Sequence record: ON190024.1
Direction: 5' to 3' (one strand)
DNA: 64,000 bases
Shown here: in pieces, positions 1 to 64,000 of the stretch
Layout of the letters: each line of letters begins with the position of its first letter
Numbering within the stretch: position 1 is the first letter of the stretch
The notes under the pieces: generated by a model
What the model was told of the DNA's origin: nothing
The model's database searches: none
What the model saw: only the letters and a program-made list of their open reading frames with translations
Program-made: the position numbers and the translations under genes

Positions 1-417
1 GTAGTTTCTGCACTATCAATGACTGATACTCTTGTTGGCCCTGCTGCACAAGGTATGCAAGACGGTTCAATGAACACTGACACTAACCAAACTGTGTTCG
101 CGGGTGTTCTAGGTGGTCGCTTCAAAGTGTACATCGACCAATACGCAGTGAACGATTACTTCACAGTTGGTTTCAAAGGTTCGACTGAAATGGACGCTGG
201 TGTGTTCTACTCACCTTACGTACCGCTGACTCCACTACGTGGTTCAGACAGCAAGAACTTCCAACCAGTAATCGGGTTCAAGACTCGTTACGGTGTGCAA
301 GTTAACCCATTCGCAGATCCAACTGCTTCGGCAACTAAAGTTGGTAACGGTGCTCCAGTCGCTGCATCAATGGGCAAAAACGCTTACTTCCGTCGCGTAT
401 TCGTTAAGGGTCTGTAA
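1..417 (+). CDS. 23: Major capsid protein gp23, C-terminal part (5' truncated by window)
   Basis: Open from base 1; gp23 C-terminal motifs YSPYVPL and FQPVIGFKTRYGVQVNPF. Confidence 0.95.
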   Translation, partial: VVSALSMTDTLVGPAAQGMQDGSMNTDTNQTVFAGVLGGRFKVYIDQYAVNDYFTVGFKGSTEMDAGVFYSPYVPLTPLRGSDSKNFQPVIGFKTRYGVQVNPFADPTASATKVGNGAPVAASMGKNAYFRRVFVKGL

Positions 418-442
418 TAGACTCTTAATTGAAACAGACAAC

Positions 443-469
443 AAAGGGGACTCTTCGGAGTCCCTTTTT
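443..469 (+). terminator. Intrinsic terminator after gene 23, likely bidirectional
   Basis: AAAGGGGACTC-TTCG-GAGTCCCTTTTT. Confidence 0.9.
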
Positions 470-473
470 GCGT

Positions 474-1571
474 TTATAGACTATGCAAATAATTGTAGGC
501 GATACTGACTCGCTTATCTTCTAGAGCTTCGCCGTATGCAGGTCCCGGCTCAACGTCAACTTTGACATTTCGGGTTAGTTCAATTAACTCAATAAGCATT
601 TTACGCTTCACTTCATCTTTTACTTGCGATAATGCAACTTCGAACGGTAGACCTTCTTTGTATGCACCTAGCTTACGTAAAACAATGACAATCGTTTCAT
701 CAAATGCATTAGCAACGTTTAGACTCATCAAGATCTCAGATGCTTTATCAAATTGCTTAGTCGCACCGAATTTTCGAGTGTAACGATTACGATGGTCGAA
801 TGATGCCCATTTAGCAATTAGCTGCACGTCTTCACACTTGAAAGGCATACGATTGTAGAACTTCAATTCAAGCAATTCGCGTGCGCTAGGTACTGCACAG
901 AACCCAATTTGACCTAAAAATGCGAAGTACATGTGCGCGTCTTTCTCAGACAGTGCTTTTTGAGTCTCTAGCCACACACGTTCTTTAGGTAGATTCTCAA
1001 GCATGCCGTCATTGATCATTTTCTTGCATAGCTCAATCGTTTCTTCTGCGACTGTAAATCCCATGCTGTAGTAACGAGCATAGAAACGAGCAACACGCAG
1101 AACACGCAATGGATCTTCAGCAAATGCTTCAGTCGTGTGACGAAGAATCTTGTTTTTTAAGTCATCTAGACCCCCGTACGGGTCGATGACATCATCAGTC
1201 GAGCCCCACATAAACAGACTATTTGGTGTCATGTCTGGTATAGCCATTGAGTTGATAGTCAAATCTCGACGAGATAAGTCGTCTTCTAACGTAACACCGT
1301 CAGTCGTGAAAGTGAAGTCAGTAGTTTTGCCGCCAGTACTGCGTTCAACACGCGCAAGCGCGACTTCATTGCCGTCTTTATCGAGCCAAACAGGGAAATC
1401 AGCGCCGATTGGTTCACCGTACATAGTCATCATTTGCTCATGCGTACAACCGGTTACGACGTAATCAATGTCTTTCGGGAATCTAGACCAACCCTCGACG
1501 TGTTTCAGAATAGAGTCGCGTACTGCGCCACCGACAATGTATTTTTTCATCAAGTTAAGATTCGCTTTCAT
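474..1571 (-). CDS. cca: tRNA nucleotidyltransferase (CCA-adding enzyme)
   Basis: VGGAVRD, DIDYVV, DLSRRDLTINSMA, EDPLRVLRVARF motifs; AGGAG SD. Confidence 0.92.
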   Translation of the reverse strand: MKANLNLMKKYIVGGAVRDSILKHVEGWSRFPKDIDYVVTGCTHEQMMTMYGEPIGADFPVWLDKDGNEVALARVERSTGGKTTDFTFTTDGVTLEDDLSRRDLTINSMAIPDMTPNSLFMWGSTDDVIDPYGGLDDLKNKILRHTTEAFAEDPLRVLRVARFYARYYSMGFTVAEETIELCKKMINDGMLENLPKERVWLETQKALSEKDAHMYFAFLGQIGFCAVPSARELLELKFYNRMPFKCEDVQLIAKWASFDHRNRYTRKFGATKQFDKASEILMSLNVANAFDETIVIVLRKLGAYKEGLPFEVALSQVKDEVKRKMLIELIELTRNVKVDVEPGPAYGEALEDKRVSIAYNYLHSL

Positions 1572-1603
1572 TGTGTTCTCCTTTTGAACCTATACAGTAC
1601 ATG

Positions 1604-1611
1604 ACTAAATA
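1604..1611 (+). promoter_or_regulatory. Late (gp55-type) promoter
   Basis: ACTAAATA, variant of T4 TATAAATA, upstream of putative virion genes. Confidence 0.6.
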
Positions 1612-1630
1612 ATATAAGTCAACCAGATTT

Positions 1631-1984
1631 ATGGGAAGATTTATGGAATACACAAAATACGAGATTCAGAAATATCGTAGTCGTCGAAGTCATGGCATAA
1701 ATCTGCCAGATTACAACGGAGCGATATACATCGACTTGCAAAGTAGCCCGTGTGGGTCTGATAGCAATTACTTTGCTGTACTGAACAGCGAAGAGCAAAT
1801 CGCAGTTGAGATTGCATTTGGCGGGTATTACAACGAAACTGAGGGTGATAGAGACCCTATACCAGAAGATACCGATTTTCATTTGATTGGTTCTCAGGGT
1901 CATTATGAAGCTCAGGGGCGAATGTTTAATAGCAACTTGCGCGTATGGCTGCGAGGGGCAGGTAAAATCACTATAATTTACTAA
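1631..1984 (+). CDS. Hypothetical late protein, beta-rich
   Basis: 117-aa ORF after late promoter, coupled to the next gene. Confidence 0.7.
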   Translation: MGRFMEYTKYEIQKYRSRRSHGINLPDYNGAIYIDLQSSPCGSDSNYFAVLNSEEQIAVEIAFGGYYNETEGDRDPIPEDTDFHLIGSQGHYEAQGRMFNSNLRVWLRGAGKITIIY

Positions 1985-1993
1985 GGGAATACT

Positions 1994-3448
1994 ATGTCAA
2001 GTATTAATATACCTGGCTTCGGCTACTCGGCTGTACCTGAATCGCCAAACGATGGGCAGCTATACGGTAGACGAAATGCCACATGGGAGTTAATTGCTCT
2101 CTCAGACGGTGTGTTAGAAGCACCCGCAGACGGACAAGAATATGTTCGAAAAGATTTTCAATGGGTTTTGCCAACTTACCCAACTTATACTGCAAGTAAT
2201 ATCAGCCTAACGTCGTCGTTATTCGCGTCAACGAATGTTCACGATGCGCTTGAGGAACTTTACTACGAAAACCCACTCAATGTCGTGCTTGTTCGCAGCG
2301 AAGATGATCTGCCAGCACCGCAACTTATCAATGGTGTGTTGACGCACAAACTCGAAGAAAAGGAATATGTCCTTGATGGTAATGTTACGATTGCAAATCC
2401 ACTAGGGTTTCCGGGAGCGGGGAACAGTGCAACGATTAAAGCGATAAACCGTTCGGTGTTGACTTATACTGGAACCGATGCCATGTTCTATGATCTAGGG
2501 GCACAAGGAAATATTGAAATCGCTGGTCAGACTGAGTTCCAAGCCCCGAATGCCGACATGTTCAATTTGATTTCTGGTGCGGGTGGTTTCTCATTTCAGT
2601 CACGGTATGCTGACCGATTCAATAACTGTGACCGTCTAGGTGAAGTTTACTGCGGCGGATTATCTACGATTGTGTTCAATAACGGTACATTCAGAAACTT
2701 CAATCAAGGGCTTGTTGTTCACGACCCGGGCTTTTTTGAAGTAAACACGTTCTTCGTATTCGGAAACAATCAAGCCGGTTGCACGTACTTTACAGTACAA
2801 GGAACATCATCAACTGGCTCGATTAACATCGACACATTGACATGTTCTATCGGGACAAATGAGACAATTTTCAATTTTAACCCGAATATCCAAGCAACTA
2901 TTGATACGATCAACGTTCGAAACTGTACACTACGCGGTCCGTTGAATGGTACGATTTTCGCACCGGGAAGTTTGACACCACGAGATTACAAGTTTGAAAG
3001 TATCGGCAACACATTAATCGGCAACACTGTACATGGCGGGTTAATGTCACTTACGAATAACACCACTCCTACAGTAGTGGGTGCGATCAACACTCCAACT
3101 CTAGCAGCGGGAACATGGGATATACAAGAAACATCACATTTCGAGGCATCTACAACGGGTAGACTTACATCCCAAGTTATCAGAACAATTTCGTCTAGTG
3201 TGGATGCGTCAATAAGCGTCGAGCCTGCTACGGGTAACGGTGTTATCATTCGCTGTTATCTTGCCAAGAATGGCGTGCCTATCGTCGCTAGTGCGAAAAC
3301 AACTACGGTTGATAATGGAGACCCAGCAAACTTGGCAATATCATGGCAACTTGATATTTCTGAAGGCGACTACATTGAAATATTCGTCGAGAATAGAACG
3401 AGTGGCGCAGCGGTTATTGTCACAGATGCTACGTTACGCATCCCGTAA
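1994..3448 (+). CDS. Putative trimeric virion fibre with two N-terminal foldon-like motifs
   Basis: PESPNDGQLYGRRNATW and EAPADGQEYVRKDFQWV resemble the T4 fibritin foldon; remainder rich in N/T/G, beta-helix-like. Confidence 0.6.
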   Translation: MSSINIPGFGYSAVPESPNDGQLYGRRNATWELIALSDGVLEAPADGQEYVRKDFQWVLPTYPTYTASNISLTSSLFASTNVHDALEELYYENPLNVVLVRSEDDLPAPQLINGVLTHKLEEKEYVLDGNVTIANPLGFPGAGNSATIKAINRSVLTYTGTDAMFYDLGAQGNIEIAGQTEFQAPNADMFNLISGAGGFSFQSRYADRFNNCDRLGEVYCGGLSTIVFNNGTFRNFNQGLVVHDPGFFEVNTFFVFGNNQAGCTYFTVQGTSSTGSINIDTLTCSIGTNETIFNFNPNIQATIDTINVRNCTLRGPLNGTIFAPGSLTPRDYKFESIGNTLIGNTVHGGLMSLTNNTTPTVVGAINTPTLAAGTWDIQETSHFEASTTGRLTSQVIRTISSSVDASISVEPATGNGVIIRCYLAKNGVPIVASAKTTTVDNGDPANLAISWQLDISEGDYIEIFVENRTSGAAVIVTDATLRIP

Positions 3449-3454
3449 TAAATA
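3447..3454 (+). promoter_or_regulatory. Late promoter upstream of inh
   Basis: AATAAATA. Confidence 0.55.
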
Positions 3455-3484
3455 TAATTGAATGAATAAATTTGGAGATTCACA

Positions 3485-3976
3485 ATGAGTCAATTGAAAA
3501 CACACGCAGATTCACTAACTAAAGCCGAACTAGATGAGTTTGCACAAGAATATTACGGCATCGAGCTTGATCGTCGTAAATCAAAAGGCGCTATGACTAA
3601 AGCTCTTCTTGAAGGCGCTGAAGGTAAAACTCCACTGAAGCAACTTCCATGGGAAGAGCTTCTTCTTGAAGAAACACCTGATCCAGTCGTAGAGACGAAA
3701 GTCAAAGAAGAATCCGAAGCTGTTAAAGTTGAGCTTCCGAAAGATGATTCTTTCGAGCCTCTACCACTACCTTTCAAGCGTGGTCATGAACGTTTCATGA
3801 TTGCGTCTGATTCTGCCGTTGAATCGGCAAAGGGAATTGTTGCAGGTAAAGCCTCGCTTGACGATGTGCTTGCATCAGATCTTCGCGTAGTTAAATCAAT
3901 CTTGCATTATGTCGAGCAAGACGGCAAGGTGCTAGTGCGTGAAACTCGCAATAGTCAATTCATCACAATTAAATAG
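3485..3976 (+). CDS. inh: Inh, inhibitor of prohead protease / minor capsid protein
   Basis: N-terminal AELDEFAQEYYGIELDRRKS; C-terminal ILHYVEQDGKVLVRETRNSQF like T4 Inh. Confidence 0.8.
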   Translation: MSQLKTHADSLTKAELDEFAQEYYGIELDRRKSKGAMTKALLEGAEGKTPLKQLPWEELLLEETPDPVVETKVKEESEAVKVELPKDDSFEPLPLPFKRGHERFMIASDSAVESAKGIVAGKASLDDVLASDLRVVKSILHYVEQDGKVLVRETRNSQFITIK

Positions 3977-3984
3977 GAACTGAA

Positions 3985-4317
3985 ATGACAACACCAATCA
4001 ATACTGATATGAACCTTGCAGTCACTCTTGATGATTTGACTGTAGCAGCGGCAATCGCTGCGAAAAGTGGGTATGATGATGTGACAACTTCCGCGCTAAA
4101 TCACGCGGGTGAGTCATACATCATTGTAGACAAGCAAACTTATGAAGAGCTTAAAGCTGCGATTGAGACTGCTAGTCCGTTGAGTTCAATCACTGGTCTT
4201 TCTCAAGAGTGCATTGACATTCTAGCAGGAGCAGTTGATTCAGCAACGACACTTTGCCGCGAACACACTAACAGTCGATTCTTCCGAATCGCATGGACTG
4301 TTACCGTAACGCCATAA
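3985..4317 (+). CDS. Hypothetical protein
   Basis: 110-aa ORF with AGGA SD, followed by terminator. Confidence 0.75.
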   Translation: MTTPINTDMNLAVTLDDLTVAAAIAAKSGYDDVTTSALNHAGESYIIVDKQTYEELKAAIETASPLSSITGLSQECIDILAGAVDSATTLCREHTNSRFFRIAWTVTVTP

Positions 4318-4320
4318 TAG

Positions 4321-4347
4321 AAAAGCCCGCATTTAGCGGGCTTTTTT
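4321..4347. terminator. Bidirectional terminator
   Basis: AAAAGCCCGC-ATTTA-GCGGGCTTTTTT between convergent genes. Confidence 0.85.
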
Positions 4348-4375
4348 GTGTCTACGAGACGCGCTGTAAGCGATT

Positions 4376-5560
4376 CTAAGCGACGAACGCTACGCGCTGT
4401 ACGATTGTCTGTTTTTCGTCGCGAAACTCGTCGTGAGCTTTTACAGTCGCTTTTACAGTTACTGTAGTGCCGTTCTCAATCTTTTCGCCTTCTTTATCGC
4501 GTAGGCGAGTTGAGCCAAACCACACGATTAGGTTGTTTTGTTCGTCTCGGAAATGATGGATGAACGTGTCGCCATAGTAGCCTTCAGATACGATGACTTT
4601 TTCAAGTGTCACATTGAAGTTTTCACGTTTTTTGATGATACCGACGTGCTCAGATTCAGGCAACTCTGCTTTACGTTCAGCTTCGCGTTTAGCTAGAATC
4701 TCACGCTCTTTTGCTTTGTTAAAAGCTAAGATAGCTGCCGCAATATAACCAGTCTGTTTGTACTCGATGAATGGAGCAGCACATGACGCGATAACATTGT
4801 GCATGAAATCGTTCGTCGCTTCTTGAGTTGAAACCCATTCTAAGATCTCTTTTGCTTGCTCTTCACACTTATCGTAATCGTATTCCGCAAGCATTGCATC
4901 ACGCTCTTCACGCAGTGCTGGTGAGCCAACATTAATCATGTCGATAACCCACTGACGAGTCACACCACCGCCATGGTAACAGCCTTTGTGCTCAACATAC
5001 ATAGCAGCCCATGTAACAATCTGAAGTGCGTTGTATGAGATTTTACGAGAACCACCACCCCATGACTCTTCATCACCGAAATCAGCGATTGCAGTGTAGA
5101 ACGTAGCTAGTGAGTCGATGGATTTAGTTGGTAGGTAGTATTTCAAGCATGAACCGCCAACGCGCATTTCTTCTTTCGTCTCTTCATTTTGAATGACGTA
5201 GGTTACATTACGCTGACGTTTAGAGTTGCAGTGATCGCAAGTTGTGTCACCTAGAAGATGACGATGATTAGTCTCGTTGTTAGAGCGAACAAGATTTGTT
5301 GCGTGGTCAAGTTGAGTCAAGAAAGACCAACCTTTAGTTGACGGGTATTCACCGCGAATAGTAACATCAACGTAATATTCACGATATTTTTGATGATTGA
5401 TGATAATGATTTCTGAGTACACTTCACCGAACTCAAATGTGATTTCAGCAACACCAAGACGTTTTGCAATCTTGTTAGTAGATGCAACACGCGCTTCGAA
5501 CTCGCTCATGTAGATTGATTTGATTGTGTAAGTGTTTTCGAATTTGTTTAGTGAAGTCAT
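4376..5560 (-). CDS. Early hypothetical protein with putative Zn-binding Cys motif and OB-fold-like C-terminus
   Basis: 394 aa; CDHC...VGGSCL; C-terminal VTVKATVKAHDEFRDEKQT. Confidence 0.7.
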   Translation of the reverse strand: MTSLNKFENTYTIKSIYMSEFEARVASTNKIAKRLGVAEITFEFGEVYSEIIIINHQKYREYYVDVTIRGEYPSTKGWSFLTQLDHATNLVRSNNETNHRHLLGDTTCDHCNSKRQRNVTYVIQNEETKEEMRVGGSCLKYYLPTKSIDSLATFYTAIADFGDEESWGGGSRKISYNALQIVTWAAMYVEHKGCYHGGGVTRQWVIDMINVGSPALREERDAMLAEYDYDKCEEQAKEILEWVSTQEATNDFMHNVIASCAAPFIEYKQTGYIAAAILAFNKAKEREILAKREAERKAELPESEHVGIIKKRENFNVTLEKVIVSEGYYGDTFIHHFRDEQNNLIVWFGSTRLRDKEGEKIENGTTVTVKATVKAHDEFRDEKQTIVQRVAFVA

Positions 5561-5602
5561 AATATTCTCTCTTGTTGTGGACGATTCGTTTCGTTGATAG
5601 AG

Positions 5603-5631
5603 ATATTACGGCTTTTTGGTGTAGTCGTCAA
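5603..5631 (-). promoter_or_regulatory. Early sigma70-type promoter
   Basis: TTGACG-17-TAATAT followed by conserved leader ATCAACGAAACGA...AAGAGAGAATATTATG. Confidence 0.8.
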
Positions 5632-5642
5632 CCAATAGATAC

Positions 5643-5667
5643 AAAAAAAGCGCAAAATGCGCTTTTT
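5643..5667 (-). terminator. Terminator
   Basis: AAAAAGCGCA-TTT-TGCGCTTTTTTT on minus strand. Confidence 0.75.
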
Positions 5668-5764
5668 AATTATCAACCAGGTAAGAAATCTGCTGACTCG
5701 GGGTGAATTTGTGTTTTTCAGCACACGCTTCAGTCAATTCAGTTGACTCTTAGGATGTTTTCAT
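5666..5764 (-). pseudogene. Possible 32-codon gene with in-frame TAA at codon 5
   Basis: Reads MKTS*ESTELTEACAEKHKFTPSQQISYLVDN*; GAAGAG SD; ends at the terminator. Confidence 0.3.
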
Positions 5765-5775
5765 TTATTGCTCTT

Positions 5776-6738
5776 CTATTTGTCTAAGTTAAAAATTGTA
5801 ACATCATCATGAGTCACAAACGATGGTTTGTAACCGTATTGCGGACCAAGGCGATTGAATAACCGCTTGTACAGACTGATTCGTTTCTCGTTCCCATCTT
5901 TGATTGATGTTGCAATTGTCTCACAGTTGTATTTCTTAGCAAAGTTCACTGTTTCATTGACTACCGTTGCAAATACTTTCATTGGGTTTTCAGAAGCAGT
6001 CAGATCATTAGTCCAGCCACTCTCACCGCGAACTTGAAAATGCACCTCAACAGCTTGTACAAACTCAGGCGGATTGAAATTGAAAATCTCATCATTACCA
6101 CCCCAATCAATGCCTCGCGGTATTAGAATGACGCGATAAACTTGTTTACCTATCTGAAATAGACCCTCGATTGGTTTCTTGTCACCCACGGGAACGTCGC
6201 CTTTCGGGTACATGACTTTCGCGGGCTTGTCAAGTGATTCCGTCAAATTAACCGAAGACAGCCACTCGCGCCATGTCTTTTTATTTCCGATTTTCGCAAA
6301 CGGAATATCGTCATGGTCTAGCCACTGTGCCGAGCGGTCATACGACTGAGAAGTATCAAATCCGCGGTAATCATCGCCAACCCATAGCCATTTATGATGC
6401 CAGATTTGATTGACTTGACGTGGCTTAGAAACAGCACCGTCTTTGTAAGTGATCATCATACCCGCGCCTGGTTCCTGTACAGTGTCAAATTCAACTGAGT
6501 CATAGAACGCAACGCCACCTTTTTTATAGTCAATTCGGACAATGTTCGGTGTGAATTGCGGATTTGCTATTGATACTTGAGTACGAGCATCAGCAACCAT
6601 TTGCTTGAACTCGTCAGGAACATAGTCAACGTGAACATATAATGAACCGCCAATGTCTTTACCAACGCCCCATTTGCTGCGTTTTACTGCACTACCTTTT
6701 CGGGTTTTTAATGTAGCGCGTTCAAAAAATATGCTCAT
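5776..6738 (-). CDS. Two-domain late protein: N-terminal domain like the non-catalytic domain of dnd-associated methyltransferases, C-terminal internal-head-protein-like domain
   Basis: VGKDIGGSLYVH, EFDTVQEP, IWHHKWLWVGDDY, IGNKKTWREWL; second half resembles 51582..52463. Confidence 0.55.
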   Translation of the reverse strand: MSIFFERATLKTRKGSAVKRSKWGVGKDIGGSLYVHVDYVPDEFKQMVADARTQVSIANPQFTPNIVRIDYKKGGVAFYDSVEFDTVQEPGAGMMITYKDGAVSKPRQVNQIWHHKWLWVGDDYRGFDTSQSYDRSAQWLDHDDIPFAKIGNKKTWREWLSSVNLTESLDKPAKVMYPKGDVPVGDKKPIEGLFQIGKQVYRVILIPRGIDWGGNDEIFNFNPPEFVQAVEVHFQVRGESGWTNDLTASENPMKVFATVVNETVNFAKKYNCETIATSIKDGNEKRISLYKRLFNRLGPQYGYKPSFVTHDDVTIFNLDK

Positions 6739-6740
6739 TA

Positions 6741-7334
6741 TTACCTCGTTGCTGCGTTTGTGATATTTCTGATCATACGCACTGCGAATTGAGTGTCGCC
6801 TGTCATGGCTGCTGACGCCGCCTTATCGACGTAAAACGTGCTATCTTCGATCATGTTCAAGTGATGGTAGATTTCACGAAAATCATGGCGGTCGAACTCT
6901 TTAGTGGTGAAACGAAGCGCGCCTGCTTTCTTGTCATCGTCGTGAACACGTTTGTATTCATCAATGACTCGAATCATTTCACTAGCGTATTTCTTCATTT
7001 TCATGTTATCGAGCTTCAAACGTTTTGCTGCTTGAATTACCTCGTCACGAGGACGCTCAAGTTCAATCGCATCTTTAAGAATGTTCAGGCTGTGAATGGT
7101 ATTCACTGCTGCCTTTTCCATTTGTAATTTGTGATCTTCAAGCGTTCGATTATGCTTTCTCAACTCACCAGTTGCGGTAGCACTTGCAATCAAGCCAGCA
7201 AAAACTCCCCAGAACCCGCCTTTACGCTGCAAGCGTTTCTTAACTTCGCCTTTCGAACCTGCTGTAATTGCTTGAAATTGAGCCCATTTGCCGCTTTTTC
7301 TTGCTTTATCCATTTCTGTTAAAAATTCAATCAT
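6741..7334 (-). CDS. Late hypothetical helical protein, candidate internal head protein
   Basis: Starts MIEFLTE; preceded by late promoter. Confidence 0.7.
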   Translation of the reverse strand: MIEFLTEMDKARKSGKWAQFQAITAGSKGEVKKRLQRKGGFWGVFAGLIASATATGELRKHNRTLEDHKLQMEKAAVNTIHSLNILKDAIELERPRDEVIQAAKRLKLDNMKMKKYASEMIRVIDEYKRVHDDDKKAGALRFTTKEFDRHDFREIYHHLNMIEDSTFYVDKAASAAMTGDTQFAVRMIRNITNAATR

Positions 7335-7359
7335 AGCTTTAACCCCTTATTGTTTACTG

Positions 7360-7367
7360 TATTTAGA
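7360..7367 (-). promoter_or_regulatory. Late promoter
   Basis: TCTAAATA on minus strand. Confidence 0.6.
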
Positions 7368-7374
7368 CGTAAAC

Positions 7375-7402
7375 GAAAAAAGGGCGACCGAAGTCACCCT
7401 TT
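7375..7402 (-). terminator. Terminator
   Basis: AAAGGGTGAC-TTCG-GTCGCCCTTTTTT on minus strand. Confidence 0.85.
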
Positions 7403-7416
7403 AACAGTTGGTTAAA

Positions 7417-8043
7417 TTAACCGTAGATTGCTTTGATGTTATCAAAGAACGAAGAAGATTTATTTACCTTCGCGATTACGTAGGTAGCATTCATCCGAAC
7501 CATGTTCGATACGTTGATTTTTTCAAGCTCTTCTTTATCGAGATTTGCATCAGTGACAAGTTTTAGAATGTCGCGTGCATTGTCTCGCAATGCAATTGAT
7601 GTCAGATAGCGAATTTGCTGCTTTGCTTCAAGTGATTTGAATGCATCAATCGCATCTTGACCAGCAACTGCAACTGAAAGACCCAGCCCGCGATTAAGTG
7701 CGCGAGTCAAAAGCTTCTCCATGCCTTCGATTGGCTTGCGTGGCGTCGCTCGTTTTGGGATGTCGATAGCTAGACGACCTTTGTTTTTCAGCGAGTAAAC
7801 GTGAACTTCACGAACGCCGTACTTCTCAAATCGTGTTACGATGATCTCATCAGAGTTCTGTACGTTATCTTGTACACGTCGTCGTAGAGTTTCGTTGTAC
7901 TCGCCGCCATTTAGTGCATAGACAAGTTCAGCAACGGTTAGATCACGATGTGAAAGTAGCTCGATAATCGCAGGGCGAAAGTTTTTGCTGCTAACTTTGT
8001 CATTTGAAGCAAGTGCTTTGCGTACGATTTCAACGTTTTTCAT
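7417..8043 (-). CDS. Putative winged-helix DNA-binding protein
   Basis: IIELLSHRDLTVAELVYAL...RRRVQDNV wHTH-like pattern; basic KRATPRK linker. Confidence 0.5.
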   Translation of the reverse strand: MKNVEIVRKALASNDKVSSKNFRPAIIELLSHRDLTVAELVYALNGGEYNETLRRRVQDNVQNSDEIIVTRFEKYGVREVHVYSLKNKGRLAIDIPKRATPRKPIEGMEKLLTRALNRGLGLSVAVAGQDAIDAFKSLEAKQQIRYLTSIALRDNARDILKLVTDANLDKEELEKINVSNMVRMNATYVIAKVNKSSSFFDNIKAIYG

Positions 8044-8059
8044 AATATATTTCTCTCAA

Positions 8060-8335
8060 TTAAATTTCTTTCTCAACGGGAACTTGAATTTCATCAAATT
8101 GCGTATCGTGGTATTGCTCATACGCTTCGTGAAAGCTATCAAGTTCATCGTCAACTATAATCTGTTCGCCGGTCTCGAAAACATACATGATGCTATCGTA
8201 TAAACCAGTGGCAGTATTGTACATTGGTTCAGTTGTGAATCTCACACCGCACGGTGTGAAAAGCTCAATTCTGACTTCAGGGACTGGTACTTGCTCTGCA
8301 TTGTGTACTGCAAATGCTTGTTCTAATCTAGTCAT
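8060..8335 (-). CDS. Hypothetical protein
   Basis: Start reassigned to ATG after GAGAG SD. Confidence 0.7.
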   Translation of the reverse strand: MTRLEQAFAVHNAEQVPVPEVRIELFTPCGVRFTTEPMYNTATGLYDSIMYVFETGEQIIVDDELDSFHEAYEQYHDTQFDEIQVPVEKEI

Positions 8336-8367
8336 AATGTGCTCTCTGTATTGTCTCAACGAAAACA

Positions 8368-8396
8368 AGTTTAGGTCAAGACAATACTAATGTCAA
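8368..8396 (-). promoter_or_regulatory. Sigma70-type promoter overlapped by an inverted repeat
   Basis: TTGACA-17-TAAACT; IR GTATTGTCT (8348-8356) / AGACAATAC (8379-8387). Confidence 0.65.
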
Positions 8397-8885
8397 TTAC
8401 TTTTTGCGCCATTTTGCAAGTTTTTCATCGTATTCACTGTGCTTCCACAAGTCAAACACGATAGTACCGCTCTGAAACCACCACACAAGTGAGATTGTAT
8501 CATTCAGCTTAGGATCTTTAGGGTTCTTTCCTAAGTAAAGCTCAGTACTCGGGTGCGAGTGGTAGATTGCTTTTTTGACAGCGAACTTATATCCGCCTTC
8601 TGGCATACCAATTTCTTTTGATGGGTAGATATTACCCAGATACGCTACTTGGTATACTGTGTTTTTGAACACAACACGAGCCGAGTCAATATTGAAAAGC
8701 AAGTTTTGATACTTAGCAGCATTCGGGGCAATCTTCCATTTATTCTTAGGCTTAGTTTCGAGTAGTTTATCAATCTCTGGTTCTGGTATCAATTTACCGA
8801 GATTGTGATTTCCCCATTCTTCCTCAAGAGAAAGACTAATATGAATGCCGTAAAGCGTGTTTTCATATTCGTTAAATCGAAGCAT
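8397..8885 (-). CDS. Hypothetical protein, probably late
   Basis: 162-aa ORF coupled to Inh-like gene. Confidence 0.7.
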   Translation of the reverse strand: MLRFNEYENTLYGIHISLSLEEEWGNHNLGKLIPEPEIDKLLETKPKNKWKIAPNAAKYQNLLFNIDSARVVFKNTVYQVAYLGNIYPSKEIGMPEGGYKFAVKKAIYHSHPSTELYLGKNPKDPKLNDTISLVWWFQSGTIVFDLWKHSEYDEKLAKWRKK

Positions 8886-8889
8886 GTTG

Positions 8890-9408
8890 TTACCTCAGAT
8901 AAGTGAAGCTATTTGAATTGCGTTCATGAACTAACAATTCACCGCGAAGCTTAACCCAATGTTCAATTGTCTTTAGATCGTGCGAGTCTCGACGACCGAT
9001 GTGCCAATCATGAATGATTTCAGCCGATAACGGTTGATATAATTCATCACCGCGACGATATGTAGGCATCCATTTAGGCTTGAATTCATCTTCAATATCA
9101 ATTTCGACCTTAATCGCATCAACTGGATCGACTAGAACTACGTCAACACGTTCTAAATGCTCGTGAGAATCAACGTCAACGCATTCAGCGTCTTTAGCAT
9201 CTGATTCATCGACTAAATCACAACGAGTCTCAGAATCAATTACAGCGCATTCTAGCGGTACTTCGGTTTGAGCTACGATTTCATGAGCGATAAGCTCTTC
9301 GATCATTTTGCTCTTTGTAAGGGATTTGTCAAGCTCGATGTCATAATGTTTCAACGCGAATTCAGCGACCCCTCTCTTAGTCTGTTTCTTTAGATATTCA
9401 GTAATCAT
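8890..9408 (-). CDS. Second Inh-like protein
   Basis: VAEFALKHYDIELDKSLTK and IEHWVKLRGELLVHERNSNSF parallel the Inh motifs; AAGGA SD at the reassigned start. Confidence 0.6.
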   Translation of the reverse strand: MITEYLKKQTKRGVAEFALKHYDIELDKSLTKSKMIEELIAHEIVAQTEVPLECAVIDSETRCDLVDESDAKDAECVDVDSHEHLERVDVVLVDPVDAIKVEIDIEDEFKPKWMPTYRRGDELYQPLSAEIIHDWHIGRRDSHDLKTIEHWVKLRGELLVHERNSNSFTYLR

Positions 9409-9416
9409 ATTATTCC

Positions 9417-9623
9417 TTAGCACGTAATAGTGACCCATTCGTTTTGGTTCAAATCAAAGAATGTCAGAGTATCGACACAACGTTCATTCTTCCTCATTTC
9501 TTCGCGATTCGTTTCAAGAACAGGCAAATAATGCTTGCACAATGTGCCGTGATATTTGCGCCCGTCGCGTTCTAATTTAAGACATCCTTGTGTCATACAG
9601 GACATCATTTCTTCTCGTGTCAT
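9417..9623 (-). CDS. Small hypothetical protein, DUF2693/SH3-like
   Basis: MTREEM...HGTL...FFDLNQNEW pattern. Confidence 0.55.
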   Translation of the reverse strand: MTREEMMSCMTQGCLKLERDGRKYHGTLCKHYLPVLETNREEMRKNERCVDTLTFFDLNQNEWVTITC

Positions 9624-9636
9624 GATTTTAGACCTC

Positions 9637-9662
9637 TATAAATACAGTTATACATATTTAGA
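9637..9662. promoter_or_regulatory. Pair of oppositely oriented late promoters
   Basis: TATAAATA (+, 9637-9644) and TCTAAATA (-, 9655-9662). Confidence 0.7.
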
Positions 9663-9686
9663 CAAAACTCGCATAGAGAGAAAAAC

Positions 9687-11210
9687 ATGACAGATATTAA
9701 AATTGAGTACTTCGATGAGAGTTATGCGAGAGTCGTAGCCGAGCCAAGCATTACTCATGAAATGATTGATTACTTTTCATTTCTAACTGACGGGTACAAA
9801 TTCAACCCTAAATTTAAAATGGGCATATGGGATGGCAAGATTCGACTAATGACGTATCAAGGTCTATTACCATACGGTCTAGTCGGTCAAGCTAAAGCGT
9901 TTGCATCAAACATGATGTACACGATTGAAACTGATCCACTACTTGATCCGATTGAGAAAATTTCTCGTGAAGATTTTGAAGCATGGGTTGCTTCTCTTGA
10001 TATTTACGGTGGCAGCAATAAAATTAGCCCGTACTGGTATCAAATGGATTCAGTATTTCACGGTATTAACAATCAGCACAGCCTTTTGAATCTACCAACA
10101 TCGGCGGGTAAATCGCTGATTCAGTCACTTTTGACACGTTGGTTTTTAGAAAATCACGAAGCTCAGAAAGTGTTGATTATCGTCCCAACGACTGCACTAG
10201 TTCAGCAAATGCGTGACGACTTTTTAGACTATCGCTTGTTCGAACACGGTGACATATATCAAATTCGAGGTGGCGTAGATAGAGACGCAATCGGCGACTG
10301 CCGTATTGTTGTTTCAACATGGCAATCGGCTGTTAAGCAAGATAAAGCATGGTTCGATCAGTTCGGTATGCTTCTAGTCGATGAATGTCACTTAGCAACG
10401 GGTAAGTCGCTTGACGGCATCATCAAAAAAATGACCAGTTGTGAATACAAAATCGGTCTTACTGGTTCACTTAGAGACGGTAAAGCTAATATTCTACAGT
10501 ACGTGGGTTCATTTGGTGATATTTTCAGACCTGTATCGACTGCACAGCTAATGGAAGAAGGGCAAGTAACTGATCTGAAGATCAATTGCTTGATGCTTGA
10601 ATATCCTCAGCCACTACGTGATGAAATGAAAGGCAGTTCATATCAAGAAGAAATGAAATTCATTCTTGAGAACAAACAGCGAAATCGTTACCTGATTAAG
10701 CTTGCTCATCATCTGAGTGCTAAGAAAGGCGAGAACACGCTATTACTGTTCAAGAACATCAAACATGGTAAATTGCTCTACGAAGCATTGAAGAAAGTCT
10801 ACGATCCTGAGAAAGTGTTCTACGTATCAGGTGAAACTAAGACTGACGACCGTACACATGTTAAGAAAATTGCAGAAGATATTGACGGGGCAGTTATTGT
10901 CGCATCATACGGTGTATTCTCGACTGGTATCAGTATCAAGAAACTACACAACGTAATTTTCGCACACCCGACAAAGAGTAAGATCATCAACTTACAGTCG
11001 ATTGGTCGTATTCTACGTAAGCACGGTTCGAAAGTTACTGCGAAGCTGTTTGACATTATCGACAACTTAGCGATCAAGCCGAAACGAGCTAACGCTAAGA
11101 AGCCGTACACTCACGTAAATTACACAATGCGGCATGGGATGCAGCGTATTGAGCTTTACAACCAAGAAGAGTTCAAGTACGCAGTCAAAAAAGTTGACCT
11201 TGCTGCATAA
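9687..11210 (+). CDS. uvsW: UvsW SF2 DNA helicase
   Basis: LPTSAGKS, VDECH, GLTGS, LQSIGRILR motifs. Confidence 0.95.
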   Translation: MTDIKIEYFDESYARVVAEPSITHEMIDYFSFLTDGYKFNPKFKMGIWDGKIRLMTYQGLLPYGLVGQAKAFASNMMYTIETDPLLDPIEKISREDFEAWVASLDIYGGSNKISPYWYQMDSVFHGINNQHSLLNLPTSAGKSLIQSLLTRWFLENHEAQKVLIIVPTTALVQQMRDDFLDYRLFEHGDIYQIRGGVDRDAIGDCRIVVSTWQSAVKQDKAWFDQFGMLLVDECHLATGKSLDGIIKKMTSCEYKIGLTGSLRDGKANILQYVGSFGDIFRPVSTAQLMEEGQVTDLKINCLMLEYPQPLRDEMKGSSYQEEMKFILENKQRNRYLIKLAHHLSAKKGENTLLLFKNIKHGKLLYEALKKVYDPEKVFYVSGETKTDDRTHVKKIAEDIDGAVIVASYGVFSTGISIKKLHNVIFAHPTKSKIINLQSIGRILRKHGSKVTAKLFDIIDNLAIKPKRANAKKPYTHVNYTMRHGMQRIELYNQEEFKYAVKKVDLAA

Positions 11211-11218
11211 TAGATACG

Positions 11219-11246
11219 AAAAAGGGAGCAAATTGCTCCCTTTTTT
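11219..11246. terminator. Bidirectional terminator
   Basis: AAAAAGGGAGCA-AAT-TGCTCCCTTTTTT. Confidence 0.9.
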
Positions 11247-11247
11247 A

Positions 11248-11358
11248 TTAGTCAGAAAAGATTGCCGAGAGAATCGCACCGATTAACTCGAACAGAAATT
11301 CAAATGGCGCCCAGAGCCAGTCGAAAAACCCACGATCTCGTTTACGATCTCTGCTCAT
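11248..11358 (-). CDS. 36-aa putative membrane peptide (not in ORF track)
   Basis: MSRDRKRDRGFFDWLWAPFEFLFELIGAILSAIFSD; fills the gap between uvsY.-2 and the terminator. Confidence 0.6.
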   Translation of the reverse strand: MSRDRKRDRGFFDWLWAPFEFLFELIGAILSAIFSD

Positions 11359-11362
11359 ACCT

Positions 11363-11533
11363 TTACCCGTTTAGAAGTTGTGTTTCGACAAGTTGCTGAT
11401 CGCCGCCAGATTCAGAAATAGCCATTTCTGCTAGATGTTGCTGACATTGACCTGCGTGAACTGTGCCTTGTGGCGTATCAATCGTGACATCGCCTTCTTT
11501 GATAGGTTGCTTGCATACAACACAATGTGCCAT
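11363..11533 (-). CDS. uvsY.-2: UvsY.-2-like protein (DUF2685)
   Basis: CVVCKQPI...TPQGTVHAGQC...ETQLL matches T4 UvsY.-2. Confidence 0.8.
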   Translation of the reverse strand: MAHCVVCKQPIKEGDVTIDTPQGTVHAGQCQQHLAEMAISESGGDQQLVETQLLNG

Positions 11534-11706
11534 TAGTCTAACCCCGATTTTGTAAGTGATTGGTAGAGTGCGAAGTCGTTGACTTGCAATGAGCCATTCA
11601 ATTCCCACCCGTCGTTTAGTAGCTCTTGCACCTCTTCTTCGAATTCATCTGCGAACTCGTGACGCCGAGATACTACTTTGTATTTATGTCTAAGCCAGTT
11701 CTGCAT
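11533..11706 (-). CDS. 57-aa DUF1737-like protein (not in ORF track)
   Basis: MQNWLRHKYKVVS...EEEVQELLNDGWELNGSLQV... Confidence 0.6.
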   Translation of the reverse strand: MQNWLRHKYKVVSRRHEFADEFEEEVQELLNDGWELNGSLQVNDFALYQSLTKSGLD

Positions 11707-11707
11707 A

Positions 11708-12121
11708 CTACATACCTATTGCTAGTTTGAATAGAGCAGACGCTTTACCACCATCGAAAACTTTACCTGTAGCCTTTAGAGCGCCCATTAGTTTGCCCAT
11801 ATCACGCATAGAATCTGCACCAGTTTCTAGCACGAAGTTAGAAACAAACGTGTCTAGCTCTGAATCAGATATTTTTGCTGGTAGCAAAGACTCAAGAACA
11901 GCGTTTTCAGCGTTCAGAATGTCAACATGGTCTCCCTGTGCGTGTTCAAGTGCGAGTTTGTTGTTGTCGATTGCGCTTGAGATCACTTTGATGCAAGATT
12001 CATCATCGTGTTTTTGACGACGGTCAAGTTCACCCATAATGACACCCAAGACAGACGCAACTGCGTTGTTGCGGTCTTTACGAGCTTGTAGGCGTGTTGC
12101 TTTGATTGTTTCGATGATCAT
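11708..12121 (-). CDS. GatB/YqeY-domain protein
   Basis: LQARKDRN...LGVIMGEL...E..VLESLLP...DMGKLMGALK. Confidence 0.8.
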   Translation of the reverse strand: MIIETIKATRLQARKDRNNAVASVLGVIMGELDRRQKHDDESCIKVISSAIDNNKLALEHAQGDHVDILNAENAVLESLLPAKISDSELDTFVSNFVLETGADSMRDMGKLMGALKATGKVFDGGKASALFKLAIGM

Positions 12122-12531
12122 ACTATACCACTCTCAATTTTTCTATTATCAATAATGTGTTTAATTGTGAAGCCCATTTGGCTAATGCCTTTCAAAGCTT
12201 CTTCGATGAAAGATAACACATCTTTCATATGTTGAAAACGTGCAATCGCTAATTGAAGAGCTTCATCACCAGCGAGTGCGTATTTCATTTCACTTTTTTC
12301 AACGATAAAATCACAAACTTCATCGTCATGCTTGCCGCTATAAAAGAGCCAGCGGTCTTTTCTCACTGCTTCCATTTTCATTTCAGCTTTAATAAGAAGC
12401 TGTCTTGCATCGGCTCTATATGCAAGCCACTTTGCATGAAGTACTGGGATTCGAATGGCTGCTGTTTCTAGTGCAGTCGTATCGATCTTAACGTCTTCAT
12501 GGTATTCTGCTTTTAAATCTTGTAACTTCAT
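12118..12531 (-). CDS. uvsY: UvsY recombination mediator
   Basis: 137 aa from reassigned start; DVKIDTTALE, GFTIKHIIDNRKIESG; synteny. Confidence 0.9.
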   Translation of the reverse strand: MKLQDLKAEYHEDVKIDTTALETAAIRIPVLHAKWLAYRADARQLLIKAEMKMEAVRKDRWLFYSGKHDDEVCDFIVEKSEMKYALAGDEALQLAIARFQHMKDVLSFIEEALKGISQMGFTIKHIIDNRKIESGIV

Positions 12532-12551
12532 ATAATACCCTCGCTTCATCA

Positions 12552-12580
12552 AGTATACATATCAAACGGGTTTTTGTAAA
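12552..12580 (-). promoter_or_regulatory. uvsY promoter
   Basis: (G)TTTACA-17-TATACT. Confidence 0.7.
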
Positions 12581-12584
12581 CACG

Positions 12585-12655
12585 AATCTTACTAATACTT
12601 CTAATATCACTAAAAGCACTAATTCTACTAAGATGATGCGGAATTTTTCCGCCTC
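12585..12655 (-). repeat. 71-bp iteron-like element, copy 1
   Basis: Reverse complement matches 55788..55858 at 68/71; hairpin plus five 9-bp TTAG units. Confidence 0.95.
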
Positions 12656-12675
12656 TTACCTTTTGCTTCGCGTAT

Positions 12676-12697
12676 AAAAAAAGCCCCGAAGGGCTTT
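12676..12697 (-). terminator. Terminator after genes 34-35
   Basis: AAAGCCC-TTCG-GGGCTTTTTTT. Confidence 0.85.
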
Positions 12698-12698
12698 C

Positions 12699-15383
12699 TT
12701 ATTGCATTGCGTAATCAATCGCAGTGATTGTGTCTTCATAGAAACAAGCAACTTTGACTTCAGACACGATAGGCAAAGCCCACATTGTCTGACTTTCAGT
12801 TACAGATCCCTCATCACGATAGCGCAAGAACATCTTGGCGTGGTCTGATTTCCATCTATAGAAGCTAACTGCGTTCGTTGTGTATGAGCCAACGCCTTTT
12901 GCTGTTAAGCTACTCGGATCATCTTCAGGGTTGTAAACGCCGAAGTAGTTTTCATACTTGTCTTGGAACGCTTGATGTTGAGCATCTGTCCACGTATGCG
13001 GTAGAATGAATGCTTGCATCAGAATCCATTTTCCGTTAGCGGCTGGGAAGTTATCAACACGATCAATCGTTGCAAATGTTGAAGCATCTGTCCCATCAGC
13101 TAATCTCAATGTGCTAAACGCATCAGCGCCATCTTTGACTCGACAACTAAAGTGTAAATAACCCGCGTCTTTATCAATTGAGTTTACCCACAATGACAAG
13201 AAGTATGGTCTTGTCGGGTCAATATTGATTTCAGACATTTCAATCATTGTTTGTGTGCCTGTAGAGCGTGTGAAACACTTCTCGCCATTCGAAAGAACAT
13301 AATTCCCCCAATGAACGTTATCTGTTTCTCTGACTGGCATATTGACATTCTCGTATAGATTCGAGTTCGAGTTGTATGCATTAAACCAGCTTGTGTCATT
13401 CACTACGTTGCCTGATATTGGTGAATTTACAATATCTTGAGCAGCTAGACCATTTATATTCGAAATCAAATGAGGAGTTCCGCTAGGAACTGCAAACCCG
13501 CCTTTGTAAACGAGTGCATAATCGAAGTACTCTTGGTCAAGATCTGACCACACGCCAAATGTAACTGCACCTGCTGGGACTTGAACAAAAAACTCTTGAG
13601 TTTCGAATAATTCCGCTGACCCGAAGAAAATATTCTGCCTTGCAACTTCAGTGTTCACTGCATTGTACATTCTCAGGTTACACGATTTCGTACCGCCACC
13701 GATAGCAGTAGTTCTATCAATACACGCTCTTACTTTGTAGATCAGGTATTGACCTTCAACAACACCGAAGTCAGATAGATTGTATCGAGTATCAACGGGT
13801 ACCATATCACGTGCCAGAAGCGCGTTTCCGAATCCTGCTGAACCGATTCCATCTTTGTCTTCGAATGCAGTATCAACAATGCTGTCGCCGTCAGACGGGT
13901 GGTCGAATATACATCGATCATATACAATACCTAAATCAGCACGACCGAACGCCGCATAACTGTAGCTGTATTGGCTGAAGTACGAACTTCCTCTATACTC
14001 GACGGGATTGTATTGATTAATTGCAGCATCAACCGCCGCATCGCCGTACATCGAACCGTTAGAGACGATGATGAAGATTTCATTCGTCAGGTTATTCAAT
14101 GCATTGACGAAGTTTCCGCGTTCAGTTGAACTACTCAAAAGATACTTGCTGCTTGTTTTCACTGTCAAATCATCATTCATAATCAGAAGACGAATTTGAT
14201 ATGCTTGTTTAGTTTCGGGCGTGAATAGACTAACATCATTCAAATAGCATGATGCTAGATTCGAACTACCGTTTGCAACACCAGTAGCAACTAGACGATA
14301 ATTGTTATTCGAGAACTCGCGAATGTGTCTAGCCGCAAGTTCATATTCACCTACTCGTGATCCTACAGGCGCATAGATCCACAATTCAGTTACATTGACT
14401 GTTTGTCCGGGACCTGGCGTAGAGCCGCCCGACGCAGCTTGCGCACCGATTGCATAATACCAGTTTGAGTGATTCACTGACCCATCAGCAAGTGAGTTTG
14501 AGCCTGTGTTGTACTCAATACCACCCCAATACTGAACGTCAGATTGGATTGAAATCGCTTCGTAGCCACGAACCCCACCAGTACGAGCATCATAATCCCC
14601 TGTGTAGTTTTTAATCAACGGAGCATCGGAAATCATGAAGTTAGTCAACCAACGTTTTCCAGTTGGTAGTTTAGCAACATCTGACGTATACCCACAATAC
14701 CAGTACATATTACTTGTTGACAGAGTACTAGGCGTCGTGAAACGAGCATAATGACGCTTCCATAGAATTCCATCAACTATGCGTTCATTGCCGGCTGACT
14801 CAAACACATCACCCGGGATGTGACCTAGTGTATATGGGTTTGATGCACCGTCATACCAGCGAGAATGAAACAGAGCTGCGGTATCATGATCAGTATCGAC
14901 TTCATATCCAACCCAACATGACATTGTGTATGTTCGATTCGGAAGAAGTCGGGTTTGTGGAACTGAAAACACAATTTGATCTTTGACCGCCGCAGTTGGC
15001 TGCTCGACAACGTATTTTGATGACCCTGGGTTTTCTTTTTCAACAACGACCCATGAGCCTGTTTTTGTCGTTTGTTCGGTAACAAATTGACCTCCAGCCA
15101 AGTTACCGTTTGTCAGATACTGACCTACGCCTTTCGCTGCGAAGTTGTTACTTTGTTTCCAAATATTCGTGATGCCGACTTCAGGGTAATGCAGCTTGAA
15201 TTGAAATTTACCGTCCTCACGACGAAATTCTTCAAGTGAGTTTAACGCACTGAATTTGGCTTCAATGTCGGGATCCGTCCCGACACTTCTAGCCTCAGCA
15301 TCGGAGGTGAAAAATACACCTCCTGTAGAATCATGGCGAAAGATTAGTAACCAATCGCCTTCACGTTTAAGTCTTTCGTACAT
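12699..15383 (-). CDS. 35: Long tail fibre hinge protein gp35-like, enlarged (894 aa)
   Basis: Directly after gene 34; fibrinogen-like N-terminus (WLLIFRH...FKLHYPE...WKQ) and ILEI-like central part. Confidence 0.65.
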   Translation of the reverse strand: MYERLKREGDWLLIFRHDSTGGVFFTSDAEARSVGTDPDIEAKFSALNSLEEFRREDGKFQFKLHYPEVGITNIWKQSNNFAAKGVGQYLTNGNLAGGQFVTEQTTKTGSWVVVEKENPGSSKYVVEQPTAAVKDQIVFSVPQTRLLPNRTYTMSCWVGYEVDTDHDTAALFHSRWYDGASNPYTLGHIPGDVFESAGNERIVDGILWKRHYARFTTPSTLSTSNMYWYCGYTSDVAKLPTGKRWLTNFMISDAPLIKNYTGDYDARTGGVRGYEAISIQSDVQYWGGIEYNTGSNSLADGSVNHSNWYYAIGAQAASGGSTPGPGQTVNVTELWIYAPVGSRVGEYELAARHIREFSNNNYRLVATGVANGSSNLASCYLNDVSLFTPETKQAYQIRLLIMNDDLTVKTSSKYLLSSSTERGNFVNALNNLTNEIFIIVSNGSMYGDAAVDAAINQYNPVEYRGSSYFSQYSYSYAAFGRADLGIVYDRCIFDHPSDGDSIVDTAFEDKDGIGSAGFGNALLARDMVPVDTRYNLSDFGVVEGQYLIYKVRACIDRTTAIGGGTKSCNLRMYNAVNTEVARQNIFFGSAELFETQEFFVQVPAGAVTFGVWSDLDQEYFDYALVYKGGFAVPSGTPHLISNINGLAAQDIVNSPISGNVVNDTSWFNAYNSNSNLYENVNMPVRETDNVHWGNYVLSNGEKCFTRSTGTQTMIEMSEINIDPTRPYFLSLWVNSIDKDAGYLHFSCRVKDGADAFSTLRLADGTDASTFATIDRVDNFPAANGKWILMQAFILPHTWTDAQHQAFQDKYENYFGVYNPEDDPSSLTAKGVGSYTTNAVSFYRWKSDHAKMFLRYRDEGSVTESQTMWALPIVSEVKVACFYEDTITAIDYAMQ

Positions 15384-15391
15384 AAGTCACC

Positions 15392-18300
15392 TTAAATTGC
15401 GTGACCGAATGTGAACTCCAGCACGCCTTGATTGTTTGTTGACATTCTTACAGAGCCAACTTGAATGTAGTCTCTGTATTTAACGTTGTCACCAGTACCG
15501 CCATCTGGCGTGAACAAGTCAATTCGCTCAGATAGAGTCTTACCTGCACCAGCCGATAGAGCTTGGTGTGGGTCTGAAGCATTCACTGGGTCTGCTGTGC
15601 GCACATCACTTGTTACTTGAACAATACCTGGGTTCGTACGACTTGACTTGATTAGTCGGTCGTTCGAGATCGTACCGCTCGTGATGTTCTCACCTGAGTG
15701 ATTGTGACTATTGTCGTTAACTTGCACGTTTGTAGAAACGTTTCCGCTTCCGTCAATTGTGAAGTTACCAGTCAAGTCGCCAGTGAACGTCACTGTACGC
15801 GCTGTAACCCACTTCTCAGCCGCTTTTGCTACGTTATTGATACCCAAGTACTTCTGACGAAGTGTACCTGCTGCTGGGCTTGAATAAGTCCCGTATGTTG
15901 CATCAACGTTTGCGCTTGATTCGTTTTCAGTAACTGTGCTACCGAAAGTCGCACCACTTGCTTGTGTAGTATAACCAGACGAATTAACTTGCCAGCGAAC
16001 AAAATCAGCCGCGCCTTGAATCGAGAACGTAGCAGTTGATGATGCACCGCTTCCCCCGACGCGAATGCGGGGAGCAGAATCAAACCAATCTAGCTTAACA
16101 ATATCACCAGTCGGTGCATTCTGTACTTGAAGCCAGCCACCTGCATTAATTTCGACGTTTTTAGCATTGAACGTATAAGTTCCGTTGATCGTTTGATTAA
16201 TATCACGACGAGCAAACTGAGTACTGTCTAAACCATCTAGCAATTCTGAGTCATCAGCCTTTGCATTCAATGGCAAGTAGTTGCGCAATGCATAATGCAA
16301 GCTGTACGGCGTAACTGCATACGGGGTACGCAAGTAAGCTGTATATGCTTGAGTTGAACCGTCAGTGCTGTTACCAACGAATGTTTCTGCTGGCGTAGCT
16401 AGACGAACAACACCGAAGCGTGTTTCATCAGAACGTGAATTCGTAGAAGTACGAGTCCAACGAAGCAAGTCTTTTGGCGATACGTAAACTGGTGTGTTAT
16501 CAACGCCACCGATTGTTGCAGTGTCAATTTCAGCATTTGTTGCACGACGAACAATACCGTATTGTGTTTCGGTTGCACGACGACGATCAAGCGTCAATGG
16601 TGTGACAATTTTATCGGCTGCTGCTGCTGTGCCGTCCCAAGACGTACCGTTCCACGTTTGCTGAACTTTAGCTTCTGTTTCAGTCGCTGTTTCTAGAGTA
16701 CCGCGTTGCGTTGTTGTTGCAAGTGCGATTTCTAGATTGATGCCGTTCCAAATGTCACCTGTATGTGAGATACCCGATACGCCGTAACCCGCGCCTTGAG
16801 CAACGCCATCACTAGTAAAGTGATCGTATGCAAGCCATGTTGCAACTTTCAGAGGCGTAACGATACGTGTATCATCAGTCCCTGCGTCAACTTCGACTTG
16901 AGTTGCAATCTCAGCAACACCGCGACGAGATTCAGTCGCTGTACGACTGTTTAATGTCTCAGGTGTAACGAACACAGTTGTCCATGCTTCACCTGTTCCG
17001 CTGATTGCGTTTGTTTCAGCTTGAGTTGCTGAACGTGCAATACCGCGAATTGTTGAGCTTGCTTTCCACGCTGCTAATTTCTTAGGCGTGATGATTGCAT
17101 CATCAACGGTTGAGTCGTTTACACGAAGCTCAGTGCTCTTAGCAACCCATAGAGTACCCGGTTGGTTCTCAGTAGCTCGATATTCATCAAGCATTTTTGG
17201 AGTTACAATGCGAAGATGATCAGTTTTGTCATATACAGTATCAACAACACCGTTAACTGTTCTGTCAGAACGCATATTTGCAGTAGAAGCTACTGTGCCA
17301 TTAGCGTTAATGTTGTTTGACGCCTTGACAAGTTCTGCAACGCCTGTTAAATTCTCTTCCGCTTGCGCAGCATGAAACTTCTTAGGCGTGATCACTTGCA
17401 CATCGTTAGTTGTGCTACGTGTTTCAGTCTGTGTCGCAATTTCAACAACACCGCGACGTGTTTCAGTTGCTGTACGAGCGTTCAAGCTTCTCGGCGTGAT
17501 CATGATGTCATGACGGAATGCACTATCTGGGTAGCGAACTAACGCGCCAGAACGTGATTCTTCAAGTGCTTCATCAACACCAAGAGTCGCGATACGAGCC
17601 ATACCGACTTGATCTTCGGCTGCACGACGTGCATCTAAAGTTTCAACGGTAATTACGTGATCTTTCAACGGACTCTGATCAGCCCATGGTTTTGCAACAT
17701 CTTCTGGATGTGCATATTCAATGCCGTGAGCTAGAGCCTCAGTTGGGTCAGCTAGTGGCACGATACCCGGACGTTTTCGGTGAAGTTCATCTGCAATGTC
17801 GATACGAGTTGCAATGTTACCGAATGACCATACTTTACGAGTTCCGTCATAGTACAGTACGAATGAGTAACCGCTGTCATAGTCGCTAATATCGAACGAT
17901 TCTACGAAGAATGGAACGAAATCGACGTAATGACGATATTTTTGATAACGGTAAGTCTCGAAGTCCAAGAATACTTTGTATTCATCTGGGCCGTGACCTG
18001 GGTCATCATCACCAAAATTCGGGTGAACTTGAACTGTTACAGGTTTGTTCGCAGTCTTGTTGTGTGAAATCTCGATCCAGTCACCATCAACTGGTTTTTC
18101 TGGTAGCGTGATTGTCATTGCACTAACTGCATCAGCGATTTCAATCGCGTAACGAGTACGTGGTTTTAGCGTAACTGCACTTGATTCACCCACATAGTTC
18201 CACAAATGCGGGTTGTTCGCAATAGTGATAACCCAAACGCCAGTGCCGTTGTCATCAATAAACGTGATGTCAGCTCCACCTATTGTGTCTAAGCTGATTA

Positions 18301-19162
18301 CTGCACTGCGATCACCTGAAACAGGGTCTTGAACAACCTGACCTACTGCTGTTGGTCGAACGCCGATTTGAATTGTCGTTTGACTTTCAATATATGCAAC
18401 ATCTTTAAGATGAATTGTATCGCCCACGTTCGGGTGTAGCGGTAGAGAGATCGCGATTGTTTTTACTGAACCTTCGTATGTGACAGTTTCACCTACGTTC
18501 GTAAAGTAACCACCAGTAGTTAGATAGCCACCTTGTTGACTTGGATGGCTGCCATCTAGGTACGTGTGGTATAGTTGCTGTTCAATTTGATACGTCCATG
18601 CAATCCCGTTGTACACAAGATAAATTGTACTGTTCGGGCGATTGAATGATAGACTTGCATCAGATTGAATTCCGCCATTAATGCCATACGACTGAATAGT
18701 TAGACCGCCTGCTGCTGCAATCGTACATGGGTAAGTCGATAGAATACCGCGCCCATCTTTGATTGTAACAGTATCGCCGGTTAATGGCGTTTCTGGTAGT
18801 GTAATTGTAATTGCTGAACTAGCTGTCAACAATAAGAAGTCACCTACGTTTGCACCAACTGAAGAATCTGTATCTTCCCACTCTGGGTCGGTACGCATCT
18901 TCTTCCACTTCTGTGGGTCAAATGGTTCGGGCGCGGTGATTTCAATGATGTTTTTGTAGAGACGTTGGTTAAATTCAACGATGAAATCTACTTTGTAGTG
19001 CGCTCGTGATGGATCATACTCTTGAACAGTGTTTTCATCAATGAAGTAGCCTTGGTTAATACCGTCGAGCAATTCATCTACTCGTGGGTTTGCTACGTTA
19101 ATTACATTTTGACCACTTGCATCAAGACCTGACGCACGAAATGCTCTGCGGAATTCCGACAT
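15392..19162 (-). CDS. 34: Long tail fibre proximal subunit gp34
   Basis: FRASGLDASGQNVINVANP N-terminus; repeated ATE.RRG...ATQ.E....D..IVTP..L units; divergent from rnh as in T4; start reassigned to MSEF. Confidence 0.92.
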   Translation of the reverse strand: MSEFRRAFRASGLDASGQNVINVANPRVDELLDGINQGYFIDENTVQEYDPSRAHYKVDFIVEFNQRLYKNIIEITAPEPFDPQKWKKMRTDPEWEDTDSSVGANVGDFLLLTASSAITITLPETPLTGDTVTIKDGRGILSTYPCTIAAAGGLTIQSYGINGGIQSDASLSFNRPNSTIYLVYNGIAWTYQIEQQLYHTYLDGSHPSQQGGYLTTGGYFTNVGETVTYEGSVKTIAISLPLHPNVGDTIHLKDVAYIESQTTIQIGVRPTAVGQVVQDPVSGDRSAVISLDTIGGADITFIDDNGTGVWVITIANNPHLWNYVGESSAVTLKPRTRYAIEIADAVSAMTITLPEKPVDGDWIEISHNKTANKPVTVQVHPNFGDDDPGHGPDEYKVFLDFETYRYQKYRHYVDFVPFFVESFDISDYDSGYSFVLYYDGTRKVWSFGNIATRIDIADELHRKRPGIVPLADPTEALAHGIEYAHPEDVAKPWADQSPLKDHVITVETLDARRAAEDQVGMARIATLGVDEALEESRSGALVRYPDSAFRHDIMITPRSLNARTATETRRGVVEIATQTETRSTTNDVQVITPKKFHAAQAEENLTGVAELVKASNNINANGTVASTANMRSDRTVNGVVDTVYDKTDHLRIVTPKMLDEYRATENQPGTLWVAKSTELRVNDSTVDDAIITPKKLAAWKASSTIRGIARSATQAETNAISGTGEAWTTVFVTPETLNSRTATESRRGVAEIATQVEVDAGTDDTRIVTPLKVATWLAYDHFTSDGVAQGAGYGVSGISHTGDIWNGINLEIALATTTQRGTLETATETEAKVQQTWNGTSWDGTAAAADKIVTPLTLDRRRATETQYGIVRRATNAEIDTATIGGVDNTPVYVSPKDLLRWTRTSTNSRSDETRFGVVRLATPAETFVGNSTDGSTQAYTAYLRTPYAVTPYSLHYALRNYLPLNAKADDSELLDGLDSTQFARRDINQTINGTYTFNAKNVEINAGGWLQVQNAPTGDIVKLDWFDSAPRIRVGGSGASSTATFSIQGAADFVRWQVNSSGYTTQASGATFGSTVTENESSANVDATYGTYSSPAAGTLRQKYLGINNVAKAAEKWVTARTVTFTGDLTGNFTIDGSGNVSTNVQVNDNSHNHSGENITSGTISNDRLIKSSRTNPGIVQVTSDVRTADPVNASDPHQALSAGAGKTLSERIDLFTPDGGTGDNVKYRDYIQVGSVRMSTNNQGVLEFTFGHAI

Positions 19163-19202
19163 TTCATTGCTCCTTTGTTTAGATATGCAATTCGCTATGT
19201 TA

Positions 19203-19210
19203 TATTTAGA
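19203..19210 (-). promoter_or_regulatory. Late promoter for gene 34
   Basis: TCTAAATA. Confidence 0.7.
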
Positions 19211-19241
19211 CACACGATATACACATATAGGAAACGGTAAC

Positions 19242-20174
19242 ATGAGTTTAGAGGGTTTCTTCAAACGAAAGACAAAATCGTTTGACGGCTTGCCAGCGGG
19301 GGTTAATCTCGTTGACTTCAGTCAGATTGTTTTGAGTACAATCATGGCGACATACAAGCCAACTGACTTGCTTACAGTCGATTTGATTCGGCATATCGTT
19401 TTGAACACGCTACGAAGTAACGTGCTTAAAAACAAGATTAAATATCCACGCATCATCTTGTGTATTGATAACGGCAAAGGCGGTTATTGGCGCAAGAAAG
19501 AAGCATGGTATTACAAATTCAAGCGTAGTGAACAGCGTGACGAATCTGGTTGGGATTTTGAGACTATTTTCGATGCAATGGCACAAATCAAAGACGAAAT
19601 AAAGCAGAATATGCCGTATTACGTCATGGACATCGAAGGCGTTGAAGCCGATGACCATATTGGTGTGCTGACTAATTACTACGTGAGCAAAAACGTACCA
19701 GTGTTGATTACTTCTTCGGATGGCGACTTTACTCAGTTGCACACAAGCAAACTTGTAAGTCAATGGTCACCTATTCAGAAGAAGTGGGTCAAGCCAAAAC
19801 ATGGTTCACCAGAAATGGACATCATGTACAAGTGCATCAAAGGCGATAAGAAAGACGGAATAGCTCCGTTGAAAGCGCCGAGCGATCACTACACGCATGG
19901 CGATGGTCGACGAGCGCCTTCTGTTCGCAAAGAAGAGCTCCGCACGCTCATGACATCAACGCCAGAAGAGCTTAAAAAGCTTTTAACCGACGAGCAGTAC
20001 GCTCGTTATGAAGAAAATAGAAAATTGTTAGATTTTGCGTTTATTCCTGAGCATATCAGTGATAGTATTATCGAACAGTTTGAAACGCAAAAGCCTGCTC
20101 CTCGCAGTAAAATCATGATGTATTTCGCTTCTAAGAAGTTAGATAAGCTGATTGAGAGCATGAGCGAATTTTAA
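19242..20174 (+). CDS. rnh: T4-type RNase H (5'-3' nuclease)
   Basis: LVDFSQI, EADDHIG, SSDGDFTQL, KGDKKDGI; start reassigned to MSLEG. Confidence 0.93.
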   Translation: MSLEGFFKRKTKSFDGLPAGVNLVDFSQIVLSTIMATYKPTDLLTVDLIRHIVLNTLRSNVLKNKIKYPRIILCIDNGKGGYWRKKEAWYYKFKRSEQRDESGWDFETIFDAMAQIKDEIKQNMPYYVMDIEGVEADDHIGVLTNYYVSKNVPVLITSSDGDFTQLHTSKLVSQWSPIQKKWVKPKHGSPEMDIMYKCIKGDKKDGIAPLKAPSDHYTHGDGRRAPSVRKEELRTLMTSTPEELKKLLTDEQYARYEENRKLLDFAFIPEHISDSIIEQFETQKPAPRSKIMMYFASKKLDKLIESMSEF

Positions 20175-20182
20175 AAAAAGTG

Positions 20183-20210
20183 TTTAGAACGAAACGTGCT
20201 GCTGTATAAT
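20183..20210 (+). promoter_or_regulatory. dsbA promoter; -10 box flanked by a 9-bp inverted repeat
   Basis: GTTTAGA-16-TATAAT; CGTGCTGCT (20195-20203) / AGCAGCACG (20212-20220). Confidence 0.7.
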
Positions 20211-20256
20211 GAGCAGCACGAAACAACGACATTGAACAAAACATATTGAGGTAACG

Positions 20257-20529
20257 ATGGACATTCTTGAATACGAAACAATTTCAACTCCGCAAGACAA
20301 GCAAGAAGTAGTTAACATGGTTAAGGAAGCTTCTGCATCTTTGTTGCGTATTGATTCTGAGCGCGATCTTATCAAAGACATTGCAAACCGCGCAAAAGAA
20401 GAATTTGAGATCAAGCCTGCTGATTTCAATAAAGTTGTGAAAATGTATCACAAGCAAAACCGCCAAGAAGAACAGGCGAAGTACGAGAAGATCGACAATC
20501 TATACGAGAAGCTATTTGATGAAGAGTGA
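20257..20529 (+). CDS. dsbA: dsDNA-binding protein DsbA
   Basis: IKDIANRAKEEF...FNKVVKMYHKQNR; synteny rnh-dsbA-33-59-32. Confidence 0.88.
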   Translation: MDILEYETISTPQDKQEVVNMVKEASASLLRIDSERDLIKDIANRAKEEFEIKPADFNKVVKMYHKQNRQEEQAKYEKIDNLYEKLFDEE

Positions 20530-20812
20530 AGACTACGTTCTTAAAGAAGAGCTTGGTGATTTAGTGCCACCTATTAAAGGTAGCCTTAGACAGCAAATCT
20601 CTCTAGAAATTGAAGAGATTTACAATAGCTGTCCCGCCATGACCTATCTTGAAGCGTGTTTATTCTTTATTGAGCAATACGATTACGACATTAGTCGCTT
20701 CCCGTATCTGATTAATCAGACGTTGCGAGACAAAATTGAGACTGAGGCGATAAATGAAAAGACTATTAGAAGTCGATTTGGTTCTGCCTCGGACTTGGGT
20801 CAATGGGTATAG
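20519..20812 (+). CDS. 33: Late transcription coactivator gp33
   Basis: MTYLEAC...KIETEAINE; synteny. Confidence 0.85.
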   Translation: MKSEDYVLKEELGDLVPPIKGSLRQQISLEIEEIYNSCPAMTYLEACLFFIEQYDYDISRFPYLINQTLRDKIETEAINEKTIRSRFGSASDLGQWV

Positions 20813-21404
20813 CGTATTTCGCGTCTATTGCGCTGTCAAAGCGCATATGGGTGGTAAGTACGACATCTCCAAGTACAAACTCGGGATGAAAACACCTAGA
20901 TCTGCGTTCGAGAAGCGTTCAGATAAGGTGTTTTTTGAACGGCTAGCCAAACGGCTAACATTGAACGATTGCTATCAGTTGCTTGTTAGCAACTTAGCAG
21001 CTAACCCGAACGCTATCTCATACGAGATAGCGGGTGCTGACGCCCATGAATTCTGGTTGAAACATACGGGATTTTTGGAAATTTACAGTCAACACTACAA
21101 AAACGAGTTACTTTCGATTTTTACTCTTATAAATAAAGAGAATAAAAAATTCAAAGATTTGTTTAGAGGCGAAGGGCATCCAGTTATAATGCAACTCGTA
21201 TTACGAAACACTATCTCGATTGAGACGTTCGTAATTCTGAATAGACTTTTGAACTTCGTCCCTGTAATCGACAAGACATACAGTGATGACATTTTCTGGC
21301 ACGAGTTCAAGACGCGAGCTTTAGCATACGATAAGTTGCTGAAAATCGACGAAGAACTTGCGAAAGAATTGTTTATTCAAGTAAAAAATCAAAGTAAAAT
21401 ATAA
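20754..21404 (+). CDS. 59: Helicase loader gp59
   Basis: KAHMGGKYDISKY, KRSDKVFFERL, ISIETFVIL. Confidence 0.9.
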   Translation: MKRLLEVDLVLPRTWVNGYSVFRVYCAVKAHMGGKYDISKYKLGMKTPRSAFEKRSDKVFFERLAKRLTLNDCYQLLVSNLAANPNAISYEIAGADAHEFWLKHTGFLEIYSQHYKNELLSIFTLINKENKKFKDLFRGEGHPVIMQLVLRNTISIETFVILNRLLNFVPVIDKTYSDDIFWHEFKTRALAYDKLLKIDEELAKELFIQVKNQSKI

Positions 21405-21454
21405 AACACAATACGATACAATATCATACTATACAATACAAGGTAATATACAAT

Positions 21455-22369
21455 ATGTCTATGTTCAAACGCAAATCTCCAGCACAACTTCAAGAAAAAC
21501 TAGAAAAAATGTCAAGCAAAAAGTCATTTGACAACGCTGACGAGTGGAAACTAACCACTGATAAACTAGGTAACGGTTCTGCGGTGATTCGCTTCCTTCC
21601 TGCAAAAGGCGAAGACGACCTACCATTCGTAAAAATCTTCACTCACGGTTTCAAAGAAAACGGCAACTGGTTCATCGAAAACTGTCCATCGACTATCGAT
21701 CTTCCTTGTCCATGCTGTGCAGCTAACGGCGAGCTTTGGAAAACTGAGATCGAAGACAATCAAAACATTGCGCGTAAACGCAAGCGTACTCTTTCATACT
21801 GGGCTAACATCGTTGTAATCAAAGATGACGCAGCGCCAGAAAATGAAGGCAAAGTTTTCAAATACCGCTTCGGTAAGAAAATTCTTGACAAGATCACTCA
21901 AGCTGCTCAAGCAGACGAAGATCTAGGTGTACCTGGCATGGACGTGACTTGTGTATTCGACGGTGCTAACTTCAGCTTGAAAGCTAAGAAAGTATCTGGT
22001 TTCCCTAACTACGACGACTCTAAATTCGGCCCAAGCACTGAGCTATACGGCGGTGACGAAGCTAAACTTAAAGAAGTTTGGGATGCAATGCACGATCTGA
22101 ACGCAATCATTGCGCCTTCAGCTTTCAAATCAGAAGCTGAACTACAGAAACGCTTCTTGCAAGTAACTGGTGCGGCTCAGCCAAAAGCATCGGCTGCTCA
22201 GAATCTTGAAGCGCAACTGAACACTTCTGCACCTGCTCAAGCAAATGCTCCAAAAGCGGCTGCTAAGCCAGCGGCGGCATCAGTAGACGTTGATTCAGAG
22301 CCAGTAACTGACTCTGTTGACGACGAGCTAGACGCACTGCTTGCTGACCTAGAGCTAGGCGACGATTAA
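21455..22369 (+). CDS. 32: ssDNA-binding protein gp32
   Basis: MFKRKS, GNGSAVIRFLP, HGFK, CPSTI..CPCC, acidic tail. Confidence 0.96.
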   Translation: MSMFKRKSPAQLQEKLEKMSSKKSFDNADEWKLTTDKLGNGSAVIRFLPAKGEDDLPFVKIFTHGFKENGNWFIENCPSTIDLPCPCCAANGELWKTEIEDNQNIARKRKRTLSYWANIVVIKDDAAPENEGKVFKYRFGKKILDKITQAAQADEDLGVPGMDVTCVFDGANFSLKAKKVSGFPNYDDSKFGPSTELYGGDEAKLKEVWDAMHDLNAIIAPSAFKSEAELQKRFLQVTGAAQPKASAAQNLEAQLNTSAPAQANAPKAAAKPAAASVDVDSEPVTDSVDDELDALLADLELGDD

Positions 22370-22376
22370 TGAATGG

Positions 22377-22399
22377 AAAGGGGCTTAACAGCCCCTTTG
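22377..22399 (+). terminator. Terminator after gene 32
   Basis: AAAGGGGCT-TAAC-AGCCCCTTT. Confidence 0.8.
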
Positions 22400-22419
22400 T
22401 TCTCTCTATAGGAGATTAA

Positions 22420-22965
22420 ATGAAAGTTCAAATCGTTTTTGCACATGCTATGAGCAAATCACCACATGCCCCTTTTGGCAATCAAAACGCACTCCCTTGG
22501 AAACACAATAAAGAAGACTTAGTACGATTTAAAGCCGCGACAATGAATAGCGTGCTTGTAATGGGTTCTAAGACGTTTGAATCACTACCGGGTAAGTTGC
22601 CCCATCGTCCTCACATTGTGCTTAGTAGCAGCGATACAGCGACGGCTAGAAATGGTCAGCGTGCCGATGTTTACTGTTCGTGTGACGACTTCGGAGCGTT
22701 AATTAAGAACATCGAAAATGTTTATCTTATCGAAGGCTTTGATAAAATAAGTGTTATCGGTGGCCCTAGTGTTATCGAGTCTGCATTACCTTTTGCAGAC
22801 TGCATATATAAAACTACAATCGTTGAAGAAATTGAATCGTACGACGTTACAATTGATTTGACTAAAATATTCTGGCATTTCCCTCACAGAGTGGAATCAG
22901 AGGTCGTTGAATGTCAAAATGGCTCAACGATTTTCATTGAAAAGTTAACAAAGGGTGACTTATGA
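22420..22965 (+). CDS. frd: Dihydrofolate reductase
   Basis: FGNQNALPW, VMGSKTFESL, VIGG motifs. Confidence 0.93.
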   Translation: MKVQIVFAHAMSKSPHAPFGNQNALPWKHNKEDLVRFKAATMNSVLVMGSKTFESLPGKLPHRPHIVLSSSDTATARNGQRADVYCSCDDFGALIKNIENVYLIEGFDKISVIGGPSVIESALPFADCIYKTTIVEEIESYDVTIDLTKIFWHFPHRVESEVVECQNGSTIFIEKLTKGDL

Positions 22966-23681
22966 TTTTTAAGAACAACATTGGATGGTATGCAGGGGCA
23001 GGTTCTGTACGTCATGATTTCTACATCAACGGCCCGATTGAAGAGCCAAGCGATTATGAAGAAATGCTTCAGATTCTACATACCGCGTCTGAAACGGACT
23101 TGGTTTACTTGCACTTGAACACACCTGGCGGTAACTTTGCTGCTGCTTGTCAAATCTGTGATGCAATCATGCAATCTAAAGCGGGCGCGGTTATTGCGTG
23201 CGCTGAAGGTGAAGTATGTAGTGCAGGTACTATGATTTTCCTTGCTTGTAACGGCTGGCACGTATCGCCATTTGCAACGTTTATGTTCCACACATCTAGC
23301 GGTGGTCAAATCGGTAAAATGCCTGACACGTTGAAACAAGCTAAGGCACATGAAGAGCATCTTAACCGCGTTTGTGGTTTGCTTTACGAGCCGTTCTTCG
23401 ATGCTGACGAAATCGACGAGATCATCAACCATAACCAAGACTTGTGGTTGACGCCAGACGAAGTTACTGAGCGCCTACAGCTTATGTCTAAGAAATTTGA
23501 ATCAGACATGAAAGAAGCTGAAGAAAAAATTGCTGGTGACATCGAAGCTCAACTAGAAGAGCAAATTGCCGAGCGTGTTGCTGAAGAGCTTCGCAAGCTG
23601 AAAGAAGATCCTGACGACGAAGAAGTTGAAGAGATTGAAGAAAAGCCGAAGCGCAAACGCAAAACTGCGAAAAAAGCCTAG
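22962..23681 (+). CDS. ClpP-like (S14) serine protease
   Basis: LHLNTPGG, VCSAGTMIF (Ser), FMFH (His), DLWLTPDE. Confidence 0.8.
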   Translation: MIFKNNIGWYAGAGSVRHDFYINGPIEEPSDYEEMLQILHTASETDLVYLHLNTPGGNFAAACQICDAIMQSKAGAVIACAEGEVCSAGTMIFLACNGWHVSPFATFMFHTSSGGQIGKMPDTLKQAKAHEEHLNRVCGLLYEPFFDADEIDEIINHNQDLWLTPDEVTERLQLMSKKFESDMKEAEEKIAGDIEAQLEEQIAERVAEELRKLKEDPDDEEVEEIEEKPKRKRKTAKKA

Positions 23682-23747
23682 TTTAGTTTCTGTTGTAATT
23701 TAAGGGGTGGCAATTTGCTGCTCCTTTCTTAGTTAAAAGGTAAAATA

Positions 23748-24848
23748 ATGTCAGATTTAATGAAATCACTGAAAAAGTCGAGCACTTCTGGTTACGCGCA
23801 AGTTCTTTCTGAAAGCCAGTTTATGTTTGACAAAGACCACACTCGTACGTATGTACCTGCGATTAACATTGCATTCAGTGGTGAAGTAGATGGTGGCTTG
23901 ACTTCAGGGTTAACTGTTCTAGCGGGTCCATCTAAGCACTTTAAATCAAACTTAGGTCTAGTCGGCGTCGCTGCTTATCTGAAGAAGTACCCAGACGCAG
24001 TTTGTGTGTTCATTGATACAGAATTCGGTATTACACCGTCATATTTGCGTTCTCAAGGGGTTGACCCAGACCGTGTTCTTCATATACAATGTGAGAGCGT
24101 TGAGCGCATGAAGTTTGAAATGGCTAATCAGCTTAAAGATCTTGCAGAGCGTAAGCGTGCGAAGAAAGCGGGTGAAGAGCCAGACCGCGTTATCTTCTTC
24201 ATTGACTCGGTTGGTAACGTAGCATCAGCAAAAGAAATCGACGACGCCCAAAACGAGAAGTCGGTTGCTGATATGTCACGTGCGAAACAGTTGAAATCAC
24301 TGTTCCGTATTATCACGCCGTATTTCACAATGCTAGACATTCCTTGTATTGCGATCAACCACACGTATCAGACACAAGAAATGTATTCGAAAACTGTCAT
24401 GTCTGGCGGTACGGGTATCATGTATTCTGCTGATACAGTAATCATCCTCGGCAAGCAACAAGAAAAAGACGGCAAAGAAATCGTCGGCTATCACTTCATC
24501 ATGAACATCGAGAAATCTCGCTTCGTGAAAGAGAAGATGAAAGTTCCATTGACGGTTACTTACGAAAACGGTATCGACCCGTTCTCTGGTCTACTTGATA
24601 TTGCTCTTCAGACTGGTCATGTTGTCAAACCGTCAAACGGATGGTATCAGCGTGCGACTGTTGACGAAGAAACTGGTGAAATGATCGTCGAAGAAAAGAA
24701 ATATCGCGCAAAAGAAACGCAGACTATTTCTTTCTGGAAAGACATCATCAATTCGCCTACGTTCAAAGAAGGCGTCAAGCGCATTTACTGCCTCGGTCAA
24801 TTAGACGAATCTGAACTATTCGGCGAAGTTGACAGCCTATTCGACTAA
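23748..24848 (+). CDS. uvsX: UvsX RecA-like recombinase
   Basis: AGPSKHFKS Walker A, DTEFG, IDSVG, VMSGGTG. Confidence 0.96.
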   Translation: MSDLMKSLKKSSTSGYAQVLSESQFMFDKDHTRTYVPAINIAFSGEVDGGLTSGLTVLAGPSKHFKSNLGLVGVAAYLKKYPDAVCVFIDTEFGITPSYLRSQGVDPDRVLHIQCESVERMKFEMANQLKDLAERKRAKKAGEEPDRVIFFIDSVGNVASAKEIDDAQNEKSVADMSRAKQLKSLFRIITPYFTMLDIPCIAINHTYQTQEMYSKTVMSGGTGIMYSADTVIILGKQQEKDGKEIVGYHFIMNIEKSRFVKEKMKVPLTVTYENGIDPFSGLLDIALQTGHVVKPSNGWYQRATVDEETGEMIVEEKKYRAKETQTISFWKDIINSPTFKEGVKRIYCLGQLDESELFGEVDSLFD

Positions 24849-24856
24849 TACCCACG

Positions 24857-24885
24857 AGACCCGTTGATTTGTCAGCGGGTCTTTT
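24857..24885 (+). terminator. Terminator after uvsX
   Basis: AGACCCGTTGA-TTTG-TCAGCGGGTCTTTT. Confidence 0.75.
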
Positions 24886-24907
24886 AGCCATTTGAGGACG
24901 CCAAATT

Positions 24908-25210
24908 ATGTCACCTACTCAAGCTAGTGAAATACTGACTGAACTACAAGAACGAGTGAAATTTAGTATCATGATTGATGATATTGAAGTTTATATCACT
25001 GATATTATAGTAGATAATAGCGGGAGACTCAAAATTGAATTTGTTACTCAACATCCAGACAAAGAAGATCAAATTCGTCCGCATGTTGAGGCATGTATTA
25101 TGAAACTTATTAGTGAAGAACAAAAACGTAACGGGGTAGAAGAACAATGCAAATCGAGAAGTCGATTTTCTCAAATCTTATCGAAAATCAAGAGTACTTT
25201 GCTACCGTAA
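24908..25210 (+). CDS. 40: Head vertex assembly chaperone gp40
   Basis: RPHVEACI motif; position between uvsX and 41. Confidence 0.75.
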   Translation: MSPTQASEILTELQERVKFSIMIDDIEVYITDIIVDNSGRLKIEFVTQHPDKEDQIRPHVEACIMKLISEEQKRNGVEEQCKSRSRFSQILSKIKSTLLP

Positions 25211-26547
25211 TCCCGCACTTAAAGAAAGAGTATTTTCAGTCAACTGCTCATCAGCACATTTTCATGATGATTAAGAATCACGCGGATGAGTATAAACGTC
25301 GTGCAACGCCTGAAGTGCTTAAAGTATGTCTTGAATCTCTCACGGGGATTAGTGAATACGACTATGCGGAAATTCAGCAAACTATTAATGAATTAGATCC
25401 ACATCCGAGCCATGATTTGCGTTGGCTCATTGACATGACTGAACAGTTTTGTATTGAACAAAGTGTTTTCAACGCCCTGAGTGAATCATTAGCGATTCAA
25501 GAAAACGCAGCAAAGCCACTTGATCAACAAAACAAGCGTATTAAGCCGCTAGGCGCGATTCCCGAATTAATGCGTGACGCGCTCAACGTGTGTTTTGATA
25601 CGTCAGTAGGTCATGATTATTTTGAAGACTGGGAACCTCGATACAAATCATATATCGAGAAAGCAGCAAAAATCCCGTTCAAAATGAACATTCTTAACAA
25701 GATCACTCAAGGTGGTGTTGAAAGAAGTACTCTGAATCTTCTTCTAGCGGGTTCTAACGTAGGTAAATCACTTGCATTATGTCACTTAGCGACTGAGTAT
25801 CTTCTGCAAGGCTACAACGTTCTATACATCAGTATGGAAATGAGTGAAGCGGCAGTATCGAAGCGTATTGATGCCAACTTAATGGACATCAGTATGGACG
25901 ATTTCGATACTATTACTGAAAAAACATACGGCAACAAGATTCAGAATCTTGAGAAGAAAACTCAAGGTAAGTTATTCATCAAACAGTTCCCAACTGCTGG
26001 TGCTAACGTAACTCACTTCAACACGCTCATGAACGAGCTTCGTACGAAGAAGAACGTTATTCCAGACATCGTGATTGTCGATTACTTGGGTATCTGTGCG
26101 AGTTCTCGTGTAAGCAGTTCTGAAAACACATACGTACACGTTAAAGCAATCGCTGAAGAGATTCGTGGTTTTGCTGTTGAACACAACGTAGCTGTTTGGT
26201 CGGCTGCTCAGACCACACGTAACGCATGGGATGCAAGCGACATGGGAATGGGTGACATTGCTGAATCGGCTGGTCTTGCACATACTGCTGACTTGATTCT
26301 AGGTATAATGGAAACTGAAGAAACAGTTGCACTTGGACAACAACGAGTCAAGCAGATTAAGTCGCGTTATGCCGACCGAAATCAAGATCAGACATTTATG
26401 ATTGCTGTTAATAAAGGCAAACAACGATGGGGTGATATTGATGGTACAGCGAATTATTCAGCGCCTGCTCAGTCTCAAGCGAAATCGGCGTCTCCTTTCG
26501 CGCAGAAGAAAGAATCGTCGGCAAAAGCAGAGGCGGTAAATTGGTAG
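25147..26547 (+). CDS. 41: Replicative helicase gp41
   Basis: AGSNVGKS, YISMEM, VDYLGI, AESAGL, KSRY. Confidence 0.96.
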   Translation: MQIEKSIFSNLIENQEYFATVIPHLKKEYFQSTAHQHIFMMIKNHADEYKRRATPEVLKVCLESLTGISEYDYAEIQQTINELDPHPSHDLRWLIDMTEQFCIEQSVFNALSESLAIQENAAKPLDQQNKRIKPLGAIPELMRDALNVCFDTSVGHDYFEDWEPRYKSYIEKAAKIPFKMNILNKITQGGVERSTLNLLLAGSNVGKSLALCHLATEYLLQGYNVLYISMEMSEAAVSKRIDANLMDISMDDFDTITEKTYGNKIQNLEKKTQGKLFIKQFPTAGANVTHFNTLMNELRTKKNVIPDIVIVDYLGICASSRVSSSENTYVHVKAIAEEIRGFAVEHNVAVWSAAQTTRNAWDASDMGMGDIAESAGLAHTADLILGIMETEETVALGQQRVKQIKSRYADRNQDQTFMIAVNKGKQRWGDIDGTANYSAPAQSQAKSASPFAQKKESSAKAEAVNW

Positions 26548-26786
26548 AGATAATCGGGTCTAAGTATTGTCTGGCGTGTCGCAAATTATGTGAGACGCTA
26601 GACAAGAGAGACATTAAATACACATTTTATGACGCATTTGTTCCAAATGAACGCTATGTGATTCTTCAGAAAATTGCTGAAGACGAAGGTTATATTGCCC
26701 ACCCGATAGCGTTCTACAACGGCGAATGCCTTGGCGAGGGTGTGAGCGTCTTATCTCGCATCGACAAACGGTTAGAAGAGGAATGA
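26541..26786 (+). CDS. Glutaredoxin-like protein (NrdH-like)
   Basis: YCLAC redox motif, HPIAF; adjacent to nrdD. Confidence 0.7.
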   Translation: MVEIIGSKYCLACRKLCETLDKRDIKYTFYDAFVPNERYVILQKIAEDEGYIAHPIAFYNGECLGEGVSVLSRIDKRLEEE

Positions 26787-28622
26787 ATGAAAGACGACAT
26801 TTTAGACATTGTTAGCGGTTCGGGTAATATTAAAGAAAATGCCAATAAAGACTCGAAAGTGATCCCTACAATGCGTGACTTGGTAGCTGGTACAGTGTCG
26901 AAGCAATATGCACTGGAAGAATATCTACCGAAGCACATTGCAGACGCTCATATCGACGGTGATATTCATTTTCACGACCTTGATTACAGCCCACTATTCC
27001 CACAATTCAACTGTATGCTTATCGACATCAAGGGGATGTTCGAAGGTGGGTTCAAAATGGGTAACGCTGAAATTGAAGAGCCAAATAGCATTGCGACTGC
27101 TGCGACTATCGTAACTCAGATCATTCAGCAAGTAAGCAGCCACATCTATGGCGGTAACACAATCAATCGCATCGACGAAGTGCTTGCTCCTTATGTTCGC
27201 AAGTCGTACTACAAATGGTTAGAAATCGGTCGAGAAGAACATCCAGATTCAGATTCAAAAGCCGCGATCTTTGCTCGTAAACGTGTTGAGAAAGAAACGT
27301 ATGATGCGTTTCAGACTTTTGAATACCAAGTCAATACAATGCAGACTTCAAATGGTCAGACACCATTCACGACAATCAACTTCGGTTTAGGTACTTCGTG
27401 GGAAGAGAAACTGATTCAGAAAAGCATTCTGCAAAATCGTATTGCTGGTCTAGGCAAGACTAAGAAAACTGCTATCTTCCCGAAACTTGTTTTCACGTTG
27501 AAAGACGGTGTTAACTTGAAAGAAGGTGATCCTTGTTACGGAATCAAGAAGCTTGCTCTTGAGTGTGCAAGTAAACGCATGTACCCAGACATTTTGAACT
27601 ATGAAAAGCTAGTTGAAACAACTGGCGGATTCAAGTCGCCTATGGGATGTCGTTCATTCTTGGGTGAATGGAAAAATGAAGATGGCGAAACTGTATTCGA
27701 CGGTCGTAATAACTTAGGTGTTGTTTCTATAAACATCCCGCGTATTGCAATCGAAGCGTCGGGAGACACTGAACGTTTCTTCGAGATCTTGCACGAACGT
27801 TGTACACTAGCTTACGAAGCGTTGATGTTGCGTATCAAGCGTTTTGACGATGTTACTGCATCAGTTGCACCGATTCTGTACTGTGAAGGCGCTATGGGCG
27901 TACGCTTGAAGCCAACTGATAAAGTCAGTGAAGTGTTCAAGAACGGTCGCGCAAGTATCTCACTCGGTTACATCGGTCTGCATGAGGCTGTAACGCTGCT
28001 TTCGCCTGACAAAGACATGCACACATTCGAGTCGCAGCACAAGCAATTCCTTGCTGAAAAGATTGTTGAGACGCTTAGAGCGTACACAGACGCATGGAAA
28101 GAACTGACTGGCTACGGATTCAGTCTATACAGCACGCCAAGCGAATCGCTATGTGATCGTTTCTGTCGTCTCGATCAAGAGAAATACGGTATCATTACGG
28201 GTATCAACGACAAAGACTATTACACGAACTCGTTTCACTTAGATGTGTTCAAGAAAGTGAATCCGTTCGAGAAGATTGATTTCGAAGCAGCATACCCAAT
28301 TCATGCGAATGGTGGTTTCATCTGCTATGCTGAATTCCCGAACATGCGAGACAACATCAAAGGTCTAGAGCGCGTATGGGATTACGCATATAAGAAAGTT
28401 GCGTACTTCGGCACAAACACGCCGATTGACCAGTGTACTTGTGGTTGGTCTGGTGAAGCACATACAGACTCTGAGGGTTATTCATGTCCTGTATGCGGCG
28501 AACGCGACCCTGAAAAACTACACGTGACACGTCGTGTCTGTGGCTATCTCGGTAACCCAGGTGCTCGTGGATGGAATCACGGAAAGACGGTCGAAATGCA
28601 AAATCGAGTTAAACACTGTTAA
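26787..28622 (+). CDS. nrdD: Anaerobic ribonucleotide reductase, large subunit
   Basis: IHFHDLDY, PMGCRSFL, GRNNLGV, RRVCGYLG glycyl-radical motif; no intron. Confidence 0.96.
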   Translation: MKDDILDIVSGSGNIKENANKDSKVIPTMRDLVAGTVSKQYALEEYLPKHIADAHIDGDIHFHDLDYSPLFPQFNCMLIDIKGMFEGGFKMGNAEIEEPNSIATAATIVTQIIQQVSSHIYGGNTINRIDEVLAPYVRKSYYKWLEIGREEHPDSDSKAAIFARKRVEKETYDAFQTFEYQVNTMQTSNGQTPFTTINFGLGTSWEEKLIQKSILQNRIAGLGKTKKTAIFPKLVFTLKDGVNLKEGDPCYGIKKLALECASKRMYPDILNYEKLVETTGGFKSPMGCRSFLGEWKNEDGETVFDGRNNLGVVSINIPRIAIEASGDTERFFEILHERCTLAYEALMLRIKRFDDVTASVAPILYCEGAMGVRLKPTDKVSEVFKNGRASISLGYIGLHEAVTLLSPDKDMHTFESQHKQFLAEKIVETLRAYTDAWKELTGYGFSLYSTPSESLCDRFCRLDQEKYGIITGINDKDYYTNSFHLDVFKKVNPFEKIDFEAAYPIHANGGFICYAEFPNMRDNIKGLERVWDYAYKKVAYFGTNTPIDQCTCGWSGEAHTDSEGYSCPVCGERDPEKLHVTRRVCGYLGNPGARGWNHGKTVEMQNRVKHC

Positions 28623-28623
28623 G

Positions 28624-28647
28624 AAAGCGCCTTCGGGCGCTTTTTTT
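28624..28647 (+). terminator. Terminator
   Basis: AAAGCGCC-TTCG-GGCGCTTTTTTT. Confidence 0.9.
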
Positions 28648-28667
28648 GTTTTTGTCGGAGAAAAAGG

Positions 28668-28696
28668 TTGCAACGCGAATCAGAAGTGCGTAATAT
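28668..28696 (+). promoter_or_regulatory. Early promoter
   Basis: TTGCAA-17-TAATAT plus TTCATCGAGACGA leader. Confidence 0.8.
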
Positions 28697-28739
28697 TAAC
28701 TTCATCGAGACGACATCGACTAACAGAGAGAGAAACATT

Positions 28740-29159
28740 ATGCTATACATCAACTTGACTACTTGCAGCGTAACCGATGAACATTCAGTAGCTGAACTGT
28801 GGCGTATTCGAGAGGGTCACAATGTTGAATCTAGATGGGATTGGGATTCACTAGAGCGAGTTACTGAAGTCTGCAATATGCTTGACCAAGATCTATACAT
28901 GGTGACAGACGCAGGTTCGGGTTGTTCACCGCGCTTTGACATTATCAAAAAGCCACGTGTAGGTGATTCAGTTAGCTATTGTTTCAATGGTGACAGTCGT
29001 CCCGACGGTGAAATCACTAAGATTTCAAAAACAATGAAGATGATTACGACATCAACTGGCAGCAAATACTATCGCCGTAAGTTGACTGGTCGATGGGTTC
29101 GGGGCGGCTGTTGGACGTTAGTACACGGTCATGTGTCTAAAATGAATGAGGAATTTTAA
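28740..29159 (+). CDS. Early hypothetical protein
   Basis: Start reassigned to ATG after GAGAGAG SD. Confidence 0.75.
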   Translation: MLYINLTTCSVTDEHSVAELWRIREGHNVESRWDWDSLERVTEVCNMLDQDLYMVTDAGSGCSPRFDIIKKPRVGDSVSYCFNGDSRPDGEITKISKTMKMITTSTGSKYYRRKLTGRWVRGGCWTLVHGHVSKMNEEF

Positions 29160-29728
29160 TGTATTTCCCACGAGAACGAAGAGTTCCTGTCATGCAGCCA
29201 ACGCCTTTAGCTGTTGGCAGTATGGTTCGAGTATACGTTGATCAAAAACAATATCTCGGTGCTAAATTTGTGTATCAAGGCGAGTGTGAAGAGTACATTC
29301 TGTATGATTACATGAATACTGAGACTTTCATCATCGAGAATGGTCTAATACGTACAAACACAAGCGGATTATTGATCTCACGCATCGAAGAGCAAGAAAC
29401 GTGTCAAGAACTGTTTATGCACGACGGTGTTCTGTCATACAATACAGAAAAAATTGAAACGAAGATGGAATATGTTCGTATCAAATCGGGCGACAAGATC
29501 AAAGTCTATATGAACTGTCAGTTCTCACCTAGACAAGAAGAAGCGACGGTTGTTTTCTGTAACGACGACTTTCTCACCGTTGTTTGCGACGGTGTACCGT
29601 TTACCTTTTCTCGCCGTGAAGTTATGTGCAAAAACATTGTTCATGTGTCTAACGACGGTATCAGAGAATCTTGCCGCATAAACGAAGACGTTTTTGTAGG
29701 TAGACCTAGTGAAGTATCAAAAAATTAA
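29159..29728 (+). CDS. Hypothetical protein, possibly tandem SH3-like domains
   Basis: 189-aa coupled ORF. Confidence 0.65.
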   Translation: MYFPRERRVPVMQPTPLAVGSMVRVYVDQKQYLGAKFVYQGECEEYILYDYMNTETFIIENGLIRTNTSGLLISRIEEQETCQELFMHDGVLSYNTEKIETKMEYVRIKSGDKIKVYMNCQFSPRQEEATVVFCNDDFLTVVCDGVPFTFSRREVMCKNIVHVSNDGIRESCRINEDVFVGRPSEVSKN

Positions 29729-30185
29729 CGAATTTGATTTTGCAAACGGCGAAGGTGTTCGATTGAGCATCTTCGTTTCTGGCTGTGAGCACCGCTGTGC
29801 GGGCTGCTACAACGAATCGACGTGGGACCCGAACGATGGTATTGATTTTACCGAAGAAACGCTTAGAGACGTTCTGACGAGCTTAGAACAGCACGATGGT
29901 TTGAGTCTTACAGGCGGCGATCCGTTATATCCGGGTAATCGCGAAGCGATTTTGCGAATTTGTAAAGCAGTGAAAGAACGTTATCCCGACAAAGACATTT
30001 GGATGTGGAGCGGGTACAAGTTATCCCGTGTTGAACATTTAGAGATAATGAATTATATTGATGTTTTCATTGATGGACGTTACAAGAGACATCAACCAAC
30101 ACAGAAAGCGTGGCGCGGTTCTGACAATCAAATATTGTACGTTCGGGTAAATGATGAATTAGTTATTGACGAAGAGAGAAATTAA
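29709..30185 (+). CDS. nrdG: Anaerobic RNR activase (radical SAM)
   Basis: NGEGVR, CEHRCAGC, LTGGDPL, RGSDNQ. Confidence 0.95.
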   Translation: MKYQKINEFDFANGEGVRLSIFVSGCEHRCAGCYNESTWDPNDGIDFTEETLRDVLTSLEQHDGLSLTGGDPLYPGNREAILRICKAVKERYPDKDIWMWSGYKLSRVEHLEIMNYIDVFIDGRYKRHQPTQKAWRGSDNQILYVRVNDELVIDEERN

Positions 30186-30709
30186 TGAGTTGTGTTTGGA
30201 TTACAAGTGACTTGCATTTAGGTCACAGAAATATCGGTAAGTTTCGCGACGGGATTGAAGACACTCAAGCGAACACCGACTGGATTGTTGACTTCTGGCT
30301 GAAGAACGTTCGCAAGCGTGACACTGTGATCATGCTTGGCGATACTGCATTCACTGAAGAAGCTATTGGCATTCTTGCGGGTCTACCGGGTCGTAAAGTA
30401 CAATATGGCGGAAATCACGACGATCTGCCTGTTTCAAGCTACATGCGTGCATTTGACGTAATCCGTGGTTGTGAGAAGTTCAAGAAGCTTGGGTGGTTGA
30501 GTCATTTCCCTCTACACCCTGCTGAATTACGTGGTCATTTCAGCATTCATGGTCACGTGCATTACGAAACAATTGACGACTATCGTTATGTTAACGTTTG
30601 CTGTGACAATTTGCAACGTCACATTGGTCAACCGATGATCCGTCTTACCGATTTGCGGCAACTTCTTGACAAACGACGCGAGTCTAAAGAGGTTAGTTAC
30701 GACTTCTAG
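30185..30709 (+). CDS. Metallophosphoesterase
   Basis: SDLHLGH, LGD, GNHD, HGHVH. Confidence 0.88.
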   Translation: MSCVWITSDLHLGHRNIGKFRDGIEDTQANTDWIVDFWLKNVRKRDTVIMLGDTAFTEEAIGILAGLPGRKVQYGGNHDDLPVSSYMRAFDVIRGCEKFKKLGWLSHFPLHPAELRGHFSIHGHVHYETIDDYRYVNVCCDNLQRHIGQPMIRLTDLRQLLDKRRESKEVSYDF

Positions 30710-30732
30710 AGCGTAGTCTATCTGCATGAACA

Positions 30733-30740
30733 TCTAAATA
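30733..30740 (+). promoter_or_regulatory. Late promoter
   Basis: TCTAAATA. Confidence 0.6.
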
Positions 30741-30773
30741 CTGGTATGGTATTAAAGATGGTGTTCATGCACT

Positions 30774-31619
30774 ATGATAGATGTTTTGTTAAGATATGAC
30801 GCAAGGATCATCAATAGCAGAAAGATAGTCATCTATACGGATGAAAATCGTCTCAGTCTTATTGTGAAACTCGCGAAAGAGCTTAACGGGACGTACAAGA
30901 AGTGCGATCCCGGTAGTTCAATTGGTTGTATACAGATGGAAAAATGCAGAGTATACGTCAAACCAACATCTAATCCTGGCATCGAGAATGAACGCAATTT
31001 CTATACTATTGTAAAGCAACACATTGATTCTGGCTGTACGCGGATTAAAATTGGTGGGCGTCTTATAAAAGGTGTTCAGTCAATCGAAATGACTGGTCAC
31101 GACACGAAAAACAATAAGAAAGCCGATATGGTCTTGAAAACAGACAAAGGCGACTTTCCGATTTCAATCAAAAAATCAAATGCAGAACGTTGGGCGAGTA
31201 CTGACGTTATTCACGGCACAGAAGCATGTAAGCTGTTAAATCGCATGGTAGACAAGAAAATCGTCACACTAACCGATTTCTCAGATGACGGGAAAGTAAA
31301 ACGACTGAGCCAGCCCATTGCTAGACGACTTAGAGACGATGAGATCAATCACGTTGTATTCGGGTCTGATATTCTCGGGAGGGGTCTTGTTGTCGTCAAT
31401 AGCTTTACTCTAGATGATTTTGTATTCAAGCGCGGTACTTTACATATTAGCGGTGAAGTGCTTTTAGATTCGAGTGATGTAAAAGACACAATTTACCACC
31501 CATATATGATGATTAGAAATGATGCATGTCGCCGCTCGAAGGCATTGCCTTATGGTGTACGTGTTGAAGTTGTATTCGAGTCAAGAATTACTAAAAATAC
31601 GATTGTTTACGAGGAGTAG
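30774..31619 (+). CDS. Late protein with PD-(D/E)xK nuclease-like motif
   Basis: KKADMVL...FPISIKK. Confidence 0.5.
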   Translation: MIDVLLRYDARIINSRKIVIYTDENRLSLIVKLAKELNGTYKKCDPGSSIGCIQMEKCRVYVKPTSNPGIENERNFYTIVKQHIDSGCTRIKIGGRLIKGVQSIEMTGHDTKNNKKADMVLKTDKGDFPISIKKSNAERWASTDVIHGTEACKLLNRMVDKKIVTLTDFSDDGKVKRLSQPIARRLRDDEINHVVFGSDILGRGLVVVNSFTLDDFVFKRGTLHISGEVLLDSSDVKDTIYHPYMMIRNDACRRSKALPYGVRVEVVFESRITKNTIVYEE

Positions 31620-31622
31620 CTA

Positions 31623-32447
31623 ATGGCTATCAAAGATAAATTGGAAGAACTTATTGCGTCGGTTCACCAATGTACTACAAAAGACGGCGTAGTTGAAATT
31701 GAAAAACTATATACGCAAAAGAAAAAAGAACTCGGTGCCAACATCACCCCGATGATGGATATTCGCGTTCGTGACGCAATTCGTGGTAAAATCACGATGT
31801 TCGATAAAGAAAATGCTGCTGCTAAAGAAGAAGCTAAACGGAAAAAACAACAAGAAGAAGCTGAAGCAATTGCGGCTAAACTCGATGAGGGTCTTTTTGT
31901 TGTTTCTGAGAAAGAGTTCTTTGAACACGAAACCGTTGTGAATGAGTGTGCGATTGATGCTGCGTGTATTATGGACGTAGACTCAAGCATCCCTTCTGTT
32001 GGTCATAAAGAACTGACTAAAACGCTTTCTGAGGCATGTGAGCATGTTGGTGCAGTAGGTAAAATATTTGTACCTGAGTCACAGAACAAAGTATTGTCGC
32101 TGCAAGAGCGCGTTGAACTATTTGAATCATTCTCAGACGTTGATGTTGCACCCAAAGGTGTGATGTTTGCTGAGGTTGAGAACATGATTCAGAAAGGCAT
32201 TACTCGTGTATTTGCATTCGTAGAAGCGAATAAAGTCGCTGAGTACCGTCGTCTCGGTCGCCATTTCTTGCGTGTTGGTGGCACTCGCTTTGAGATTGTT
32301 GAAGTCAAGAACAAAGTACCATCTAGTACGATTGAAAATCTGATTCGTGAGGATAATCTCATTGAGTTTATGCGTAGTGTACCTATGCCATTAAACGAAG
32401 CCGAGAAGATCTTTGATCGTCAGCTTGAACAACTACTGGGGGCGTAA
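31623..32447 (+). CDS. Coiled-coil N-terminus plus degenerate cytidylyltransferase-like domain
   Basis: PSVGHKEL, LSLQERVELF, FVEANKVAEY pattern of T4-like phage cytidylyltransferases. Confidence 0.5.
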   Translation: MAIKDKLEELIASVHQCTTKDGVVEIEKLYTQKKKELGANITPMMDIRVRDAIRGKITMFDKENAAAKEEAKRKKQQEEAEAIAAKLDEGLFVVSEKEFFEHETVVNECAIDAACIMDVDSSIPSVGHKELTKTLSEACEHVGAVGKIFVPESQNKVLSLQERVELFESFSDVDVAPKGVMFAEVENMIQKGITRVFAFVEANKVAEYRRLGRHFLRVGGTRFEIVEVKNKVPSSTIENLIREDNLIEFMRSVPMPLNEAEKIFDRQLEQLLGA

Positions 32448-32923
32448 TGAGTGTAGCTAAACGTGGCGCAGATGGGTTTTATGCTCTTCGCTTATCTCGT
32501 TTGCTTCATCTTCGTTTTGATCGTTGGGAAGCATATCGAATGGGGATCATCGACGCAGATGGTAAAAAACTGCGTGACCCTGTAACTGCTCAAGAAAAGA
32601 GTAACTGGACGTTATTTCACGTAACTGTGCGCAATATCAAGCGAATGGTTGGCGCATTGCCGGGTGGTAAGACAGCACTTGATTACGGCGCGTCATATCT
32701 GTTGCTAATTGAACTTGCAAAAGAGTACGGTTTATCTGACCAATTTGCAGATGAGTGTATTCGAGTAGAAGAATCCGTTGTTGCAGGTGATTCGGGTGGC
32801 GATGTAGCCGCTATTGCTTCTGGTGAAACTACTGGTGCAGTTACAAGCGCAGGTCCCGAGACTATTGGTGACAAGAAGAAAAAGAAAAAGAAGAAGCTGA
32901 AAAAGTTCAGACACTTCGACTAA
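32447..32923 (+). CDS. Conserved T4-like protein (gp61.1-like in related phages)
   Basis: WEAYRMGIIDADGK motif; poly-Lys C-terminus; next to gene 61. Confidence 0.6.
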   Translation: MSVAKRGADGFYALRLSRLLHLRFDRWEAYRMGIIDADGKKLRDPVTAQEKSNWTLFHVTVRNIKRMVGALPGGKTALDYGASYLLLIELAKEYGLSDQFADECIRVEESVVAGDSGGDVAAIASGETTGAVTSAGPETIGDKKKKKKKKLKKFRHFD

Positions 32924-32926
32924 TTA

Positions 32927-32952
32927 AAATGCCTCGTTTTCGGGGCTTTTTT
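32927..32952 (+). terminator. Terminator
   Basis: GCCTCG-TTTT-CGGGGC followed by T-tract. Confidence 0.65.
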
Positions 32953-33003
32953 ATGTTTATCGTATCGTGATGCCGTGTAATAATAAGACACGGAGGTTAT
33001 ATT

Positions 33004-34062
33004 ATGCAGATTTTGATTGATATACAATATGCCAAAATGCTTCAGCATCGTTTGTTATTGCCAAAAGTGCATAGCAATCGACCATTCAAAATAAATGCTC
33101 GTTGCCCGATTTGCGGCGACTCAAAAAAGAACAAGTACAAAACTCGTTTCTGGATTAATGAAGTCAAGACAAAAAGCGGTGAACTTCACTTGCGCTGCTC
33201 TTGTTGGAACTGTGACTACAACGAATCGCTGTACACTTTTTTGAAAGATCACGAGCCCGCTCTATTTTCTCAATATCGAGTTGATCTTTTCAAAGAACGC
33301 AACTCACGCGAACGCAAAGAACGCGAGCCTGAACCAGTCGTTGAAAAGAAAGAAGCGACGGTTATCGAGAAAGAACAAGAAGAACAGCTTTTTTACAACA
33401 TCACTGCACTGAAAGAAGGTCATGTGATGCACAAGTATCTTGAATCTCGTAAAATACCGAAAGACAAGTGGCATTTGCTTGGGTTTACTCGCGGTTGGAC
33501 TACAATGGCGAAGACATTACGCCCCGACTTGTACGAAGGTGAGATCAAGAATGACCACCCGCGTCTTGTAATTCCGATTTACAACAAAGACGGTCTGGTG
33601 GCAGTTCAAGGTCGTGCGTTGACGAACAAACACGCTCAACGTTATATGACCATCAAAATCGACGATGATTTTGACAAAATCTATGGTACTGAGCGCATCA
33701 ACGAAGAAGATCCTGTAATTTTCGTTGAGGGCCCTATTGATAGTTTATTCCTATACAATTGCTGTGCTATAGTAGGTGGACAAGTCAGCCCAAACAACGC
33801 ACCATATGCTGGTAATCGCATATGGGCGCTTGATAACGAGTGTAGGCACCCTGACGTTATAAAGCGTATGCAGACTCTGATTAGAGCGGGTGAACGTGTT
33901 GTTATTTGGGATAAGCTCCCACCGCAAATCATTGGTAAGAAAGACATCAATGATTTCATCAAAGCTGGCGTATCTGCTGAGTTCATTCAGCAATACATTT
34001 ATGAAAATGCCGTTAGTGGTCTAATGGCTACAAATCGACTTAACAGATGGAAGAAAATTTAA
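33004..34062 (+). CDS. 61: DNA primase gp61
   Basis: RCPICGDS, CWNC, QGRAL, VEGPIDSLF, KKDIND. Confidence 0.95.
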   Translation: MQILIDIQYAKMLQHRLLLPKVHSNRPFKINARCPICGDSKKNKYKTRFWINEVKTKSGELHLRCSCWNCDYNESLYTFLKDHEPALFSQYRVDLFKERNSRERKEREPEPVVEKKEATVIEKEQEEQLFYNITALKEGHVMHKYLESRKIPKDKWHLLGFTRGWTTMAKTLRPDLYEGEIKNDHPRLVIPIYNKDGLVAVQGRALTNKHAQRYMTIKIDDDFDKIYGTERINEEDPVIFVEGPIDSLFLYNCCAIVGGQVSPNNAPYAGNRIWALDNECRHPDVIKRMQTLIRAGERVVIWDKLPPQIIGKKDINDFIKAGVSAEFIQQYIYENAVSGLMATNRLNRWKKI

Positions 34063-34559
34063 TGAAGATTATTTACCTGCCGCACTACAAAGAAAACGCT
34101 GAACTAGGTCTGGACGCAATTGAGCCAATCGGTGTTAAAGACCCAGATGACGCGGGTATTGATCTGCGTGCTGCAATTGAAGAATCAATCGAGTTACAAC
34201 CGGGTGATTCAGTCGTTATCCCGTCTGGTGTCAAGATTCACATCGGGTCGCACCCGCTTCACCAACAATACACTGATTTGGGTGTATACGGTGCAATTGC
34301 ACCGCGCAGTGGTCTTGGGTTCAAGCACTTCTTGCGTCTAGCAAACACAATCGGGATTATCGACGCGAACTATCAAGGCGAAATCATGATCAAGATTCGC
34401 AACGAAGGCGACGACGTACTGCATATTGAGCGCGGTGATCGTATCTGTCAATTGATTTTCCATACTTACGTGAAGAACGTTCAGTTTGAAGAAGTTGATA
34501 CTTTTGACGAAGAAACTGACCGTGGTGCTCGTGGGTTTGGTGGTAGCGGGGTGAAATAA
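34062..34559 (+). CDS. dut: Trimeric dUTPase
   Basis: AGIDL, PRSGLG, GIIDANYQGEI, RGFGGSG. Confidence 0.93.
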   Translation: MKIIYLPHYKENAELGLDAIEPIGVKDPDDAGIDLRAAIEESIELQPGDSVVIPSGVKIHIGSHPLHQQYTDLGVYGAIAPRSGLGFKHFLRLANTIGIIDANYQGEIMIKIRNEGDDVLHIERGDRICQLIFHTYVKNVQFEEVDTFDEETDRGARGFGGSGVK

Positions 34560-34795
34560 TGCATACACCTATTTCTAGAACTGGTGAGATTCTAGGGTCA
34601 ATGCGTTCTGTGCTCATGGACGAGCGCATTGAAGCTGCTCTTCGCATGGATATTGCACGCGATCAAGAGCAAAAGGAAAAGATGTTGAATTCGAATCGAA
34701 CGATGATTTCGGATATTGACAAACAACAACGCAGAATCGAATCTAAGCTCGATTTACTACATTCATTACTTGACGTGAAGAAGGAAATATCATGA
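34559..34795 (+). CDS. Hypothetical coiled-coil protein
   Basis: Coupled ORF. Confidence 0.65.
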   Translation: MHTPISRTGEILGSMRSVLMDERIEAALRMDIARDQEQKEKMLNSNRTMISDIDKQQRRIESKLDLLHSLLDVKKEIS

Positions 34796-35484
34796 GTGAT
34801 AAACCCGTCTATGACATTCTAATCGACTATGAGGGATTCGACGTGACTCCCGACGCAGCGGTTATCGAACTAGGTGCAGTTGAATTCGAGCACGATTTTA
34901 CTAAAGTTCCCGATTACCAAGAGCTTGTGAAGAACTCGTTTCGCTGTAAGTTTGAGATCAAATCTCAAAAAGGCAAACGCAGCATCAATAAAGCGACTGT
35001 GCAATGGTGGTCTGAGCAGTCTCAAGAAGCTAAAGAAATTCTAATCCCTAGCGCAGAAGACGTGACGGTTGAAGAAGGTCATAAGCTTTTTATCGAGTGG
35101 ATTGAACAAAACACTCGTTACGACGGTCGTTCTCATTTCTACTGCCGTGGCAACAACTACGATATTCCGCTCATGGCTGATTGTTTCCGTTACAGTGGTT
35201 TGCGTCATGCGATCATCGAGCGTTTCTGGAAATTCCGTGACGTTCGTACTCGTATTGAAGCATTGATGCTGCAACGCGACATGTGTAAAGTGCCGATTCG
35301 ACGTGATGCAATGCCAGGGTTTATTCACCACAACGGCGTTCACGACTGTGCTAAAGATGCAATGATGCTTATCATGGCAGCGCGTTACGCACTTGACTTA
35401 GAAGAACTGCCCGAAAAAATGGAATGCCATGAAGTATCGGTTGACTTCACTGACGAAGAGAAAGAGGAACTTGGGCTACTATGA
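34792..35484 (+). CDS. dexA: DexA exonuclease (DEDDh)
   Basis: IDYEG, CRGNNYDIP, HNGVHDCAKD. Confidence 0.88.
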   Translation: MSDKPVYDILIDYEGFDVTPDAAVIELGAVEFEHDFTKVPDYQELVKNSFRCKFEIKSQKGKRSINKATVQWWSEQSQEAKEILIPSAEDVTVEEGHKLFIEWIEQNTRYDGRSHFYCRGNNYDIPLMADCFRYSGLRHAIIERFWKFRDVRTRIEALMLQRDMCKVPIRRDAMPGFIHHNGVHDCAKDAMMLIMAARYALDLEELPEKMECHEVSVDFTDEEKEELGLL

Positions 35485-35642
35485 TGATTGCTGTACATCT
35501 ACTATCACAAGCCAAGCCAGTTGTTCATGAGCACGTAAAGAACGCTTACACCAAAGACGGTCTTTACTGCTTGATGATGAAAGACGGTATGGTTTACAAA
35601 TACCCACTGATCAATATTTTCCGAATTACAGAAAATATGTAA
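35481..35642 (+). CDS. 53-aa hypothetical protein (not in ORF track)
   Basis: MMIAVHLLSQAKPVVHEHVKNAYTKDGLYC...; overlaps the dexA stop. Confidence 0.65.
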   Translation: MMIAVHLLSQAKPVVHEHVKNAYTKDGLYCLMMKDGMVYKYPLINIFRITENM

Positions 35643-35649
35643 AAAGTGG

Positions 35650-35678
35650 TTGCGTTGTCGGTGTGACTTGTGTAATAT
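35650..35678 (+). promoter_or_regulatory. Early promoter
   Basis: TTGCGT-17-TAATAT plus CACATCGACAACGA leader. Confidence 0.75.
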
Positions 35679-35710
35679 ACTCACATCGACAACGAAAAGA
35701 GAATATTATT

Positions 35711-35848
35711 ATGACAACGAATCGCCTAGATTGGACAATTGAAAAGAAAGCTCAGTTCATCGCGACATACAAAGACGGGACTGTTTTAGTTGCGCGAACT
35801 CGCGAAGCTCTTAATTCTCAAATCAATGAGTTTGAAAAGACGCTATGA
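35711..35848 (+). CDS. 45-aa early hypothetical protein
   Basis: Start reassigned after AAGAG SD. Confidence 0.65.
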   Translation: MTTNRLDWTIEKKAQFIATYKDGTVLVARTREALNSQINEFEKTL

Positions 35849-36243
35849 ATTTCCAAACGTTCATGTACAAATGGAAAAGATTTTCATTTGATTTCAACAA
35901 TTACGCAGTTGAGAAGCAACGCGGGTTAGTCGGGGTTGTTGACTTTGTGATGAAGAAACACTTCACGCATCGAGTATATGATCGATTCTGTCCTGCTGAA
36001 TTCTCGATTCTACGTAGAATGTTGTATCATACTGTTAACAAACACTTAGGTGAAGTTCTGTTTTGGTACTACAGCACCGATAAGCGTGAGCTGGCTATCA
36101 AACGTGATGATATTTTCATCATCATGCAACGTGGCGTCACGGGTTGTATTTTGATCACTACGGTATATCGTAATGAACATAAGCAAAACTCTGATAAGTT
36201 CTTTTTGATTGACATAAGCAGAAAGCAAAATGAAGCAGATTAG
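35845..36243 (+). CDS. Hypothetical protein
   Basis: 132-aa coupled ORF. Confidence 0.65.
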   Translation: MNFQTFMYKWKRFSFDFNNYAVEKQRGLVGVVDFVMKKHFTHRVYDRFCPAEFSILRRMLYHTVNKHLGEVLFWYYSTDKRELAIKRDDIFIIMQRGVTGCILITTVYRNEHKQNSDKFFLIDISRKQNEAD

Positions 36244-36475
36244 ACTTGGTGACTTCATCGAAGTCACTGAAAGGCTTGACCAAGAGAGTTTTTTTGGTCA
36301 ATTAATTGATATTGCACCGTGTCTATGGGCACGTGGTGATTTTCTACGACTTGTCGATGACGCAGGTAATGAAGTTCAAGTGAACACTGTGAACATCGAC
36401 ATGATTAATGGCACTGTTGTGGGCGAAATCATTCGCAACGCCCATGGCTTTATGTATTGTGAGGAAAAGATTTGA
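36230..36475 (+). CDS. Hypothetical protein
   Basis: 81-aa coupled ORF. Confidence 0.6.
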   Translation: MKQIRLGDFIEVTERLDQESFFGQLIDIAPCLWARGDFLRLVDDAGNEVQVNTVNIDMINGTVVGEIIRNAHGFMYCEEKI

Positions 36476-36918
36476 GCAAAGCATATATTTTTGTGAATCG
36501 CTACTGTAAAGGGATTCAAGCTGGGATTCAAGGCGCACATGCGCTGCTACGACTTGCGCGTAAAGCAGAAAAGCCTATATTTGACAAGTGGTTAAACGAA
36601 GACGAAACAATTGTGATTCTGTCAGCGTCGGGTCACGACCATCTTGAAGAAATCGAAAAGACCATTCGTGAAATGAATGTTGTAGAAGACATCACGTTTT
36701 TTCAAGAAGAAGGTTTACATCACTCTCTAACGGGTGTAGCATTCATTGGTGACGACACGCTAATGAAAGTTCAAGCCGAAATGAAAGAATGGCGCGAACT
36801 TCGTAAAATTGGCGAAGGTCCGAAGCGTCGAGACTTCGACTCAGATATGTTCTACAAGTACGGTCGAACATATGAACTTGCAAAATACTTAGAGGGGTTT
36901 CATTCTCATCATGGATAA
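36472..36918 (+). CDS. Pth2-like (peptidyl-tRNA hydrolase II fold) protein
   Basis: GIQAGIQGAHA...KWL..ETIVIL...EEG...LTGVAF. Confidence 0.55.
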   Translation: MSKAYIFVNRYCKGIQAGIQGAHALLRLARKAEKPIFDKWLNEDETIVILSASGHDHLEEIEKTIREMNVVEDITFFQEEGLHHSLTGVAFIGDDTLMKVQAEMKEWRELRKIGEGPKRRDFDSDMFYKYGRTYELAKYLEGFHSHHG

Positions 36919-37141
36919 CTTAAATCTTAAATTGACTACTGCTTCTCGTTTTGAAGAATTGATGACGCGCCCTGGCGTCATCGTCAAGAACAGCTCTTCG
37001 GGTCCTGAATACATCACGACTGTTTACGATAAAGGCGAGTTAATTGCCGAACGTGTCCTGTACGTATCGCAAGCAGAGCATTTCGAGCTACAACTTCCTG
37101 AAGCAGTAAAAGCAGTTCGAAAGCCTAGTAAACTGCCGTAA
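36911..37141 (+). CDS. Hypothetical protein
   Basis: 76-aa coupled ORF. Confidence 0.6.
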   Translation: MDNLNLKLTTASRFEELMTRPGVIVKNSSSGPEYITTVYDKGELIAERVLYVSQAEHFELQLPEAVKAVRKPSKLP

Positions 37142-37177
37142 AAACTGTTTAACAACTAACTTTGTGAGTGTAATATT

Positions 37178-37378
37178 ATGAAATCTAAAGGTTTTACTCT
37201 GATCGAATTGATAGTCGTGATTGTGATTTTAGGTGTTTTGGCGTCAATCGGCGCAGGTGCATTGGGTTTAGGTCAAACTGCATCGTACACGACTCAATCG
37301 CAATCAGTGACATATGAAATTGACGGTCAGTTGATGCAATGTACTCCTGTGCAATCTGCATGGGACGATGATTTTTAA
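37178..37378 (+). CDS. Mini type IV pilin-like protein (class III signal peptide)
   Basis: MKSKG-FTLIELIVVIVILGVLASIGAG. Confidence 0.85.
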   Translation: MKSKGFTLIELIVVIVILGVLASIGAGALGLGQTASYTTQSQSVTYEIDGQLMQCTPVQSAWDDDF

Positions 37379-37387
37379 AGGTAATTG

Positions 37388-38287
37388 ATGAAAAACTACT
37401 TGCAACTATGTACTGAAATTCTCAACGAAGGTGATTTTCTTGAGAATCGAACAGGCACAAACACTGTTAGCGTGATTTCGCGTGAGCTTCGCTGGGATTT
37501 ATCGAAAGGTTTCCCGTTACTGACGACTAAGAAAATGGCAACTAAAGCCATCTTCGGTGAACTTCTATGGTTCTTGAGTGGTTCGGGGCTGATCAGCGAC
37601 TTGCGCAAATACACTGAGCTTTCAGACGAAGATTTCTGCATTTGGCAGCAAAATCTCGACGAGCTAAACGAGCGTGCAAAGAAAGCAGGTATTGTTCGAA
37701 ATGAAGACGATCTCGGTTATGTTTACGGTAAAGTATGGCGTAAGCGTCTATCTGTGACTGCTGACAAAGAAGTGACTGAGTTCGACCAAATTCATCAATT
37801 GCTGTGCGATATTGCAGCGGTTAAAGAAGACCCGACGCAAAGTGCGCAGCGTCGCATGATAGTTGAAGCATGGGACCCGTACTTCCACACGGAAAGCAAC
37901 TCAGTTGACGTAGCTCTACCGCCGTGTCACTATGGCTTTCAAGTGTTCGTGCGTAATGGTAAGATCAGTCTGAAGTGGAATCAGCGTTCAGTTGACACAT
38001 TCTTGGGTCTGCCGTTCAATATCGCATCGTATGCACTATTGGTTCACATTCTAGCACAGCTAACTGGCTTGAAAGTAGGTGAACTGATTTTCTCTGGTGG
38101 TGATGTTCACATTTATGAAGATCACATTGTGCAGGTACTGAAACAATTGCGACGTACTCCGCGTGAGCTACCGCAAATTCAACTGCCTGAATTTGATACG
38201 TTGTCACAATTGTTGACTAAACGTGCAAGCGACTTTGTTGTGTACGATTATGATCCGTACCCAGCACTAAAAGGTAAAATGTCATGA
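37388..38287 (+). CDS. td: Thymidylate synthase
   Basis: FPLLTTKK, ELLWFL, LPPCH, QRSVDTFLGLPFNIASY, HIYEDH; no intron. Confidence 0.96.
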   Translation: MKNYLQLCTEILNEGDFLENRTGTNTVSVISRELRWDLSKGFPLLTTKKMATKAIFGELLWFLSGSGLISDLRKYTELSDEDFCIWQQNLDELNERAKKAGIVRNEDDLGYVYGKVWRKRLSVTADKEVTEFDQIHQLLCDIAAVKEDPTQSAQRRMIVEAWDPYFHTESNSVDVALPPCHYGFQVFVRNGKISLKWNQRSVDTFLGLPFNIASYALLVHILAQLTGLKVGELIFSGGDVHIYEDHIVQVLKQLRRTPRELPQIQLPEFDTLSQLLTKRASDFVVYDYDPYPALKGKMS

Positions 38288-38478
38288 TCAGCAAAACCGA
38301 TTATTTTGAACTGAAAACAGGTACGCCAATCATCGTGATTGAGCGTATTGACACAATCGACGATGAGCTTCTAAAGCTCCCGTTCAGTAAAGTTGTTGCC
38401 GCAGATGATCCGAATATCAGCGAATCGTTAGCTGCCGGTAAAATTCACTATCTTTTTGACTTCGAAATAGGTGAGTAA
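38284..38478 (+). CDS. Hypothetical protein
   Basis: Coupled ORF. Confidence 0.6.
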   Translation: MISKTDYFELKTGTPIIVIERIDTIDDELLKLPFSKVVAADDPNISESLAAGKIHYLFDFEIGE

Positions 38479-38480
38479 AC

Positions 38481-38687
38481 ATGAACGTTGGTGAGTTCGT
38501 AGAAGGGTTGTTGACATTAATGGTATATGGTATCATTGCAGTTTGTCTTATTCTCGTACTGTCAGTTGGCGGGCTTATCTTCGGAACGTGTCTCATCATT
38601 TCGGGTCATACAATCGCTGGGTGGGTTGTTTCTGTTGTCTCAGCGATTATTTTTGCTTTCATATGCGCATTAATGAGGAATTTGTAA
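38481..38687 (+). CDS. Small membrane protein
   Basis: Two hydrophobic segments. Confidence 0.7.
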   Translation: MNVGEFVEGLLTLMVYGIIAVCLILVLSVGGLIFGTCLIISGHTIAGWVVSVVSAIIFAFICALMRNL

Positions 38688-38977
38688 TGTCTTTACACAT
38701 TTACGTAGAAGTTGACACCAACGACGGTGATTATGTCGGCGGTCTAACCGCAGCATCAAGTGAAGAAATCGAAAGATTTGAAACACTTGTTCATCTTTCG
38801 GGTGATAGTCTAGCGAGTTGGACAGAAGGCGAATGCCAAGATCGCCCGAATTCAGAAGTATACCCGCAGTTTAGCGAAAATGACATCGAGTTCATTTCCG
38901 ATAAAATGCCTTACTGTGAATACGGCTTTCACACCGTTGAAAAAATTAAAATCGTGGATGTGTTGAATACGCTATGA
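38687..38977 (+). CDS. Acidic hypothetical protein
   Basis: Start reassigned to MSLHIY after GAGG SD. Confidence 0.7.
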   Translation: MSLHIYVEVDTNDGDYVGGLTAASSEEIERFETLVHLSGDSLASWTEGECQDRPNSEVYPQFSENDIEFISDKMPYCEYGFHTVEKIKIVDVLNTL

Positions 38978-39294
38978 TCAATGAAATTCTAGCTTCAAGT
39001 AAGCGAATCGACAACGGTCGAACTGTTAAAGACGTTCATATGAGCGTTGTTGAAGAAGTAGGCGAACTAGCAACTGAAGTTCGCGTCAAGTACGGCACGT
39101 CGTACAAAAACGCTGACGTTGACGGCATTCTGGGTGAAGCGGTAGACGGGATTTTGTGTCTCGTTGATCTGATTTACGTTGATAACCCGAACATCACTGA
39201 AGCTGAAATCATGAACGTTGTTCGTAACAAGCTCGCCAAATGGGAGCGCAAAGAAAACGAACACAAAACAAAATCTGAACAAATGGTGAAATAA
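38974..39294 (+). CDS. MazG-like NTP pyrophosphohydrolase
   Basis: VVEEVGELA...GEAVDGIL. Confidence 0.75.
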   Translation: MINEILASSKRIDNGRTVKDVHMSVVEEVGELATEVRVKYGTSYKNADVDGILGEAVDGILCLVDLIYVDNPNITEAEIMNVVRNKLAKWERKENEHKTKSEQMVK

Positions 39295-39591
39295 ATGACA
39301 AATCGTTATACATTCGAAGAAATTCTTGGTGAAGACTACGAAAACAAAGACTATCTTGACTTTCTGCTATATGGCGATGGTGACTTCTCGGGCGTAAACT
39401 TCATTGAACAAGATGGTGGTGGCGAAGGTGGTTCTGAATACTGCTACACGATTCTTGAAAAAGACGGTCGTTACTTCAAGACTGAATACAGTTACTACAG
39501 CTACCACGGTTACGACAACTACGGTGATTCGTTCGTTGAAGTTTACCCAAAGCAAGTTACGATCACCCAATACGTGAGCACTCCTCAGTAA
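39295..39591 (+). CDS. Hypothetical protein
   Basis: EQDGGGEGGSEY...YYSYHGYD motif. Confidence 0.7.
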   Translation: MTNRYTFEEILGEDYENKDYLDFLLYGDGDFSGVNFIEQDGGGEGGSEYCYTILEKDGRYFKTEYSYYSYHGYDNYGDSFVEVYPKQVTITQYVSTPQ

Positions 39592-40352
39592 TGCGTATTG
39601 TTGTCGGGTCAACTGCGTTGCATCATAATGGTATTCGACTGCGTAAGACCATTAAAGATCTAGATGTATTCGTAGACTCGCCCGACTCGGCTAACGACGG
39701 GGATGATTTTATTGTCATGCCCGTCGAGATATTGCAGATGTTCGATGGTGATATAGCAACTGCTGACGAAATCTACACGATTAAGTGCAGTCATCTTGGT
39801 TGGGATGAGCATAAAGTCGGATATAGTCAGTTTGGTGGTTCGACATTGTGGGACAAGCACAAGCGTGATGTTATTGCGCTATCACGATTCTGCAAAATCA
39901 AGCCTGAGCTATACGCAGCGTTGACGAATCATTGGCGAAAAGAGCTTGGCAATAAAGAGTATCTGTGCTTGAACAAAGACGCAGACGACTTCTTTAATGA
40001 CAAAGTGAGATACGTGTATGACCATGATGAACTACATCGAATGGTTGCAGCACCCAATCGCCCGTTGTATGAGAAAATTCTCAAAGACGACTGTGATGTT
40101 TTAGTCAGTAAAGAGAAGTTCGAACAATTGTCATTCGAAGACAAGATCAATTTGTTCCACGAGGAAATTTCGGTGATTGCTATTGAACGATATATTGTTC
40201 ACGGTATGATGCCGCTGAATGCGTGGAATCATGCGTTGAAGAAGACAATTACACGGCTGACCAAGAATTGGGCATGTGATTTCATTTGTGCAAACATGAG
40301 TCATTACATGAAGCCGAAATATAATTTGAATATTCTTGAAGAAAAGGGTTGA
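39591..40352 (+). CDS. Putative nucleotidyltransferase-fold protein
   Basis: VVGSTAL...KDLDVF (GS/DxD); YDHDELH. Confidence 0.6.
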   Translation: MRIVVGSTALHHNGIRLRKTIKDLDVFVDSPDSANDGDDFIVMPVEILQMFDGDIATADEIYTIKCSHLGWDEHKVGYSQFGGSTLWDKHKRDVIALSRFCKIKPELYAALTNHWRKELGNKEYLCLNKDADDFFNDKVRYVYDHDELHRMVAAPNRPLYEKILKDDCDVLVSKEKFEQLSFEDKINLFHEEISVIAIERYIVHGMMPLNAWNHALKKTITRLTKNWACDFICANMSHYMKPKYNLNILEEKG

Positions 40353-40378
40353 CTGCGGTCAGCCCTTTCGCGTATTAT
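40342..40378 (+). promoter_or_regulatory. Terminator-like hairpin containing an early promoter
   Basis: AAAAGGGTTGA-CTGCGG-TCAGCCCTTT; TTGACT-18-TATTAT. Confidence 0.75.
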
Positions 40379-40421
40379 AGCTTCATCAACACGACGTTGA
40401 CCAAAACAAAGAGAGAACATT

Positions 40422-40751
40422 ATGACTGACCTAACTAAATTCGACATCAAATTTGCTGAAATCAAAGTCGTTTATTCTATGCGTGCAGAACACCAAAAAG
40501 TAGCAATGCGCCTTGAAGACGGTACAATCATGCTGCATGAAGTGCTTTTCATGGATGCGAAAGGTTCATATTGTGAAAGTCGCAAACTGTGGAGCACTAC
40601 AGTTGAAAAAGCATGTGCATGGCCAGGTTATGAGTCAGCGCAGCTTATTGACAAAATCAAAGCAGCGGGTAAAGTGTCACTTAAACACTGGCGCGCAGCA
40701 TCAAACGGCGACTACGAAATCTTTCGCCTTATCGAATCATTTGAGGGTTAA
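40422..40751 (+). CDS. Early hypothetical protein
   Basis: Conserved early leader and SD. Confidence 0.75.
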   Translation: MTDLTKFDIKFAEIKVVYSMRAEHQKVAMRLEDGTIMLHEVLFMDAKGSYCESRKLWSTTVEKACAWPGYESAQLIDKIKAAGKVSLKHWRAASNGDYEIFRLIESFEG

Positions 40752-40753
40752 TC

Positions 40754-41155
40754 ATGTCAGAAGTTTACCAAATGTGGGAAAAGAAAATCCAACGCCTTGA
40801 AGAAATGCACAAGAAAATCTACGACATGGGTCAACTTGCTGCTGGTGATGAAGGCAAGTATATTTTCAAGACTGAAATGAAGCGTGAACATCTATCACGC
40901 GAGATTTCACATGAAATTGACCATAAAGGTCTAGATCTACACCATCTTATGTACAAAGGTTTGCATGAGACAGCACGTGAATATCAAAGTGCAATCATGA
41001 TTTTCTGCAAAGAAATGCCTCTTGAACAGCGTCGAGAACTGTTTGACAAGATTCGCGCTGTGTTCAATATTGATGCTTACACCGACGAAGCATGGGACGG
41101 CGTTCTTAAACGTTTTAAAGATTCACTGTTAAGCCAAGGTATGATTGAGGAGTAA
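40754..41155 (+). CDS. Hypothetical protein
   Basis: 133-aa ORF. Confidence 0.7.
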   Translation: MSEVYQMWEKKIQRLEEMHKKIYDMGQLAAGDEGKYIFKTEMKREHLSREISHEIDHKGLDLHHLMYKGLHETAREYQSAIMIFCKEMPLEQRRELFDKIRAVFNIDAYTDEAWDGVLKRFKDSLLSQGMIEE

Positions 41156-41158
41156 ATT

Positions 41159-41866
41159 ATGAGCAGCTACAATGTCAAGAAAGCAGAGTGTGAAAAGCGC
41201 GGCATTGCATTCAACTTCACAGAAGAACAATGGAAAACATTACAAAATATGAAGAACGGTGGTCGTTGTGCGTACACAAACCACCCGTTTAATCCAAGCA
41301 GCAAGAAAATGCGTGCTACAGTCGAGCGCATTGATGAGTCGATGCCGTATGAACCAAAGAACTGTGTTCTTGTGACTCAGCTTGCTAACAACGTAAAGTG
41401 TAACTACATCGAGCAGAATCAGCCCGTGAGTAAAGCAAATGCTGAAGAAGTTCATACATTGAAGCAGATTCAACGTGTTCTTGCTGATGATAAGAAAGTC
41501 AAAAGCATCATTCAGACATATATTGAACGCTACAAAGGTGAAGTTATTGAAACTCCGATGACTGATCTTGAGATCACCAAGCTATACGTGAAGTACGCAA
41601 CTGAAGCACAGCGCAAAGGTAAGCACTTTGAAATCACGATAGGCGACTTCAAACGAACTGTATCGCGTAAACGCTGCCAGGTTAGCAAAGTACTACTGCC
41701 GAACATGAAACAGCGCGTAGTGCGCGTTATAGACGATTCTAAGCCTATTACGTGTGACAACATTCAAGTAACTTCGCGTCAAATCGACGAAATCATGACT
41801 GCCATTGAAGAAATGGACATGACACTCGCGCAAAAACGCGCAATGATGAAATCAATTGGAGCATAA
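41159..41866 (+). CDS. Srd-like protein with internally duplicated domain
   Basis: KRGIAFNF...CAYTNHPF...VERIDESMPYEPKNC resembles T4 Srd; second copy KGKHFEI...CQVSK...VIDDSKPITCDNI. Confidence 0.55.
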   Translation: MSSYNVKKAECEKRGIAFNFTEEQWKTLQNMKNGGRCAYTNHPFNPSSKKMRATVERIDESMPYEPKNCVLVTQLANNVKCNYIEQNQPVSKANAEEVHTLKQIQRVLADDKKVKSIIQTYIERYKGEVIETPMTDLEITKLYVKYATEAQRKGKHFEITIGDFKRTVSRKRCQVSKVLLPNMKQRVVRVIDDSKPITCDNIQVTSRQIDEIMTAIEEMDMTLAQKRAMMKSIGA

Positions 41867-41867
41867 C

Positions 41868-42128
41868 ATGAGCTATTTGTTATCAATGAACAAAGGTTGT
41901 TCAACTGTAGTAATGGTTAGTGGTGTACCGTTAGTTGTTGATCACGAGATCGAGTACGTGACGGTTGATAAAAACGGTTACGTGACTGGGTGGACTGAAC
42001 GCCCTTATTTCGACGAAGACGATAAAACGTGGTCATGTTACGAGCTATATGGTGAACAATGGCATCTTGCAACGATTGCAAATCCAACACCAGAAGCAAT
42101 TGAAACATTAATTGAGGTATATCCATGA
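41868..42128 (+). CDS. Hypothetical protein
   Basis: YVTVDKNGYVTGWTERP motif; start after GGAG SD. Confidence 0.65.
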   Translation: MSYLLSMNKGCSTVVMVSGVPLVVDHEIEYVTVDKNGYVTGWTERPYFDEDDKTWSCYELYGEQWHLATIANPTPEAIETLIEVYP

Positions 42129-42493
42129 AAAACGTAATGCAACAACTTGCAGATGAGTATCGTAACTCAGATAAAAATGATCCTGAGTTACACTGTGACA
42201 TTTTTCTTTTACCCGTTAATGAAGACGGTGGGATTGATTCAGAGTATATCAAAGAGACACTTTCTGCGGTGTATGCTGAAATTCGTCGATTTACGGGAAT
42301 GACTCTCACTGAAGCAAGAGAATGGTTCTCGAAACAACAATGTGAAACTTGGTTTGGTGAATCAAAAATCGTAAACGAAAAAGTTTATAAGTCGTTCTAC
42401 GTGCGATACGATATTCCTGAAGACTTATTGAAACCCGTATTCACGTCAGATTGGACACAGGGTCCGTCTGCAACATTTGAGGAAGCAATTTGA
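42125..42493 (+). CDS. Hypothetical protein
   Basis: 122-aa coupled ORF. Confidence 0.65.
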   Translation: MKNVMQQLADEYRNSDKNDPELHCDIFLLPVNEDGGIDSEYIKETLSAVYAEIRRFTGMTLTEAREWFSKQQCETWFGESKIVNEKVYKSFYVRYDIPEDLLKPVFTSDWTQGPSATFEEAI

Positions 42494-43230
42494 GAATTTT
42501 TATTTTTAGTGGTGCTGGACTTGACGCCGAATCAGGTATCAGCACGTTTCGAGACGCAAATGGTTTGTGGGAAAATCATGATATTATGCAAGTTTGCAAT
42601 ATCAATACATTCCTCAACAACTACGAGTTGACTCACAAGTTTTACAACCAACGTCGCGTGCAATTGGCAGATGTTCACCCGAACGCAGCACATTACAAAA
42701 TTGCTGAACTATGCGAAAAATACGACGTTGACAATTACACTGCGAACGTTTCTGATCTATTAGAGCGTGCGGGGTGTAAAGATGTGAAGCACATTCACGG
42801 TGAATTGACCAAGATTGTGCAAGATTACACATCAAAAGACAGTACGGTCATTGACATTGGTTACAATGAATATGAACTACGCACTGGTCGACGCGATAAA
42901 CCGGGTGTTGTATTCTTCAATGAAGGCGCGCCGATGTACACGCAGTTCTGGGGTGATATTGACACTCTATTGCCAAGCGACATTGCTATCGTTGTTGGTT
43001 CAACTCTCGAAATCAACCCAATCCATTGGGATTTGGCAAAAACGGGTTGTAAATTCATTTTAATTAATCCGACTGGCATTGATACAGAGAAACACACTGA
43101 ATTGAATGAAGCTATCCGAATGTGTGATATTTTCATCAACAAGCCAGCCACTGAGGCATTTGATGAAATTGACAAGCATATTGAAGAACATGTTTCTATT
43201 CACTTTCCACATGGCATCCCTTCTGTTTGA
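42490..43230 (+). CDS. sir2: Sir2/CobB-family NAD-dependent deacylase
   Basis: SGAGLDAESGISTFR, HPNAAH, HIHGEL, KPGVVFF, VGSTL. Confidence 0.9.
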   Translation: MRIFIFSGAGLDAESGISTFRDANGLWENHDIMQVCNINTFLNNYELTHKFYNQRRVQLADVHPNAAHYKIAELCEKYDVDNYTANVSDLLERAGCKDVKHIHGELTKIVQDYTSKDSTVIDIGYNEYELRTGRRDKPGVVFFNEGAPMYTQFWGDIDTLLPSDIAIVVGSTLEINPIHWDLAKTGCKFILINPTGIDTEKHTELNEAIRMCDIFINKPATEAFDEIDKHIEEHVSIHFPHGIPSV

Positions 43231-43393
43231 AGCAATCGGGATTATCATTAGTGCGAGTGGTGCTGCTGTTTCTTTCATATCAGCGTTTTTACTCATTCTA
43301 GATAAGTTGTATATTTTAGCAGTATGTGCGTCTATACTAGGCGCACTGTTAACGTACTGCTATGTGAAATTGAGTGAGGAACATGATGTCTAA
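43211..43393 (+). CDS. Small membrane protein
   Basis: Two hydrophobic segments from MASLL. Confidence 0.55.
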   Translation: MASLLFEAIGIIISASGAAVSFISAFLLILDKLYILAVCASILGALLTYCYVKLSEEHDV

Positions 43394-44034
43394 TTCTCAA
43401 TGTACCAGTCGGGAAATTTATCATTCTTAATGCGACGGCTTACCGTGTCTCTGCTTATTGAATGAGCTTCGGCTGCTGACATTCTAGACTCGAATTTGCC
43501 TAGAGGGGTGCATACATAGCCATTGAACATTGCATTGTTTACACCTGTTGCCTTGCCTTTGCGTGATTGTGACATCTTGTGCAGTGATTCTTTGTTGTGT
43601 GTCTTTCCTTTGAATGGGTTACGTTCTTTCATCAATTCGCTATGTTCAGGTCGCTTTTTACCATACATCGGGTTTCCTGCACCTGTCATGCGTTTAGAAT
43701 GTTCATCGGCAGCATTCTTTCTAGCAGGCGATGAGTTCCATTTCAACCAACCATTTGTGTTACCGAGATCACCACCAAGTGCTTGGTTGTAGGTATCAGG
43801 TCTAGAAACGAAATCTTCGGTTACCAGTTCTGATTCTAATGTAAACGCATCTTCATACGAGTTGAATATGTCAATTATTTCACGTGTGAAGTTTTCACTG
43901 CCGTATTTTTGAATGGCGTTTAAGATGTGCTTGCCTGACCCTAGATATGAGTCATCGAGATTATCAGTTTTGTGAACGCCGATGTAAATTTTATTGTTTA
44001 TAGTGTTTGTTGTCTTATATACAATGTAATACAT
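43390..44034 (-). mobile_element. Free-standing GIY-YIG (Seg-like) homing endonuclease with NUMOD3-like motifs
   Basis: IVYKTTNTINNKIYIGVH, YLGSG, NPMYGK, NPFKGKTH; antisense to neighbours. Confidence 0.88.
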
Positions 44035-44051
44035 AAATATCTCCTTTCATG

Positions 44052-44059
44052 TATTTATA
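44052..44059 (-). promoter_or_regulatory. Late promoter of the homing endonuclease
   Basis: Perfect TATAAATA, then AGGAG SD. Confidence 0.8.
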
Positions 44060-44074
44060 ATTTAATGAACGAGG

Positions 44075-45874
44075 TTGCTGGTGCAAACTAAAGAAAAATT
44101 TGAAATGCTCACAGATCGCGAACACTGTTTGCGTAGGCCGGGTATGTATATCGGTTCTGTGAATAAAGAAGCGCATGAACGATTTGTAATGGGTGAATAT
44201 AAGTCAATTGAGTATGTCCCAGGCTTGGTTAAAATCATCAACGAGATCATAGACAACTGCTTAGATGAAGCAATTAGAACTCAGTTCAAATTTGCAAACG
44301 TTATTGAAGTCAAAATAGAAGGTAATCGAGTTACTGTATCTGACAACGGTCGCGGATTACCTCAAGATAAAATAATTGACACTGAGGGTAAAGAAATACT
44401 CCGACCGGAAGCTGCATGGACTCGTACTAAAGCAGGGTCGTCTTTTGATGACGAGAGAACTACAATCGGTGCAAATGGTGTCGGGTCAGCGTTAACAAAC
44501 TTCTTCAGTCATCAATTCATCGGTAAGACGTGTGACGGTAAGAACACAGTTACCGTAAGCTGTTCGAACAACGCAGAGCGTATTTTCGTTAGAACTTCGA
44601 AAGGTGGTACACAAGGTACGTCGGTTGAATTCATCCCTGATTTCAATCGTTTTGGTGTCTTCGGTATTTCACCACAAGACGAAGAAATCATCAAAGATCG
44701 ATTAGCTGCGTTATCAGTAGCATTCCCTGAAATCACGTTCAAGTACAATGGTAAGAAGCACGCACCTACGCTGAAGCAATACGCGAAGATGTTCGGGACT
44801 GATGTTTCATTTGAGTTTGATAACGTCGCGTTGTTTATTGCAGCGTCTGATGAATTTAGACATAATAGTTTCATCAATGGTGTGCATACTATTAATGGTG
44901 GTACGCATGTTGATTATTTCTCGAATAAATTAGCCGATGAGCTAATCCCGATGATTAAGCGCAAGCACAAAATCAACGTACCGAAGCCACAATTGAAGAA
45001 CGGATTGACAATTGGTCTGTTTATCAGAAACTTTGTTGACCCGAAATTTGATAGTCAGACAAAAGAGCGTCTAACGAGTTCTCAAGGTGATGTATCGCCA
45101 TACTTGAAAGACATTTCTTACGACAAAATTGCCAAGAAGATTTTAGCTGATGATGACATCATCATGCCAATCATCGAAGCATTGCTTGCAAAGCAACATG
45201 CAGCAGAAGCACGCGAGTTAGCACGCAAGCAGAAAAAAGCACAGAACGCAAAAGTCGTAGACCACATCAAAGCAACTATGCCTGGTGGTACGTTGTTCTT
45301 GACTGAGGGTAAGTCTGCGATTGGTTATTTGATCAAAGTTCGTGACAGTAAGAAACATGGTGGCATTCCGCTGCGTGGTAAAGTACTGAGCACATGGGGT
45401 AAACGCCCTGCTAAGATCATGGAAAATAAAGAACTGTGCGATATTATGTCAGTTCTGAACATTCAGCTTGGTAACGACGACATTCGAGACATGTATTATC
45501 ACGACATCGGCATTTTAGTTGACGCTGACGTTGATGGTAAAGGTTCGATTTTCCCGTTATTGCTTGCGTTTTTCTATAACTGGCCAGAGCTATACAAACA
45601 GAAGCGAATCAAATTCGTTCGTACGCCAGTAGTGATTGCGACTAACAAGAAAGAAACTAAATGGTTCTATTCTATTGATGAGTATCGCAAGGCTAAGCTG
45701 TCTAAAACGTGGAAGATTCGTTACATCAAGGGTTTGGGTTCATTGACTGAAAAAGAATACAAGAAAGTTATTAACGAGCCAGTTTTTGACGAGATTGTAA
45801 TTGATGACCCATCTTGTTTTGAACTACTATTCGGTGACGACACTGATAAACGTAAGGATTGGATGACCCAATGA
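44075..45874 (+). CDS. 39: DNA topoisomerase II large subunit (fused gp39+gp60)
   Basis: RPGMYIGS, EIIDN, DNGRG, GANGVGS, TEGKSA, PLRGK, DADVDG, RYIKGLGS; start may be GTG 44081. Confidence 0.95.
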   Translation: MLVQTKEKFEMLTDREHCLRRPGMYIGSVNKEAHERFVMGEYKSIEYVPGLVKIINEIIDNCLDEAIRTQFKFANVIEVKIEGNRVTVSDNGRGLPQDKIIDTEGKEILRPEAAWTRTKAGSSFDDERTTIGANGVGSALTNFFSHQFIGKTCDGKNTVTVSCSNNAERIFVRTSKGGTQGTSVEFIPDFNRFGVFGISPQDEEIIKDRLAALSVAFPEITFKYNGKKHAPTLKQYAKMFGTDVSFEFDNVALFIAASDEFRHNSFINGVHTINGGTHVDYFSNKLADELIPMIKRKHKINVPKPQLKNGLTIGLFIRNFVDPKFDSQTKERLTSSQGDVSPYLKDISYDKIAKKILADDDIIMPIIEALLAKQHAAEARELARKQKKAQNAKVVDHIKATMPGGTLFLTEGKSAIGYLIKVRDSKKHGGIPLRGKVLSTWGKRPAKIMENKELCDIMSVLNIQLGNDDIRDMYYHDIGILVDADVDGKGSIFPLLLAFFYNWPELYKQKRIKFVRTPVVIATNKKETKWFYSIDEYRKAKLSKTWKIRYIKGLGSLTEKEYKKVINEPVFDEIVIDDPSCFELLFGDDTDKRKDWMTQ

Positions 45875-46101
45875 TTACAGCAAAAGAAGCACGAGCACGC
45901 AGGAAGAAACTTCCTGCTGCTGTTGAAAAATCGCTTGAGGAACTGGATTTTGCGGTGCAATGCGCCGCTCAGTCGAAGAACCGTGTCGATTTTCGCACTG
46001 ACAAACTGACCGAAAGTGAACGCGATCAACTACGGGCTATACTGATTAGCCTCGGTTATGAAGCGTTTATTGCCGGTGAAAAACTTGAGGTAATGTGGTA
46101 A
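45871..46101 (+). CDS. Small hypothetical protein, local paralog family
   Basis: AKEARAR...LGY...LEVMW. Confidence 0.65.
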   Translation: MITAKEARARRKKLPAAVEKSLEELDFAVQCAAQSKNRVDFRTDKLTESERDQLRAILISLGYEAFIAGEKLEVMW

Positions 46102-46316
46102 TGAGCAATTTTCTTCGAATTCTAGAAGACATGTGTCGTGACTTTCGCGGCGAACTGAACGAAGCAGCGACTGCCGAGGTTGATTACTACCTCATTCAGA
46201 TATATGTCGCGTTGCTTTCACTAGGCTTCGGCGTGCAGATTTCGATTTTCGTTGCATTTTATGCAATTTTTTACATCCCAATGAGTATGATCGGTCGAGT
46301 GGTAGGTATTAAATAA
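46101..46316 (+). CDS. Small membrane protein
   Basis: Hydrophobic C-terminal half. Confidence 0.6.
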   Translation: MSNFLRILEDMCRDFRGELNEAATAEVDYYLIQIYVALLSLGFGVQISIFVAFYAIFYIPMSMIGRVVGIK

Positions 46317-46333
46317 GAGACGGAGGTGGCACT

Positions 46334-46600
46334 ATGCTAAAGTCTTTTATTGAAATATCCCTGAACGAAATGACATACCAAGAGTTGCGTGATCTCACGA
46401 TCAATGAGATTCACGCGCTCGTTAAGAAGCTGAAGAAACAGCTTCCGAAGAAGTACAAAGACATTATCGACGAACTAGAACCAGACATGTATGAAGATCT
46501 GATTGCAGAAATCGCATATGATGGTGGGTTAAAAGGTAAGAAATTTGTCAACTTAAAAATCCCGAAGCGAATCTTAGATAGGTACGCTGACTACTTCTGA
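46334..46600 (+). CDS. Hypothetical protein
   Basis: GGAGG SD. Confidence 0.7.
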   Translation: MLKSFIEISLNEMTYQELRDLTINEIHALVKKLKKQLPKKYKDIIDELEPDMYEDLIAEIAYDGGLKGKKFVNLKIPKRILDRYADYF

Positions 46601-46610
46601 GAGAAATATT

Positions 46611-47003
46611 ATGTTTGATGCTGCTAGTATGCGGGCCCGTTATAAGCCGAAACAACCGTCCGATCTTCAGATGCAGAAAATCGAAGAATTTCAAGATTTT
46701 TTGTATAACACTCTGCAATCCATTGATAAAATAGCTGATACGGAACTTGAGATAAAAGTCGGCGTAAAAGCTGAATTTTATGAATCAGCGGTTGCAGAAT
46801 TCGAGAAATTAGGTTACAATATCAGAGCAGTGAAGAAGACATTCGATATTGAAAATCGAATCAATCCTCACGAGCCGCCAGAAATCGGTTACTTAAAGTA
46901 CGAAACTCACAGTTTAGCACTTGCTTATGTGAATCGTATGTTGAGAGAACGCGGTTCTGAACACATGATATTGACGATAATTGATTGGAGACGTAAGGCA
47001 TGA
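46611..47003 (+). CDS. Hypothetical protein, local paralog family
   Basis: AASMRAR...LGY...IIDW. Confidence 0.65.
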   Translation: MFDAASMRARYKPKQPSDLQMQKIEEFQDFLYNTLQSIDKIADTELEIKVGVKAEFYESAVAEFEKLGYNIRAVKKTFDIENRINPHEPPEIGYLKYETHSLALAYVNRMLRERGSEHMILTIIDWRRKA

Positions 47004-47263
47004 TTATGAAAGCCGAAGAAGCACGAGCACGCAGCATCAAAGTAATGGAAGAGAAATTTCCAGTTGACGATCTAGAACATCTAGATGAGCGCATTGCACA
47101 AGCAACCGACGAAATGCGTTTTGGTATTAATATTCGAATTCGCGACGAAATGCCAGGTATCAATAGCCACAGTCTGAAACGACTATTGATTGAATATCTG
47201 CGTTTGCACAATTACAACGCATTTTATGTTGATGACATCTTGGAGATTCGATGGCAAATTTAA
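47000..47263 (+). CDS. Hypothetical protein, local paralog family
   Basis: AEEARAR...NY...LEIRW. Confidence 0.65.
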   Translation: MIMKAEEARARSIKVMEEKFPVDDLEHLDERIAQATDEMRFGINIRIRDEMPGINSHSLKRLLIEYLRLHNYNAFYVDDILEIRWQI

Positions 47264-47979
47264 AGGTTTATTACTGTAGTGATATTCATAATGATTATCA
47301 CGACGAAAACGCGCTAGAACGCATTACAGGCGACAAAGACGCTGTATTGGTAGTGGCGGGTGACATTAACAGCAAAGGGCGAACAGTGCGCGATTTAGAA
47401 GCTGTCGCCGACCGCTGGCGTGCTATTATCGCAGTACCGGGAAATCACGATTGGTGGGGTCTTGCGATTCACGAGCGACACAAATTTGAAACTTCGGTTG
47501 ACAATGTTCACGTATTGCTTGAAGATACAGTTCAGATCGACGATGTGACATTCTGCGGGACTACGCTGTGGCACGAAGTCAATGACTGGTTTGAAGGTCA
47601 ACGCTGGAAAGAAAACATGAACGACCGTCGTAAGATTCGCGGTCCTCAATGGCGACCTTTGTATGGTGAAGATGTTCACGCGCTTCATTGTCAATCAGTA
47701 AAATTTATCGAGAAATGCCGCGAGATTGAAGGTAAGAAAGTGTTAATAACACATCACGCCCCGTCTCTGAAGAGCATTTCATCTTACTATGCGTACTCAA
47801 GTACGAATAGTTTTTATTGCACTGACCTTGAGCATTTGCTTGAAGGGTTCAACTTTGCAATTCACGGTCATGTTCATCAAGAATTTGACTATCACGTAAA
47901 CGGCTGTAATGTACTGTGTAACCCACGTGCATACGGCTCAGAAAACCCGGATTACGGGCTTAGGATTTTCGACATATGA
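47251..47979 (+). CDS. Metallophosphoesterase
   Basis: SDIH, AGD, PGNHD, THHAP, HGHVH. Confidence 0.88.
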   Translation: MANLKVYYCSDIHNDYHDENALERITGDKDAVLVVAGDINSKGRTVRDLEAVADRWRAIIAVPGNHDWWGLAIHERHKFETSVDNVHVLLEDTVQIDDVTFCGTTLWHEVNDWFEGQRWKENMNDRRKIRGPQWRPLYGEDVHALHCQSVKFIEKCREIEGKKVLITHHAPSLKSISSYYAYSSTNSFYCTDLEHLLEGFNFAIHGHVHQEFDYHVNGCNVLCNPRAYGSENPDYGLRIFDI

Positions 47980-48164
47980 CTTTTATTCTTGGTTACTTAC
48001 TAATCGGTGCTTTGCTTACTATTGCTATCAACCCTCAATTGAGTAAGCACTTCAAGCAAATGGGCGGTGAAAGCATCATTCTTATGAATGTAGCATCGGT
48101 AGTACTATCGCCTATATTCGTAATTATCCTGCTGATTAAAAAGCTGTTTGGTAAACTAAAATAA
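47976..48164 (+). CDS. Small membrane protein
   Basis: Two hydrophobic segments. Confidence 0.6.
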   Translation: MTFILGYLLIGALLTIAINPQLSKHFKQMGGESIILMNVASVVLSPIFVIILLIKKLFGKLK

Positions 48165-48209
48165 CGTATTAAATACGTGCGTCTAATAATAACGTAAAAG
48201 GTAATACAA

Positions 48210-48455
48210 ATGACGCACGATTTGAATATGCTTCTTGAGCAGTACAACCTCGCGAATTACGATTGCGACGGTGATTTTGAAGACTATTACTGGTCGGTGG
48301 CAGAATGGATTGGTCAGACTGTCTTCAGTCACGGTACAATTCGTAAACACGATATTCTTGAGCTGCTTTGCGATTTACTTGAAATCTCTGAAGACCAAAT
48401 CAACGTAGATGACGTTGACGATTTTCTAACCGAAGTTTATGAGGTGATTGAATAA
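48210..48455 (+). CDS. Acidic hypothetical protein
   Basis: AAGGT SD. Confidence 0.65.
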   Translation: MTHDLNMLLEQYNLANYDCDGDFEDYYWSVAEWIGQTVFSHGTIRKHDILELLCDLLEISEDQINVDDVDDFLTEVYEVIE

Positions 48456-48515
48456 TGAAGAAAATTCATCGTAAGGAGCTGTTTCACTGAGTAATTTAAC
48501 TCAGAGAAACAGCAA

Positions 48516-49028
48516 ATGACTGAAGTCAAAAAATACAAAGGCGTAAAAGAAAACGAACTACCAATCTACAATTCTCGTGAAATGCGCTACAGGTACATTT
48601 ACAAGGTAGATGAAGGTTCATGGGTACCAGAGTGGGCTAGAACATATGTTCGTTACGAACGTTTCTGGACGATGCGTCTAGAAGTCGGGTTTTACATTGC
48701 CGACGAAGCAAGTCGCAAGCTAGATCTGATTCGCAAAGCCGAACGTCTGGCATCATACAAAGGTAACTACGTTTTCCGTTACACGCCAGTGCCACATACA
48801 GGTGGCTACAAGAACTGGGTATCAACCATTCGTGGTAAAGGGTTGATGTCTGAGATCCATCACAATAAGATTTGCAAAGACGAAATTGAGCCAGAATACG
48901 GTAATGTCGTACGCAAAAAGCGTGATAAACTAGTGCGCTGTCTTAGAGATTGGGATGGTCTAGAGTCGTATCATTCACAACAACGCGGCTGGAAACGTTC
49001 TAAGAAGCGTAAGCAGTGGATGAAATAA
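48516..49028 (+). CDS. Basic hypothetical protein
   Basis: PVPHTGG...RGWKRSKKRKQW. Confidence 0.7.
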   Translation: MTEVKKYKGVKENELPIYNSREMRYRYIYKVDEGSWVPEWARTYVRYERFWTMRLEVGFYIADEASRKLDLIRKAERLASYKGNYVFRYTPVPHTGGYKNWVSTIRGKGLMSEIHHNKICKDEIEPEYGNVVRKKRDKLVRCLRDWDGLESYHSQQRGWKRSKKRKQWMK

Positions 49029-49033
49029 TGAAG

Positions 49034-49069
49034 AAAAGGGTTGCAATTCGCAGCCCTTTTTAGTATCAT
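49034..49069 (+). promoter_or_regulatory. Terminator hairpin containing an early promoter
   Basis: AAAAGGGTTGC-AATTC-GCAGCCCTTTTT; TTGCAA-17-TATCAT. Confidence 0.75.
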
Positions 49070-49097
49070 ACAGTAGATTCACATTGAGAGATATATT

Positions 49098-49694
49098 ATG
49101 ACTGATAAGAAACAAAAACCAACTCTAATTTTTGACGTAGATGGTGTTCTAATTGATTGGGCAAGCCAGCTACCGTTATTCTGCAAACGCTGCGGGATCG
49201 ACCCTGTTCGTGCGCTGAAGCATTTCACAGCGAAAGAACACGTTGACGTACGCGACCTATTCGGCGTTGAACAACGCTCAATTGCATTCGATTTGCTTGA
49301 GAAATACAATCTCGAACATGGCAAATACATGACTGCTTTCCCAGATGCTGTCGAGCACGTACACAAAATCGCCAAAGAGTACAATCTAGTCGCATTGACT
49401 AAATTCGGTGACACTACAGATCACTGGCTAGTTCGCAAGTTCAATCTTGAGACGTTCTTCCCTGGGTGTTTCAGTGAGTTGATCACAATTCGCGGTGATG
49501 AGAGCAAAGTCGGGTATGTTGCTGCATTACAAGCAGATCATAATGTAGTTGGTTTTATCGACGACCAGCTTGAGAATATTCAAGCAATCAGTCGAGCAAC
49601 GAATCTCAAAACGATTCACCTAAACCGCTACGATGAACGCGCTGATGTTCATCACATGTCGAAGCTATTAGACTTTCTTCACGAAAAAGTTTAA
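49098..49694 (+). CDS. HAD-family phosphatase (gp30.2-like)
   Basis: DVDGVL motif I; FIDD motif IV. Confidence 0.8.
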   Translation: MTDKKQKPTLIFDVDGVLIDWASQLPLFCKRCGIDPVRALKHFTAKEHVDVRDLFGVEQRSIAFDLLEKYNLEHGKYMTAFPDAVEHVHKIAKEYNLVALTKFGDTTDHWLVRKFNLETFFPGCFSELITIRGDESKVGYVAALQADHNVVGFIDDQLENIQAISRATNLKTIHLNRYDERADVHHMSKLLDFLHEKV

Positions 49695-49718
49695 TACGGC
49701 AATAACTCATCGTATAAT
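49690..49718 (+). promoter_or_regulatory. GTTTA-class promoter
   Basis: (G)TTTAAT-17-TATAAT. Confidence 0.6.
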
Positions 49719-49750
49719 AAAGCTCCGTTTGGGGCTTTTTGGATTCGAAG

Positions 49751-50050
49751 ATGATTAAACGAGCTTATATTATTCACGCAGATAGCGCACTTGCAAAACG
49801 CGCAGTCGCGCTTGACAAACGAGAAGCAAAAGGTAAACCGTTCTTTACTAGTAAAGAAGAGTGGGAAGCTGAACTGCAAACGGATTGGCAAGAATGGAAC
49901 AAGGAAGCATGTGATTACATCGTTCACATATACGGCGATCATATCGCTGGAAAAACATTCTTAGTTACAATTCAAGACGGCAACGTATATTTTGAGGAAA
50001 ATGATGTTTGCTATACTAATGAAAAGCAACCAAGAAGTGGCGATTATTGA
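49751..50050 (+). CDS. Hypothetical protein
   Basis: MIKRAYII... ORF. Confidence 0.6.
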   Translation: MIKRAYIIHADSALAKRAVALDKREAKGKPFFTSKEEWEAELQTDWQEWNKEACDYIVHIYGDHIAGKTFLVTIQDGNVYFEENDVCYTNEKQPRSGDY

Positions 50051-50222
50051 TCTCGGTGATGTTACAATGCCTGCATTGTACATGAAAGAAGATGACGCGC
50101 TTCGAGTGTTGTACAAAAATGATTTACACGACCGTTGCTTTGTTGCACGTGTTCGTCCTGAAATTTATATAGAGGGTCCAGATGATTCTACCGATTCTAA
50201 ACAAACTAGCAGCAACGACTAA
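50001..50222 (+). CDS. Hypothetical protein overlapping both neighbours
   Basis: GAGG SD before ATG 50001. Confidence 0.5.
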   Translation: MMFAILMKSNQEVAIIDLGDVTMPALYMKEDDALRVLYKNDLHDRCFVARVRPEIYIEGPDDSTDSKQTSSND

Positions 50223-51525
50223 ACGTACTGAAAAAGAGAAGATCTTGAAGTCTGAAGCAAGCAACGAATTGCTGAAGCGAGTCTTCCAACTTGCGTACAC
50301 GCCAACATATCAGTACAACATGAAAAAACTGCCTGAAGTTTGTCATGAAACTGCTGCTCTACACGTCGATTGCTATCTTCCGCTTGAAGAAGCACTTGAG
50401 CATGTGTTTGATGAGCTAGTGACTAAACAAACTCGCGGTCAAGCTGCTCAGACTGTTGTCTCTAACATCTTGAAGCAAGTAACTGCTGATGATGCTGAGG
50501 TGATTCGTCGTGTGATTCTACGCGATTTGCGCACTGGTTGTACTGGCAGTACCGCTAATAAAGTTTGGAAGAAACTGATTCCTGAGCAGCCACAAATGCT
50601 TGCAAGTGCGCATAACGAAAAGCTAATCGACGCGATTCTGACTAAAATCGCATACGCTGAACTAAAAGCAGACGGCGCACGCTGTTTTGCTCACGTTGAC
50701 CTTGACGGTAATATTACGCTGACATCGAGAAACGGCAAACCGTATCTTGGCTTACAGAAAGTCGAGAAAGCATTGACTGCAATGGGCGTGAATGGCTTTG
50801 TAATTGACGGTGAGCTTGTCTATGCACCGAATGGTCTCCACGCAGTTGAAGATCGTTCAACTGGTAACGGCATCGTTAACAAAGCAAGCAAAGGCACGAT
50901 TTCTCTAAAAGAGCAAGCTGACATCATCTTCCAAGTATGGGACATCATCCCAGAAGATGTGTACTTCGGCAAGTCAAACGAACTCAACATGGCGTACAGC
51001 AAGCGTAAGCGTGTTTTAGCAGATGTTGCGCTTAAAGCAAAGGGTGTCATTGAGCCGATTCCGTGGCAAACAGTTTCGACTAAAGAACAAGCGTCTGAAA
51101 TCTACAATCAGTACGTTGCTCAGGGTCTAGAAGGCATCATCTTGAAAGATCCAGATGCGCTTTGGGAAAACAAGCGAAGCAAATCACTTGTGAAGTACAA
51201 AGAAGTGCATGACGGTGATCTTGAGATCATTGAAGTCATCGAAGGCGACAAGAAGAACAAAGGCAAGATGGGTGCTCTTCTATTGCGTTCAGCTTGCGGT
51301 AAGTTGATTACTAAAGTTGGTAGCGGATTCACTGACAAAGATCGCGAAGAAATCTGGGAACGTCGTGATGAAGTTATCGGCATGATTGTCGAAATCAACT
51401 ACAACGCGATTACTCGCGCACGAAACAAAGACACATGGTCGTGTTTCTTGCCAATTTTCGTGCAATTCCGAGACGACAAAGACGTTGCGAACACGCTTGA
51501 AGAAATGAGCGGGTTCAAGGGTTAA
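50182..51525 (+). CDS. 30: ATP-dependent DNA ligase gp30
   Basis: ELKADGAR (KxDG), IDGEL, EGIILKD, WENKRS. Confidence 0.96.
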   Translation: MILPILNKLAATTKRTEKEKILKSEASNELLKRVFQLAYTPTYQYNMKKLPEVCHETAALHVDCYLPLEEALEHVFDELVTKQTRGQAAQTVVSNILKQVTADDAEVIRRVILRDLRTGCTGSTANKVWKKLIPEQPQMLASAHNEKLIDAILTKIAYAELKADGARCFAHVDLDGNITLTSRNGKPYLGLQKVEKALTAMGVNGFVIDGELVYAPNGLHAVEDRSTGNGIVNKASKGTISLKEQADIIFQVWDIIPEDVYFGKSNELNMAYSKRKRVLADVALKAKGVIEPIPWQTVSTKEQASEIYNQYVAQGLEGIILKDPDALWENKRSKSLVKYKEVHDGDLEIIEVIEGDKKNKGKMGALLLRSACGKLITKVGSGFTDKDREEIWERRDEVIGMIVEINYNAITRARNKDTWSCFLPIFVQFRDDKDVANTLEEMSGFKG

Positions 51526-51526
51526 T

Positions 51527-51550
51527 AAAAGGGGCTTTCGCCCCTTTTTT
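51527..51550 (+). terminator. Terminator
   Basis: AAAAGGGGC-TTTC-GCCCCTTTTTT. Confidence 0.9.
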
Positions 51551-51552
51551 CG

Positions 51553-51560
51553 TATAAATA
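51553..51560 (+). promoter_or_regulatory. Late promoter
   Basis: Perfect TATAAATA. Confidence 0.8.
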
Positions 51561-51581
51561 CTTTCATTTAGAGAGAAAGCT

Positions 51582-52463
51582 ATGATTATATTCGAAGACA
51601 TCAATCCGCTTTGTGAAGCATTTGACCGCCCAGCACCTTATAAATGGGATTCTATGTACAACGAAGCTCGATTTACGGTTGGGAACGTTCAGTATGTCGC
51701 GTTTATCAAAGATAATGACACAGCAAGAGGTTTAAGTCTGTATGTGGCATTCCAGCGTCGTGATAACGCAACTGGTCAATGGACTCACTCACTTGCTAAA
51801 GGCTCGCCGAAAGACGCCATGACGGTATTGAGCACAATACTGGCAGCAACATTTGACAAGGCATCAAAAGTTGAACCGAATGAAATTACATTCAGTGCAT
51901 TTCGTGACGCAGATGACGAAGACGCAAATAAGCGTTTTAGGCTATACAAGCGTATGGCTGAGCGATACGCAAAGCAAATGAATTACACAGTTCATATCAC
52001 TGGTAATAGCTTCACACTAACAAACAACAATCCACCTAAGATCAGACGACTCCACAATGACGGCATTCACAAAGAAGATGGACTTACATACGTAATTTTC
52101 CCTGCTTGTAATGCCTTTACATGGGCGAAGATTTTCTGGCTTGACAATGACGGCGATTACATCAAACTTACATTACCGCACGGTCGTATTCACATTGTGA
52201 AAAAATCAAGTGACGTAATTGAAATCGAAGCAATTACACCGAAAGGTCGTTTTGACAATCTAGATTCAGATGAGATTTGGATGTCGATGTTATCTGATAT
52301 TAAAGTGAAAGCTAGAGGCGGAAGCACATTTACTATATCAGAGAAAGGCGCGATTTTAGATGCGGGTGATATGATTTTGTGCGAGCAAGGTACGTTTTAT
52401 TACCTAAGTTCTGAAGATGATTTCAAAGAAATCTGGGGATATGAAATCGTCTCGATTGAATAA
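51582..52463 (+). CDS. Late protein, candidate internal head protein
   Basis: NPLCEAFDRP; domain shared with the C-terminal half of 5776..6738. Confidence 0.65.
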   Translation: MIIFEDINPLCEAFDRPAPYKWDSMYNEARFTVGNVQYVAFIKDNDTARGLSLYVAFQRRDNATGQWTHSLAKGSPKDAMTVLSTILAATFDKASKVEPNEITFSAFRDADDEDANKRFRLYKRMAERYAKQMNYTVHITGNSFTLTNNNPPKIRRLHNDGIHKEDGLTYVIFPACNAFTWAKIFWLDNDGDYIKLTLPHGRIHIVKKSSDVIEIEAITPKGRFDNLDSDEIWMSMLSDIKVKARGGSTFTISEKGAILDAGDMILCEQGTFYYLSSEDDFKEIWGYEIVSIE

Positions 52464-52492
52464 AAAAAAGGGAGCAATTTGCTCCCTTTTTT
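52463..52492. terminator. Bidirectional terminator
   Basis: AAAAAAAGGGAGCA-ATT-TGCTCCCTTTTTT. Confidence 0.9.
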
Positions 52493-52494
52493 GA

Positions 52495-54159
52495 TCATGG
52501 TGTCAGAGGACTACGTTCTTTCACTTTGCGGTCTTCGTCGATTTCAATATCAACAACTCGCATGAAGTTAGCGACTTCGGTTAGCTCATGTAAACGGTCT
52601 TGCTTTTTGTAAGCAGACAGAACACCGATTTTCGCTGAATTGTCTTTGACTTTCAAGCGAATCACAGCATCGAACTCGGACAATTGAACCACGTCGGCTT
52701 CGAACATCGTATTACGGTTGATGATGAAATCACAATCGCCTTTCTTCCCGTATTTGCCTGGTGCTAGAACAGGTAACCCGTCAGACTCAATAACAAACAC
52801 AACGTTCAGTTTTCTGTCAGATTCGAGCATATCACGCATAATTGATTTGCTATTCTTGCTCGTCGCGTTGACGATTGTTTTCGCGCTAGATTCAACAAAG
52901 TCACATGCAACAAATGGATCAGTTGATGATGTGATGAACGCAGTTGAAACGAACGCGCCAGATTCAAGAATCGAGCCGACACGTTTGCTAGACATTTCAC
53001 AACCACGATATAGCGTAACGCCATTCGACACCTTACCAGCTTCATAGAAAGCTCGGTCTAAGCGAGAAATTGCATCCCTAACCTTTTCATCACCAGTTCC
53101 GTGAACTAACTCTTCATTGACCTTCCACGAATAACGAGACGCAGAATAGCGAGAAATTGCAGCTTGAGTAAGAGAAGATAGACCAGCATATGAATCTTCT
53201 TGCATCATTTGCAACGATAATTGGTCATATTGCTTCTCAAACGCACGTGAACGGGCTTTTAACAGTGCGCCGCATACTTCGCTAATCAAGTTAGCTTTAA
53301 CGCCCTCAGAGCGTGCAGCGTCGATATATGGGTTCATTCGTTCTGCTACATCAACAAGGTCGATGTTCATATCAACAATTGCTTGAGCAGCGTTAGCCAA
53401 TTTCGTTAGACCGTCAGTTGCTGCCGCTTCTGTTAATTGCTGCTTGATAGATGCACTGACCCGCGCTTCCATTTGTGGCATTTGTAGAATTTGATTTGGG
53501 ACGCGAACGGCAGGGTTTTCTTCTACCCATTGACCTAGAACATCATCTTCATAATCATCATAGCCAGCATCGGCAGTCACGATGATTGTTTTCTTGCTTG
53601 AAATGTCAGTCTCTTTCGCCATTTTAGCAGCAAGAATATTGATTGTTTCTTCGGTTGCTTCGACGAGTTTATCAGCGTCATAGCCGGGTTTCGTGATCAC
53701 GAAGAAGCTGAAATCTTCAGCCATTTCATTATCACCGACGTTCATGATTTTAGTCGTTTCGCAGCCGTATCGAAGTTTCTTGAACAGCGTTTTAACACGC
53801 ATGTCGAACATTTTACCGCTACCGATCTTTTGAATACGCATAGACACAGCGTTGGCACGTGTTTTCAACATGAAACTTTGGATCAATTTAACCAATGTTT
53901 CTTGAAACTTTTCTTGGTCTCCCATGTCACGGATGGTTAATCCGCCTTTTTTGCCTCGCATTGCTGAGACAGTACAGAACCACGAACGTTTTCCACGATT
54001 TCCGATGTCTGATTTTGTTTTAGTTGTGAACGAAACTACAACGTCACGAGCTTCGCCTTTCATATCGATCACAAAGAATTTGTTTTCTTTGGTCGAGCGA
54101 GCAGGATAGTAGTCGTACGTTGCGCTCATGTTTTCAGTTAATTGTTGAAATCCAATCAT
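52495..54159 (-). CDS. alt: Alt-like ADP-ribosyltransferase-fold protein
   Basis: Next to ligase as in T4; Alt-like N-terminus (NAVSMRIQK), TLYRG, ITSS; DCD in place of ExE. Confidence 0.7.
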   Translation of the reverse strand: MIGFQQLTENMSATYDYYPARSTKENKFFVIDMKGEARDVVVSFTTKTKSDIGNRGKRSWFCTVSAMRGKKGGLTIRDMGDQEKFQETLVKLIQSFMLKTRANAVSMRIQKIGSGKMFDMRVKTLFKKLRYGCETTKIMNVGDNEMAEDFSFFVITKPGYDADKLVEATEETINILAAKMAKETDISSKKTIIVTADAGYDDYEDDVLGQWVEENPAVRVPNQILQMPQMEARVSASIKQQLTEAAATDGLTKLANAAQAIVDMNIDLVDVAERMNPYIDAARSEGVKANLISEVCGALLKARSRAFEKQYDQLSLQMMQEDSYAGLSSLTQAAISRYSASRYSWKVNEELVHGTGDEKVRDAISRLDRAFYEAGKVSNGVTLYRGCEMSSKRVGSILESGAFVSTAFITSSTDPFVACDFVESSAKTIVNATSKNSKSIMRDMLESDRKLNVVFVIESDGLPVLAPGKYGKKGDCDFIINRNTMFEADVVQLSEFDAVIRLKVKDNSAKIGVLSAYKKQDRLHELTEVANFMRVVDIEIDEDRKVKERSPLTP

Positions 54160-54192
54160 TTTTATAGACTCACCCTTTAGAAAATATATGAG

Positions 54193-54200
54193 TATTTATG
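54193..54200 (-). promoter_or_regulatory. Late promoter of the alt-like gene
   Basis: CATAAATA. Confidence 0.65.
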
Positions 54201-54250
54201 ATGCACATAACACCCGTTGAAAATATTTTAAACTTTTTCGCAAAAAAAGG

Positions 54251-54280
54251 TTGCACAACGATAGTGTTGTCTCCTATTAT
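54251..54280 (+). promoter_or_regulatory. Early promoter
   Basis: TTGCAC-18-TATTAT plus CTCATCGAAACGA leader. Confidence 0.75.
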
Positions 54281-54320
54281 TATCTCATCGAAACGAATTA
54301 ACAAACAAGAGAGAATAATT

Positions 54321-54824
54321 ATGAATGCACAATCAATGACTAACGCTCAAATCGCTGAACTATTCGACATGACAGTTGACGCAAACGGTTTTCAAGCAGT
54401 TGATGCGAAAGGTCGTCGTCATTACCTGACCGACTTACGTCAAAAAGCAATGAAAGCTGCTAAGACGAAGAAAGCACGTAAAGTACGCGCTGAAGCACAA
54501 CCTAAAGCAACTGCCGAAGAACTACTTGCAGAACTACAAAGCGAGTCGTCAGATTTCTGGGAAATTCGCGAATCTCAGCCAGGGATGGACTCTGAAGAAC
54601 ACGGTCTGAACGTGTACGTGACTGCTGGTATGCCTGATCGTCACCGCGTAATGATTCGCTCAAGTGTTTTAACAAACAAAGAGCTTGATCGTGAACTCGG
54701 CTACTTGAAGCCTACAAATCAGAAAGAAGAACAGCGTCGCAAAAAATCGACAATTATTTTCTCAAATCGTTCAGCGAAAGAAATCGTTGAAATCATTGAA
54801 AAAGTGAAGTCAATTAGTGAATAA
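54321..54824 (+). CDS. Early hypothetical protein with basic linker
   Basis: Start reassigned after AAGAGAG SD. Confidence 0.75.
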   Translation: MNAQSMTNAQIAELFDMTVDANGFQAVDAKGRRHYLTDLRQKAMKAAKTKKARKVRAEAQPKATAEELLAELQSESSDFWEIRESQPGMDSEEHGLNVYVTAGMPDRHRVMIRSSVLTNKELDRELGYLKPTNQKEEQRRKKSTIIFSNRSAKEIVEIIEKVKSISE

Positions 54825-54851
54825 TGTGAACTAACTCACGAAAAGTAGTTT

Positions 54852-54889
54852 TCGGGTATTGACAATAACACATCAATACCCGATAATAA
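54852..54889 (+). promoter_or_regulatory. Early promoter within an 11-bp inverted repeat
   Basis: TCGGGTATTGA (54852-54862) / TCAATACCCGA (54873-54883); TTGACA -35. Confidence 0.7.
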
Positions 54890-54931
54890 ACACATCAAGA
54901 CGAGATACGAACTACTTAAAGAGAGAACATT

Positions 54932-55750
54932 ATGACAATCACTAAAGCAGAAATGAAAGCAATCGCACTTGACCTAATGAGCGGTAACAATCTAATGCAA
55001 CGCGATTTGATTGCTGAAGGTTGGTCTTTCGAATTCTCAACTCGCAAAGCTGCACTTGGTGACTGTAACTACCGTACTAAAGTACTACGTCTTTCTGAAG
55101 TGTACTTGAATGCTCGTACTAAAGAAGAGCAAATCAACACAATCACTCACGAAATGGCTCACGCAATCGCGTACACTGATTTCAACGAACGTGGTCACGG
55201 TGCTATCTGGAAGCGTGTGCATCGTCAGCTAGGCGGTACTGCTGAACGTTGTTCAACTGTTTCAAACCCTGAAGCCGTAGACAGCAAGTACGTTGTTTTC
55301 TTCGAAAACGCTCAGGGTGAACTAGAAGTAGTTCAAAAAATGGATCGCATGACTAAGCGTTTTCAACCAGTACACATCAAGTCTCTATACTTGAAAGGTC
55401 GCAAAGCTGAAACTGAAGGTCAACTTCGTTGTGTTTCTTCAGCGACGTTCAAAGCTATCAAAGCTGATTTAGAAGCTAAGAAAGCTGATAACGCTGAAGC
55501 ATCAAAACCAGTTGCACCTAAAGCTGAAAAGAAAGCTGAAGCACCTAAGGCTGCTAAGAAAGTTTCAGCACGCGGTCAGGCTGCTCGTGACGCAATCGCA
55601 GAAATCGTGATGACTACTACTCATAAAGGTTGCAAGTCAGTGTCTTTCGAACAGCGTGGTAAATACAAAGACTGGTACATCATGATTGAACTAGAAGCTC
55701 ACACAATCGAACAGCGTCTAGATACTTTCAAAAAGAAACACAGTTTGTAA
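54932..55750 (+). CDS. SprT-like zinc metalloprotease
   Basis: LGDC, ITHEMAHA (HExxH), GHGAIWK. Confidence 0.85.
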   Translation: MTITKAEMKAIALDLMSGNNLMQRDLIAEGWSFEFSTRKAALGDCNYRTKVLRLSEVYLNARTKEEQINTITHEMAHAIAYTDFNERGHGAIWKRVHRQLGGTAERCSTVSNPEAVDSKYVVFFENAQGELEVVQKMDRMTKRFQPVHIKSLYLKGRKAETEGQLRCVSSATFKAIKADLEAKKADNAEASKPVAPKAEKKAEAPKAAKKVSARGQAARDAIAEIVMTTTHKGCKSVSFEQRGKYKDWYIMIELEAHTIEQRLDTFKKKHSL

Positions 55751-55759
55751 TCTCTCAAT

Positions 55760-55781
55760 TAGCCCCGAAAGGGGCTTTTTT
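55760..55781 (+). terminator. Terminator
   Basis: AGCCCC-GAAA-GGGGCTTTTTT. Confidence 0.85.
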
Positions 55782-55787
55782 AGGTTT

Positions 55788-55858
55788 GAGGCGGAAAAAT
55801 TCCGTCTCATCTTAGTAGAATTAGTACTTTTAGTGATATTAGAAGTATTAGTAAGATT
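55788..55858 (+). repeat. 71-bp iteron-like element, copy 2
   Basis: TTAGTAGAA TTAGTACTT TTAGTGATA TTAGAAGTA TTAGTAAGA at 55812-55856. Confidence 0.95.
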
Positions 55859-55860
55859 TG

Positions 55861-55889
55861 TTTAACAAACACCTTGACAGCCGTATAAT
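55861..55889 (+). promoter_or_regulatory. GTTTA-class promoter
   Basis: (G)TTTAAC-17-TATAAT. Confidence 0.7.
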
Positions 55890-55907
55890 ACACGTCGAGG
55901 TGATGAA

Positions 55908-56147
55908 ATGATAACGATATACACAATTCCTAACTGTGACGGGTGTCGTCACGCTATCGCCCTCTGTAAGTTCAAACACGTTCCGTATACTGTAATCGAG
56001 TTACAGTCGCAGACTGACATCGACCAATTACATCAAAAGCTTGGTGATAATCGCAATATTCGCGTTCCTCTGGCTATGCATGGTGACACATACATCGGTC
56101 ACCTGCCTGAATTGAAGAAATGGGTTGATGAGCAGACGTATAAATAA
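55908..56147 (+). CDS. Glutaredoxin
   Basis: CDGC, RVP, YIG motifs. Confidence 0.85.
   Translation: MITIYTIPNCDGCRHAIALCKFKHVPYTVIELQSQTDIDQLHQKLGDNRNIRVPLAMHGDTYIGHLPELKKWVDEQTYK
56139..56146 (+). promoter_or_regulatory. Late promoter
   Basis: Perfect TATAAATA. Confidence 0.75.
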
Positions 56148-56205
56148 AAGAAATTACGTACATTCTCTCCGCTGAAATGCGGCAATAAATTAAAGGAATC
56201 AAACA

Positions 56206-57102
56206 ATGACTGTATCTAATAGTAACGGTTTACCAGACATTGTTACTGTTCAAAAACGACTATATCCGCTGATCTTTACGGAAATCGTTTCTGAACAGCC
56301 AACAAAGCAACCCGTTGCAACTGCTTACGGCTTTAAAGCTGTACCTGAAGCTGATGACGGAAGCGGCTGGACTCAATTTGGGTTTAGACTTGATCGTTGG
56401 TATGCTCAAGTTGAATCTTCAAAAATGAAGACTGAAATCTCTCTTGAAACGCTGCAAGATATGCAAGCACTTGGTGTTAGTAATTCAGTGATCGTAGACT
56501 CACTAGCTGACCAAATTGCCGATGAAATCAATACGTCGATTATCAGTGCGTTGAATAGCATTTCAACTGTTGGTACTGCACTAACCCTGACGGGTAATAC
56601 TGATTTTGAAAAAGGTCAAGATCTTTATACGAAAGTACACCTAGCAGCGTCTGAAATTGAAAAAACAACTGGTTGTAAAGGCACATATGTCGTTGCGGGC
56701 GGTAAATGTTTCGGTTATTTGACTGGTTGCGGTGTTGTACAGCGAGTTGGCGAATCTGATGTTTACAAAGCATGGTCTGGTTTATACATCGTACACGACA
56801 AATACGCAACAAGCGATTACGTGACTGTAGGTGTTAAGAAAGACATGGGTGATTATGAAATCTCAAGTCTAGTATTCAGCCCGTATCAGTTCGACCAAGC
56901 GAATGACGGCGCGATTGCTTATCAATACAAGGGCACTGACCCGAAATCATTCCACCCTGTGTATGGTGTTATTGCTCGTTACGCACTAACTGTTCCGCCA
57001 CTAGAAGACAATCAGACTGGTGCAGTTGAGATTGATTGGTCGAACTTAGGTGCGCTTGCTAATAGCTCAAAGCTTTCATACACATACGCAGTAACAGTAT
57101 AA
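56206..57102 (+). CDS. 24: Short gp23/gp24-family capsid protein, probably vertex protein gp24
   Basis: QPTKQP, SLETLQDM, IADEINTSI, FSPY, SFHPVYGVIARYAL parallel gp23 motifs. Confidence 0.7.
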   Translation: MTVSNSNGLPDIVTVQKRLYPLIFTEIVSEQPTKQPVATAYGFKAVPEADDGSGWTQFGFRLDRWYAQVESSKMKTEISLETLQDMQALGVSNSVIVDSLADQIADEINTSIISALNSISTVGTALTLTGNTDFEKGQDLYTKVHLAASEIEKTTGCKGTYVVAGGKCFGYLTGCGVVQRVGESDVYKAWSGLYIVHDKYATSDYVTVGVKKDMGDYEISSLVFSPYQFDQANDGAIAYQYKGTDPKSFHPVYGVIARYALTVPPLEDNQTGAVEIDWSNLGALANSSKLSYTYAVTV

Positions 57103-57110
57103 GGTGTGAC

Positions 57111-57623
57111 ATGAAAAATCATTATGTAGATAATAAAGCTCTATACGCATCACTATGCGAATGGAAAGACGAAATGAATAAGAATCCTGATGCGACAATC
57201 CCAGTACCTGATGTGGTCGCGATTAGCATCATGAAGATTAGCGAGAACCTGTCTCGCCGTTACAACTTTAGTGGTTACACTGCTACGTGGAAAGAAGAAA
57301 TGATTGGTGACGCAATCGAACATTGCTTGCGTTACATCAAAAATTTCGATACTGATAAGTACAATAATCCACACGCTTACATCACTCGTATCTGTTTCAA
57401 TGCGTTCGTGCAACGCATTAAGAAAGAAAGAAAAGATACAGCGATTAAATATAAAGTATTCTTATGTGATTCGTCTAACTACACAGTTGAAGGCGAAGAG
57501 ACTGATTTCGAGTTTCTTCAGCAAATGTTAGAGCGTGTCAATTCTTACGAGTCTGGCAAAACGGCTAAAGCTCAACCAGATGAACAGAAAGAACCACTTA
57601 ACTTACAGAAATTTTACGATTAA
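57111..57623 (+). CDS. 55: Late sigma factor gp55
   Basis: HYVDNK, NFSGYT, EMIGDAIE, NPHAYIT, FNAFVQRIKKE. Confidence 0.95.
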   Translation: MKNHYVDNKALYASLCEWKDEMNKNPDATIPVPDVVAISIMKISENLSRRYNFSGYTATWKEEMIGDAIEHCLRYIKNFDTDKYNNPHAYITRICFNAFVQRIKKERKDTAIKYKVFLCDSSNYTVEGEETDFEFLQQMLERVNSYESGKTAKAQPDEQKEPLNLQKFYD

Positions 57624-57632
57624 GGAATTAAC

Positions 57633-59078
57633 ATGTTAGGTAACTTTGACTCATTTCTGAGTGAAAATCGCCGTCAAACTCAGGGTGGAAAAATCTACCC
57701 TAAGTTTGGTCAAGTTATTGTTGAGCTAGGCACTGCATCTACTGAGTTCAGCAAAGGCAAAGGCGTTGAAACAACTATCGGCATGATGGAGAAGGCAAAT
57801 GAGCTTAAATCTATCATGAACACTAAACTGGCTGAAGATAAAAACGTCGATGAGAAACATTTCGACATCAATCTGAGCGAGAACGTAAGCACGGTTAACC
57901 TGCTTATGGAAAACGAATTCTTGGCGCTGCCAGCTCATGAGCTACAGCAAGTCAAATCAATGATCATGTGTACTGAAGCACGTCTTCCTAGCATCGTGAT
58001 TAAAGGCGGTTCATTGGATCAAGTTGTATCTGAAGCAACGAAACTAGGCTACAAGAAAAGTGACATTCACGTTGTTTTCCCGATGCGTGAAATGAAAATC
58101 AATCTTGCTGACTCTGACAAGCTTGTTATTGAATCTCTATCAATTGACGACAATTCAGCGTCTGAGATTCTTTCAATGGCTGAAAACATCGAGCTTGGTG
58201 ACGTTTATGTGACTGTAGAATCGGTTGATTCTAAGGCTGAACTGTCTGAAATCACTGAACTGAAGATTAAATCTGGTAAAAATGCGCTGACACTAGCTGC
58301 ACTTAACCGCAAGATCATGGATCAGTTTATCGTGAAAGAAGCGAAAGAAGTTTCATATGCACGTGAGCGCAAAGAAGACACTGGTCTCCCAATGCTTGAA
58401 GGTTTCAAGGCATACGATCTGAAACAGAACATCACCATGATTGAACATGCTCAGAACGCATTCACAAAAGAGATTACAGTAGCTCCGCTATCTTCGACTG
58501 CGTGGCAAAATCTTGTTGATGTTAAAGAAGCTTACTTCGATAACGGTTGGAAACTGAAGCACAACAATACAAGCATCGTTCTAACAAATGCAGAACACGC
58601 AATGCGTGCTGGTCGTGTTTGTGAAGAATATCGAGTCGAGCTATCTGAAGCAGGTTATCCTCTTCTTGATATGATCGCAATGATGGAAAGCAAAGGCATG
58701 ACTCGCTTTGATTGTAAATCATTTGCTGAATCAATGATGAAATTCGACGGCTGTGTTACGCCAGAGCGCCAGACTGTGACTGCATTTGTTACTGAATCTG
58801 CTAGTAATCGCGTATTTCACCCGAATATTATGTCAAGCCTACGTCCTGTGACCGAAATGGTTGATGATGTTGACGGTCTAATTCGTGCGCTTGCTAATGA
58901 TCAGTTCAGTACGTTCAAAATCGGACAATCATTCTCTGAATCAATGCTTGACCAAGAAACGCTATACTCTATGATGGAAAGCATTGTTTCTGATGGTGTT
59001 GATGTATCAGTGGACGGGACTTTGATTGAATTCAAAGTGAATGCAACCAATTACCTAATCAATATCGACATCAAATAA
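57633..59078 (+). CDS. Candidate internal head protein with degenerate P-loop-kinase-like N-terminus
   Basis: MLGNFDSFLSE; GGKIYPKFGQVIVELGTASTEFSKG. Confidence 0.55.
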   Translation: MLGNFDSFLSENRRQTQGGKIYPKFGQVIVELGTASTEFSKGKGVETTIGMMEKANELKSIMNTKLAEDKNVDEKHFDINLSENVSTVNLLMENEFLALPAHELQQVKSMIMCTEARLPSIVIKGGSLDQVVSEATKLGYKKSDIHVVFPMREMKINLADSDKLVIESLSIDDNSASEILSMAENIELGDVYVTVESVDSKAELSEITELKIKSGKNALTLAALNRKIMDQFIVKEAKEVSYARERKEDTGLPMLEGFKAYDLKQNITMIEHAQNAFTKEITVAPLSSTAWQNLVDVKEAYFDNGWKLKHNNTSIVLTNAEHAMRAGRVCEEYRVELSEAGYPLLDMIAMMESKGMTRFDCKSFAESMMKFDGCVTPERQTVTAFVTESASNRVFHPNIMSSLRPVTEMVDDVDGLIRALANDQFSTFKIGQSFSESMLDQETLYSMMESIVSDGVDVSVDGTLIEFKVNATNYLINIDIK

Positions 59079-59086
59079 GGTGAATC

Positions 59087-59734
59087 ATGAAACAATTTTG
59101 TAATTTTTTAGCTGAAGTTCAGAAATACAGTTCAGCGGCTACGTCGATTCGCGGTAAAGAAGTTGCTGCATTGGTTAAATTGTTCAAGTCAGGCATGTTC
59201 GTGCCTGGCGGAACAGCACTTGACTACGGCGCGGGCAAATACGCTCGTAATGCTGAATTTCTTCGCAGTGAAGGCATTCGCACTTACGCATACGACAAAT
59301 TCAATGGGACATCGGCTGATGGTTGGAACGCAGTTAGCTTAACTATCCCAAATGGTGAGACATTCGATACCGGCTTCACGTCATACGTATTGAACGTTGT
59401 TCCTGAAGAAATCGAAGCAGAAATCATCCGTGATGTTGAGTCTCGTACACGCGGTAAAGTGTTCCATATTACACGCGGTACTGACATCACTCAGACTGTA
59501 TTCAACGTAATCAGCGGTAAGAGCAAGAATGACGTAATGATGCAATTCATTGCTCAAGAATATCCAGAGATTTACGGTCAGATTGTCGCGAACGGTGGGA
59601 CGAAAGAATTGGCTAAAGAGATTGCAACCCGTGGAGTTGTAACAGCTAAAGACAGTTTCCAACGTATTCCAGACCTATCGAAATACGGTTACAAGAAATC
59701 TGGTTCAGGTGCTTCGGTAGTGTGGACAAAATAA
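59087..59734 (+). CDS. SAM-dependent methyltransferase, dnd-associated family-like
   Basis: LDYGAGK motif I, YAYDKF, SYVLNVV; N-terminus MKQFCNFLAE. Confidence 0.8.
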   Translation: MKQFCNFLAEVQKYSSAATSIRGKEVAALVKLFKSGMFVPGGTALDYGAGKYARNAEFLRSEGIRTYAYDKFNGTSADGWNAVSLTIPNGETFDTGFTSYVLNVVPEEIEAEIIRDVESRTRGKVFHITRGTDITQTVFNVISGKSKNDVMMQFIAQEYPEIYGQIVANGGTKELAKEIATRGVVTAKDSFQRIPDLSKYGYKKSGSGASVVWTK

Positions 59735-59751
59735 TTTTAATTTATTTGAAT

Positions 59752-59787
59752 AAAAGGGTTGCTTCGGCAACCCTTTTTGCGTATTAT
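59752..59787 (+). promoter_or_regulatory. Terminator hairpin containing an early promoter
   Basis: AAAAGGGTTGC-TTCG-GCAACCCTTTTT; TTGCTT-17-TATTAT. Confidence 0.8.
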
Positions 59788-59822
59788 AGCTACATCGAAA
59801 CGAGATACAAAGAGAGAACGTT

Positions 59823-60083
59823 ATGATGATTACTGAATACCTACGCAATAATACAGTTCGCGAAATGCTAGATTGCCCTGCTACTTCGCTTGCATTCTGG
59901 TCACAAGAATTCATGATCATCCCTGATGAAGATCTAACTTTTGTTGAAAACGATGAAAACGTTCTAATCAAGATGAACGAAATCGAAGTTGTTGTGCCGT
60001 ACAATATGACGCTTGAAGATCTTGAGCAAATGTTCGGTGACGCACTAAGTGAACATGTTAGAAAGATTAAAGAACGTGTTTAA
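59823..60083 (+). CDS. Early hypothetical protein
   Basis: Conserved early leader. Confidence 0.7.
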   Translation: MMITEYLRNNTVREMLDCPATSLAFWSQEFMIIPDEDLTFVENDENVLIKMNEIEVVVPYNMTLEDLEQMFGDALSEHVRKIKERV

Positions 60084-60107
60084 CATCGGTTTATCTCATA
60101 CTATAAT
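60079..60107 (+). promoter_or_regulatory. GTTTA-class promoter
   Basis: (G)TTTAAC-17-TATAAT. Confidence 0.7.
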
Positions 60108-60130
60108 ACTCAAACATTGAAGGAAATATT

Positions 60131-60589
60131 ATGATCTACATTGAAACAAGCAACATCCTTTCTGATGACACTCTCGGCTTTGCAATGGCTGGCGCGCCTC
60201 AAGTTGATAAACTTGAGAAAAAAGAGCGTGACAATGTGCTTAACAAAGCTGTTGAAGTCAAGCTCTACGAACGTCTTCCATCGACTGCTGTACTTGATTT
60301 TCTCTTGAATCAAAAAATTCCCTTCATCGCCGTACTGAGCAAAGTAGAAGTTATTGCTGAACAGCAACGTGCATGGTTTGATGCAATTGGCAAGCACTTG
60401 AATATTGATGTGATGTACACAGATTTTCAAGAAGTCGAGCACAATCTCGATACGCTGTTGATTGCTGAAGATCGACATGAACTGAAACGTCACGCTCAAA
60501 ATAACGGTAGAATTCTACCATTCACAACTGAAACACAATTTCAATTCATTATCGATCATCTATCTTCGGTCGACAATAAGGAGCAGTAA
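60131..60589 (+). CDS. Hypothetical protein
   Basis: AAGGA SD; 152 aa. Confidence 0.7.
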   Translation: MIYIETSNILSDDTLGFAMAGAPQVDKLEKKERDNVLNKAVEVKLYERLPSTAVLDFLLNQKIPFIAVLSKVEVIAEQQRAWFDAIGKHLNIDVMYTDFQEVEHNLDTLLIAEDRHELKRHAQNNGRILPFTTETQFQFIIDHLSSVDNKEQ

Positions 60590-60939
60590 TGCAAGAGAAG
60601 CCAGATTTACTCAAAGACGACGAAATTGTTGATGTAGTCGAAGATCAAGAAGTTCTTGACTATCTTGATGAACTGCAAGCTCAACGTCGTGTGCTTGTTG
60701 AGAAAGAAGCACATCGTCGTATCAAGAAAAACTCGCGTGAGATTAAACGTCTGCGTAAACATGCTGAAAAGTGTCTAATCGAAGGTAACAAAGCGGGTTA
60801 CGTCTACGCAATCGGCAAACTTCGTTCTATTACTGGTCAGACAGTCGGTGACGATGTACTTGAAACGCTATGGGAAACGAGTCGTGAGCAAGTACTAACA
60901 ATCGCACGCTCATTTGCAGAAGCGAAAGCAGGTCAATAA
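60589..60939 (+). CDS. a-gt.4: a-gt.4-like protein
   Basis: REIKRLRKHAE...YVYAIGKLR...W..SR.Q; synteny between 55 and 47. Confidence 0.7.
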   Translation: MQEKPDLLKDDEIVDVVEDQEVLDYLDELQAQRRVLVEKEAHRRIKKNSREIKRLRKHAEKCLIEGNKAGYVYAIGKLRSITGQTVGDDVLETLWETSREQVLTIARSFAEAKAGQ

Positions 60940-61403
60940 TGGACATTAAATCAGGCGCTGGTTATCCAGCCAGTGCGCTGTCAAACTTTGCGCCTCACGC
61001 ATTCGTTGTGCGTGGTGTTGAGTGTGCTTCTATGGAAGGGTTTCTTCAGTCATTGAAGTTCAAAAACCCGGAAATGCAACGTGAAGTCTGCAAACTTGTG
61101 GGTAAAGTTGCTAAAGCACGCGGTGCGAAGAAAAACTGGCAACGCACTCAGACACTTTATTGGCAAGGTGAGCCGATTCAGCGTGCTTCGGTTGGGTATC
61201 AAACGTTGCTCGATGATGCATACGCTGCATTAGCTCAGAACGTGAAATTTCAAAAGGCACTGCTTGCTACTGGTAAAGCTACCCTTACACATTCAATCGG
61301 GCGTAAGAAGCAGGCAGAGACGGTTTTAACTGTACAAGAATTCTGTAGCCGATTGACAGTGATTCGGGAACATTTGCAGAATGAAGCTGATGAATGTAGT
61401 TAA
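60939..61403 (+). CDS. NADAR-family protein (T4 gp30.3-like)
   Basis: ALSNFA, SMEGFLQSLK, TLYWQG, ALLAT...LTHS, TVLT..EF. Confidence 0.85.
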   Translation: MDIKSGAGYPASALSNFAPHAFVVRGVECASMEGFLQSLKFKNPEMQREVCKLVGKVAKARGAKKNWQRTQTLYWQGEPIQRASVGYQTLLDDAYAALAQNVKFQKALLATGKATLTHSIGRKKQAETVLTVQEFCSRLTVIREHLQNEADECS

Positions 61404-61893
61404 ATTAATGATTCGTGCGATTGCTCGTGCGAAGAAAACAGACAAGCCTATCGTATACATTGACATGGACAACGTGCTGGTTGACTTTCAGAGTGGGATA
61501 GATGCTCTTTCTATCTGGGAAAAGAATCAGTATGAGGGTCGATATGACGAATGTCCGGGTATTTTCGCTCATATGAAGCCGATGAAAGGTGCGATTGCTG
61601 CATTTGAAGTGTTGAACAAACACTTTGATTGCTATATACTGTCTACCGCCCCGTGGGATAATCCCGGGTCATGGCAAGATAAGCGTCTGTGGGTTGAACG
61701 TTACTTGGGCAAGGGTGCTTACAAGCGACTGATCTTGTCACATCACAAGCAGTTAAACTTCGGTCATTATCTCATCGACGACCGCACGAAAAACGGTGCA
61801 GGTGAGTTCATGGGCGAACACATTCACTTTGGCACAGACGAATTCCCTGACTGGTTTTCGGTTGTGACTTATCTTACGAGTGAGAACAAATGA
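61381..61893 (+). CDS. 5'(3')-deoxyribonucleotidase (NT5C-type HAD)
   Basis: DMDNVL, LSTAPW, DKRLWV, LIDDR. Confidence 0.88.
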   Translation: MKLMNVVKLMIRAIARAKKTDKPIVYIDMDNVLVDFQSGIDALSIWEKNQYEGRYDECPGIFAHMKPMKGAIAAFEVLNKHFDCYILSTAPWDNPGSWQDKRLWVERYLGKGAYKRLILSHHKQLNFGHYLIDDRTKNGAGEFMGEHIHFGTDEFPDWFSVVTYLTSENK

Positions 61894-62930
61894 AAGTAGC
61901 ATTGCTAGGTGACTTGCATATCGGCATCAAAGATGACGACATGTGGGTACAAAATTACCAGCGCAAGTTCTTCGACTTTATGTTCGCGGAACTAGAAGAG
62001 CGCGGTGTAAAAGAAATAATTCAACTCGGTGACTGGTTTGACGTACGCCGAGGCGCAACGCAAGAAACACTTATGTTTCAGCGCACGTATCTGAATGGCA
62101 TGTTGAAAGGTCACAATACACACGTTCTAGTGGGTAACCATGACATGCACTTGCGTGAATGCATTGTACCGAATACTCCGTATGAAGTATTGAGCGTTGT
62201 ACCAGACGTTACAATCTACGAGCACCCGACGACTGTTGAGTTTGATGGTGTTAAAATTGACATAATTCCGTGGATTTGTAAAGAAAATGCAGTCGAAATC
62301 GACGAATTCATTAAAAATTCAACGTCTGAATACTGTGTAGGTCACTTTGAGTTGAACGGGTTTGAATTTCATAAAGGTCAAAAAGCAACTGGCTGTCTTG
62401 ATGCTGGTTTCTTGAAGAAATACAAACAAGTTTGGTCTGGACACTTTCATACTCAGTCTGAAGCGGGTAATATCAAGTATCTCGGTACGCCGTATACATT
62501 GACTCTTGCAGATGCTGATGATAAACGTGGTTTTTGGTTGTTTGATACTGAAACACACGAAATGGAGTTCATTGAGAACCCCGATTGTTGGCACACCAAG
62601 CTGTATTTTGACGCTGAAACGTTTGACGCGAAAACAATCCCGTCATATGAAAATCGCAACGTCAAGATTATCGTTGAACGTCGTTCAAGTGACAAGCGTG
62701 AAATCTCCTTTGATGTAGTCGAAGATCGCATTGCGCAAATTGCACATGCGTGTCAGACTCTCGATGAGCTAGACATCAAAAAAGACGTAGCAGATGACAT
62801 CAAATCTATTAAAGATATTGATGATTATGTTGCTGAATATGCAGATACTCTAGACGAATCGTCTGAAGTCAAGTCAAAAGTCAAAGCAATCTTCTCGGCG
62901 CTTCGTGCTGAAGCTCAGGAGAATGCGTGA
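61890..62930 (+). CDS. 47: Recombination nuclease gp47 (Mre11/SbcD-like)
   Basis: GDLH, GDWFD, GNHD, SGHFH. Confidence 0.95.
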   Translation: MKVALLGDLHIGIKDDDMWVQNYQRKFFDFMFAELEERGVKEIIQLGDWFDVRRGATQETLMFQRTYLNGMLKGHNTHVLVGNHDMHLRECIVPNTPYEVLSVVPDVTIYEHPTTVEFDGVKIDIIPWICKENAVEIDEFIKNSTSEYCVGHFELNGFEFHKGQKATGCLDAGFLKKYKQVWSGHFHTQSEAGNIKYLGTPYTLTLADADDKRGFWLFDTETHEMEFIENPDCWHTKLYFDAETFDAKTIPSYENRNVKIIVERRSSDKREISFDVVEDRIAQIAHACQTLDELDIKKDVADDIKSIKDIDDYVAEYADTLDESSEVKSKVKAIFSALRAEAQENA

Positions 62931-63154
62931 TGGAACGTGATTTGGTTAGTCCTTGTAAAATATGCGGTAAACTCCCGTTCATTCATAAGTCGCCAGTAAT
63001 GGCGAATGGTTGTTCATTCACAGCTTGGATTGTTGAGTGTGACAATGACGACGATGATCAGCGCACTCCGCCTTTTGTTGAGCATAGTCTAGTAGTCTAT
63101 GGTGCTACAAAAGAAGAAGCAATTGACCGATGGGATGAAATAGCGAATGATTAA
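62930..63154 (+). CDS. Small Lar-like zinc-ribbon protein
   Basis: PCKICG...VEC...TKEEAIDRW. Confidence 0.5.
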   Translation: MERDLVSPCKICGKLPFIHKSPVMANGCSFTAWIVECDNDDDDQRTPPFVEHSLVVYGATKEEAIDRWDEIAND

Positions 63155-64000
63155 GTTCAAAGAAGTGACGTATAGCAATATCATGTCGGTTGGTAATACG
63201 CCGATTACGATTAAGCTAGACGAATTTAACAAAACGTTGATTACTGGCACGAATGGTGCTGGTAAATCAACGTACATCGAGGCAATCTGTTTCGCACTGT
63301 ACGGTAAACCATTCCGTAACATCAAGAAAACACAGATTGTTAATGCCGTGAACAAGAAAAAGCTATTGGTTGAAATTACGTTTCAAGACAATAAGCACGT
63401 GTACAAGATTGTTCGCGGTATCAAACCAAACAAGTTCGAGATTTACAAAGACGATGAACTGATTCCGCAAGAAGCCGCGGTTGCTGATTACCAAGACATG
63501 CTTGAAAAGAACATCTTGAAGATGAATCTGAGCACGTTTAAGCAAATCGCTGTTCTCGGTACTGCGGGTTACACGCCGTTTATGTTGCTTCCTGCTGCGA
63601 AACGTCGTGAAATCGTCGAAGACTTGCTTGATATTGGTATTTTCAGTGACATGGCAGCGTTAAACAAAGTCGCACTGAAGCAACTCAATGAGCAGATCAA
63701 AGACACCGAAGCGGATATCGAACGTCGAATGGGCGAATTGAAGTTGCACATTCAGTTCCAAAAAGAACAGCAAGATAATCGCGACGGCGATTTGGCACAG
63801 CTTGAAGCACGTAAATCAGAAGCTGAAGCTGAACTCGCACCACTTTCATTCGAAATTTCTCAACTTGAATCGCAGATCAGCGAAGATAGCAAGAAATTGC
63901 GTGACTTGAAAGAAAAATTGGCATTCGAGTTGTCTGCGGCTGAAGAAGAGCAAGCAACTGAACTGATTGCACTTGATGCTGAACATCAAGCAAACATTGA
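63147..64000 (+). CDS. 46: Recombination ATPase gp46 (Rad50/SbcC-like), 3' truncated by window
   Basis: MIKFKEVTYSNIMSVG, GTNGAGKS, LYGKPFR; read manually, absent from the ORF track. Confidence 0.95.
   Translation, partial: MIKFKEVTYSNIMSVGNTPITIKLDEFNKTLITGTNGAGKSTYIEAICFALYGKPFRNIKKTQIVNAVNKKKLLVEITFQDNKHVYKIVRGIKPNKFEIYKDDELIPQEAAVADYQDMLEKNILKMNLSTFKQIAVLGTAGYTPFMLLPAAKRREIVEDLLDIGIFSDMAALNKVALKQLNEQIKDTEADIERRMGELKLHIQFQKEQQDNRDGDLAQLEARKSEAEAELAPLSFEISQLESQISEDSKKLRDLKEKLAFELSAAEEEQATELIALDAEHQANI

What the first reader, a model, noticed from the sequence alone, without database searches (positions are those of the whole stretch)
37178..37378. Phage-encoded mini type IV pilin
Seen: a textbook class III signal peptide (KG/FTLIEL, Glu at +5) and hydrophobic helix, but only ~40 further residues and no globular pilin head; it is inserted just before td. 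Known: prepilin peptidases process such leaders for type IV pili and T2SS pseudopili. Inference: a dominant-negative decoy that jams pilus or T2SS assembly or titrates the peptidase, possibly excluding pilus-dependent competitor phages or altering attachment and secretion.
Basis: partly seen in the sequence, partly recalled or inferred. Interest (0 to 1): 0.72.

Follow-up and report, generated by a model that had tools for sequence, protein, structure and literature searches.

The report
Headless pilin-like protein of a vibriophage
A T4-like Vibrio phage carries a conserved 66-residue gene that has the exact start of a bacterial pilus subunit but no head, so it probably plugs into the host's pilus or secretion machinery; the gene was already flagged in databases and its function has not been tested.

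Summary
Window 37178-37378 (+) encodes a 66-aa protein with a class III (prepilin) signal peptide: leader MKSKG, then FTLIE with Glu at +5. It scores above the curated cut-offs of Pfam PF07963 and TIGR02532. The window is Vibrio phage PVA8, a KVP40-type phage, and the gene is the orthologue of KVP40.0030, annotated as pilin-like since 2003.

It is not a recent insertion. It sits directly upstream of td in all KVP40-like phages and in more distant T4-like marine phage contigs, and a relative lies in an N4-like phage contig. dN/dS is 0.06-0.23.

Two parts are strongly constrained and are joined by a variable linker:
- the signal peptide and hydrophobic helix, with K-G-F-T-L-x-E invariant;
- a C-terminal beta-hairpin motif ending in an invariant Cys-Thr.

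There is no alpha1C helix and no globular head.

The closest bacterial N-terminus found is a Vibrio MshA-type pilin (21 of 26 residues identical). KVP40 has only this one such gene and no annotated prepilin peptidase.

My best reading, which is inferred and not shown, is a host-PilD-processed pilin mimic that enters type IV filament machines and disturbs them early in infection. Precedents are prophage FimU mimics and predicted truncated PilA in Pseudomonas phages (Cell Rep 2026). This is a new variant of a known kind, of moderate interest.

The parts
37142..37177 (+). 36-nt intergenic leader with a weak Shine-Dalgarno-like GAG (37166-37168). Nearly invariant across Schizotequatrovirus and nt-1.
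   Evidence: Alignment A4. Promoter-like hexamers TTAACA-16-TAATAT end at 37176, too close to the ATG to serve this ORF.
37178..37378 (+). Mini-pilin gene (66 aa plus stop), orthologue of KVP40.0030 and PVA8_237.
   Evidence: phrog_13280 E=5.7e-43. dN/dS 0.06-0.23.
37178..37192 (+). Leader peptide M1-K-S-K-G5. The predicted prepilin-peptidase cleavage site follows Gly5.
   Evidence: PF07963 and TIGR02532 matches. K4 and G5 are invariant. The leader is nearly identical to that of a Vibrio MshA-type pilin, MKTKG.
37193..37264 (+). Hydrophobic alpha1N-like segment F6-L29, with Phe at +1, Glu at +5 and Gly at +14 of the mature protein. Predicted transmembrane helix.
   Evidence: AF2 helix 8-28. 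Hydropathy. dN/dS 0.05-0.13. F6, T7, L8, E10 and G19 are invariant.
37265..37309 (+). Gly/Ser/Thr/Gln-rich variable linker (residues 30-44). Predicted periplasmic and disordered.
   Evidence: Lowest pLDDT at residues 31-38. Relaxed selection, dN/dS 0.15-0.7 over residues 30-43.
37310..37348 (+). Conserved C-terminal module (residues 45-57, TYEIDGQLMQCTP): predicted beta-hairpin with invariant G50, C55 and T56.
   Evidence: Alignments A1 and A3. AF2 strands 44-48 and 51-55. dN/dS 0-0.1 over residues 44-58.
37349..37375 (+). Variable tail ending in the acidic W-DDDF. Present in some clades and absent in VS1, nt-1, CZ01 and P0006.
37388..38287 (+). td (thymidylate synthase), starting 9 nt downstream of the mini-pilin stop. 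Probably co-transcribed.
   Evidence: PF00303 E=7e-81. Annotation.

Best explanation
The gene encodes a headless pilin mimic. Shown from the sequence: a type IVa/MSHA-style class III signal peptide, a roughly 24-residue hydrophobic alpha1N segment with Glu+5, a variable linker, and a small conserved hairpin with one Cys.

Inferred steps:
1. It is transcribed with the early/middle nucleotide-metabolism genes (dut, dexA, td).
2. SRP/Sec inserts it into the inner membrane with the N-terminus inside and the C-terminus in the periplasm.
3. The host prepilin peptidase (PilD/VcpD) cleaves it after Gly5. In V. cholerae this enzyme is reported to function across the type IV pilus systems (TCP, ChiRP, MSHA) and the Eps T2SS.
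4. The mature 61-residue protein then behaves as a subunit for host type IV filament machines, most likely MSHA-type pili and possibly the ChiRP pilus or the T2SS pseudopilus. It docks through the Phe1/Glu5 contact.
5. Because it lacks alpha1C and the head, it cannot supply the outer-layer contacts. It therefore stalls, weakens or remodels the filament.

The likely benefit is host-surface takeover during lytic infection: exclusion of pilus-dependent competitor phages, and/or release of the infected cell from MSHA-dependent attachment.
For: The class III signal peptide scores above curated cut-offs. The processing and docking residues K-G-F-T-L-x-E are invariant across clusters only 46-50% identical, while the other transmembrane positions vary. 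That argues for selection on peptidase recognition and Glu5-mediated docking, not on hydrophobicity alone; the role of Glu5 is from PMC10191384. Purifying selection acts on both modules. The gene is core and syntenic in KVP40-like phages from V. parahaemolyticus, alginolyticus, harveyi, natriegens, splendidus and crassostreae. It is also found in metagenomic T4-like contigs, and a relative sits between the RNAP II genes of an N4-like phage. The closest bacterial N-terminus found is a Vibrio MshA-type pilin, 21 of 26 identical including the leader. MshA is also the best Vibrio entry in the PDB search. The phage has one such gene and no annotated peptidase. VcpD/PilD is shared between pili and T2SS (PMC7096442). 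There is no T4-type late promoter (TATAAATA) on the + strand between 21128 and 51553, and the gene lies in a replication/nucleotide-metabolism cluster. Precedents: P-FimU (PMC12952977) and virus-encoded pilins that use host machinery (PMC12426801). In another phage lineage a mini-pilin lies next to an Imm-type superinfection-immunity gene.
Against: There is no experimental or omics evidence for expression, processing or any effect on pili; literature searches found none. Pro22, typical of T4a, MSHA and GspG subunits, is replaced by Gly in the KVP40 clade, though it is present in P0030 and P0033. The strongly conserved hairpin with a single Cys is not explained by a pure 'headless poison' model. 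KVP40 uses OmpK, so there is no self-exclusion benefit. The structure model has only moderate confidence (pLDDT about 66).
Confidence: 0.45

Rival explanations
1. Anchor-plus-effector. The prepilin signal serves mainly to place and orient a small periplasmic peptide, the conserved hairpin with Cys55, at the inner membrane. The hairpin is the active part, for example an Imm/Sp-like block to genome entry by superinfecting myophages or another envelope function. Pili and T2SS are not the target.
For: The hairpin is as constrained as the signal peptide (dN/dS 0-0.1) and keeps invariant G50, C55 and T56 even in the N4-like phage homologue. A different mini-pilin lies directly upstream of an Imm-family gene (PF14373; phrog_1039 E=5e-16) in L028 and L029. 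The gene sits among early-type genes.
Against: A plain signal-anchor would not need invariant Gly-1, Phe+1 and Glu+5. The protein has no similarity to Imm (no PF14373 hit) or to anything in the PDB. Adjacency to Imm was seen in only one other lineage.
Confidence: 0.2
2. Benign incorporation or display. The mini-pilin is built into host pili as a minor subunit without blocking them. It changes the pilus surface by masking receptor sites, exposing the hairpin or cross-linking through Cys55, in the manner of P-FimU.
For: P-FimU is incorporated and keeps pili functional (PMC12952977), and the same paper offers this option for truncated P-PilA. Glu5 is retained, unlike tip-capping subunits (PMC10191384).
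Against: There is no alpha1C or head to make lateral contacts. With roughly 37 residues beyond alpha1N the tail may not reach the filament surface (inference). Remodelling pili brings little benefit within one lytic cycle.
Confidence: 0.15
3. Peptidase sink. The abundant early protein saturates PilD/VcpD so that host prepilins and pseudopilins stay unprocessed.
For: A single peptidase serves several systems in Vibrio (PMC7096442). The leader is nearly identical to that of a host MshA-type pilin.
Against: A cleavable substrate turns over and does not sequester an enzyme (inference). Invariant Glu+5 and the conserved hairpin are unnecessary for this role.
Confidence: 0.05
4. Decaying fragment of a captured host pilin gene with no function.
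For: Only the N-terminal quarter of a pilin is recognisable.
Against: dN/dS is 0.06-0.23. Length, frame and synteny are conserved over lineages whose td is 88% and mini-pilin 52% identical. The C-terminal motif is conserved. GC content equals that of the genome.
Confidence: 0.03

Closest known systems
Prophage-encoded FimU mimics (P-FimU) of F10-like Pseudomonas phages (Sztanko et al., Cell Rep 2026, PMC12952977)
   Same: A phage-encoded protein with a prepilin signal that relies on host type IV pilus machinery and serves phage-versus-phage competition.
   Different: P-FimU is a full-length, functional minor pilin expressed from prophages, and it replaces FimU at the pilus tip. The KVP40-type protein is headless (61 mature residues), comes from a virulent T4-like phage, and has not been tested.
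Truncated PilA-like proteins (about 60 N-terminal residues) in six virulent Pseudomonas phages, noted bioinformatically in PMC12952977 (section 17)
   Same: Same concept: a virulent phage, only the pilin N-terminal part, and the same two hypotheses (incorporate or inhibit).
   Different: The host genus and family differ. Whether those proteins share the hairpin/Cys motif could not be checked, because the paper's Table S3 is not held. The Vibrio family has only alpha1N plus a distinct conserved C-terminal module.
Geobacter PilA-N ('Geopilin domain 1'; PDB 2m7g, 6vk9, 7tgg, 9egp)
   Same: It is the best PDB sequence match (25.7 bits) and, for PDB 2m7g, has the same 61-residue length.
   Different: Geopilin keeps the long helical pilin 'stick' and pairs with a separate globular-head protein (PMC10191384). 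Here the predicted helix stops at about residue 28, and the downstream gene is td.
Vibrio MshA-type major pilins (PDB 9lab; Vibrio sp. 99-70-13A1 pilin in L155)
   Same: 21 of 26 N-terminal residues are identical, including the leader MK(S/T)KG.
   Different: MshA-type pilins are 171-183 aa with a full alpha1 helix and a head. There is no similarity beyond residue 26.
Non-pilin phage inhibitors of type IV pili, such as Pf phage PfsE (PMC8764522, listed); Tip and Aqs1 are from my own memory and were not checked here
   Same: Small phage proteins that shut down pili to prevent superinfection.
   Different: They are not pilin-like. As I recall, they act on PilC or PilB rather than entering as subunits.
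SNJ2 provirus pilins PilA1/PilA2 of haloarchaea (PMC12426801)
   Same: Virus-encoded pilins that use the host's secretion and assembly machinery.
   Different: They are full pilins that build the dominant surface filaments, from a temperate archaeal virus.

Membership tests
Type 4 pilin (definition in Pelicic 2023, PMC10191384) | Class III signal peptide: a hydrophilic leader ending in Gly or Ala | tested here: met
   Leader MKSKG. PF07963 36.3 bits against 21.2; TIGR02532 36.6 bits against 16.3.
Type 4 pilin (definition in Pelicic 2023, PMC10191384) | 20-25 mainly hydrophobic residues after the cleavage site, usually with Glu at position 5 | tested here: met
   F6-L29, with E10 equal to Glu+5. 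Invariant in all orthologues.
Type 4 pilin (definition in Pelicic 2023, PMC10191384) | 'Lollipop' fold: an alpha1 helix of about 50 residues plus a globular head | tested here: not met
   AF2 gives a helix at 8-28 only, then a linker and one hairpin. Only 37 residues follow alpha1N. No head-domain hit in Pfam, the PDB or Foldseek.
Type 4 pilin (definition in Pelicic 2023, PMC10191384) | Cleavage (and N-methylation) by a prepilin peptidase, and assembly into a filament | not testable with these tools
   Needs expression in Vibrio with and without pilD, plus pilus preparations.
T2SS major pseudopilin GspG (TIGR01710) | Whole-protein score above the equivalog cut-off | tested here: not met
   28.9 bits against a cut-off of 88.85, and only residues 4-29 match. 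The ValKK3 note 'PulG' therefore overstates the case.
Geobacter-type split pilin (PilA-N with PilA-C) | Long helical pilin 'stick' plus a separate globular-head protein (partner gene adjacent, from memory) | tested here: not met
   Helix 8-28. The downstream gene is td.
Flp/Tad (type IVc) pilins | Flp-type processing motif G/xxxxEY, as I recall it | tested here: not met
   The sequence reads G/FTLIEL, which is T4a/MSHA/T2SS style, with no EY. No Flp family appears among the Pfam hits.
PHROG 13280 (phage family of unknown function) | Full-length profile match | tested here: met
   E=5.7e-43 over residues 1-66. The D484-type orthologue scores 2.7e-19 and the N4-like P0030 scores 8.6e-11.
T4 Imm superinfection-immunity family (PF14373) | Pfam match | tested here: not met
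   No hit at E<=1. The only link is adjacency of another mini-pilin to an Imm-like gene.
Phage pilin mimics of the P-FimU type | Full-length minor-pilin fold able to replace the host subunit | tested here: not met
   Headless. GspH- and FimU-type models match only residues 3-30.

The most novel reading that the evidence does not exclude
Headless 'mini-pilins' may be a widespread, uncharacterised host-takeover device of virulent marine phages (T4-like, N4-like and others). The phage borrows the host prepilin peptidase and a type IV filament machine either to shut down pili or secretion, or to carry a small phage peptide (the conserved hairpin with a reactive Cys) into the filament or periplasm. 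This would be done by phages that do not themselves use pili as receptors.
Probability: 0.3. Interest if true: 0.75.

Novelty: new variant of a known kind. Interest (0 to 1): 0.5.

Why it matters
If the protein really enters and disturbs host type IV filament machines, it would be a minimal natural inhibitor or probe of MSHA pili, competence pili or T2SS in Vibrio. It would also be an example of a virulent phage reshaping the cell surface against competitors that use a different receptor from its own.

Class III-signal mini-ORFs are frequent in the data. They make up 34 of 73 complete ORFs in a sample of viral contigs and 45 of the 152 proteins held after the library search. The mechanism could therefore apply well beyond this phage.

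It is also relevant to phage therapy in aquaculture. KVP40-like phages are candidates there, and this gene has been flagged as a possible 'virulence' hit (ValKK3 paper, PMC13142089). A headless pilin is unlikely to act as an adhesin.

Tried and rejected
- I did not resend those sequences. I used only the window protein, proteins returned by searches, and loci from permitted tools (alignments A2 and A3).
- **Word-index protein search.** It found only three clusters, all from phages.
- **Foldseek of the model against the PDB.** No hit better than E=3.4, which is meaningless for a 66-residue model of moderate confidence.
- **phmmer of the C-terminal 38 residues against the PDB.** No hits.
- **tblastn of the N4-like (P0030) and Imm-adjacent (P0053) mini-pilins against isolate phages.** No match, so no host can be named for them.
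- **Shewanella phage Thanatos.** It has the closest Imm-like gene, but no mini-pilin next to it.
- **Terminator-like hairpin at 37345-37365 inside the ORF.** Not significant: z=-0.76, and the number of such sites equals the chance expectation.
- **Rfam over 36000-39000.** Nothing.
- **Promoter-like site ending at 37176.** Rejected as this ORF's promoter because it would start transcription inside the ORF.
- **SPase I cleavage.** Small residues near A26-G27-A28 could in principle be a site, which would make the N-terminus an ordinary signal peptide. I considered this unlikely given the invariant G-F-T-L-x-E, the charged Glu in the hydrophobic region and its roughly 24-residue length.
- **Literature searches for expression or virion data on KVP40.0030.** Nothing found.
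- **The 2003 KVP40 genome paper.** Not held.
- **Table S3 of PMC12952977.** Not held.

Full report
**What is there.** Window 37178-37378 (+) is an ATG-started ORF of 66 codons. Its product begins MKSKG|FTLIELIVVIVILGVLASIGAGAL. This matches the prokaryotic N-terminal methylation motif above curated thresholds: Pfam PF07963 at 36.3 bits against 21.2, and NCBIfam TIGR02532 at 36.6 bits against 16.3. All hits to named pilin or pseudopilin families (GspG, GspH, PpdD, PilA, ComG) cover only residues 2-30 and fall far below their cut-offs.

**Where the window comes from.** The window is 100% identical to Vibrio phage PVA8 and 98.8% identical to KVP40 (Schizotequatrovirus, Straboviridae). The ORF is PVA8_237, the orthologue of KVP40.0030. 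Its RefSeq note already says 'match to PF00114'. ValKK3 annotators wrote 'PulG' and 6E35.1a annotators wrote 'PilE'. A 2026 ValKK3 paper mentions a weak PilE hit while screening for virulence genes (PMC13142089).

**The gene is real, old and core to this lineage.**
- tblastn finds it in 46 phage records, all from Vibrio phages and one copy per genome. Where I fetched the region, it lies in the same place: PTH2-like hydrolase, a 76-aa ORF, the mini-pilin, then td.
- A profile search of 1.84 billion representative proteins gave 15,591 hits to the N-terminal motif. Only a handful matched over the full length: P0005, P0006, P0009, P0033 and P0030.
- Three of these lie in metagenomic T4-like phage contigs, again directly upstream of td.
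- P0030 lies between the two RNAP II subunit genes of an N4-like phage contig.
The best hits cover only the first 23-29 residues, and the few that span most of the query are only 31-38% identical.
- Nei-Gojobori dN/dS between diverged orthologues is 0.06-0.23.
- Split by region, the signal peptide and helix (residues 1-29) give 0.05-0.13, the hairpin (44-58) gives 0-0.1, and the linker (30-43) gives 0.15-0.7.
- Between PVA8 and 6E35.1a, the protein is 52% identical while td is 88% and dexA 92%. It evolves fast overall but keeps two fixed modules.
- Residues invariant across all clusters are K4, G5, F6, T7, L8, E10, G19, G50, C55 and T56.
- GC content equals that of the genome. 'Inserted' is therefore the wrong word.

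**Anatomy.** AlphaFold2 was run with 3 and with 8 aligned sequences. Both runs give a helix at 8-28, a low-confidence Gly/Ser/Thr-rich linker, a beta-hairpin at 44-48/51-55, and a tail. Mean pLDDT is about 66, so only the topology is usable.

By the definition in Pelicic 2023 (PMC10191384), the protein has the class III signal peptide of a type 4 pilin. It lacks the roughly 50-residue alpha1 helix and the globular head. It is also not a Geobacter-type PilA-N: the helix is short, and the gene downstream is td rather than a separate head protein (PMC10191384). It is not Flp-like either, because it has no EY motif.

The KVP40 clade has Gly where T4a, MSHA and GspG subunits have Pro22. P0030 and P0033 keep the Pro. 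The family has a single conserved Cys. Many other metagenomic mini-pilins have two.

**Context.**
- The gene lies in a long + strand block of replication and nucleotide-metabolism genes: primase, dut, dexA, td, topoisomerase.
- It ends 9 nt before the td start codon.
- There is no T4-type late promoter (TATAAATA) on the + strand between 21128 and 51553.
- Early or middle expression is therefore inferred, not shown.
- A six-frame scan of the whole KVP40 genome finds no second class III motif.
- The RefSeq annotation lists no prepilin peptidase or pilus gene. Processing would need the host enzyme.
- In V. cholerae, PilD/VcpD is reported to function across the type IV pilus systems (TCP, ChiRP, MSHA) and the Eps T2SS (PMC7096442).
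- KVP40 adsorbs to OmpK (PMC13609209).

**Which host system does it resemble?** The best bacterial N-terminal match in the truncated genome scan is a 183-aa pilin from Vibrio sp. 99-70-13A1. It is 21 of 26 identical, including the leader MKTKG. That pilin's own best PDB match is MshA at 68.9 bits. In the PDB search with the phage protein, MshA scores 23.3 bits, a PilA entry (PDB 9laa) 17.9 and GspG 17.2. This leans towards MSHA-type pili, but alpha1N is too conserved among type IV filament subunits for a firm call.

**Mechanism.** The most economical reading is a pilin mimic that the host peptidase processes. It would then be taken up by a host filament machine through the Phe1/Glu5 docking contact. 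Without alpha1C and a head, it cannot complete the subunit lattice, so it would stall or weaken the filament. The invariance of Glu+5 supports engagement with assembly rather than simple anchoring or peptidase titration. Glu5 is thought to neutralise charges in the filament core and to drive docking (PMC10191384).

The equally strong conservation of the hairpin and Cys is not explained by that model. It keeps alive a rival in which the class III signal merely delivers a periplasmic effector peptide. That rival gains a little from one observation: a different mini-pilin sits next to an Imm-type superinfection-immunity gene in another phage lineage. All functional steps are inferences.

**Relation to known work.**
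- Phage-encoded pilins that exploit host machinery are established. Prophage FimU mimics block tip-binding phages (PMC12952977). Haloarchaeal provirus SNJ2 builds its own pili (PMC12426801).
- The FimU paper also notes, from BLAST only, roughly 60-residue truncated PilA genes in six virulent Pseudomonas phages.
- PHROGs holds several unannotated families with the same motif, plus one labelled 'pilin'.
Of the 73 complete ORFs recovered, 34 are 100 aa or shorter. Some IMG/VR contigs may contain host DNA.
- Forty-five of the 152 proteins held after the library search are 90 aa or shorter.
- The idea is therefore not new, and the gene has been flagged for two decades.
- What is new here: the family's two-module architecture and its selection pattern, its spread to N4-like phages, its MshA-like leader, and its presence in a phage that does not use pili.

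**Verdict.** This is a new variant of a known kind, and interest is moderate (0.5).

Noticed in passing
window 37142-37177: The 36-nt spacer before the mini-pilin ATG is almost invariant from KVP40-type phages to nt-1, although synonymous sites in the gene are saturated. It contains promoter-like hexamers (TTAACA-16-TAATAT) that end 1 nt before the ATG. It may be a promoter for td or a translational operator; RegA is encoded by the phage. More distant relatives have a 10-nt spacer instead.
   Followed up: partly
L021:5222-7099 (metagenomic T4-like contig); window 37388-38287: In L021, td is split into two pieces by an I-TevI-like GIY-YIG homing-endonuclease ORF, as in T4. The window's td is uninterrupted. 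ValKK3 carries a homing endonuclease within this 5-kb stretch.
   Followed up: no
L028:1794-2215 and L029:334-755: A different 78-aa, two-Cys mini-pilin (P0053) lies immediately upstream of an Imm-family superinfection-immunity gene (PF14373; phrog_1039 E=5e-16). In L027, from another sample, the same mini-pilin lies on a 30.6-kb contig that also encodes DHFR and PrkA.
   Followed up: partly
L020:2114-4891: A 73-aa homologue with the same C-terminal motif (DIDGNLIQCT) sits between the two RNA polymerase II subunit genes of an N4-like phage contig. This suggests horizontal spread of the family among unrelated virulent phages.
   Followed up: partly
window 36472-36918: An upstream 148-aa ORF has a weak PTH2 (peptidyl-tRNA hydrolase 2) match: PF01981, 26.2 bits against a cut-off of 23. 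It is annotated only as 'hydrolase' in KVP40.
   Followed up: no
window 38481-38687: A 68-aa ORF two genes downstream of td is a probable two-pass membrane protein (phrog_17378, function unknown). It is another small envelope protein in the same early-type block.
   Followed up: no
L038, L095, L094, L031, L100, L071 (IMG/VR contigs): There are further families of 64-95-aa class III-signal proteins with two Cys and C-termini such as ...QLCTYN. Small 'mini-pilins' appear common in viral contigs and are essentially unstudied.
   Followed up: partly
L023:43-2020: A 68-aa mini-pilin (P0087; ...VINGVVHICDDFGACEPKD) overlaps the end of a NAD kinase gene that follows NadA on short metagenomic contigs. 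Whether the origin is phage or bacterial is undetermined.
   Followed up: no

Follow-up and report, generated by a model that had tools for sequence, protein, structure and literature searches.

Among the proteins that T4-like phages deliver together with their DNA, the only enzyme known is the ADP-ribosyltransferase Alt, the other known examples being small inhibitors. Phage proteins entering by this route act before phage genes are expressed, and the first encounter with host defences and machinery is therefore decided by them. The T4 internal proteins IPI, IPII and IPIII are small, basic DNA-binding or inhibitor proteins of the virion, encoded by non-core genes in a variable region. Each begins with a ten-residue leader of the form M-K-x-aromatic-x-x-F-(I/L)-A-E, in which positions 4 and 7 determine targeting and positions 8 and 10 determine processing (PMC9026906). 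Alt owes its loading into the head to an N-terminal propeptide; it enters the cell along with the DNA and acts on host proteins before phage transcription. In phage P1, the DarB protein, of more than 2000 aa, is a fusion of an EcoKI/TaqI-like adenine methyltransferase with an SF2 helicase and is loaded through the Dar pathway. Its methyltransferase domain resides in the phage head and is delivered with the DNA (PMC5512222).

The protein described here, a putative methyltransferase of 215 aa, resembles the T4 internal proteins in its leader, in the predicted basic character of its mature form, in its presence in virions as judged from an ortholog, in being encoded by a non-core gene of a variable region, and in sharing its genome with a gp21-type protease and a gp22/67/68 core. 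It differs in that the mature part is an enzyme fold of about 205 aa, where the T4 proteins are small inhibitors or DNA binders; it shows no sequence similarity to their mature forms, and its cleavage and ejection are predictions. It also differs from Alt, an Alt-like version of which (starting MIGFQQLTE in Vibrio phage PVA8) occurs in the virion proteome of the same phage group: the predicted chemistry is methyl transfer from SAM instead of ADP-ribose transfer from NAD+, and the two folds are unrelated. As with DarB, a methyltransferase domain would reach the cell from the phage head. Unlike DarB, this protein is a single domain with a T4-type leader, lacking DNA amino-methyltransferase motifs and a helicase, and no DarB-type methyltransferase-helicase fusion occurs among the members of its family.

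The window analysed is a stretch of 64,000 nucleotides from record ON190024.1, belonging to a Schizotequatrovirus, a KVP40-type Vibrio phage (100% identical to PVA8). The ORF at 59087..59734 on the plus strand corresponds to KVP40.0066; it starts with ATG, encodes 215 aa and includes its stop codon within these coordinates. The gene and its surroundings comprise the following features.

56139..56146, plus strand: predicted T4-type late promoter consensus TATAAATA, an exact match upstream of gene 24
56206..57102, plus strand: gene 24, head vertex protein (Pfam Gp23, 3.2e-47; PHROG 138; gene 24 in the KVP40 annotation)
57111..57623, plus strand: gene 55, late sigma factor (PHROG 234, 1.6e-58; KVP40 annotation)
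57633..59078, plus strand: KVP40.0065 homolog of 481 aa, starting MLGNFDSFLSE, acidic with pI 4.9 (PHROG 14490)
59077..59083, plus strand: ribosome-binding site AAGGTGA, 3 nt 5' of the ATG, read from the sequence
59087..59116, plus strand: leader, codons 1-10, MKQFCNFLAE (by comparison with the T4 ipII/ipIII leader of NC_000866; AF2 pLDDT below 55 at residues 1-18)
59117..59734, plus strand: predicted mature methyltransferase, aa 11-215, and stop codon, about 22.4 kDa, pI 9.1 (AF2 model)
59752..59779, plus strand: intrinsic terminator ending the transcription unit, with an 11-bp stem, a TTCG loop and then a T run (RNAfold, -16.5 kcal/mol)

The TATAAATA site is the sole exact or one-mismatch late promoter immediately upstream of the unit formed by gene 24, gene 55, the KVP40.0065 homolog (73% identical to 6E35.1a p0107) and the methyltransferase gene, and co-transcription of the last with head gene 24 is predicted. 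A sigma-70-like promoter also precedes nrdH in the same unit, which makes early expression likely. The gene order reads nrdH, 24, 55, the 481-aa gene, the methyltransferase gene, two ORFs, a-gt.4, 30.3, NT5C, 47 and 46. The location between gene 55 and a-gt.4/47/46 given by the first-pass annotation is thus correct, and so is the 55-47 interval implied by its term 'alpha-gt slot'; the slot itself fits only loosely. T4 has the order 55, a-gt.5, a-gt.4,.3,.2, mobB, a-gt, 47.1, 47. Relative to a-gt.4, T4 a-gt is therefore found towards 47 and the methyltransferase gene towards 55.

Sequence and structural model identify the protein as a class I SAM-dependent methyltransferase, one that would be catalytically active. 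The AF2 model has a pLDDT of 90.4, and Foldseek returns 234 PDB matches at E<=0.001, nearly all of them, among the matches listed, class I SAM methyltransferases; many of this class are matched at probability 1.0 with TM scores of 0.4-0.57. The top matches are small-molecule methyltransferases, among them BchU, CysG, DhpI and a toxoflavin methyltransferase, and since these are generic, with TM scores of only 0.4-0.57, they do not indicate the substrate class. The family alignment agrees with the model: fold and cofactor motifs are intact, and the three motifs on which the earlier methyltransferase assignment was based, DYGAGK, YAYDKF and SYVLNVV, all lie where they had been reported. Invariance was scored in an alignment of 53 diverse relatives, which contains 18 invariant columns.

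59222..59239, plus strand: motif I (SAM-binding loop) DYGAGK, aa 46-51, after strand E43-47; D46, G48 and G50 invariant
59285..59302, plus strand: YAYDKF, aa 67-72, end of strand beta-2; D70 invariant, directly after strand E65-69 of the model
59381..59401, plus strand: SYVLNVV, aa 99-105, strand beta-4 and after; V101, N103 and V104 invariant, strand E93-99 in the model
59465..59485, plus strand: family-specific HITRGTD; H127, R130 and D133 invariant, candidate acceptor-site residues
59657..59671, plus strand: family-specific FQRIP; Q192, R193 and P195 invariant, with a putative functional role

D70 sits where the acidic residue that binds the SAM ribose is usually found, and the VLNVV of beta-4 is UbiE-like. 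With PF13489 (Methyltransf_23) and the UbiE/TehB-like small class I methyltransferases, the protein shares the fold, motif I, the acidic residue after beta-2 and the beta-4 signature 'FD..F.S.VLNVV'. It departs from them in the beta-3 region, which is shrunk to a loop (aa 71-92), in a helical insert at aa 133-182, and in the family-specific motifs GGTSI, HITRNxD and FQRIP. PF13489, with a gathering threshold of 27 bits, is matched by 47/53 relatives at E<=0.01, some above 27 bits (P0121, 32.5). The query has no match to PF13489 at E<=0.1 and lies below every Pfam and NCBIfam threshold. The gene is carried by 49 phage records at 48-100% identity, and further homologs form 232 clusters at 90% identity, with 131 representatives at 50% identity having E<=1e-30; together with the 18 invariant columns, this indicates that it is not a chance ORF. 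Among 185,579 species genomes there is no full-length cellular relative, the scan yielding only four cellular matches, weak ones, to generic small methyltransferases of 157-229 aa. Manganese catalases, the sole PDB matches of the single sequence (E about 0.08), were treated as noise. A PDB profile match to flavivirus NS5/FtsJ-type methyltransferases (E 0.38) covers the helix before motif I, and kinship was rejected because the expected lysine is not conserved there and the rest is unmatched.

The first-pass annotation had placed the protein in the phosphorothioation-associated family TIGR04096 and had proposed that it may protect incoming DNA or interfere with Dnd or R-M systems. As a dnd-associated member it would counter defences based on phosphorothioate, Dnd or Ssp, in Vibrio, a genus in which such systems occur. 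TIGR04096 is indeed the most frequent NCBIfam match among the relatives (43/53, best E 6.6e-08), and the two share a compact N-terminal SAM-binding half with motif I, a short beta-2 and a 'VLNV'-type beta-4. The match, however, is confined to profile positions 14-88 of 478, 75 positions in the generic SAM-binding half, with no similarity beyond position 88 and a model of 478 positions set against a protein of 215 aa. Ten relatives score only 11.4-27.3 bits against a curated cutoff of 150, and the HMM comparison that had been proposed as the check gives no match of the query at E<=1. Nor does the genomic context fit: TIGR04096 is a dnd-linked bacterial gene, whereas this phage gene has genes 24, 55, a-gt.4, 47 and 46 as neighbours. 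Outside the window, the PVA8 annotation lists nothing under the names dnd or phosphorothioation, no cellular relative lies in a dnd context (the neighbours of the four weak cellular matches are unannotated), and PADLOC finds no match for the methyltransferase, the KVP40.0065 homolog, the PHROG 16075 protein described below or two relatives. A literature search found no paper mentioning TIGR04096. Membership in this family, with the anti-phosphorothioation role attached to it, is therefore highly improbable, and an attractive but wrong assignment is corrected.

The N-terminus, described earlier as CTS-like, truly resembles the T4 leader. MKQFCNFLAE is identical at 5/10 positions (M1, K2, F7, A9, E10) to MKTYQEFIAE, the start of T4 ipII/ipIII (NC_000866), with conservative Y4F and I8L exchanges, and matches all four T4 determinant positions (F4, F7, L8, E10). 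The strict ten-residue pattern is found genome-wide in 2 first-Met ORFs, about as often as expected by chance, and is for that reason uninformative; similarity ranking was used instead. The PVA8 genome has 2228 Met-start ORFs, among which the methyltransferase ranks first, scoring 21 where the mean is -7 (sd 6.5). Positions 3, 5, 6 and 9 vary among orthologs, which keep M1, K2, a hydrophobic residue 4, an aromatic residue 7, L8 and E10, so that the determinant positions are conserved across 50% sequence divergence. In two relatives, P0121 and P0122, the leader is still at the extreme N-terminus despite domains inserted before the methyltransferase. An [LIVMF]xE motif ending at residues 6-12 is found in 54% of 188 family members and in 16% of control ORFs; about 45% of family members have no obvious leader. 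At the sequence level, the leader signal resides in similarity ranking and conservation, not in the strict pattern.

The machinery that such a leader would require is encoded in the same genome, where the prohead protease and scaffolding core lie at 119-124 kb of PVA8 (gp20, 67, 68, 21, 22, 23). N-proximal [LI]xE sites are present in gp21, 22, 23 and 68 and absent from the 55-aa gp67. Cleavage of the methyltransferase is predicted after Glu10, in the context L-A-E↓V, giving a mature N-terminus at Val11 (VQKYSSAATSIR). Distant homologs in T4-like contigs adjoin structural genes, namely the portal gene (L018), gp23/gp21 (L022, L023) and gp4/gp18 (L020, L025), and on three further contigs (L016, L019, L021) the neighbouring genes bear the same leader.

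Virion proteomics of the related phage 6E351A provides a link to the particle. Mass spectrometry of purified particles found VP6E351A_0103 (PHROG 14016, 216 aa), an ortholog with 80% identity, at 31/79 spectral counts; the protein is listed in the supplementary table without comment (PMC12028318, Table S4). The same proteome contains the Alt-like protein (122/233) and the prohead protease (17/28) (PMC12028318, Table S4). Relative to mass in kDa, the counts of the ortholog (79/24) are similar to those of Alt (233/63) and the portal protein (280/60). For two further leader-bearing genes at the top of the ranking, the orthologs were likewise detected in virions (PMC12028318, Table S4): PVA8_310 corresponds to VP6E351A_0134 (58/109 counts) and KVP40.0290 to VP6E351A_0357 (18/4 counts). 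A proposed correspondence of PVA8_328 with the virion protein VP6E351A_0154 was discarded, as BLASTP finds no similarity. The earlier description of the methyltransferase as packaged is very probably right, given this 80%-identical ortholog in purified virions, and the T4-type tag together with the virion data makes delivery with the DNA probable.

The same proteome also lists some cytoplasmic enzymes, among them dUTPase, NAMPT and FolE (PMC12028318, Table S4), so that detection alone is no proof of specific packaging. An ordinary cytoplasmic phage enzyme, acting on a small molecule, tRNA or protein, could have been carried over into the preparation, its leader resemblance being fortuitous. 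Such an enzyme would agree with the small-molecule folds among the top structural matches, with the other non-structural enzymes of Table S4 (PMC12028318) and with likely early expression from the nrdH promoter. It would agree as well with the absence of the KVP40.0065 ortholog from the 6E351A virion list in Table S4 (PMC12028318): the start of that protein is leader-like, and a leader-like start is therefore not sufficient. Carry-over is nevertheless unlikely, for the ortholog's counts per kDa are on a par with those of Alt and the portal protein and at least twice those of the metabolic enzymes listed (Table S4). Against it stand also the best T4-leader match of the whole genome, leader determinants kept through 50% divergence, the head- or tail-module synteny of homologs in distant T4-like phages, and the presence in virions of other leader-bearing gene products.

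The packaging evidence would apply equally to an enzyme that resides in the prohead and methylates parts of the phage head while it is being assembled, be it the capsid or the core or internal proteins; such an enzyme would remain trapped in the head and not act as an ejected effector. Predicted co-transcription with head vertex gene 24 would suit this role. It is very unlikely nonetheless: the same head is built by T4-like phages that lack the gene, the leader is of the type found on the dispensable, ejected proteins of T4, none of the group's head proteins is known to be methylated, and modifications are not mentioned in the published proteomics.

A packaged enzyme could also act on DNA, protecting the incoming phage genome in cis as P1 DarB does, or methylating a phage DNA modification, for example converting dPreQ1 to a methylated 7-deazaguanine. 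DarB demonstrates that a packaged methyltransferase is able to protect DNA (PMC5512222), Schizotequatroviruses carry 7-deazaguanine DNA (PMC12028318), and the nearest named NCBIfam model is itself termed 'DNA phosphorothioation-associated'. The sequence speaks against a DNA substrate: its 215 aa lack a (D/N/S)PP(Y/F/W) motif, PC/ENV motifs and a target-recognition domain, the beta-4 region reads S-Y-V-L-N-V-V-P-E, and no DarB-type helicase partner accompanies it. With a pI of 9.1 the mature protein is basic, as are the T4 internal proteins, but the family is not uniformly so (median 7.9-8.4, with 22-30% of members below 6), and the isoelectric point does not discriminate substrate classes across the family. 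The gene lies 34 kb from the deazaguanine cluster, and LC-MS of 6E351A DNA gives dPreQ1 at 295 Da with a methylated derivative unmentioned (PMC12028318); methylation of dPreQ1 was rejected because this DNA shows the unmethylated form. A DNA methyltransferase is accordingly an unlikely identity. Because a DPPY or PC motif and a recognition domain are missing, a host protein, RNA or small molecule is the more likely target.

The explanation that we favour, with moderate confidence, is that of a packaged, leader-trimmed and ejected class I methyltransferase acting at the start of infection. The precursor would carry a T4-type capsid-targeting leader at residues 1-10, which would bring it into the prohead core. 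The gp21-type prohead protease would then cut after Glu10, leaving a basic mature enzyme of about 22 kDa in the head with the DNA. Upon infection, this enzyme would be ejected into the cell along with the genome and would methylate its target with host SAM at the very start, before phage gene expression, in analogy to the injected ADP-ribosyltransferase Alt. Cleavage, location inside the head, ejection and catalysis are all predicted steps of this sequence.

A possible partner lies elsewhere in the window.

5779..6738, minus strand: PHROG 16075 protein of 320 aa, with an ortholog in 6E351A virions

The ortholog, VP6E351A_0018, has 9/14 counts in these virions (PMC12028318, Table S4). The N-terminal 165-aa domain of the PHROG 16075 protein is, in other phages, fused to the methyltransferase family or encoded beside it, the fusion partners of the family being GNAT, DUF5661 and this N-domain. 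The domain is modelled confidently (pLDDT 94.9), and it offers no functional lead, since it has no fold match in the PDB (best E 0.23) and no sequence match. Large proteins of 693-1110 aa that contain it show no further informative Pfam domain.

Taken more widely, and only tentatively, the family may represent a widespread methyltransferase of marine T4-like phages (at least 131 clusters at 50% identity) that is loaded into the head by a T4-type leader and injected with the DNA, which would make it, after Alt, the second class of enzyme among injected effectors. Its target in the first seconds of infection would be a host protein, RNA or signalling molecule, and the virion-borne PHROG 16075 domain, or the GNAT domains found in some fusions with the family, may take part in the methylation. 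The delivery system is already known and the enzymatic cargo is new; a literature search found no paper combining 'capsid targeting sequence' with 'methyltransferase'. The leader rule also predicted other virion proteins, which allows a simple listing of candidate ejected proteins in uncultured T4-like phages. The methyltransferase gene is a core gene of broad-host-range Schizotequatroviruses, phages applied against aquaculture vibrios, and a methyltransferase delivered by the route of Alt would, if this explanation is true, add a new chemistry to the injected proteins of T4-like phages.

The window, 64 kb long, comes from a KVP40-type Vibrio myovirus (Straboviridae, Schizotequatrovirus) and contains a putative methyltransferase gene. 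Its bases 57000-62000 match Vibrio phage PVA8 (181000-186000) at 100% identity and KVP40 at 99.3%; in KVP40 the ORF is KVP40.0066, annotated 'hypothetical protein'. The main features of the locus are:

59087..59734 (+): methyltransferase ORF, ATG start, 215 aa
59077-59083 (+): AAGGTGA before the methyltransferase ATG, read in the sequence
56139-56146, upstream of gene 24: T4-type late promoter consensus TATAAATA, exact match
59752-59779: strong hairpin and T run, -16.5 kcal/mol
57633-59078 (+): KVP40.0065 homolog, 481 aa, acidic, unknown function, PHROG 14490

The genes are arranged as nrdH, 24, 55, the 481-aa ORF (KVP40.0065), the methyltransferase, two small ORFs, a-gt.4 (Pfam DUF2654), 30.3, an NT5C-like nucleotidase, 47 and 46; the T4 order is 55, a-gt.5, a-gt.4, a-gt.3, a-gt.2, mobB, a-gt, 47.1, 47. 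The first-pass annotation had assigned the gene to the 'alpha-gt slot'. It does occupy the same variable 55-47 interval, but between 55 and a-gt.4 rather than at the a-gt position; between a-gt.4 and 47 the window has 30.3 and the nucleotidase, whereas T4 has a-gt.3, a-gt.2, mobB, a-gt and 47.1. Genes 24, 55, 0065 and the methyltransferase are spaced 8-9 nt apart, a sigma-70-like promoter is located ahead of nrdH, and the hairpin and T run directly 3' of the methyltransferase gene terminate the unit. The co-transcribed KVP40.0065 homolog has a leader-like start, MLGNFDSFLSE, conserved in 6E35.1a, and its ortholog was flagged 'Defense?' by the authors of the 6E351A study (PMC12028318).

T4 ipII and ipIII both start with MKTYQEFIAE (read from the T4 record), and the methyltransferase starts with MKQFCNFLAE: the two share M1, K2, F7, A9 and E10, and two of the substitutions, Y4F and I8L, are conservative. 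Mutagenesis of IPIII assigns residues 4 and 7 to targeting and 8 and 10 to processing (review PMC9026906), exactly the positions kept here. When the first ten residues of the 2228 PVA8 Met-start ORFs of >=50 aa are scored against the T4 leader, the methyltransferase ranks first (21, versus a mean of -7, sd 6.5). Ortholog leaders vary freely at positions 3, 5, 6 and 9 and keep M1, K2, L8 and E10 as well as a hydrophobic position 4 and an aromatic position 7, and some distant members have leaders closer still to T4 (e.g. MKSFSEFITE, MKQFSEFLSE). [LIVMF]-x-E ending at residues 6-12 occurs in 54% of 188 family members versus 16% of control ORFs. Where a domain is inserted ahead of the methyltransferase (homologs P0121 and P0122, the latter with a GNAT domain), the leader is still found at the extreme N-terminus; judged from sequence, it acts as an independent module. 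Genes for gp20, 67, 68, 21, 22 and 23 are present in the same genome, with N-proximal [LI]-x-E sites in gp21, 22, 23 and 68. The match to the T4 leader, the top genome rank and the conserved determinant positions bear out the capsid-targeting-type start noticed earlier, which at the sequence level is real.

In a 2025 Schizotequatrovirus study, purified 6E351A particles were subjected to tandem mass spectrometry (PMC12028318, Table S4). VP6E351A_0103 (216 aa, 24 kDa, PHROG 14016, QZI87378.1), an 80%-identical ortholog of the methyltransferase, was detected in them in both of two replicates (31 and 79 spectral counts), in agreement with the proposed packaging. Comparison counts are 122/233 for the Alt-like ADP-ribosyltransferase (63 kDa), 165/280 for the portal protein (60 kDa), and 7/10, 13/7 and 16/23 for the metabolic enzymes dUTPase, FolE and NAMPT (PMC12028318). 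Per kDa, the counts of VP6E351A_0103 are similar to those of the Alt-like enzyme and portal protein and at least twice those of the metabolic enzymes in the same table. The protein is a 'hypothetical protein' in the paper and is never mentioned in its text; this uncommented supplementary-table row (PMC12028318) is the sole experimental trace of the family.

The leader ranking had predictive value for other virion proteins as well. PVA8_310 (MKLFTEFYQE, PHROG 13195), whose leader is the second-best T4-leader match in the genome, is 72% identical to VP6E351A_0134, a 562-aa virion protein with 58/109 counts (PMC12028318). KVP40.0290 (PHROG 11974), read from an upstream ATG, starts with MKNLKSFMEE, and its counterpart VP6E351A_0357 was detected at 18/4 counts (PMC12028318). 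This ATG lies 21 nt upstream of the annotated start, with a GAGGA site, and is probably the correct start, because alignment to the PHROG 11974 profile begins at profile position 1 and the 6E351A ortholog has an annotated length of 371 aa. Both loci lie outside the window:

PVA8 203869-204890 (L008 15869-16890, a PVA8 piece): PVA8_310, unknown function
PVA8 54688-55806 (L009 4688-5806, a PVA8 piece): KVP40.0290 counterpart, annotated from 54709

The 0065 ortholog is absent from the 6E351A virion list despite its leader-like start, so such a start alone is insufficient. Two further window genes correspond to virion proteins by synteny and size:

52495-54159 (-): ortholog of the virion-detected Alt-like ADP-ribosyltransferase VP6E351A_0095, start MIGFQQLTE
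51582-52463 (+): ortholog of the PHROG 6387 virion protein VP6E351A_0094, start MIIFEDINPLCE followed by AFDRPA

Both starts contain [LI]-x-E sites, and the 6E35.1a paralog p0057 has the same LNE-AFDRPA junction.

By tblastn, the gene is present in 49 phage records, every one a Vibrio phage (48-100% identity); one depositor named it 'S-adenosyl-L-methionine-dependent methyltransferase'. Large protein collections contain 232 related clusters at 90% identity, and in a profile search 131 representatives at 50% identity reach E<=1e-30 and 195 reach E<=1e-10. The three motifs quoted in the first-pass annotation are found at aa 46-51, 67-72 and 99-105. Across an alignment of 53 diverse members, 18 columns are invariant, among them D46, G48 and G50 of motif I, D70 where beta-2 ends, V101-N103-V104 (after beta-4), H127-R130-D133 and Q192-R193-P195. 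No Pfam or NCBIfam threshold is reached by the query itself, whose PHROG, 14016, is labelled 'unknown function'; Pfam Methyltransf_23 is matched by 47 of the 53 relatives. The AlphaFold model (pLDDT 90.4, pTM 0.85) is poorly defined at residues 1-18 only. At E<=0.001 Foldseek finds 234 PDB matches; among the matches listed nearly all are class I SAM methyltransferases, with low TM scores (0.4-0.57). Taken with the Methyltransf_23 matches, the conservation, confident model and Foldseek matches uphold the methyltransferase reading, and the predicted class I SAM fold and cofactor site are well supported. The matched enzymes differ widely in substrate (BchU, CysG, DhpI, toxoflavin N-methyltransferase, ChlM, METTL6) and do not point to a substrate class. 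The family domain also forms the N-terminal part of a 1110-aa protein (P0150), and phage proteins of 693-1067 aa (L031-L033) contain more distant relatives of the SAM-binding half.

Assignment to the phosphorothioation-associated family TIGR04096 is not sustained. It is the NCBIfam model that most relatives match (43/53, best E 6.6e-08), and to that extent the first-pass label was apt, but the scores are 11-27 bits where the curated cutoff is 150, and the alignments cover positions 14-88 of 478 only, which make up the compact SAM-binding half with motif I, beta-2 and beta-4. The query has no match to it at E<=1, no product named dnd or phosphorothioation occurs next to the gene or in the part of the PVA8 annotation beyond the window, and PADLOC gives zero matches. 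Across 185,579 bacterial and archaeal species (one genome each) there is no full-length relative, only four weak matches to generic 157-229-aa methyltransferases (29-36% over ~100 aa); the family is in practice viral.

Metagenomic homologs reside on T4-like contigs carrying homologs of the KVP40 portal, prohead protease, major capsid protein, sheath, DNA polymerase and helicase. Several contigs have the homolog in or next to the structural module: in L018 it immediately precedes the portal gene, in L022 and L023 it is 2 kb away from gp23 and gp21, and in L020, L025 and L026 it adjoins gp4 and gp18. Two genes upstream of the homolog start with the same kind of leader in L016 and L019 (MRFKEYLE, MKLEKFLNE). 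In L021, 6 or 7 unrelated neighbouring ORFs, the homolog included, have the leader ..(E/D)II(D/N)(L/I)(F/L)xE, which looks like a lineage-specific targeting or cleavage signal marking a cargo cluster:

L021 (IMG/VR contig 3300005470_000003): leader-sharing ORFs at 5285, 6354, 6850, 9495, 9902, 11381, 17192

A leader shared in this way in L021 is what a cargo set using one targeting signal would be expected to show. Recurrent partners of the family are a GNAT acetyltransferase (fused in P0122, P0141), DUF5661 (fused in P0123, P0125) and the PHROG 16075 N-terminal domain, which occurs in P0124 and P0144 as a fusion to the methyltransferase, in L005 as a neighbouring gene and in L025 as a gene overlapping the 3' end of the methyltransferase gene. 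The window encodes one such protein:

5779-6738 (-): PHROG 16075 protein, 320 aa

Its N-terminal 165-aa domain has invariant G28-K29, Y36, H38 and H116-H117-K118-W119; the AF2 model (pLDDT 94.9) has no PDB fold match, and the domain no sequence match. The 6E351A ortholog, VP6E351A_0018, is virion-borne (9/14 counts) and was flagged 'Defense?' by the study authors (PMC12028318).

The delivery system is classical, comprising a capsid-targeting leader, a prohead protease and ejected internal proteins. P1 DarB is a packaged methyltransferase, yet of a different kind. In the literature, no description of a methyltransferase on a T4-type leader or of the PHROG 14016 family was found, nor any paper joining 'capsid targeting sequence' with 'methyltransferase' or naming TIGR04096.

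The methyltransferase contains no (D/N/S)PP(Y/F/W) or PC/ENV motif, recognition domain or DarB-type helicase, and its beta-4 motif VLNVV is UbiE-like. DNA is disfavoured as substrate because these DNA-methyltransferase features are missing and only dPreQ1 is reported in 6E351A DNA (PMC12028318). The cluster of invariant residues H127, R130, D133 and Q192-R193 may point to an acceptor that bears a carboxylate or phosphate. In conclusion, the analogy with Alt (PMC5512222) makes it most economical to read the protein as an ejected enzyme that would modify a host component immediately after DNA entry.
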